A DNA stretch of 32,000 bases from Candidatus Scalindua sp. (GCA_031316235.1 JALDRA010000001.1:4117783-4149782); one strand, 5' to 3'. Positions 1 through 32,000 are shown, numbered from the stretch's first letter. Translations and numbers: made by a program. The notes: a model not told the origin generated them from the sequence alone.

Positions 1-319
1 CTGCTGCCCCCCCGAGTACAATCATCGCAGATGTTTTACTTCGAACGGTTTCTACAAGTGGTGCCAAATCCCCGTAGAACGCAGCAGGTTGCTGCATATC
101 GTTATTGTCAATGTTACGAAAGGAAATCCCAACAACATCAGGCTGTGTCCTGTCGATTACTGAACGCAATGTACCTAAAGGATCCCGTTCAAACATTAAA
201 TCCAACGTCCGAACCTGATGACCTGCCCGTTCACAATACTCTGCAACGATGCATGCACCAAGAGGAATAACGGGAATCGGTGTACGATATCGATTGGTTA
301 TAATGAGAAGTACGTTCAC
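1..319 (-). CDS. B12-binding-domain radical SAM protein, N-terminal part only (gene runs off the left edge)
   Basis: Absent from the ORF track because it has no stop inside the window. Reverse-strand translation from GTG (complement of 317-319; an in-frame TGA lies one codon upstream) reads VNVLLIITNRYRTPIPVIPLGACIVAEYCERAGHQVRTLDLMFERDPLGTLRSVIDRTQPDVVGISFRNIDNNDMQQPAAFYGDLAPLVETVRSKTSAMIVLGGAA. This is the pattern (PLG, GH-V, DL, PD-VGIS-R) of the cobalamin-binding domain that precedes the radical SAM core in class B enzymes. The CxxxCxxC core is outside the window. Confidence 0.55.
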   Translation of the reverse strand, partial: MNVLLIITNRYRTPIPVIPLGACIVAEYCERAGHQVRTLDLMFERDPLGTLRSVIDRTQPDVVGISFRNIDNNDMQQPAAFYGDLAPLVETVRSKTSAMIVLGGAA

Positions 320-395
320 GGTTCAATTCATTAATTTTATTGCAATCTCACAAGACAGCAACTGCGATTTCAGATTCACCTCAAGCTTACATCTT

Positions 396-2246
396 TCACA
401 GATGTGTGCCGCGCAATTGACTAACATCCCGAACCGCACCCCTATCAGCGCTCGTTGTCATAGCCGCATACGCACGAAGAGACTGCGATACTTTTCGTGC
501 TCTCTTGCCAGGTTTCCATGCTTCCTCACCTTTAGAATCCATCTTTTCACGTCTCTCATTTAACTCTGCATCAGAAATATCCAGATCAATCTTCCGATTG
601 GGAATATCAATTTTAATACTATCTCCCTCTTCTACCAGTCCAATAGCTCCTCCGGCAGCAGCTTCAGGAGAAATATGACAAATACTCAACCCTGAAGTCC
701 CTCCGCTAAAACGTCCATCTGTAATAAGTGCACACTCTTTCCCAAGATGTTTTGATTTTATATACGTAGTAGGATAGAGCATCTCCTGCATCCCCGGACC
801 GCCTTTTGGACCTTCATATCGAATCAGCACTATATCGCCAGCTTTTATTTTGTCTCCCAGTAATGATTCACACGCACTATCTTGAGAGTGGAATACCCTT
901 GCCGGTCCTTCAAACTTGAAAAGACTCTCATCCACGCCAGCAGTTTTCACAATGCAGCCATCCTCTGCAATGTTTCCATAAAGAACACAAAGTCCGCCAT
1001 CTTGACTATATGCATACTCTAAAGAACGGATGCAGCCGGTTTTATTGTCCGTATCAAGCGAGTCATACATTCTATCCTGCAAAAACGCCTTCGTAGTCTT
1101 CACACCGCCGGGTGCAGCTTTATAAAACTCTTCAGCAGAATTATTTTTCTGATATCGAAACCCGTATTTCTCAATCTGCTCGGCAAGTGTCATTCCACTT
1201 GCCATAATACAGCTCAAATCAAGAATTCCCTCTTTTCTAGAGAGTTCTTCAAGAATTGCAATAATTCCACCAGCTCGATGGACATCTTCAATATGATAGT
1301 GTGATGAAGGTGCAACTTTTGAAAGTGTCGGAACCTGTCGAGATATTTCATCAATATCTTTCATGGTAAATTCAGTACCTGCTTCCTGAGCAACTGCAAG
1401 TATATGGAGAACTGTATTTGTTGATCCTCCCATTGCGATATCAAGGGCCATTGCATTTAGAAAAGCTTCCCTTTTCGCAATTGACCTTGGCAGAACAGAT
1501 TCATCCCCATCAAAATAATATTTTTTTGCCATTTCAACTATTCGAACAGCCGCTTTTTTAAAAAGTCCCCACCTGTTTTTGTGAGTAGCCACTATCGTTC
1601 CATTACCGGGAAGAGCAAGTCCAAGTGCTTCGTTCAGACAATTCATACTGTTAGCCGTAAACATCCCTGAACAGGAACCACAGGTAGGACATGCATTTTC
1701 TTCTATGTTCTTAACCTCTTCATCCGAAATGGTCTCATCCCCTGCAGACATCATTGCATCAATGAGGTCCAGTTTGTTACCACCGGTTTCACCAGCCTCC
1801 ATAGGACCACCGGAAACAAAAATAGCAGGGATGTTCACTCTCATTGCCGCTATCATCATACCGGGAGTTATTTTGTCACAGTTACTGATACAGATCATCG
1901 CATCAGCACAATGAGCATTAACCATGTATTCAACAGAATCAGCAATCAAATCTCTCGATGGTAGCGAATAGAGCATGCCGTCATGGCCCATCGCAATACC
2001 ATCATCAATTGCAATTGTATTAAATTCAATACCAAACCCACCGCTCCCATCTATGACTTCTTTGACCTGCTGTCCAACATCTTTCAGATGAACATGACCA
2101 GGTACAAACTGGGTAAATGAGTTAACAATAGCAATAATAGGCTTACCAAAATCACTCTCACCCATCCCCGTGGCACGCCATAACGATCTTGCGCCAGCCA
2201 TCAATCGACCTTCAGTAGATATACTACTTCTCAATTTACCCATCAA
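396..2246 (-). CDS. ilvD: dihydroxy-acid dehydratase
   Basis: 616-aa ORF colinear with E. coli IlvD from the N-terminus ([102 protein letters not shown]). Confidence 0.97.
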
Positions 2247-2301
2247 TTTCTCCTGAAATTTATAATTCTTACCAAAAAATTATTACCCTTATTACCTAAC
2301 G

Positions 2302-3600
2302 CTATAATAGTTCTACTATTTCTGATATAGCTTTGGTAAGGAGGGACAAATCATCTTTATCAATGATGTAAGGTGGCATAATATAGATCAGGTTTCTGAA
2401 TGGTCTTACCCAGACCCCTTTTTTTACAAATTCCTTTTGAAGCTGCGCAACATCCACCTCTTCCTTCATTTCAACAACACCTATGGCACCCAACACTCTT
2501 ACCTCCTGCACAGCAGAACGGCCAGCACACATCAATAACTCACGTTCCATTTGTTCCTCAATACTTTGCACCCTTTCCCGCCAGGGAGAACCCAGGAGCA
2601 GTCTCACACTTTCCACGGCAACAGCACAACTTAAAGGATTTGCCATGAAGGTAGGTCCATGCATAAAAACGCCTGGATCACCAGAAGAAATAACCTCACT
2701 GATCTCATCTGTTGCCAGTGTGGCAGCAAGCCCCATGTAACCACCAGTTAAAGCCTTGCCGAGACACATAATGTCCGGAAAAATCTCAGCATGTTCAGAA
2801 GCAAAGAGTTTCCCTGTTCTTCCAAACCCCGTTGCGATCTCATCCAGGATCAAAAGGACGTTATATTGATCACAAAGCGATCGCACATTTTTCAAATAAT
2901 CAGGAGAATAAAACCGCATACCACCTGCACCCTGAACAATCGGTTCAAGGATAACAGCTGCAATATTTTCACAATTTTTCTCAATGAGCCTCTTAAAAGA
3001 GGCGATGTCCTTTACCCTCCACTCATCCCTGAATTTACAGCCGGGAGCGTCTGCAAAATATTGCTCCGGAAAAGCATCCTGAAAAACATGATGCATCCCA
3101 TTATCAGGGTCACATACGGACATGGCTTTAAATGTATCACCGTGATATCCGGAACGAATGGTCAATAATCTGTTTTTCTTTCGTTTTCCTTTTGTATACC
3201 AGTATTGAAGTGCCATTTTTATCGCTACTTCAACTGCCACCGATCCGCTGTCACAAAAAAATACTTTCTGTAACGGAGGAGGTGTTATCTCGATCAGCAG
3301 ATCAGCGAGATAAACTGCCGGCTCATGAATGACACCTCCAAACATCACATGGGCCATTTTTGAAATCTGCTTTCCTGCTGCCGCGTTCAAAACAGGATGA
3401 TTATAGCCATGAATTGCACTCCACCATGAAGACATTCCATCTATCAACTCTCTTCCATCGGCCAACTTTAACCTGACACCTGTTGCGGAGACTATATGAT
3501 ACACAGGGAGAGGATTCTCAATAGAAGTATATGGATGCCAAATGTGCTTTTTATCAAACTCCAGCAGCTCCAACTCTTCAAATTTTGAACGTACCTGCAT
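2302..3600 (-). CDS. bioA: adenosylmethionine-8-amino-7-oxononanoate aminotransferase
   Basis: 432-aa ORF colinear with E. coli BioA (HIWHPYTS, PLPVY, DGMSSWWSAIHGYNHPVLNAA, HVMFGG, DSGSVAVEVAIKMALQYW, GYHGDTFKAMSVCDPDNGMH). Confidence 0.95.
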   Translation of the reverse strand: MQVRSKFEELELLEFDKKHIWHPYTSIENPLPVYHIVSATGVRLKLADGRELIDGMSSWWSAIHGYNHPVLNAAAGKQISKMAHVMFGGVIHEPAVYLADLLIEITPPPLQKVFFCDSGSVAVEVAIKMALQYWYTKGKRKKNRLLTIRSGYHGDTFKAMSVCDPDNGMHHVFQDAFPEQYFADAPGCKFRDEWRVKDIASFKRLIEKNCENIAAVILEPIVQGAGGMRFYSPDYLKNVRSLCDQYNVLLILDEIATGFGRTGKLFASEHAEIFPDIMCLGKALTGGYMGLAATLATDEISEVISSGDPGVFMHGPTFMANPLSCAVAVESVRLLLGSPWRERVQSIEEQMERELLMCAGRSAVQEVRVLGAIGVVEMKEEVDVAQLQKEFVKKGVWVRPFRNLIYIMPPYIIDKDDLSLLTKAISEIVELL

Positions 3601-3635
3601 TTTTTTTATACTGAATGTCTCGTAAAACCTTTAAA

Positions 3636-3775
3636 TATACTCATCTTACAATGGTTTTCGGATAAAATCCGAGAGCAACCGGAGCGAGTAAAGTCCTCGG
3701 CGGTTTTTGTCCGGGGATACCATTAAACAGGTTCTGGTTTTAGAAAAATCTAAAACCAGATCAGTTTCTGTATAC
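3636..3775 (+). repeat. structured intergenic repeat (SIR) copy A, full length 140 bp, forward orientation
   Basis: Starts TATACTCATC and ends GTATAC. It aligns along its length with copies B, C, D and F. It carries hairpin 1 (TCGGAT-AAA-ATCCGA), hairpin 2 (CCTCGG-N10-CCGGGG) and hairpin 3 (TCTGGTTTTAGA-AAAA-TCTAAAACCAGA, a perfect 12-bp stem). Confidence 0.9.
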
Positions 3776-3878
3776 CTGTGTCTCCAAAAGTATGAGACTA
3801 CCTATCAACTCCACCCATGTTGCCCTATCAATCGGCGTATAATCGGGTTTGATAAATGATACAAAAGCGAATTACGGT

Positions 3879-4085
3879 TCATGATGATTTTGGAAAGAAC
3901 TGATCTTGTACCGCAAAACAGGCACCATCATCTTTCGAAGGGATATAGGCACCGATTGGACACAGGACCTTGCTGTCTTCATTACAACGTATGATAATCT
4001 TCCATAATGCATCAAGTCCCTCCTTCTCGTGTTCGCTCTCCGGAATCATTTTAATCATTGACTGGCTTTCAATTGAAATTTTCAT
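3879..4085 (-). CDS. hypothetical small protein (68 aa from the internal ATG)
   Basis: The track ORF is 3879..4175. I prefer Met31 (ATG at 4085) because GGAAAGGA lies about 8 nt upstream, whereas the first ATG has no SD. Product: MKISIESQSMIKMIPESEHEKEGLDALWKIIIRCNEDSKVLCPIGAYIPSKDDGACFAVQDQFFPKSS. I recognise no family. Confidence 0.35.
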   Translation of the reverse strand: MKISIESQSMIKMIPESEHEKEGLDALWKIIIRCNEDSKVLCPIGAYIPSKDDGACFAVQDQFFPKSS

Positions 4086-4202
4086 GGCAAAAAATCCTTT
4101 CCTTTTTTCTAATTCGTTATAGATACATGATTTACTTATAGTATAACATTTTACTACTGCTAACAACAATTTCAATTAAAAACATTGTAACCAGAGAGTA
4201 AA

Positions 4203-4219
4203 AACAAATAGTATTTGTT
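4203..4219. promoter_or_regulatory. 17-bp palindrome AACAAATA-G-TATTTGTT in a divergent intergenic region
   Basis: Perfect 8-bp arms around one central base. It sits between the divergently oriented small ORF (start 4085) and the rhodanese gene (start 4330). Candidate dimeric regulator site; function not shown. Confidence 0.25.
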
Positions 4220-4329
4220 AACAGATAAAAAATCCTGTTTAATATACGTATTAAATAGGTTGAAGAGAGGGGCATCTTCGTTACCTTTTTTCCTCGCTAT
4301 AACAACCAGGTAAAGTTTGAAGATTAATT

Positions 4330-4704
4330 ATGAAAAAACATGCAAAGAGATTTTTACATATTGTTGATGATGCCAAAAGCAGAATTAAGGAAACAAGTAT
4401 CGAAGATGTCAAAGCAAGAGCAGAACGTGGCGACACCTTTTATTTAGTAGACGTCCGTGAAGAGAGTGAATGGAATAAGGGACATATAACGAATGCCATT
4501 TATATCGGTAAAGGGGTAATTGAGAGGGATATAGAAAAAACTATTACAAATATGGGATCAGAAATCATCCTTTACTGTGGCGGAGGATTTCGTTCCGCAT
4601 TGGCTGCTGATTCTTTACAAAAAATGGGATATTCAAATGTCTATTCAATGGCCGGTGGATATAGTGGCTGGGTTGAAGCAGGATATCCGGTTGAAACGGG
4701 ATAA
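4330..4704 (+). CDS. rhodanese-domain sulfurtransferase (single domain)
   Basis: 124 aa. Typical rhodanese layout: YLVDVREESEWNKGHI, then the active-site loop LYCGGGFRS (Cys-X4-Arg), then GYSGW. Confidence 0.9.
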   Translation: MKKHAKRFLHIVDDAKSRIKETSIEDVKARAERGDTFYLVDVREESEWNKGHITNAIYIGKGVIERDIEKTITNMGSEIILYCGGGFRSALAADSLQKMGYSNVYSMAGGYSGWVEAGYPVETG

Positions 4705-4789
4705 GGGTCCTGTCTTTAACCCCATGTCAAAACTATACCTGATCAGGCTCTTGAACGAAAACACCGTAGTTCAACAAAAAGTGTCCAGA

Positions 4790-4930
4790 AATACTAAAGC
4801 CGATCTGGTTTTCGATTTTACCGGAAACAAAATCCTGGTGAAGGTGTCCCCGGACAAAAAGCGCCGAGGACTTGTACTCACTCAATTTTTTCTCGGATTG
4901 TATCCGAAATCCAGTATGAGATGAGTATAC
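4790..4930 (-). repeat. SIR copy B, full length 141 bp, reverse orientation
   Basis: The reverse complement reads GTATACTCATCTCATACTGGATTTCGGATACAATCCGAG...GTCCTCGGCGCTTTTTGTCCGGGG...GTTTCCGGTAAAATCGAAAAC...TTTAGTATT and aligns end to end with copy F. Confidence 0.9.
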
Positions 4931-5260
4931 AGGGAGCGATAATTTTATAACCAGATCATGCTGATGTGCCTGAGGGTTGCAGAATTATTCCCGAAGTGCA
5001 TTAGATGAGTAGTTTGCGTTCAACTACCGCATATTAGTTTTTCTCACCAGATAAGCGGCATCTTTCCCAAACACTGCTTTGGAAAAGACTTGAATTCTAG
5101 TTTACTTTTTCAATGAAATCAATTACATTACGGGATATTGCTCATACTCACCAGCCTTCTCATGTATGAGAGATTGAACTCAATTCCTTACGTAATCATA
5201 AAAATAAATAAAATAATTCGTTGAAAGCTATCTTTTTCTAAACGTTTTTAGGAGAAAACC

Positions 5261-6325
5261 GTGAAACACTTAGTCATTTCAATAATGGTTTGCCTTGTCT
5301 TAATCGGATGCACACATAAGCAAGTCAATAGTTCGGGCTCTTACATTCAGAACCGAGTAGCCGTTTTTAAGGGAGAAAAGCATTTAAAAAACATCAGGCA
5401 GCTAACATTTGGGGGTGAGAATGCTGAAGCGTATTTTTCTTTCAATGCAGATAAACTTGTTTTTCAATCAACACGAGATGATATGGAGTGTGATGCAATC
5501 TTTACGATGAATATAGATGGTACTGATGTGAAGATGGTTTCATCGGGCAAGGGCTCTACTACCTGTTCTTTCATAGCACCTGACAACAAGTCCCTCATTT
5601 ATGCATCAACTCATCTGGCAGGTGATGAATGCCCCCCCAAAGCGGATATGTCGCAAGGTTATGTCTGGGCTTTATATAAAAGCTACGATATTTTCAAAGC
5701 TGATATGAATGGTACAAATATCACCCGCCTGACTGATACTCCAGGATACGATGCCGAGGCAGTATATTCTCCGAAAGGAGATAAAATCATCTTTACGTCA
5801 GTTCGAACAGGCGATCTGGAACTGTTCATAATGGATCCGAATGGTTCTAATGTTGAGCAGGTGACAGATATTCCCGGTTACGATGGTGGAGCCTTCTTTT
5901 CTCTTGACGGAGAATGGATATGCTGGAGGGCATCCAGACCCCAGGGAGAAGAACTCGAAGACTATAAGAATCTTCTTAAAGACGGTTTGATCAGACCAAC
6001 TAAGCTTGAAATCTACGTTATGAATCTCAAAGAACTCAATCCCATTCAGCTGACCAATAACGGTGCCGCTAACTTCGGCCCCTATTTCCACCCTGACGGT
6101 AAAAAAGTTATTTTTGCTTCAAATATGGATGACCCGGAAAAGCGGAATTTTGATCTGTATATGGTTGACATAAAAACCATGAAAATCAGACGTTTAACGT
6201 ATAACCCGACATTCGATGGATTTCCCATGTTCAGCCATGACGGGAAAAAACTGGTTTTTGCTTCAAATCGCAACAACTCCCAACAGGGTGAAACAAATAT
6301 ATTTATAGCCGACTGGATAGATTGA
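5261..6325 (+). CDS. TolB-like / PD40 beta-propeller repeat lipoprotein
   Basis: GTG start preceded by AGGAGAAAACC. N-terminus MKHLVISIMVCLVLIGC has a lipobox (LIGC). Repeated PD40-type units follow (YSPKGDKIIFTSVRTGDLELFIMD, FHPDGKKVIFASN...FDLYMVD, FSHDGKKLVFASNRN). Confidence 0.85.
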   Translation: MKHLVISIMVCLVLIGCTHKQVNSSGSYIQNRVAVFKGEKHLKNIRQLTFGGENAEAYFSFNADKLVFQSTRDDMECDAIFTMNIDGTDVKMVSSGKGSTTCSFIAPDNKSLIYASTHLAGDECPPKADMSQGYVWALYKSYDIFKADMNGTNITRLTDTPGYDAEAVYSPKGDKIIFTSVRTGDLELFIMDPNGSNVEQVTDIPGYDGGAFFSLDGEWICWRASRPQGEELEDYKNLLKDGLIRPTKLEIYVMNLKELNPIQLTNNGAANFGPYFHPDGKKVIFASNMDDPEKRNFDLYMVDIKTMKIRRLTYNPTFDGFPMFSHDGKKLVFASNRNNSQQGETNIFIADWID

Positions 6326-6504
6326 TTGGTTTATTAAGGAAAAGTTTAGACGGGATGTACAGAACAGTCTGGATTATTTCCTTTTACAATGTCTGACCTG
6401 TCCGACATGCTTTTTCCAACGAGAACGGTTTCGTTTTGTTTGGCAGCACAGGTCAGCACTATGATCTTTGACGAGACGTATAAGTTTGGTAAGTAATATT
6501 CCTT

Positions 6505-7194
6505 ATGAGCAATGTAACAAGACCGGATCATATTGGCCACCGCCAGAGGATAAAGGAAAAATACGGGAAGTCCGGGATGGAAGGCTGGCAGGACTACGAA
6601 GTTTTAGAATTACTTTTATCATATGCCATTCCTCGTAAGGATACGAAACCGATAGCGAAAGAGTTGATTGCCCGCTTTAAGACATTCAATGGTGTTCTGG
6701 ATGCTGACAGAAAAGAATTAGAGAGCGTAAGCGGGTTGTCAAAACATTCGGCTCTGTTTTTAAACTTGCTCAAGGACATCTCTATCCTTTACATGGAGAA
6801 AGGCATTCACAGAAGGGACTTGCTTTCATCCCCCCAGGCTGTCTGCAATTATTTAATGGCTGCCTTAAAGGGATTATCAGATGAAGAGTTCAGGATGTTA
6901 TTTTTGGATAGCCGCAATCAGTTGATAGCAATGGAGGTGTTAAAAACAGGTACCGTAAATCGTGCGTATGTTTTTCCGCGAAAAATCGTGGAACGTGCAC
7001 TATATCATCATGCGGTGGGTGTTGTGATTGCCCATAACCACCCTTCCGGGTCATTAAAACCTTCTCCGGAGGATCAGGGGATAACAAGGGATATTAGAGA
7101 AGCTTTAAAAACAGTAGATATTGCTTTGCTTGATCATATTATCATTGCAGGTAATGAATTTTTTAGTTTTAGAGAACATCGGATTTCAATCTAA
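6505..7194 (+). CDS. radC: RadC-family JAB-domain protein
   Basis: 229 aa. N-terminal GHRQRIKEK...LELLL...KPIAKELI..F region and a C-terminal JAMM-like core (VVIAHNHPSGSLKPSPED...T). Confidence 0.9.
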   Translation: MSNVTRPDHIGHRQRIKEKYGKSGMEGWQDYEVLELLLSYAIPRKDTKPIAKELIARFKTFNGVLDADRKELESVSGLSKHSALFLNLLKDISILYMEKGIHRRDLLSSPQAVCNYLMAALKGLSDEEFRMLFLDSRNQLIAMEVLKTGTVNRAYVFPRKIVERALYHHAVGVVIAHNHPSGSLKPSPEDQGITRDIREALKTVDIALLDHIIIAGNEFFSFREHRISI

Positions 7195-7315
7195 GGAAAG
7201 ACAACTATACTCGTTCTGGCTCCAGGGGGTTAAGGTCATTTGATTCCGTGTCAAATCATAAAAACGGGGAGAAAGAAGGCTTATCTTTTGCGGCCTCCGC
7301 CTCTGATCCACAGAA

Positions 7316-10300
7316 TTACCTGGCAACTACCTTCGCAGCTACGGAGTACTCTCTGTCATCGCGCATAAAAACGATCGTGATCTCGTTACCTGCCTGTAAC
7401 GACTTTAAGACATCGGAATAAGTTTGCAGGTCTTCGATTGCGGTGTCTTCGATCCGAACAATAATATCGCCCTTCTGAAGACCAGCTTGAACTGCCGGTG
7501 TATCTGGGGTAACCCCCTCAAGGCGAACTCCTTTACCGGTATAGGTAAAGTCCGGAACACTACCCAGGATTATTCGTCTTGAAGTATGCTGTTGCTTTTT
7601 TTTCTGGTTTGTACTCTCTTTTGCAGCAGTCAGTGTTGAGGTCAGAGGTTCGGGTCTGGCAGCAAGGTATTCAACCACTTCCTTCAGGATTGCAGCAGTC
7701 TTTACCAGGCCTGCCGTATCAATCCTGTCAACAGTATCTGTTGGACGATGATAATTGTCGCGTGCACCGCTGAAGAGATGTACCGCGGGCACACCGGCGT
7801 CGAGAAAACTTTTCTCATCTCCGTTGCCGGTATCTATGGTTGATTGCTTGATTTCCACACCGGTTACGTAACCGGCACCACGAAAGATATGTACCCATTC
7901 GCGAGCAGAGTAGCTGCCGAATATAGTCAGGGCATCTTTACCTAACTGGCCGACTGTATCAATATTGATCATCGCCATGGCCTTGGAGACTGGATATTTC
8001 TTTGCATGACCGATGTAATGCAATGAGCCGAGCTTTCCGGCCTCCTCTGCGCTGAAGGCTACGAATACAATTGTGCGTTCAGGCTGCCATTTTTTCCCAA
8101 CCAGGCGGGCAAATTCCAGTAAAACGGAGATACCACTGCCATTATCGTCGGCACCGGGGTGTATTTTACCTTCGTTGCCTTTAAGGACGTCAGGCCAACC
8201 GCGCCCGTGAGAATCATAGTGGGCGCCGATAACCACGCTCTCTCCCTCCCATTGAGGATTTTTACCCGGTATAATTCCTATTACATTCTTTATAGTTAAG
8301 GCAACTTGCTCCGGCATATTTACCTGTTCTATCCATGTCTGAAAATAATCATCCACATCATCCCCGCAGGGCAGTAATCCGGCATCAGAAAACTGTTTCG
8401 CGATATAGTCTGAGGCCTTATCTATTCCGGGAGTACCCAGGCCTCTTCCCTCCAGCTCGTCAGAAGCGAGGTACTTGATATCCTTTAACATTCTCATTTC
8501 AGAAAAAACGGGAGGTAATTGCGCAAGGGCTGCACGTGGTGCAAGCATGGCTGCCGTTGATTTCACTTCTGTACCGTCACTTTGCAGAACAGCAATCGAC
8601 ATGGGTGAATTAACTACAGGCCATTGACCCTTGAAGACATTGGCAGGTTCATCACCGGTAAAACCAAGGTAGCTGTATCTGTTGTAATGTGGGAGTTTTC
8701 TTCCCAGACCCGGCATTGCTGTTACATTATCCGTGGCAAGCCAGGCCAGTGCCTGTGCGCTGTTGGAAGGGTGCCGTGCCATAACAACAATAGAGTGCTG
8801 CTTACGTTCAAGCTCGGTACCATCTATCTGTATTTGATTTTCGTTGCCATCGTAAACATAGTCTGAAAGCGCCTTGTTGACCATGGAACGAAAACGGTTT
8901 TCCCAGCCAAACAACCACACGGCACGATCTGTTGGCAATTCATCAAGCTCATTATCCAGCTTAATCTCTAACTGGGAAGAGCTTCCTTTCTTCCATCCTT
9001 TTGCCAGATCTTGATAAGCAAGACGTATAGATTCCGGCGCAGTTGCAGGCAAAACCACCAGAACCTGTTCTGCACCAAAGACCTGGCTTATGGCTGGCGG
9101 AGTTTCATTATGATCCAATGTTCGGAAGACGTCAAATTCCGGGTCAACATCCAGGCGTACAGGACGTGCAGGAAGATTGAGTTCCAGATTGTATTGTTTC
9201 GCATCAACTTCAATGCTGGTCTGGAACGCGTTTGCAACATTTTCCATGTGAACGGCAATTGGCAACCTTAACCGGTACGGCACTTCTTCCTGAATCTGTT
9301 CAATTGTGGCCGAAAGGACGTAACTATCACCTTGCCGTCTCGCAGCAGCCCGGCTTAATCTCAGGGAGGGTGCCCCGGTCTTCTTTACCCACTGTTCGAA
9401 CATCAATTCCAGATGATCTTCCGTTACACTATTGAAGGTTGTTTCGACTTCATCAAAGGAAGTTATCTTAAACTGGTATTTTCTATAGAATTGACGTAGC
9501 GCCTTAATAAAGAGCTGATCGCCCAGTTGGCAGCGGAGCATATGAAACAACATCATGGTCTTACCGTAACCTACTGCCTCGGTGACGGCACTATGGCGTG
9601 AACGAAATTCGGTAAGAGGAAAATCTTTGTTAGCCGTTACATAGTTGGTGTATTTTTGCAGCACCGAACGACGGTATTCAACCGCCTCGCCACGTTGCTC
9701 CTTTATGAGATGATCAGCAAGATACGTTGTCAGCCCTTCGGCCCAATTGCCTTTCTCATAATCAGTATATACTCCATTTCCCCACCAGTTATGCAGAATC
9801 TCATGGGGATAAGATGAATGGAGGATAAAAGGAAAACGAATGACCCTGGAGCCAAGCAGAGTAAAAGATGGCATACCATAACCTGTTTCCCAGAAATTCT
9901 CTACGAGGGCGAACTTTTTATAGGGATACGGACCGAGAAGTTTCCGGTACATCTCAAGATACTGTGCTGTTGTATCAAGATACTTTTGTGCAAGCTGGGA
10001 ATCCGGCTGTCGCAGGAAGGCCATGGCATCCACAACACCTGCTGCCTGGCCATATTCAGTAAACTCTGCGGCTATGAGGTAAATCTCCTCCTGAGGCTTT
10101 TCCATCACCCATTCATCCCTCCGGAATTCTTTGGCGGTATCATGTTTATTGCGTTCACCCTGGCTTACAGATACCCAGCCTGGCGGCAATTTAACAGCCA
10201 TGCTGAATGTCACCAGTTCATTTACAAAATATGGATACCAGAAGCTTGTCCCGCTCATGAATACACCTTCCGGGGAAATAATACCAGATGTCACACTGAA

Positions 10301-10729
10301 GCTGCGTGCGTAATCCTCTCCATATTCCTTCACCGGATGAAAAACCTCGCCCTCATATTTGAGTGTAAATTGAGTCGTTCCCGGTGGCAATTTCAGTTCA
10401 AAGAGCTCCAATGGAATAGAAGCATGCTGAAGGGATGGATTGTTACTATAGAATTTCCCTGCTTCAGGTCCAAAACATTTCCTGAGAACAACTCCTTTGT
10501 CCATGACCTCAGGTTTGAGTCCCTGATGAAGCACAAAATTAAAAAGCTCTGTGTGTTTTAATTCTGAGGACAATGAGATTTTATCAACGATCTCAACCCG
10601 GTGGCGTTCCGGATACAACGCAACATCAAGATCGTGGTTGATCTGGCCGAATGTAGTCGGCGATACAATCAGAACAAAGAGAGCCGTTGGTAAAAAGCGC
10701 CGACAAAATTGGTTTAAATGGTAATTCAC
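7316..10729 (-). CDS. secreted multidomain metalloprotease: M1-like gluzincin + M28 aminopeptidase + C-terminal PDZ
   Basis: 1137 aa with a signal-peptide-like N-terminus (FLPTALFVLIVSPTTFGQ). HEILH (complement of 9791-9805) followed 18 residues later by NWAEGLT gives the gluzincin HExxH-E signature. An M28 block follows later (VIGAHYDSHG, ADDNGSGISVLLEFARL, FVAFSAEEAGKLGSLHY). The C-terminus is PDZ-like (GVRLEGVTPDTPAVQAGLQKGDIIVRIED). Confidence 0.88.
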   Translation of the reverse strand: MNYHLNQFCRRFLPTALFVLIVSPTTFGQINHDLDVALYPERHRVEIVDKISLSSELKHTELFNFVLHQGLKPEVMDKGVVLRKCFGPEAGKFYSNNPSLQHASIPLELFELKLPPGTTQFTLKYEGEVFHPVKEYGEDYARSFSVTSGIISPEGVFMSGTSFWYPYFVNELVTFSMAVKLPPGWVSVSQGERNKHDTAKEFRRDEWVMEKPQEEIYLIAAEFTEYGQAAGVVDAMAFLRQPDSQLAQKYLDTTAQYLEMYRKLLGPYPYKKFALVENFWETGYGMPSFTLLGSRVIRFPFILHSSYPHEILHNWWGNGVYTDYEKGNWAEGLTTYLADHLIKEQRGEAVEYRRSVLQKYTNYVTANKDFPLTEFRSRHSAVTEAVGYGKTMMLFHMLRCQLGDQLFIKALRQFYRKYQFKITSFDEVETTFNSVTEDHLELMFEQWVKKTGAPSLRLSRAAARRQGDSYVLSATIEQIQEEVPYRLRLPIAVHMENVANAFQTSIEVDAKQYNLELNLPARPVRLDVDPEFDVFRTLDHNETPPAISQVFGAEQVLVVLPATAPESIRLAYQDLAKGWKKGSSSQLEIKLDNELDELPTDRAVWLFGWENRFRSMVNKALSDYVYDGNENQIQIDGTELERKQHSIVVMARHPSNSAQALAWLATDNVTAMPGLGRKLPHYNRYSYLGFTGDEPANVFKGQWPVVNSPMSIAVLQSDGTEVKSTAAMLAPRAALAQLPPVFSEMRMLKDIKYLASDELEGRGLGTPGIDKASDYIAKQFSDAGLLPCGDDVDDYFQTWIEQVNMPEQVALTIKNVIGIIPGKNPQWEGESVVIGAHYDSHGRGWPDVLKGNEGKIHPGADDNGSGISVLLEFARLVGKKWQPERTIVFVAFSAEEAGKLGSLHYIGHAKKYPVSKAMAMINIDTVGQLGKDALTIFGSYSAREWVHIFRGAGYVTGVEIKQSTIDTGNGDEKSFLDAGVPAVHLFSGARDNYHRPTDTVDRIDTAGLVKTAAILKEVVEYLAARPEPLTSTLTAAKESTNQKKKQQHTSRRIILGSVPDFTYTGKGVRLEGVTPDTPAVQAGLQKGDIIVRIEDTAIEDLQTYSDVLKSLQAGNEITIVFMRDDREYSVAAKVVAR

Positions 10730-10736
10730 TTGATTA

Positions 10737-10850
10737 TATACTCATCGTATAATGGATTTCGGACTAAATCCGGGAAAAACGGAGCGAGCCTGACGGCAAA
10801 CCCGTCTTTGGATTTTAGAAAAATCTATAACCATACCGGTTTTAGTATAC
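10737..10850 (+). repeat. SIR copy C, divergent 114-bp copy, forward orientation
   Basis: TATACTCATCGTATAATGGATTTCGGACTAAATCCGGG...GACGGCAAACCCGTC...GGATTTTAGAAAAATCTATAACCA...TTTTAGTATAC. It has the same ends and order of hairpins as copy A, but a different sequence at the hairpin 2 position. Confidence 0.8.
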
Positions 10851-11090
10851 TCCAATAAGAAAACAGTATCCTTATAAATTGTAAGGTTTACCATTGAGTT
10901 GTCAACCATATTAAAGTTAACTATTTGATGATCTATGCTTACGATGCTGTCGGGCATGGAACACTTCTCTTCTCAATTCATCGATACATGAATACAGGCT
11001 GCCATGTTTCAGTCTTTGTCACCATATACATCTGTATGATTGAGTCATTCATAAAAAAAAGCTACAAGAGATAACTAAATATCAAACCAG

Positions 11091-11202
11091 CTATACTAAA
11101 ACCTATCTGGTTTTCGGTTTTACCGGAAACCAAATCTTGGTGAAGGTATACTCGCTCAAATTTATCTCGGATTTTATCCGAAAACCATTATGAGATGAGT
11201 AT
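11091..11202 (-). repeat. SIR copy D, 112 bp, reverse orientation, lacks the 28-nt hairpin-2 module
   Basis: The reverse complement equals copy F except that CAAGTCCTCGGCGCTTTTTGTCCGGGGA is precisely absent (GAGCGAGTA|TACCTTCACC). Confidence 0.9.
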
Positions 11203-11613
11203 ATCCTTAAACAGTGTAACAGAAAGGAACACTATTGTTACATTACCAACAATACTTCCTTCTTCATACAATCAGTTCAAATTATAACGTACAGAAATGG
11301 TTATCTTTAGAGCAGTATTTGATGTGTAATGTATTTTATCAAAACAATGGTATGAATATTGCGTAAAATCAATAAAATACTATAAAAATCAAAAAACCCA
11401 TCTCTCAATCTTCTTCATTAAAAAAGGAGCCTTTAACGTTACTATCAGGAAAAAACAGGTTTGTCCTAGCACCATTTAGTCTTGCAGTAAATCAACTTAA
11501 GAAAAACAAAGAGATAATGAAAAAGTTTTCTGATAAAGGTTATGCTAAAAAGGATAGTGAAATACCGTACTAATACCAGGATGATGCCCTGTCACGGCTG
11601 CATTATAAAAGGA

Positions 11614-11675
11614 TATACTAAAACCGATTTGATTTTCGGTTTTACCGGAAATCAAATCTTGGTTGCAGTTATACT
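11614..11675 (-). repeat. SIR copy E, 62-bp half element (hairpin-3 module only)
   Basis: TATACTAAAACCGATTTGATTTTCGGTTTTACCGGAAATCAAATCTTGGTTGCAGTTATACT. It matches the first 62 nt of copy D and stops at the internal TATACT that D also has. Confidence 0.8.
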
Positions 11676-11747
11676 GGCAAAGCACCTCTATAAGGTCTTA
11701 AATTCCTCAAGTTATGGTTTTTAAATGACAATGTTATTTACAAATAT

Positions 11748-11769
11748 TTTCTGCATCTCAATGCAGAAA
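11748..11769. promoter_or_regulatory. perfect 9-bp stem / 4-nt loop hairpin TTTCTGCAT-CTCA-ATGCAGAAA
   Basis: Lies 24 nt upstream of the 11793 start codon. No U-run follows, so it does not look like an intrinsic terminator. Possible operator or leader structure. Confidence 0.2.
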
Positions 11770-11792
11770 TTCTGAAGGTGTAAAAGAAAAAC

Positions 11793-12338
11793 ATGAAAAG
11801 AGATATGGACTTAATAAGAAAATTACTCTTTTACTTTGAGCAAACGAAAGATACTGTGCATGATAATCTTCCAAAGATTGAAGGATATGATGCAAATAGT
11901 ATAAAATATCATATTTATCTGTTGTATGACTCAAAACTTCTTCACTGTGAACCGGTGAAATCAGAGATAACCGGGCAGGTTTTATATTTAACGCCGCTTA
12001 ATGTATCGTGGGATGGAAACGAGTTCCTGGAGAAGGTAAGAAGCGACATCACCTGGGAAAAAATAAAAAAAACAATCGTTGACAAAGGTGAAGCTTTTTC
12101 TTTCAGCAATATAAATCAGATAACAAACCAAAAGGGAGACCAGGAAAAGTATTGTCTGAATCCTGATTTTGAGTTGAAGTGGCAAAAACTGATTGACAGA
12201 AATCCAGGTGATCTGCAAGTGCATGCCCTTCATGCCCTGAGACTTGGTCTGTACCTGAAAGAAGAGAGAGGAGATATAACAAATAATGAAGCCAGCAGGA
12301 TTTTTGAAAATATAAAAATGTCGTTAGTTACATTATAG
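11793..12338 (+). CDS. DUF2513-like hypothetical protein
   Basis: 181 aa. The N-terminus MKRDMDLIRKLLFYFE...YHIYLL matches my recollection of the DUF2513 family (often phage or island associated). Assignment from memory only. Confidence 0.55.
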   Translation: MKRDMDLIRKLLFYFEQTKDTVHDNLPKIEGYDANSIKYHIYLLYDSKLLHCEPVKSEITGQVLYLTPLNVSWDGNEFLEKVRSDITWEKIKKTIVDKGEAFSFSNINQITNQKGDQEKYCLNPDFELKWQKLIDRNPGDLQVHALHALRLGLYLKEERGDITNNEASRIFENIKMSLVTL

Positions 12339-12554
12339 CTTACAATAAAAATATCCTGAATGGTATAAAAAGAATTGTCACAGTATTTCATGATGAAAAG
12401 ATCTTTATACATGAGGCACTTATTTCCCAAGGTCTCCCACGCAAAGATTCATCCCCTAATTTTTTCATATTTTTATCACCAAACCAAAGATAATGTAACA
12501 ACACTCATTAATATTCATCTAGATTTTAAACAATTATAAATTTCAGAAGAAAGG

Positions 12555-13907
12555 ATGTTTGAGATGAGAAGGATCCTGTTTGTGGATAATGATTTGGGTG
12601 CGTCGCGGGAATTAAGAAAGATACTTTGCCTCATGTGCCCTGATTGGGACATAGACATTGTCATAAGCGGAGAAGAAGCACTGCACCTCATGTCAGAATC
12701 CTCTTTTGATGTTCTTGTGTCCGACATTTATCTCCAGGGAATGAACGGTGTAGAATTACTTGGTGCTGTTAGTGAACGTTATCCTGAAACTGTTCGTATT
12801 ATTCATGCAGAGGTTTCTGATCCTGAGACAGTCCTTAAGTCCACTATGACCGTGCATCAGTTTTTGACGAAACCGTGTTGTGCCGAAATAATGAAAAAGA
12901 CCATTGAACGTACATGCAAACTTCGAGATATGTTAAATAACGAAACATTAAAAAAGATAGTTGCAGGTACAAAAAATTTGCCGAGCCTCCCTGTTTTATA
13001 TAATTCAATCGTATCAGAAATGCAGTCTTCAGAACCTTCTCTCAGAAAGGTAGGCCATTTCATTTCACAGGACGTGTCAATGTCTGCAAAAATCCTACAG
13101 TTAGTCAACTCTGCTTTCTTTGCTCTGCCACGCAAAATTACCAACCTGCAGCATGCATCAGTTTTTGTGGGGATAGAGTCATTGAAGGCACTTGTACTGT
13201 CTATTCATCTGTTTTCTTCATTTACAGAGGATGCAGAATTATCTGGATTCTCGATAACGAAAATGTGGAACCATTGTTTGATAACTGGAGGTCTTGCCAG
13301 GGACATTGCGCGTGCAGAAAAGGCTTCTGGTAATGTAGCAGAAGAGGCGATGATAGCGGGAATGTTACATGATATAGGAAAACTTATAATGCTGAAAGTC
13401 CCCCGTCAATACAAAAAAGTGATAAAACTTATTGAAACAACCGGTTGTGATTCTGCAGAAGCTGAATACACTGTTATGAAAACTTCTCATTCAGAATTGG
13501 GAGCTTATCTCTTGGGACTCTGGGGACTTCCCGGCAATGTAGTCGAATCAGTTGCCTTTCACCACAACCCATCCAGGCTGATAGAGCGTATGTTCATTAT
13601 GTCAAATGAATCCCTGAAAGAGGGTTTGATCAAAACTGAATCGAAAGATAGCATCTTGATACCTCAGCCGACAGCAAACCACTCGAATGAGTTTACCGCA
13701 TTAACAGCTGTTCATATAGCGAATGCATTGACAATGCAGGAAGTAATTTCAGAGGAGTCAACTCTTTTCCCGTACGTAGACATGTCGTATTTAAAAACTC
13801 TGGATTTGACAGACAGGTTACCGAAGTGGGTTGAGCTTTGTACCAATATAAAAAAACGATCCCATGCTGAAACTATTTTCCCCGGGCAATTTCCATCTCT
13901 TCAGTAA
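12555..13907 (+). CDS. response-regulator receiver + HDOD domain protein
   Basis: 450 aa; ATG 12564 (MRRILFVD) is an alternative start 8 nt downstream of AAAGGA. Receiver features are ILFVDND, FDVLVSDIYLQGMNG and FLTKP. HDOD features are LPSLPVLYNSIVSEMQS...ISQDVSMSAKILQLVNSAFF...SLKALV, later GMLHDIGKL. Confidence 0.85.
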   Translation: MFEMRRILFVDNDLGASRELRKILCLMCPDWDIDIVISGEEALHLMSESSFDVLVSDIYLQGMNGVELLGAVSERYPETVRIIHAEVSDPETVLKSTMTVHQFLTKPCCAEIMKKTIERTCKLRDMLNNETLKKIVAGTKNLPSLPVLYNSIVSEMQSSEPSLRKVGHFISQDVSMSAKILQLVNSAFFALPRKITNLQHASVFVGIESLKALVLSIHLFSSFTEDAELSGFSITKMWNHCLITGGLARDIARAEKASGNVAEEAMIAGMLHDIGKLIMLKVPRQYKKVIKLIETTGCDSAEAEYTVMKTSHSELGAYLLGLWGLPGNVVESVAFHHNPSRLIERMFIMSNESLKEGLIKTESKDSILIPQPTANHSNEFTALTAVHIANALTMQEVISEESTLFPYVDMSYLKTLDLTDRLPKWVELCTNIKKRSHAETIFPGQFPSLQ

Positions 13908-13910
13908 CAT

Positions 13911-14138
13911 TCATTTTTTCTCACGTAATGCTTGCATTTTATATTCTACGGCAAGCTGGAACAGGAACTCCGGAATGATAAAGAACATGATCCACTGAAA
14001 GCCGATACGTGAGGAGTAGCGGAGGATCTGCAAGGGACATGAAGCTGATAAATGATTAGGTTTTATTATTGCGTGAAAAATGGCGATGAGTAGCTTCATT
14101 AAGAGGCTCAAACCTCCTGAGGGTGCAGGAAAAAACAA
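13911..14138 (-). pseudogene. orphan fragment duplicating part of the 18000-18659 reading frame
   Basis: The 75-aa ORF ends ...LQILRYSSRIGFQWIMFFIIPEFLFQLAVEYKMQALREKK; compare ...LQIFRYSSLIGFQWIMFFIIPEFLFQFAVEYK at the end of 18000..18659. Nucleotides 13943-14033 align with 18008-18098 at about 90 percent identity, including a 45-nt identical core. The upstream part of the ORF has no similarity. Confidence 0.7.
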
Positions 14139-14159
14139 CTTGTTATTCTTTCCTGGGTT

Positions 14160-14390
14160 CTAAGCTAAGAATTTTTTAATCTCATCTACACTAGCCACTT
14201 TACCTTCACTGACAACATCATGATTAATTGATAATGCCGGTGTTCTCATGATGCCAGCAGTAATGATGGCATTCATATCTGTTATTTTTTTCACCTCATA
14301 AGGAATATTCAATTCCCTGGCCGCATCTTCTGCATTGGCTGTTAGTTGCTGACATTTACTGCAACCGCTACCATAAATAATAAATTTCAT
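14160..14390 (-). CDS. thioredoxin-fold small redox protein (redox-active disulfide protein 2 type)
   Basis: 76 aa: MKFIIYGSGCSKCQ (CxxC) ... GIMRTPALSINHDVV. This small glutaredoxin/thioredoxin-like family is typically encoded next to COG0701-type permeases. Confidence 0.85.
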   Translation of the reverse strand: MKFIIYGSGCSKCQQLTANAEDAARELNIPYEVKKITDMNAIITAGIMRTPALSINHDVVSEGKVASVDEIKKFLA

Positions 14391-14410
14391 TTTTTATCCC
14401 CTTATTACTC

Positions 14411-15730
14411 TCACCAAAAATTACCATAAATAAATCCTGATATGGTTGCCATGACGGTAACAAGCATACAGTAAACTACTGTTTTTTGAGTTCCAATGAT
14501 GGTGCGTATAACCAGCATGTTCGGCAGTGATAAGGCTGGACCTGCCAGTAACAGCGCCAATGCTGGCCCCTTACCCATCCCGGAAGCAAGTAAACCTTCT
14601 ACTATCGGAACTTCAGTCAACGTGGAAAAATACATGAACGCACCCATTACCGATGCCAGGAATGTTGACAGCAGCGAGTTATCCCCCACGGCCATGACTA
14701 CCCATTCATCTGGTATTAATCCGTCATACCCAGGTCGACCTAACAATAAGCCTGCAATAAACACACCGCCTATTAGTAAAGGCATGATCTGCTTTGTAAA
14801 ATCCCAAGTCTGAGCAGCCCACTCCCGATCTTGACTATTTAGTAAGGCCAACAGCATGATACCAATCACACCAATAGAAAAGGGCAATTGTGGTGCACCA
14901 GGCACAAGCAAGGCAGAAAGTGCAACGACAGCTGACAAAATCAATAAATGCTTTACAGACCACTGCCAACGAAAAACCAGTAGCGTCGCAAATAATGCAG
15001 CCAACACCGCCGTAATCTGCCATTTCCATTGATAAATCAACATCCAGGTATCGTTCTCAGCTGCAGCCCAGTTAGCAAAAACAAGAATACCAATCATCAG
15101 GCCAAAAAAAGCTACTGTAGCACTCAGCGGTTTACCTTGATCATCTGCCGAAAAACCACGACCTGAGTCCGAAGATCGTTCAGCCTCTTCCTTTCGGTAG
15201 ATGAAATGCATGATGAGACCGACAACCAATGCGAACAAGATTGCCCCAATCGCTCTGGCAATACCCAGCTCAGCTCCCAATACTTTCGCAGTCACCACAA
15301 CTGCCATAATATTGATAGCTGGCCCTGAGTAAAGAAAGGCAATAGCTGCACCCAGGCCAGCACCACGTTTATAAATTCCACCAAAAAGCGGGAGTACAGT
15401 GCATGAACAAACTGTAAGCATTGCACCGGATACCGATGCCACACCAAGCGCAACAGGTTTCGATACCTGAGGCCCCAGATATCGCATCACGGAGCCTTGG
15501 CTGATATACACTGCCATGGCGCCCGCTATCAAAAAAGCTGGTAACAAACAAAGGATGACGTGCTCTCTTGCGTACCAGTTGGTCAATCGTATACCTTCGA
15601 GCCAGGCATTGCTGAAACGTTCAGAATCAACAGGCAGGAAATATATAACCAAAAATCCCACTGACATAATGAGAAGAAAGCGGCCCTGATGTGGGTTTTC
15701 TTTATACATCGCACATAACTTTGTAACCAC
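14411..15730 (-). CDS. COG0701/ArsP-like multi-pass permease
   Basis: 439 aa, strongly hydrophobic throughout, with the family-typical VCSCTVLPLF motif. It lies immediately upstream of, and on the same strand as, the thioredoxin-like gene (20-bp gap). Confidence 0.8.
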   Translation of the reverse strand: MVTKLCAMYKENPHQGRFLLIMSVGFLVIYFLPVDSERFSNAWLEGIRLTNWYAREHVILCLLPAFLIAGAMAVYISQGSVMRYLGPQVSKPVALGVASVSGAMLTVCSCTVLPLFGGIYKRGAGLGAAIAFLYSGPAINIMAVVVTAKVLGAELGIARAIGAILFALVVGLIMHFIYRKEEAERSSDSGRGFSADDQGKPLSATVAFFGLMIGILVFANWAAAENDTWMLIYQWKWQITAVLAALFATLLVFRWQWSVKHLLILSAVVALSALLVPGAPQLPFSIGVIGIMLLALLNSQDREWAAQTWDFTKQIMPLLIGGVFIAGLLLGRPGYDGLIPDEWVVMAVGDNSLLSTFLASVMGAFMYFSTLTEVPIVEGLLASGMGKGPALALLLAGPALSLPNMLVIRTIIGTQKTVVYCMLVTVMATISGFIYGNFW

Positions 15731-15765
15731 AACAATACCCCGGTTAATTTTGAAAATTATATATT

Positions 15766-15905
15766 TATACTCATCTCATACTGGTTTTCGGATAAAATCC
15801 GAGATAAAATTGAGCGAGTACAAGTCCTCGGCGCTTTTTGTCCGGGGATACCTTCACCAAGATTTGGTTTCTGGTAAAACCGAAAACCAAATCGGTTTTA
15901 GTATA
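15766..15905 (+). repeat. SIR copy F, full length 140 bp, forward orientation (used as reference)
   Basis: TATACTCATCTCATACTGGTTTTCGGATAAAATCCGAGATAAAATTGAGCGAGTACAAGTCCTCGGCGCTTTTTGTCCGGGGATACCTTCACCAAGATTTGGTTTCTGGTAAAACCGAAAACCAAATCGGTTTTAGTATA. Confidence 0.9.
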
Positions 15906-16023
15906 GCTAAAAGGATCAGACCATCAAATGTCTCTTCTGGAACCATCAACACAGGCCTGTCTGCCATCTCACAAAGATTGGCAGCAGTACTCGCAATCAA
16001 ACCACCCGATTCTGCAACGCCTG

Positions 16024-17592
16024 CTACAGTGCCTGATTGACCAGCGCAAGAATCTGCTCAGATTCTGAGACCGATTCGGTATCAATGGTAACGGTATAGC
16101 CCTGCTCATCGTCATCGAGTCCCGCGTACGCCGCGAGCTGATGCTCAAGCACGCTGAGATCTGCTTCCGAGATGTCGCGGCCTTCACGCTGGCGGTTTTG
16201 AATGCGCTGTCGAAGCACATCGGCATCGGCACGAAAGAACAGGATACGAATCGGCACACCGAGACGATCCGCCAGTTGCTTAAAAGGTTTTCTCTGCTGG
16301 CGTTCGAGAAACGTCGCGTCAATGATTACGGAATACCAGGATTGCAGAACAGCCTCGGCAAGTTCTGCAAGTTTCCCATAGGTTTGCCGACCGGCGTCTT
16401 CGGAGTACACCCCTTCACTGATAGTGGACGCCTCACCTTGCCGCCTGCCTTTACCGAACATTCGCTGTCGCTCGCGATCCGAGCGAATTCTTATTGCTGC
16501 CAATGACTCAACCAATGGCCCCGAGAGGGTGGACTTGCCGCTGCCCGACAAGCCATGGGTGATGAATAATGCAGGCTGTTGCGGCTGTGTGTAGCTGAGC
16601 GCGAGCTGTAGATAACACTCGAATTCCTGCATGTCTGACGATTGCAGGTCGGACACGGCTTGCTGGCCCAAACGAATACACGCGACTTTGGCTCGCACCA
16701 TGGCACGGTAAGCCTGGTAGTAGCGAAATACCCGCAGCCCCTGATAATCCCCGGTCCTTTCCAGATAGCTGTTCAAAAAACGGCAGGCAAGATTGTGCTT
16801 CCCGTGGTACTCGAGGTCCATGCACAGGAAAGCTACCTCGCTCATTACGTCAATCCAGTAGAGATCAGGATTAAACTCGATACCATCAAAGATGACCACT
16901 CGATCGTCGACCACCGCCATATTGCCCAGATGCATATCACCATGGCATTCACGAATAAAGCCCTGTTCTTTTCTCTGCCGAAAATGCGGGTAACACGATT
17001 CGTATTGGTGTTCGGCCCATACTTCCAGCTGATCAAGCAATTCAAGATGTCGGGGAGCGTGCATACGCTCTCGAATTTGCACAAAATTTTCATGCACCGG
17101 TGCGGCGACGTGATCAGGATTTCCATATCGGGTGCCGGGAGTTGCTGCCGGAATGGTCTGGTGAAAGTCTGCAACCTGGGCAATGACCTGACTGATGTGA
17201 GTATCGGCCAGAAGATGCTGTTGCAGCATATGGCTCAACAGTGCCTGCTGCGGAAAACGGCACATTTTCACTGCGTATTCGAAGGCTTCACCTGATCCTC
17301 CCAGTTGCAGCTGGTCGGGTGTGCCGGTAATAGGAACAACCGCCAAGTAGAGTTCAGGCGCCAGCCTGCCATTGAGGCGCAGTTCCTCTTCGCAATAGAA
17401 TTTGCGTTTGGCCAGCGTCGAGCAGTCCATGAACCCGAGATTGAGCGCCTTTTTAATCTTATAGGCATACGATCCACTCAGGAAAACCCAAGAAATATGG
17501 GTTTCGATCAGCTCAAGCCTATCAGCGTCGTGCGGGTATACCGAGGGATTCTGTAGAGAGCGGATCAATTGGCGCTGGTTTTTATCAATCAT
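16024..17592 (-). CDS. two-domain kinase: APH-like protein-kinase fold + C-terminal P-loop (AAA_33/zeta-toxin-like) kinase
   Basis: 522 aa. The N-terminal half carries the aminoglycoside/choline-kinase catalytic motif (CHGDMHLGNM ... DGIEF). The C-terminal half has a Walker A motif (HGLSGSGKSTL) and a short nucleotide-kinase-like domain. Confidence 0.85.
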   Translation of the reverse strand: MIDKNQRQLIRSLQNPSVYPHDADRLELIETHISWVFLSGSYAYKIKKALNLGFMDCSTLAKRKFYCEEELRLNGRLAPELYLAVVPITGTPDQLQLGGSGEAFEYAVKMCRFPQQALLSHMLQQHLLADTHISQVIAQVADFHQTIPAATPGTRYGNPDHVAAPVHENFVQIRERMHAPRHLELLDQLEVWAEHQYESCYPHFRQRKEQGFIRECHGDMHLGNMAVVDDRVVIFDGIEFNPDLYWIDVMSEVAFLCMDLEYHGKHNLACRFLNSYLERTGDYQGLRVFRYYQAYRAMVRAKVACIRLGQQAVSDLQSSDMQEFECYLQLALSYTQPQQPALFITHGLSGSGKSTLSGPLVESLAAIRIRSDRERQRMFGKGRRQGEASTISEGVYSEDAGRQTYGKLAELAEAVLQSWYSVIIDATFLERQQRKPFKQLADRLGVPIRILFFRADADVLRQRIQNRQREGRDISEADLSVLEHQLAAYAGLDDDEQGYTVTIDTESVSESEQILALVNQAL

Positions 17593-17646
17593 GTCTGACT
17601 GTCCCCTGAGGATGATAGAAATTTTCTTTTTAGAGATTGTGCGATA

Positions 17647-26639: not shown

Positions 26640-27319
26640 ATATCTTTCTCAAATCGGCGGAAATGTGCTGGCTCCATCACTTCAGGCCGTATACGCTTAC
26701 GGAGGACTTCCCGAACAAAGGCCACTCGATCCACAAGACGCAACTCCGGATACACCCGGTCGATCGCCTCAATTAGCACCAACTCCTCAACGGCAATGGC
26801 TATTCCTGGATCGAACCAATGCGCTGGTTCTTGCCATTCCCGTCCCTGTTTCAGCACTTTACCACCGAAACCGACCACTGATTTAAGTTGGATGTCAGTT
26901 ACGAGTCTTTCCTTGACGAAGTGGGCAGGCTCCATCCAGTCGGTTCTCAGTTTCAAGTTGAGTGCATCGAACCAGATTAAGTACAGATTGTAGTTTCCCG
27001 CCGCGACCTTCCATGGATACGGCGATGGTCCAAATACTTTGGATAGTTCCTTATCGAAAAGCGTATCTTTGAGGTGTTCCGACCCCATACAAACACGCTT
27101 CTGTTCACCTTTGTCTCCAACCTCTAACAAGACCGGCACGGTAGTAGTTACAACAAACCCGATTTGCCGGGAAACTCTGTCGAAAACATTGTCTATTTCC
27201 TTCTGGTATTTTTCCCGAATGTTTTTGTATATAATGGTCAAATCATCATACAGTTTGACGACTGCCGGATGAGCTGGTTCAACCCAATCGCGTATATGTG
27301 CAAATGTTTTTTCTTCCAT
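26609..27319 (-). CDS. repeat protein with four W-x-EPAH-[FW] motifs; no family recognised
   Basis: 236 aa with a good SD (GGAGGTG, 6 nt before the ATG). The motifs are DWVEPAHP (aa 12-19), DWMEPAHF (127-134), EWQEPAHW (161-168) and EVMEPAHF (213-220). The EPAH codons are at 27269-27280, 26921-26932, 26819-26830 and 26663-26674. It lies 111 bp downstream of, and co-directional with, the radical SAM gene. Confidence 0.75.
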   Translation of the reverse strand: MEEKTFAHIRDWVEPAHPAVVKLYDDLTIIYKNIREKYQKEIDNVFDRVSRQIGFVVTTTVPVLLEVGDKGEQKRVCMGSEHLKDTLFDKELSKVFGPSPYPWKVAAGNYNLYLIWFDALNLKLRTDWMEPAHFVKERLVTDIQLKSVVGFGGKVLKQGREWQEPAHWFDPGIAIAVEELVLIEAIDRVYPELRLVDRVAFVREVLRKRIRPEVMEPAHFRRFEKDMCPEGPEGNR

Positions 27320-27430
27320 AATTGCACCTCCGTATGTTATGTAATATAAAGTTAAAATATACTAGTCTTTCTCTTGCCTTGTGCTCATACATTCCAGGTA
27401 CTCTGTGGGTTAGCGCAGGAAAATGGTGTT

Positions 27431-29209
27431 TCACCCCCTTTCTTCTTTTTGCTGAGCCAGTCGGTTCTTAAACATGTGATATGGAATCGGCGCCGGCGTC
27501 ACCCCCAACAAGTCTGTCTCATTCATCCATTCGAACCCTGGTGTCAAAAACTCCAACTTCTCCAGACTCTCCAGGCCGTAGTAAGGCATAGGTTTGCAGT
27601 TCAGGAAGGGCAGAGACACCATATTTGACACAAGCCTCGATGCACCGGCAGCCTGGCCACGACGATCGTACGTGTTACCCAACCAGCGCAGAATGCGCTC
27701 GCCTTGAGCGTGTAGATCCCTGCTCCTCTCGTCAACCTGTTCACGCATCTCTCGGGCAAAGCCCCGTATTATGACATGATCGTTTGTATCTGCTGTCGCC
27801 ACGAAGTCGTAAATCTGGCACAGGCACTCGTACGTATCCAGGTTTGTCCGCTTAATAAAGTTGCGCACAGATGCACGCAGCGACTGCGTTAGCACTTCCG
27901 GATAGAACCGCCGCAATAGCTGGAAATAGAAGTCCACCTGCATGTTGAAGTAGTGCAATCCGAAATCGCTGAAATTGCGATCAAAGAAGGCGTAGTTGGC
28001 AATTTGGTGAAAAGCCTCAGAGCGCGGGTCTTTGAGCCGGTAATCGAATCCAAAGTAGTCGCCAAGCAACCTGCCTTCAGCCTGCAGTTTCGCCTCTAAC
28101 CCGGTACCGGGGTAAGCCTCTGCACGACAGAAGTTGAACGGATTATCGATGTGCCGTTCAATGAAGTGTAAGTTGACCAGGATATCCTCTAAAACCGTGT
28201 CAGGCTCGAACATGAGTAAGTTAAAGGCGAGGTGAACATCGAAATCATTGAGAATGCGCAGTGCGTTCAGTATCTGATCGAGAGTACATTTGCGGTTCAG
28301 GTTACGCAGCCCATTTTCATGTGCGTTTTCAACTCCTAAGAATACTCGAAACAGCCCCAAGTCGTCCAGCACGCGGATCGAGTCGCAGGTAATGCTGTCG
28401 GGCCGCGCCTTGACTGCTATAGCAATCCCCTCGATTCCTTCCTGCTGCAGTCTGGCCCGCAGTTCCTCAAAGCGGCGAAGCGCCTTCTCCGGTTTTGGGA
28501 GAAAGAAATTGTCATCCTGAAAATTAAAGATACGAACATCATGATGAAAGTAGAGATCCTTCATCTCTGTCACGATGTTCTCCACGCTTCGTACCCGAAA
28601 CTTCTTTCCACCTCCCCTTTCGTACCAGGCGTTGATGCTGCAAAAGGCGCAGTTACGCCAGCATCCCCGGCTGGTCAGGATGCTCGCAATGGGCTTATCG
28701 AAGTATTCATGGAATGTTATACGTTTTGGGAACGGTAATGCGTCGAGATTATCTTGATTGCCGGTTGTAAGGTTGGTTGTTACTGATCCATCAGATTTTC
28801 GGTAGCAAAGGCCGTGTACCCTGGTTAAATCTTCCAGATGGTCGGCCAATGCGCAAACAAGCTGTTCGCCTTCTCCCAGGCAGACCGAATCGAATGCGGG
28901 AAAATCCCGGAGTAGATGTTCCGAATTGAACGATGCAAATGGACCACCGGCGATCAGGTGACCACGGTAACTCCCTTCCCGGAACGCTTGCGCCAGATGG
29001 CAAAATTCTCGTGCACGGCCTGTGAACATCATAGACAAACCGATGATTTGAGGTGAAAAGGTGATCACCTGCTTTACTGCACCAGATATGTCAAACTCTG
29101 AATTGAAAGGAACGATTTCCACTTGATGTCCTTTGTGTTCTAATGCAGAGGCTATGTATCGCAGACCAAGGTTTTCTTCCAATTCTGCACCTACCAATGC
29201 AACTTTCAT
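27431..29209 (-). CDS. B12-binding-domain radical SAM enzyme (class B) with a long C-terminal extension
   Basis: 592 aa. The N-terminal cobalamin-binding domain reads MKVALVGAELEENLGLRYIASALEHKGHQVEIV...PQIIGLSMMF. The radical SAM cluster motif is SRGCWRNCAFCS (C183-x3-C187-x2-C190, complement of 28640-28663). About 250 residues of C-terminal domain of unknown role follow. Confidence 0.9.
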   Translation of the reverse strand: MKVALVGAELEENLGLRYIASALEHKGHQVEIVPFNSEFDISGAVKQVITFSPQIIGLSMMFTGRAREFCHLAQAFREGSYRGHLIAGGPFASFNSEHLLRDFPAFDSVCLGEGEQLVCALADHLEDLTRVHGLCYRKSDGSVTTNLTTGNQDNLDALPFPKRITFHEYFDKPIASILTSRGCWRNCAFCSINAWYERGGGKKFRVRSVENIVTEMKDLYFHHDVRIFNFQDDNFFLPKPEKALRRFEELRARLQQEGIEGIAIAVKARPDSITCDSIRVLDDLGLFRVFLGVENAHENGLRNLNRKCTLDQILNALRILNDFDVHLAFNLLMFEPDTVLEDILVNLHFIERHIDNPFNFCRAEAYPGTGLEAKLQAEGRLLGDYFGFDYRLKDPRSEAFHQIANYAFFDRNFSDFGLHYFNMQVDFYFQLLRRFYPEVLTQSLRASVRNFIKRTNLDTYECLCQIYDFVATADTNDHVIIRGFAREMREQVDERSRDLHAQGERILRWLGNTYDRRGQAAGASRLVSNMVSLPFLNCKPMPYYGLESLEKLEFLTPGFEWMNETDLLGVTPAPIPYHMFKNRLAQQKEERG

Positions 29210-29333
29210 ACGTCACCTCCTTATTATGGTGTAATTGGTAAGTTCCATAAGATCGTAGACACTTGTTAGTGGCACTAGCTGTGTCACAACATCGTCGACA
29301 CTCAACAAAATTCTTGAATAGAAATTCTGTTTT

Positions 29334-29745
29334 TTACGGGTCCCTGAGTTTATAAGATTCTGTCCTGATTAGTTGTTTTGGAGCCTCTGGTGCTGCCTGA
29401 TAATATACACTTAATTCTTTTTTCCTGGTATTTAGTATGGCCCATACATATTCAAAACTTAAAGCATTATTTATGTAAAATCCTTCATTGAGAATGGTAA
29501 TATCACCTTTTTCGTTTACCAAATGTATAAGATGTATTCTACCGTTTGTTATTGGTAATACCCACGATGGGTTGAAGGTGAAACCTTCGGGTAAAAAATT
29601 CTGAGTATAGCCCTTACAATATTGCTGAGAAAAAGTCTCTTTTTTATATTTCTGGTAATTGTTATGATTATTTCTAAATTTCTTTGATTCTACTCTTAGA
29701 TCCTTCAGGTCTCTGAAGCTCTTTGACTACCAGAGTAATTGGCAT
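29334..29745 (-). pseudogene. C-terminal remnant of an rve/integrase-type transposase (frameshifted)
   Basis: ATG 29745 has AGGAG 8 nt upstream, but that frame stops after 23 codons (MPITLVVKELQRPEGSKSRIKEI*). A second frame is open from about 29720 to 29334 with no ATG. It reads SFRDLKDLRVESKKFRNNHNNYQKYKKETFSQQYCKGYTQNFLPEGFTFNPSWVLPITNGRIHLIHLVNEKGDITILNEGFYINNALSFEYVWAILNTRKKELSVYYQ. This resembles the tail of integrase-core transposases as I recall them (G-I-LIR-V...G-I-I-E-F-I...L-EYV-A...L-VY). Spot GC count is 16-17 of 60. Confidence 0.4.
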
Positions 29746-29834
29746 TTTGTATCTCCTTCTCCAATTAATAATTATCAAAAAGTAGTTTGGCAAACAGTAA
29801 AAAAATTCGCTCAATGTAGGCTCTTTGCTCACGA

Positions 29835-30113
29835 TTATACGCCACTCTTGAATGAGGCTGGCGACAGTGTGAGTCGCCATTTCCCTGGTATTTCCATAGC
29901 GGGAAGTTCACCCGTCGTAGGGCTCCTGTACCTTTCTGCACTTAGCATGTCGCCGAAGGGCATCTCGGTTGTAGCCATTCCGGCCATGGTGACAGTTCCG
30001 CCCCCCATCATTTCGCCATCGGGCATTCCACTCGTCATACTCTCGACTCCGGTCATGTCACTACGTGGCATCTCGGTTACTCTAGTGTTGCTTGTTGCGT
30101 TCTTAGTATTCAT
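29835..30113 (-). CDS. Met-rich repeat ORF (92 aa), hypothetical
   Basis: MNTKNATSNTRVTEMPRSDMTGVESMTSGMPDGEMMGGGTVTMAGMATTEMPFGDMLSAERYRSPTTGELPAMEIPGKWRLTLSPASFKSGV. It has 13 Met in 92 residues and two TEMPxxDM units encoded by an imperfect 31-nt direct repeat (29946-29976 and 30054-30084). There is no clear SD and no signal peptide. A competing plus-strand ORF (29848..30153) covers the same DNA. Confidence 0.35.
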   Translation of the reverse strand: MNTKNATSNTRVTEMPRSDMTGVESMTSGMPDGEMMGGGTVTMAGMATTEMPFGDMLSAERYRSPTTGELPAMEIPGKWRLTLSPASFKSGV

Positions 30114-30535
30114 CTTTATAGATAATTTGTTGTTTTGTATATTATCTATTTGACAAATCTATAATTATGAATCAGAACTTGTAATTGTTCACCAAGACGT
30201 CATAAAAAAGAAAAAAATAATAAAAAACTTTTTATAGAAAATTATATACAATGGCTTTTGATCGGTTTCTTCATTTACTTTCTATAAAATATCAAAATTT
30301 TGATCTTTGAGTCTGCAATGTGCTAAACTATCGATTTAGATTTTTACTAGGGAAGAACGCCATAAAGTGAAAAATATAAGCTGTAAGTTGTGTGTTTAAT
30401 AAGCAAACCAGAAGCCAAACACTTAAACTGTTGAATTATCAAGTGTTAAGGAAATGATATATATTTAAGACGAGCTGATCCGTCATGAAATTGTTACGGC
30501 TGTGGAGTGAAACTTAGGCTGCACAACAGTTTAAG

Positions 30536-30577
30536 GCGTCACAAAAATGTGACGCTAGCGTCATTATTTTGTGACGG
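30536..30577. promoter_or_regulatory. tandem GCGTCA/TGACG palindromes upstream of the DUF4338 gene
   Basis: GCGTCACA-AAAA-TGTGACGC (30536-55, perfect 8-bp arms) is followed by CGTCA-N8-TGACG (30559-30576). Candidate IS end or protein-binding sites about 200 bp upstream of ATG 30757. Confidence 0.3.
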
Positions 30578-30756
30578 TTATGGTGTGAGTTCTTCAGGAT
30601 TAGCCACGAAATACACGGCGGAGGACACGAAAGAATATAACAAAAAATATTAAAATAGAGTATTTACCTTAGCATATAACACTACAGCGACATTTTTTTC
30701 TTACGCCTTTTGAGCGAATCGGTTAAACTCGCACCCATAGAGTACAGGAGGACTTT

Positions 30757-32000
30757 ATGGGTACGCCACCGGAAGGCCGCAGGCTTGTCATTCGAGGCCG
30801 GGAAATAAGCGAAGCGGATATAGCCGTTGTACGTGGTTTGATAGAGCACTATGGCAACCGAGGCCGGGTATATATCTCTATCAAGTTGTCAGAACATTGG
30901 CAATGGAAACAAGCTAACGGACATCTAAAAGATCGTGCATGCCGTAGTATACTGCAATCGTTGTCCGAGAGAGGGCTTATCCAACTGCCTGCTTCCAAAA
31001 GGGCACCATCATGCAAAAACGAACGTCCGTTAGAACATGTGAGGTTGGATACCACAGAAATCAAGGGAAACATAAAGGTGTTTCTTCCGTTAAAGATAAA
31101 GAGCGTAACGGATAAAGAAAGTGGCCGCATATGGAAGTACGTCAATAGAAGATATCACTATTTGGGCTATCGAGTATTAGTAGGGCAGAACATAAGGTAT
31201 TTAATATACAGCTCTGATCGATTAGTGGCGGCACTGGGCTGGCAATCCGCAGTAGAGCGGTTATATTGCAGGGACATTATCATAGGCTGGAATGTGCAGG
31301 AGCGCAGAAAGGCTTTAGACAAAGTACTAAACAATAGTCGCTTTCTGATCATGCCATGGGTAGAGGTAAAAAATATTGCATCACATATTTTATCACGAGT
31401 TGTCCGACAATTGCAGAAAGATTGGGTAGAGAAGTATGGCACCCGATTATTATTTCTGGAAACATTTATCGATCCATCAAAATTTTCAGGAACGTGTTAT
31501 CAGGCAGCTAACTGGGTAAAAATTGGCAACACGAAGGGCTATCGTAAAAAGCAGAAAGGATTTATATACCATGGAAACAGCAAGGAGGTTTATTTTTATG
31601 TATTAGATCCACAAGGCAGACAAAAGATTAAACAAGACAAAACAGAACCATTACTTACCCGAAAGTATCTCCTTTCAAACAGACCTTACAGCAATCTGCC
31701 ATTGGAAAGGAGAAGCAGTATGATAGTACGTCCCCCGGACTGGAGTCCTGAAGTAGAACCCGGAGTTGAATTGAGTGCAAGCGATATCGGAAAGCTTGCA
31801 ACAGAGTTGGAGAAGTATCACGCATTGTTTGAGGAGGGATTCAGACGGAAAGAGCAGAAAGATTTGAGCTTGTGCTATTTGCAGGGTTTATTAAGTAAGC
31901 TTGATCGTAAATCGATAGAGCCAATAGCACTTCGACTCCGAGGTAAAGATACAGTACGAAGCTTGCAACGGTTCATGGGAGAGTACAAGTGGGATGGAGA
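30757..32000 (+). CDS. DUF4338-domain protein continuous in frame with an IS701-type transposase N-terminus (partial, runs off the right edge)
   Basis: Absent from the ORF track (no stop in the window). I translated it codon by codon: ATG 30757 follows AGGAGG and the frame is open for 414 codons to the window end.
- DUF4338 hallmarks: RRYHYLGY, ALGWQSAV, LNNSRFLIMPWV, LLFLETFIDPSKFSGTCYQAANW.
- From Met322 (ATG 31720, preceded by AAGGAG) the sequence is IS701-transposase-like: FRRKEQKDLSLCYLQGLLSKLDRKSIEPIAL...LQRFMGEYKWD. Confidence 0.8.
   Translation, partial: MGTPPEGRRLVIRGREISEADIAVVRGLIEHYGNRGRVYISIKLSEHWQWKQANGHLKDRACRSILQSLSERGLIQLPASKRAPSCKNERPLEHVRLDTTEIKGNIKVFLPLKIKSVTDKESGRIWKYVNRRYHYLGYRVLVGQNIRYLIYSSDRLVAALGWQSAVERLYCRDIIIGWNVQERRKALDKVLNNSRFLIMPWVEVKNIASHILSRVVRQLQKDWVEKYGTRLLFLETFIDPSKFSGTCYQAANWVKIGNTKGYRKKQKGFIYHGNSKEVYFYVLDPQGRQKIKQDKTEPLLTRKYLLSNRPYSNLPLERRSSMIVRPPDWSPEVEPGVELSASDIGKLATELEKYHALFEEGFRRKEQKDLSLCYLQGLLSKLDRKSIEPIALRLRGKDTVRSLQRFMGEYKWDG

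Follow-up and report, generated by a model that had tools for sequence, protein, structure and literature searches.

The window analysed here, 32,000 nt of DNA from Candidatus Scalindua sp. (GCA_031316235.1 JALDRA010000001.1:4117783-4149782), contains six copies of a short, hairpin-rich repeat within a 12-kb stretch (Table 1). All six had been proposed by the first-pass annotation and were located within 1 nt of the places it gave, although several of its ends are off by one. As it also held, the copies are strictly intergenic, and no real gene is overlapped by any of them. ORFs at 4577-4924 (over copy B) and 15750-16040 (over copy F) were rejected as spurious, and a tRNA/tmRNA scan found no genes. 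The distance to a start codon is 36 nt for copies A and F and 8 nt for copy C. A 21-base degenerate pattern for the left module has exactly 5 matches in the window, where 0.01 are expected, and the right-module pattern has 4 (0.00 expected); a search with profiles (HMMs) of the modules found no further copies in the window.

Table 1. Repeat copies and related features in the window. Coordinates of copies A-F count in the flanking TA on each side.
Feature	Position	Strand	Description
Copy A	3636-3774	+	Full form: left module, hairpin 2, right module; TA on either side
Copy B	4790-4929	-	Full three-hairpin form; right-hand TA mutated to TT; nested in palindromic repeat Y
Repeat Y (host of copy B)	4751-5023		About 133 nt without B; ends TTGAACG...CGTTCAA; split by B
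Copy C	10737-10849	+	Left and right modules, without hairpin 2; centre divergent
Copy D	11092-11203	-	Left and right modules; as F, but without the 28-nt hairpin 2
Copy E	11614-11672	-	Right module alone, TA-TAACTGCAACC...TTTTAGTA-TA
Copy F	15766-15905	+	Full form, nearest to the family consensus; TA + TAC...GTA + TA
Left module of F (M1)	15766-15820	+	Terminal TACT, subterminal TGGTTTTCGG, hairpin 1 (15786-15804) inside outer stem
Optional module of F (hairpin 2)	15821-15848	+	28 nt; GC-rich stem, T-rich loop
Right module of F (M3)	15849-15905	+	Hairpin 3 (15856-15896); terminal ...GGTTTTAGTA
IS630-family copy	20304-21530	-	HTH and DDE_3 ORFs; ends CTAGTGTCACGTCAA...

The window copies differ in their modules and in their divergence. 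Three hairpins had been assigned to each copy, which holds for A, B and F, whereas D has hairpins 1 and 3 and E only hairpin 3. In copy C, hairpins 1 and 3 are joined by a small GC hairpin of another kind (10792-10806). The relation of D to F had been noticed before, and sequence comparison agrees with it. Copy E is indeed the hairpin-3 module alone, in a TAACTGC variant, but the second TATACT beside it (11669-11674), previously read as the other boundary of the module, is a direct rather than an inverted copy. The two most diverged copies in the window are A and C, and the right module of A carries an apex variant, TTTTAGAAAAATCTAAAA. A shared end, TTTTAGTATA, had been claimed for full copies; however, copy A ends TTTCTGTATA and copy B ends CTTTAGTATT.

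Many copies are present elsewhere, as the first-pass annotation had expected. A scan of reference genomes matched at least 120 stretches, nearly all of them in MAGs of Scalindua or Scalinduaceae. In roughly 1 Mb of retrieved DNA, 172 copies were counted, from five or more genomes of the Scalindua type: RBC_AMX3 has at least 77, SCAELEC01 at least 67 and CBDCUS01 at least 17, and the count includes a few in two other Planctomycetota MAGs. These loci were fetched by exact match to the left end, so the sample is biased to well-conserved copies. Several Scalindua genomes carry dozens, and probably hundreds, of copies. The density of six in 12 kb compares with at least about one per 26-30 kb in two MAGs and with 0-1 per 20 kb in syntenic regions. 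Similarity of copies is 0.87-0.90 between species, a figure overstated because the fetching favoured well-conserved copies, and 0.88-0.91 within species, whereas orthologous flanking DNA and genes of those species are 74-82% identical. Selection could be another source of this high conservation. Across the sample the repeat is extragenic (126 of 127 complete copies lie outside ORFs), and several copies are less than 50 nt from start or stop codons. There is no strand bias, with 30 copies oriented with genes and 33 against, and the types of spacer occupied match background, without preference.

The modules combine combinatorially. Hairpin 2 is present in 52 two-ended copies and absent from 82, and GC-rich hairpins of 27-55 nt (CCYGCCYG...GACRGG) occur in the loops of hairpins 1 and 3; of 49 cases, 41 lie directly 5' of the loop TAAAA. 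They show no target duplication and are rare elsewhere. Lengths, counting the flanking TAs, are mostly 57-236 nt, with peaks at 112-113 and 139-140 and a single candidate of 262 nt. The element proper measures 53 nt in its minimal form, commonly 108-109 or 135-136 nt, and up to about 230 nt in the best-documented long forms; none contains an ORF. Derivative forms lie at unrelated sites: the 57-nt minimal forms, which consist of both ends only, occur 4 times, and an 89-91-nt form occurs at 3 loci of one genome. The element readily loses internal sequence by deletion between short direct repeats of its own, and the resulting derivatives have spread to new sites. Hairpins 1 and 3 are direct-repeat homologues (GGTTTYCGGNTAAAAYCCGA) that share an asymmetric loop, TAAAA, on one strand, and hairpin 1 begins 19-20 nt from the left end. 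The fold of copy F comprises three hairpins at -46.5 kcal/mol (z = -4.75), and its other strand is equally stable (z = -4.95).

Both ends are nearly invariant across 65 aligned copies. The inverted ends are bipartite, comprising the terminal TACT and the subterminal sequence TGGTTTTCGG, and the left end (TACTCATCTCATAATGGTTTTCGG) and right end (TACTAAAACCGATTTGGTTTTCGG) are identical at 16 of 24 positions. The ends had been described as a 6-bp inverted repeat, TATACT/AGTATA. Inverted ends do exist, but their outer TA is the duplicated target, and the real ends are longer. Filled and empty sites were compared, as had been suggested, and five comparisons fit duplication of TA on insertion. Locus L069 differs from four empty paralogous sites as GTAATT-TA[TAC..GTA]TA-TTAAC from GTAATT-TA-TTAAC. 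The filled L055 has an empty orthologue in L033, L118 is paired with L083, and L081 with L062 and L041. For window copy B, Y has relatives without the insertion in L081 and L022, with the sequence ...CCTTG-TA-CCTAGACAC. A sixth case is a sister MITE with the same ends (near-perfect over 24 nt), which lies at a TA inside a copy in L085. Among 138 copies, no direct repeat extends beyond TATA...TATA, and the flank preference is symmetric and AT-rich. Because insertion duplicates the TA, the element itself is TAC...GTA. The comparisons fit this duplication, which at the level of sequence would look the same as a TA-carrying element inserted beside a TA.

Copies sit in AT-rich intergenic DNA at a duplicated TA, and they are present or absent at corresponding sites across species. 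In three species (L125, L126 and L127) the syntenic spacers lack copies A and B, and the rhodanese-PD40 spacer measures 77-91 nt there and 556 nt in the window. Sites are not common to different species, and the interspecies spacer alignments are mostly too diverged to place exact junctions. The nearest rhodanese homologue of the window organism (best protein match) is 85% identical. Exact-protein look-ups for close strains returned only short contigs of the same sample, and among the window copies a base-exact empty site is limited to copy B.

The evidence points to copies of a non-autonomous DNA transposon, and these repeats very probably constitute a MITE family (miniature transposable elements with inverted repeats) of Scalindua-type anammox bacteria. 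Bacterial MITEs are mostly below 200 bp, and up to about 400 bp, lack a transposase gene, and have terminal inverted repeats, a target-site duplication, many dispersed or polymorphic copies and a long stable fold (PMC3184786). The length of the repeat, its lack of a transposase gene, its inverted ends, TA duplication, dispersal and stable fold all agree with this description. The first-pass annotation had suggested that the element might be a MITE, its TA-containing ends being like those of the Tc1/IS630 type, and the TA duplicated on insertion, the many copies and the inverted ends favour it. The family itself appears to be undescribed: no named family was found to match, and a full-text literature search found no paper describing MITEs or such repeats in anammox bacteria. 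The kind of element is ordinary and well known.

Such an element would be moved by cut-and-paste, with a DDE transposase acting in trans and presumably binding the ends of about 25 nt. The TA duplication points first to an IS630/Tc1-mariner type, and IS5 subgroups with 2-4-bp duplications might be an alternative source. The hairpins may be a legacy of palindromic build, with 1 and 3 as diverged copies of one unit, and are probably not a selected RNA structure. Modularity could have arisen as hairpin 2 was gained or lost, as small GC-rich hairpins entered the loops of hairpins 1 and 3, and as copies recombined with one another.

Among the features of IS630/Tc1-mariner-derived MITEs, the repeat has the TA duplication; ends matching a resident IS630 are absent from the window and from the loci in about 1 Mb. 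The IS630-family copy in the window was tried as the partner and rejected: its ends, CTAGTGTCACGTCAA..., are unrelated to those of the repeat, as had been observed before. Because this only IS630 of the window has unrelated ends, the 2-bp TA duplication is the sole pointer to the transposase family. A tblastn search with the transposase of this IS630 gave no further copy in any fetched locus, and the sampled DNA (about 1 Mb) contains no autonomous element with the ends of the repeat. Each solo or truncated end was inspected together with its neighbouring ORFs, which belong to housekeeping genes, an IS110 insertion or a group II intron, and no transposase adjoins any solo end. Inverted end pairs 0.6-3.5 kb apart were all checked, and most look by their ends like separate copies; two family-2 pairs were examined by ORF, of which one flanks an integrase fragment and the other is without a transposase. 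Scans for an autonomous partner in IMG/VR and, by blastn, in plasmids gave 0 matches each, and a metagenome scan limited to ends followed by G or C found only another MITE subfamily.

The repeat could instead be REP/BIME-like, or an IS200/IS605-derived palindromic element (PATE), for which a Y1 (HUH) enzyme moves single-stranded DNA by means of subterminal hairpins and without target duplication. Hairpins 1 and 3 recall the left- and right-end hairpins of IS200/IS605 in being direct-repeat homologues with an asymmetric loop on the same strand, and the position of hairpin 1 and the modular, strictly extragenic nature of the element also agree. However, the six filled/empty comparisons fit TA duplication and a single TA is kept in empty sites, the ends are inverted repeats with a symmetric target preference, no conserved REP-type head sequence is present, and the 57-nt forms, which have only the two ends, still spread. 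A tblastn search of about 1 Mb, with an IS200 TnpA query, did reveal one decayed Y1 gene, in L061, but this pseudogene has no flanking repeat, and no Y1/RAYT gene flanked by the repeat was found. This alternative, which the first-pass annotation had put forward in its REP/BIME-like form, is very improbable.

A family of small structured RNA genes, again suggested previously, or a selected cis-acting RNA or DNA structure such as a terminator, mRNA stabiliser or protein-binding site, would account for the very stable fold (z about -4.8 on both strands), for copies that are very similar across species whose genes are not, and for the closeness of copies to start and stop codons. We consider it very improbable, since mutations break pairs as often as in shuffled columns (covariation score 0.050 versus 0.052 in shuffles; paired cells 91.3% versus 91.2%), orientation and spacer type show no preference, promoter-like and terminator-like matches in the element are at background level, and sites are not common to species. 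Rfam 15 gave 0 matches in the window at gathering score, and nothing for the repeat with copy F at a permissive E-value or with locus L085; the best sub-threshold score is 16 bits versus a threshold of 100. The density of six in 12 kb, far above that elsewhere, might also suggest a local duplication or assembly artefact confined to this stretch. This can practically be dismissed, since more than 170 copies have unrelated flanks in assemblies made independently for at least five genomes, and contigs assembled from short reads of the same organism are interrupted within copies, as expected of a true multi-copy repeat: L001, a Logan contig, breaks off inside copy A, and L122 and L123 likewise terminate inside copies.

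The MITE family is also involved in nested arrangements. Copy B is inserted within Y, and an IS110-family element sits in the loop of hairpin 2, which such bridge-RNA-type elements may target. The GC-rich hairpins could be a separate loop-targeting mini-element moved as single-stranded DNA (HUH/Y1-type), or the product of a hairpin-extension process. It is conceivable, if rather unlikely, that the repeat forms the lowest of three tiers of nesting, its hairpin loops serving other mobile elements as specific landing pads. Unrelated MITEs in a gammaproteobacterial MAG begin with the same 26-nt end as the repeat, a hint that a single undiscovered transposase family may act across phyla.

Few mobile elements of prokaryotes have been studied as little as MITEs, and anammox bacteria are a new host group. 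A 2024 review of MITEs gives their taxonomic distribution without mention of Planctomycetes or anammox bacteria (PMC10969869). Among marine anammox bacteria the main genus is Scalindua, for which enrichments and MAGs are the only sources. A copy at least every 26-30 kb, as in two MAGs, explains why assemblies of these organisms from short reads shatter. The family is usable as strain-typing markers, and its copies flag spacers where gene regulation may differ between species, with three starts in the window only 8-36 nt away. The nested IS110 insertion marks a possible natural target for a bridge-RNA recombinase. What is known of the workings of MITEs is unchanged by this family.

Several known repeats resemble the family. 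REP/BIME elements are likewise extragenic, hairpin-forming and built of mosaic combinations of modules. REPs are targets of IS110-family elements such as IS621 (PMC11208160), and the repeat too has an IS110-family insertion, within the loop of hairpin 2. However, REPs are GC-rich palindromes of 20-40 nt with a Y1 transposase and no target duplication, whereas the repeat is AT-rich, 110-140 nt long, and has inverted ends and a duplicated TA. ERIC/IRU elements of enterobacteria, which also lie in spacers, are imperfect palindromes of about 127 bp whose size varies through indels at fixed internal sites. They have been named as MITEs (PMC10969869). They share no sequence similarity with the repeat, and differ in copy-number dynamics and host.

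Elements of the IS630/Tc1-mariner type duplicate TA. RUP, of S. pneumoniae, is a 107-bp foldback MITE with ends similar to those of an IS630-family element that presumably mobilises it in trans (PMC3049150). For RUP the candidate partner IS630-Spn1 is known, whereas none was found for the repeat in about 1 Mb or in the IS630 of the window. BOX elements (boxA-boxB(n)-boxC), also of S. pneumoniae, have end modules that form the main foldback and a self-folding middle that may be absent (PMC3049150). Their composite structure corresponds to that of the repeat, with boxA, boxB and boxC comparable to the left module, hairpin 2 and the right module. In contrast to tandem boxB, which varies in number, hairpin 2 occurs 0 or 1 times and extra length comes from the GC hairpins in loops; there is no sequence similarity, and TA duplication is shown in the repeat.

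Correia elements (CREE/NEMIS) of Neisseria are, like the repeat, non-coding, about 100-155 bp long, and have inverted ends of about 26 bp and a long foldback. They too duplicate a TA target and form length variants by internal deletion, and they are not known to have a cognate transposase. They are present in more than 100 dispersed copies, and have outward promoters, an IHF site and RNase III cutting in transcripts (PMC10969869). The two families have no sequence similarity and belong to different phyla, and no such functional features are detectable in the repeat, for which the promoter scan is at background. Unlike Correia elements, the repeat has an optional middle hairpin and insertions in its loops.

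Bacterial MITEs are short, non-coding, multi-copy elements with inverted ends, a target duplication and a stable fold (PMC3184786). The repeats of the window (copies A to F), for which the first-pass annotation had proposed this identity among others, have all of these defining features, the duplicated target being TA. The six are indeed related, lie at the sites first assigned to them and can be aligned end to end; their boundaries had been placed correctly within 1 nt, several being off by one. A degenerate 21-base pattern built on the left part occurs exactly 5 times in the window, versus 0.01 occurrences expected from shuffles, and a right-part pattern matches 4 times versus 0.00 expected. 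Three hairpins had been described for every copy, but they are present only in A, B and F, and the consensus ends given for the family do not hold for A and B, whose ends deviate. Copy F folds into three hairpins (-46.5 kcal/mol, z = -4.75), and its complementary strand folds equally well. The modular relationships stand as reported: copy D is exactly copy F minus 28 nt, the missing piece being the middle hairpin, and copy E consists of the right module alone.

Coordinates of the repeats and of associated features (window positions unless a fetched locus, L, is named; bounds of copies A to F are from the alignment and include the TA at either side)
Feature	Location	Strand	Remarks
Copy A	3636-3774	+	
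Copy B	4790-4929	-	
Copy C	10737-10849	+	
Copy D	11092-11203	-	
Copy E	11614-11672	-	
Copy F	15766-15905	+	
'Y' repeat	4751-5023		palindromic, ~133 nt, ends TTGAACG...CGTTCAA; split by copy B
'Y' relatives in SCAELEC01	L081 2075-2210, L022 1724-1859; also L062 and L041		
RadC-like (JAB) gene	6505-7194		
96-nt direct repeat	13938-14033, 18003-18098		92% identical
38-nt inverted repeat	17612-17649, 19097-19134		82% complementary
Transposase cluster	20304-26287		genes and fragments
IS630 copy	in 20304-26287 cluster		split into HTH and DDE_3 ORFs; 28-nt inverted ends
IS1380-like DDE_Tnp_1_4 gene	21720-23135		split in two
IS66 fragments	23309-24202, 25652-26287		
IS110-family element	L091 4498-6224		DEDD_Tnp_IS110 + Transposase_20, frameshifted
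IS110-family element, second copy	L013 1-1577		
Family 2 MITE	L085 430-2506		~185 nt, ends TACCCATCACAAATTGGTTTTCGG
RT/maturase of group II intron	L085 580-1827	-	Rfam RF01999 and RF00029
Inverted family 2 ends	L045 1249-2474		1.2 kb apart
Y1 transposase gene	L061 ~4176-4574	-	IS200/IS605-type; decayed, frameshifted
Gammaproteobacteria-labelled repeat	L004 629-654, L066 305-515		~210 nt
GC hairpins within copies, examples	L007 5455, L060 2933, L027 7786		
Free-standing GC hairpins, examples	L109 7125-7178, L118 2166-2192		

No copy interrupts a neighboring gene, in keeping with the intergenic location first noted, and the genes nearby are all ordinary (ilvD, class-III aminotransferase, rhodanese, PD40 protein, RadC, M1/M28 peptidase, DUF2513, HDOD response regulator and ArsP-type permease). 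The RadC-like gene, which lies between the PD40 and peptidase genes, is absent from syntenic loci of three other Scalindua genomes (L125, L126 and L127) and appears to be a lineage-specific insertion. The window also carries a direct repeat with one unit downstream of the response-regulator gene and the other inside an ORF (18000-18659), and an inverted repeat that encloses ~1.4 kb with two small ORFs.

The insertion site was located by joining both flanks of each copy and seeking junction-spanning matches in all fetched DNA, which yielded five independent filled/empty cases. A copy within another repeat (L069) reads GTAATT-TA[TAC...GTA]TA-TTAAC, and four paralogous copies of that repeat are empty (GTAATT-TA-TTAAC). 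The filled site TTGGATT-TA[...]TA-TCTCGC (L055) corresponds to TTGGGTT-TA-TTTCGC in orthologous L033, and TTTTCATG-TA[...]TA-ACAAC (L118) to TTTTCATT-TA-ACAAC (L083). For the copy in L081, whose empty counterparts in L062 and L041 read CCCAG-GTAC-AAGG, only the length fits a 2-bp duplication. The fifth case is copy B, which splits the palindromic repeat 'Y'; an uninterrupted 'Y' relative supplies its empty site (CCTTG-TA-CCTAGACAC in L081). In addition, a sister MITE whose ends are nearly identical sits at a TA inside a copy in L085, with the TA duplicated. Because of these six observations, the element proper can be read from the sequence as TAC...GTA, with TA as the target-site duplication. 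Among 138 complete copies, no direct repeat extends beyond the TATA...TATA ends, and base preference in the flanks is symmetric and AT-rich, C being nearly absent at -2 and G at +2 and +3. The left and right ends agree at 16/24 positions, TACT and TGGTTTTCGG being common to both, and the end motifs are the most invariant parts of a 65-copy alignment. Judged from the TA duplication alone, the transposase would most readily be of IS630/Tc1-mariner type, and could otherwise come from an IS5 subgroup that generates 2-4-bp duplications.

The prediction that more copies exist beyond the window is borne out. A left-end pattern scan of one genome per species returned at least 120 stretches; among the matches listed, nearly all are in Candidatus Scalindua/Scalinduaceae MAGs (SCAELEC01, RBC_AMX3 and the near-closed CBDCUS01), and a few are in two other Planctomycetota MAGs. 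Because the window genes are syntenic with Scalindua MAG genes at 74-85% identity, the host is a Scalindua-group anammox planctomycete without a close relative in the databases. The contig that carries the window measures 4.15 Mb. A census of ~1 Mb of fetched DNA, using profiles of the left (M1) and right (M3) modules and a fuzzy pattern for hairpin 2 (H2), found 172 elements, among them 82 of form M1-M3, 52 of form M1-H2-M3, 23 solo or truncated left ends and 9 solo right ends. As lower bounds, two MAGs have ~1 copy per 26-30 kb and CBDCUS01 ~1 per 300 kb; six copies lie in the 32 kb of the window. Short-read contigs of the window's organism terminate within copies A, B and E, as a genuine multi-copy repeat would lead one to expect.

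Comparisons between species indicate mobility. Three other species lack copies A and B in the syntenic spacers, and their rhodanese-PD40 spacer is 77-91 nt long versus 556 nt in the window. In 20 kb of syntenic or neighboring DNA, S. japonica (L124) has no copy, L125 and L126 (SCAELEC01) have one each, and CBDCUS01 (L127) has a copy fragment; other interspecies comparisons likewise show sites filled in one species and empty in another. A 57-nt minimal form, in which the left arm of hairpin 1 is fused to the right arm of hairpin 3, occurs as four copies in two species, and an 89-91-nt derived form occurs at three loci in a single genome. Since these forms occupy unrelated sites, the ends alone seem sufficient for spread. 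Mean similarity of copies is 0.87-0.90 between species versus 0.88-0.91 within species, values from loci sampled by exact left-end match and so biased to conserved copies, and orthologous flanking DNA is only 74-82% identical. Either conserved source copies that were recently active or movement of the element from lineage to lineage would fit these values.

No autonomous element with these ends was found among the searched loci, and neither IMG/VR, plasmids nor a metagenome scan of restricted scope added anything new. The only IS630 at hand fails as the partner of an IS630-derived MITE: its ends are unrelated to those of the repeat, as first remarked, and no relative of its transposase turned up in the fetched loci. 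What adjoins each solo end is a housekeeping gene, a group II intron or an inserted IS110 element. Inverted-end pairs 0.6-3.5 kb apart mostly appear to be separate copies, judged by their ends. Two pairs of ends of the sister MITE ('family 2') were inspected by ORF; one surrounds an integrase fragment and the other is without a transposase. In L045, inverted family 2 ends, with TA beside each, flank tyrosine recombinase fragments with an integron-integrase-like motif, probably a composite or a coincidence of position. The repeats' 26-nt end is also found at the head of the different 185-nt MITE of L098 and L085 and of a ~210-nt repeat in a gammaproteobacterial MAG, so the ends define a wider superfamily. 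The latter repeat, in MFD09671.bin.3.6 (labelled Gammaproteobacteria), starts with the identical TATACTCATCACACTTTGGTTTTCGG and ends with the related TACCCACCGCACTTT; either the end motif occurs in more than one phylum or the contig is misbinned.

A REP/BIME-like element and a small-RNA gene family had also been proposed, and the evidence argues against both. It is highly improbable that the hairpins constitute a family of small structured RNA genes or a structure kept by selection. At gathering score Rfam gives no match (the strongest hit below threshold reaches 16 bits versus 100), and in the 65-copy alignment paired cells amount to 91.3% versus 91.2% in column shuffles, with a covariation score of 0.050 versus 0.052; the stems are broken by mutation at random. 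Complete copies lie outside crude ORFs in 126 of 127 cases (such ORFs make up 68.5% of the DNA), are oriented with flanking genes 30 times and against them 33 times, and occupy tandem, divergent and convergent spacers in numbers (63/29/12) that match how spacer DNA as a whole is divided among these types (57/28/15%). Promoter-like and terminator-like matches are at background level. Placement, orientation and these matches thus speak against a small RNA, a terminator or any other strand-specific function. A REP/BIME or IS200/IS605-type mechanism might be suggested by hairpins 1 and 3, which are direct-repeat homologues sharing a TAAAA loop, but is very unlikely, because TA is duplicated, the ends are inverted, the target is symmetric, and the sole Y1 transposase gene found in the fetched loci (a decayed one, L061) has none of the described repeats at its flanks.

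The MITE family varies in ways beyond hairpin 2, multiples of which do not explain its length classes (~113, 140, 166, 194 and 200-236 nt). The extra length consists of GC-rich hairpins of 27-55 nt (CCYGCCYG...GACRGG) that occur, with no duplication, at two fixed positions, directly 5' of the TAAAA loop in hairpins 1 and 3. Their pattern is rare outside the MITE (49 of 53 matches are inside copies, with TAAAA next in 41 of the 49), and none is found in the window's copies. The states compared (hairpin 1 insertion, hairpin 2 presence, two right-module heads, and apex and tail variants) are found in all pairwise combinations, which points to recombination among copies or repeated gain and loss of modules.

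Copies also host other elements. An IS110-family element lies within the hairpin 2 loop of one copy (L091), and a second copy of it (L013) adjoins the same hairpin 2 half with different outer flanks. The loop appears to be a site at which IS110 inserts specifically. REP elements are similarly targets of the IS110-family element IS621 (PMC11208160). In L085, nesting reaches three levels: the family 2 MITE, intact in L098, sits in the left module of a copy and is interrupted in turn by a group II intron.

A full-text literature search found no paper that describes MITEs in anammox bacteria, Scalindua included, and a 2024 review of MITEs does not mention Planctomycetes (PMC10969869). The family is of use to anammox genomics, including in explaining poor genome assembly, but will not surprise specialists; the most unusual leads are the placement of GC hairpins in specific loops and the IS110 element lodged in the loop of hairpin 2. 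Because the repeats have the features of MITEs, do not belong to the Correia or BOX families by sequence, and were not met in the literature searched, they appear to be a previously undescribed family of an already known element type. In their working they most resemble Correia elements, which likewise duplicate a TA target, have ~26-bp ends, vary in length by internal deletion and have no known cognate transposase. In build they somewhat resemble pneumococcal BOX, in which a middle module that folds on its own and may be missing lies between end modules (PMC3049150), except that the middle module of the Scalindua MITE is never arrayed.
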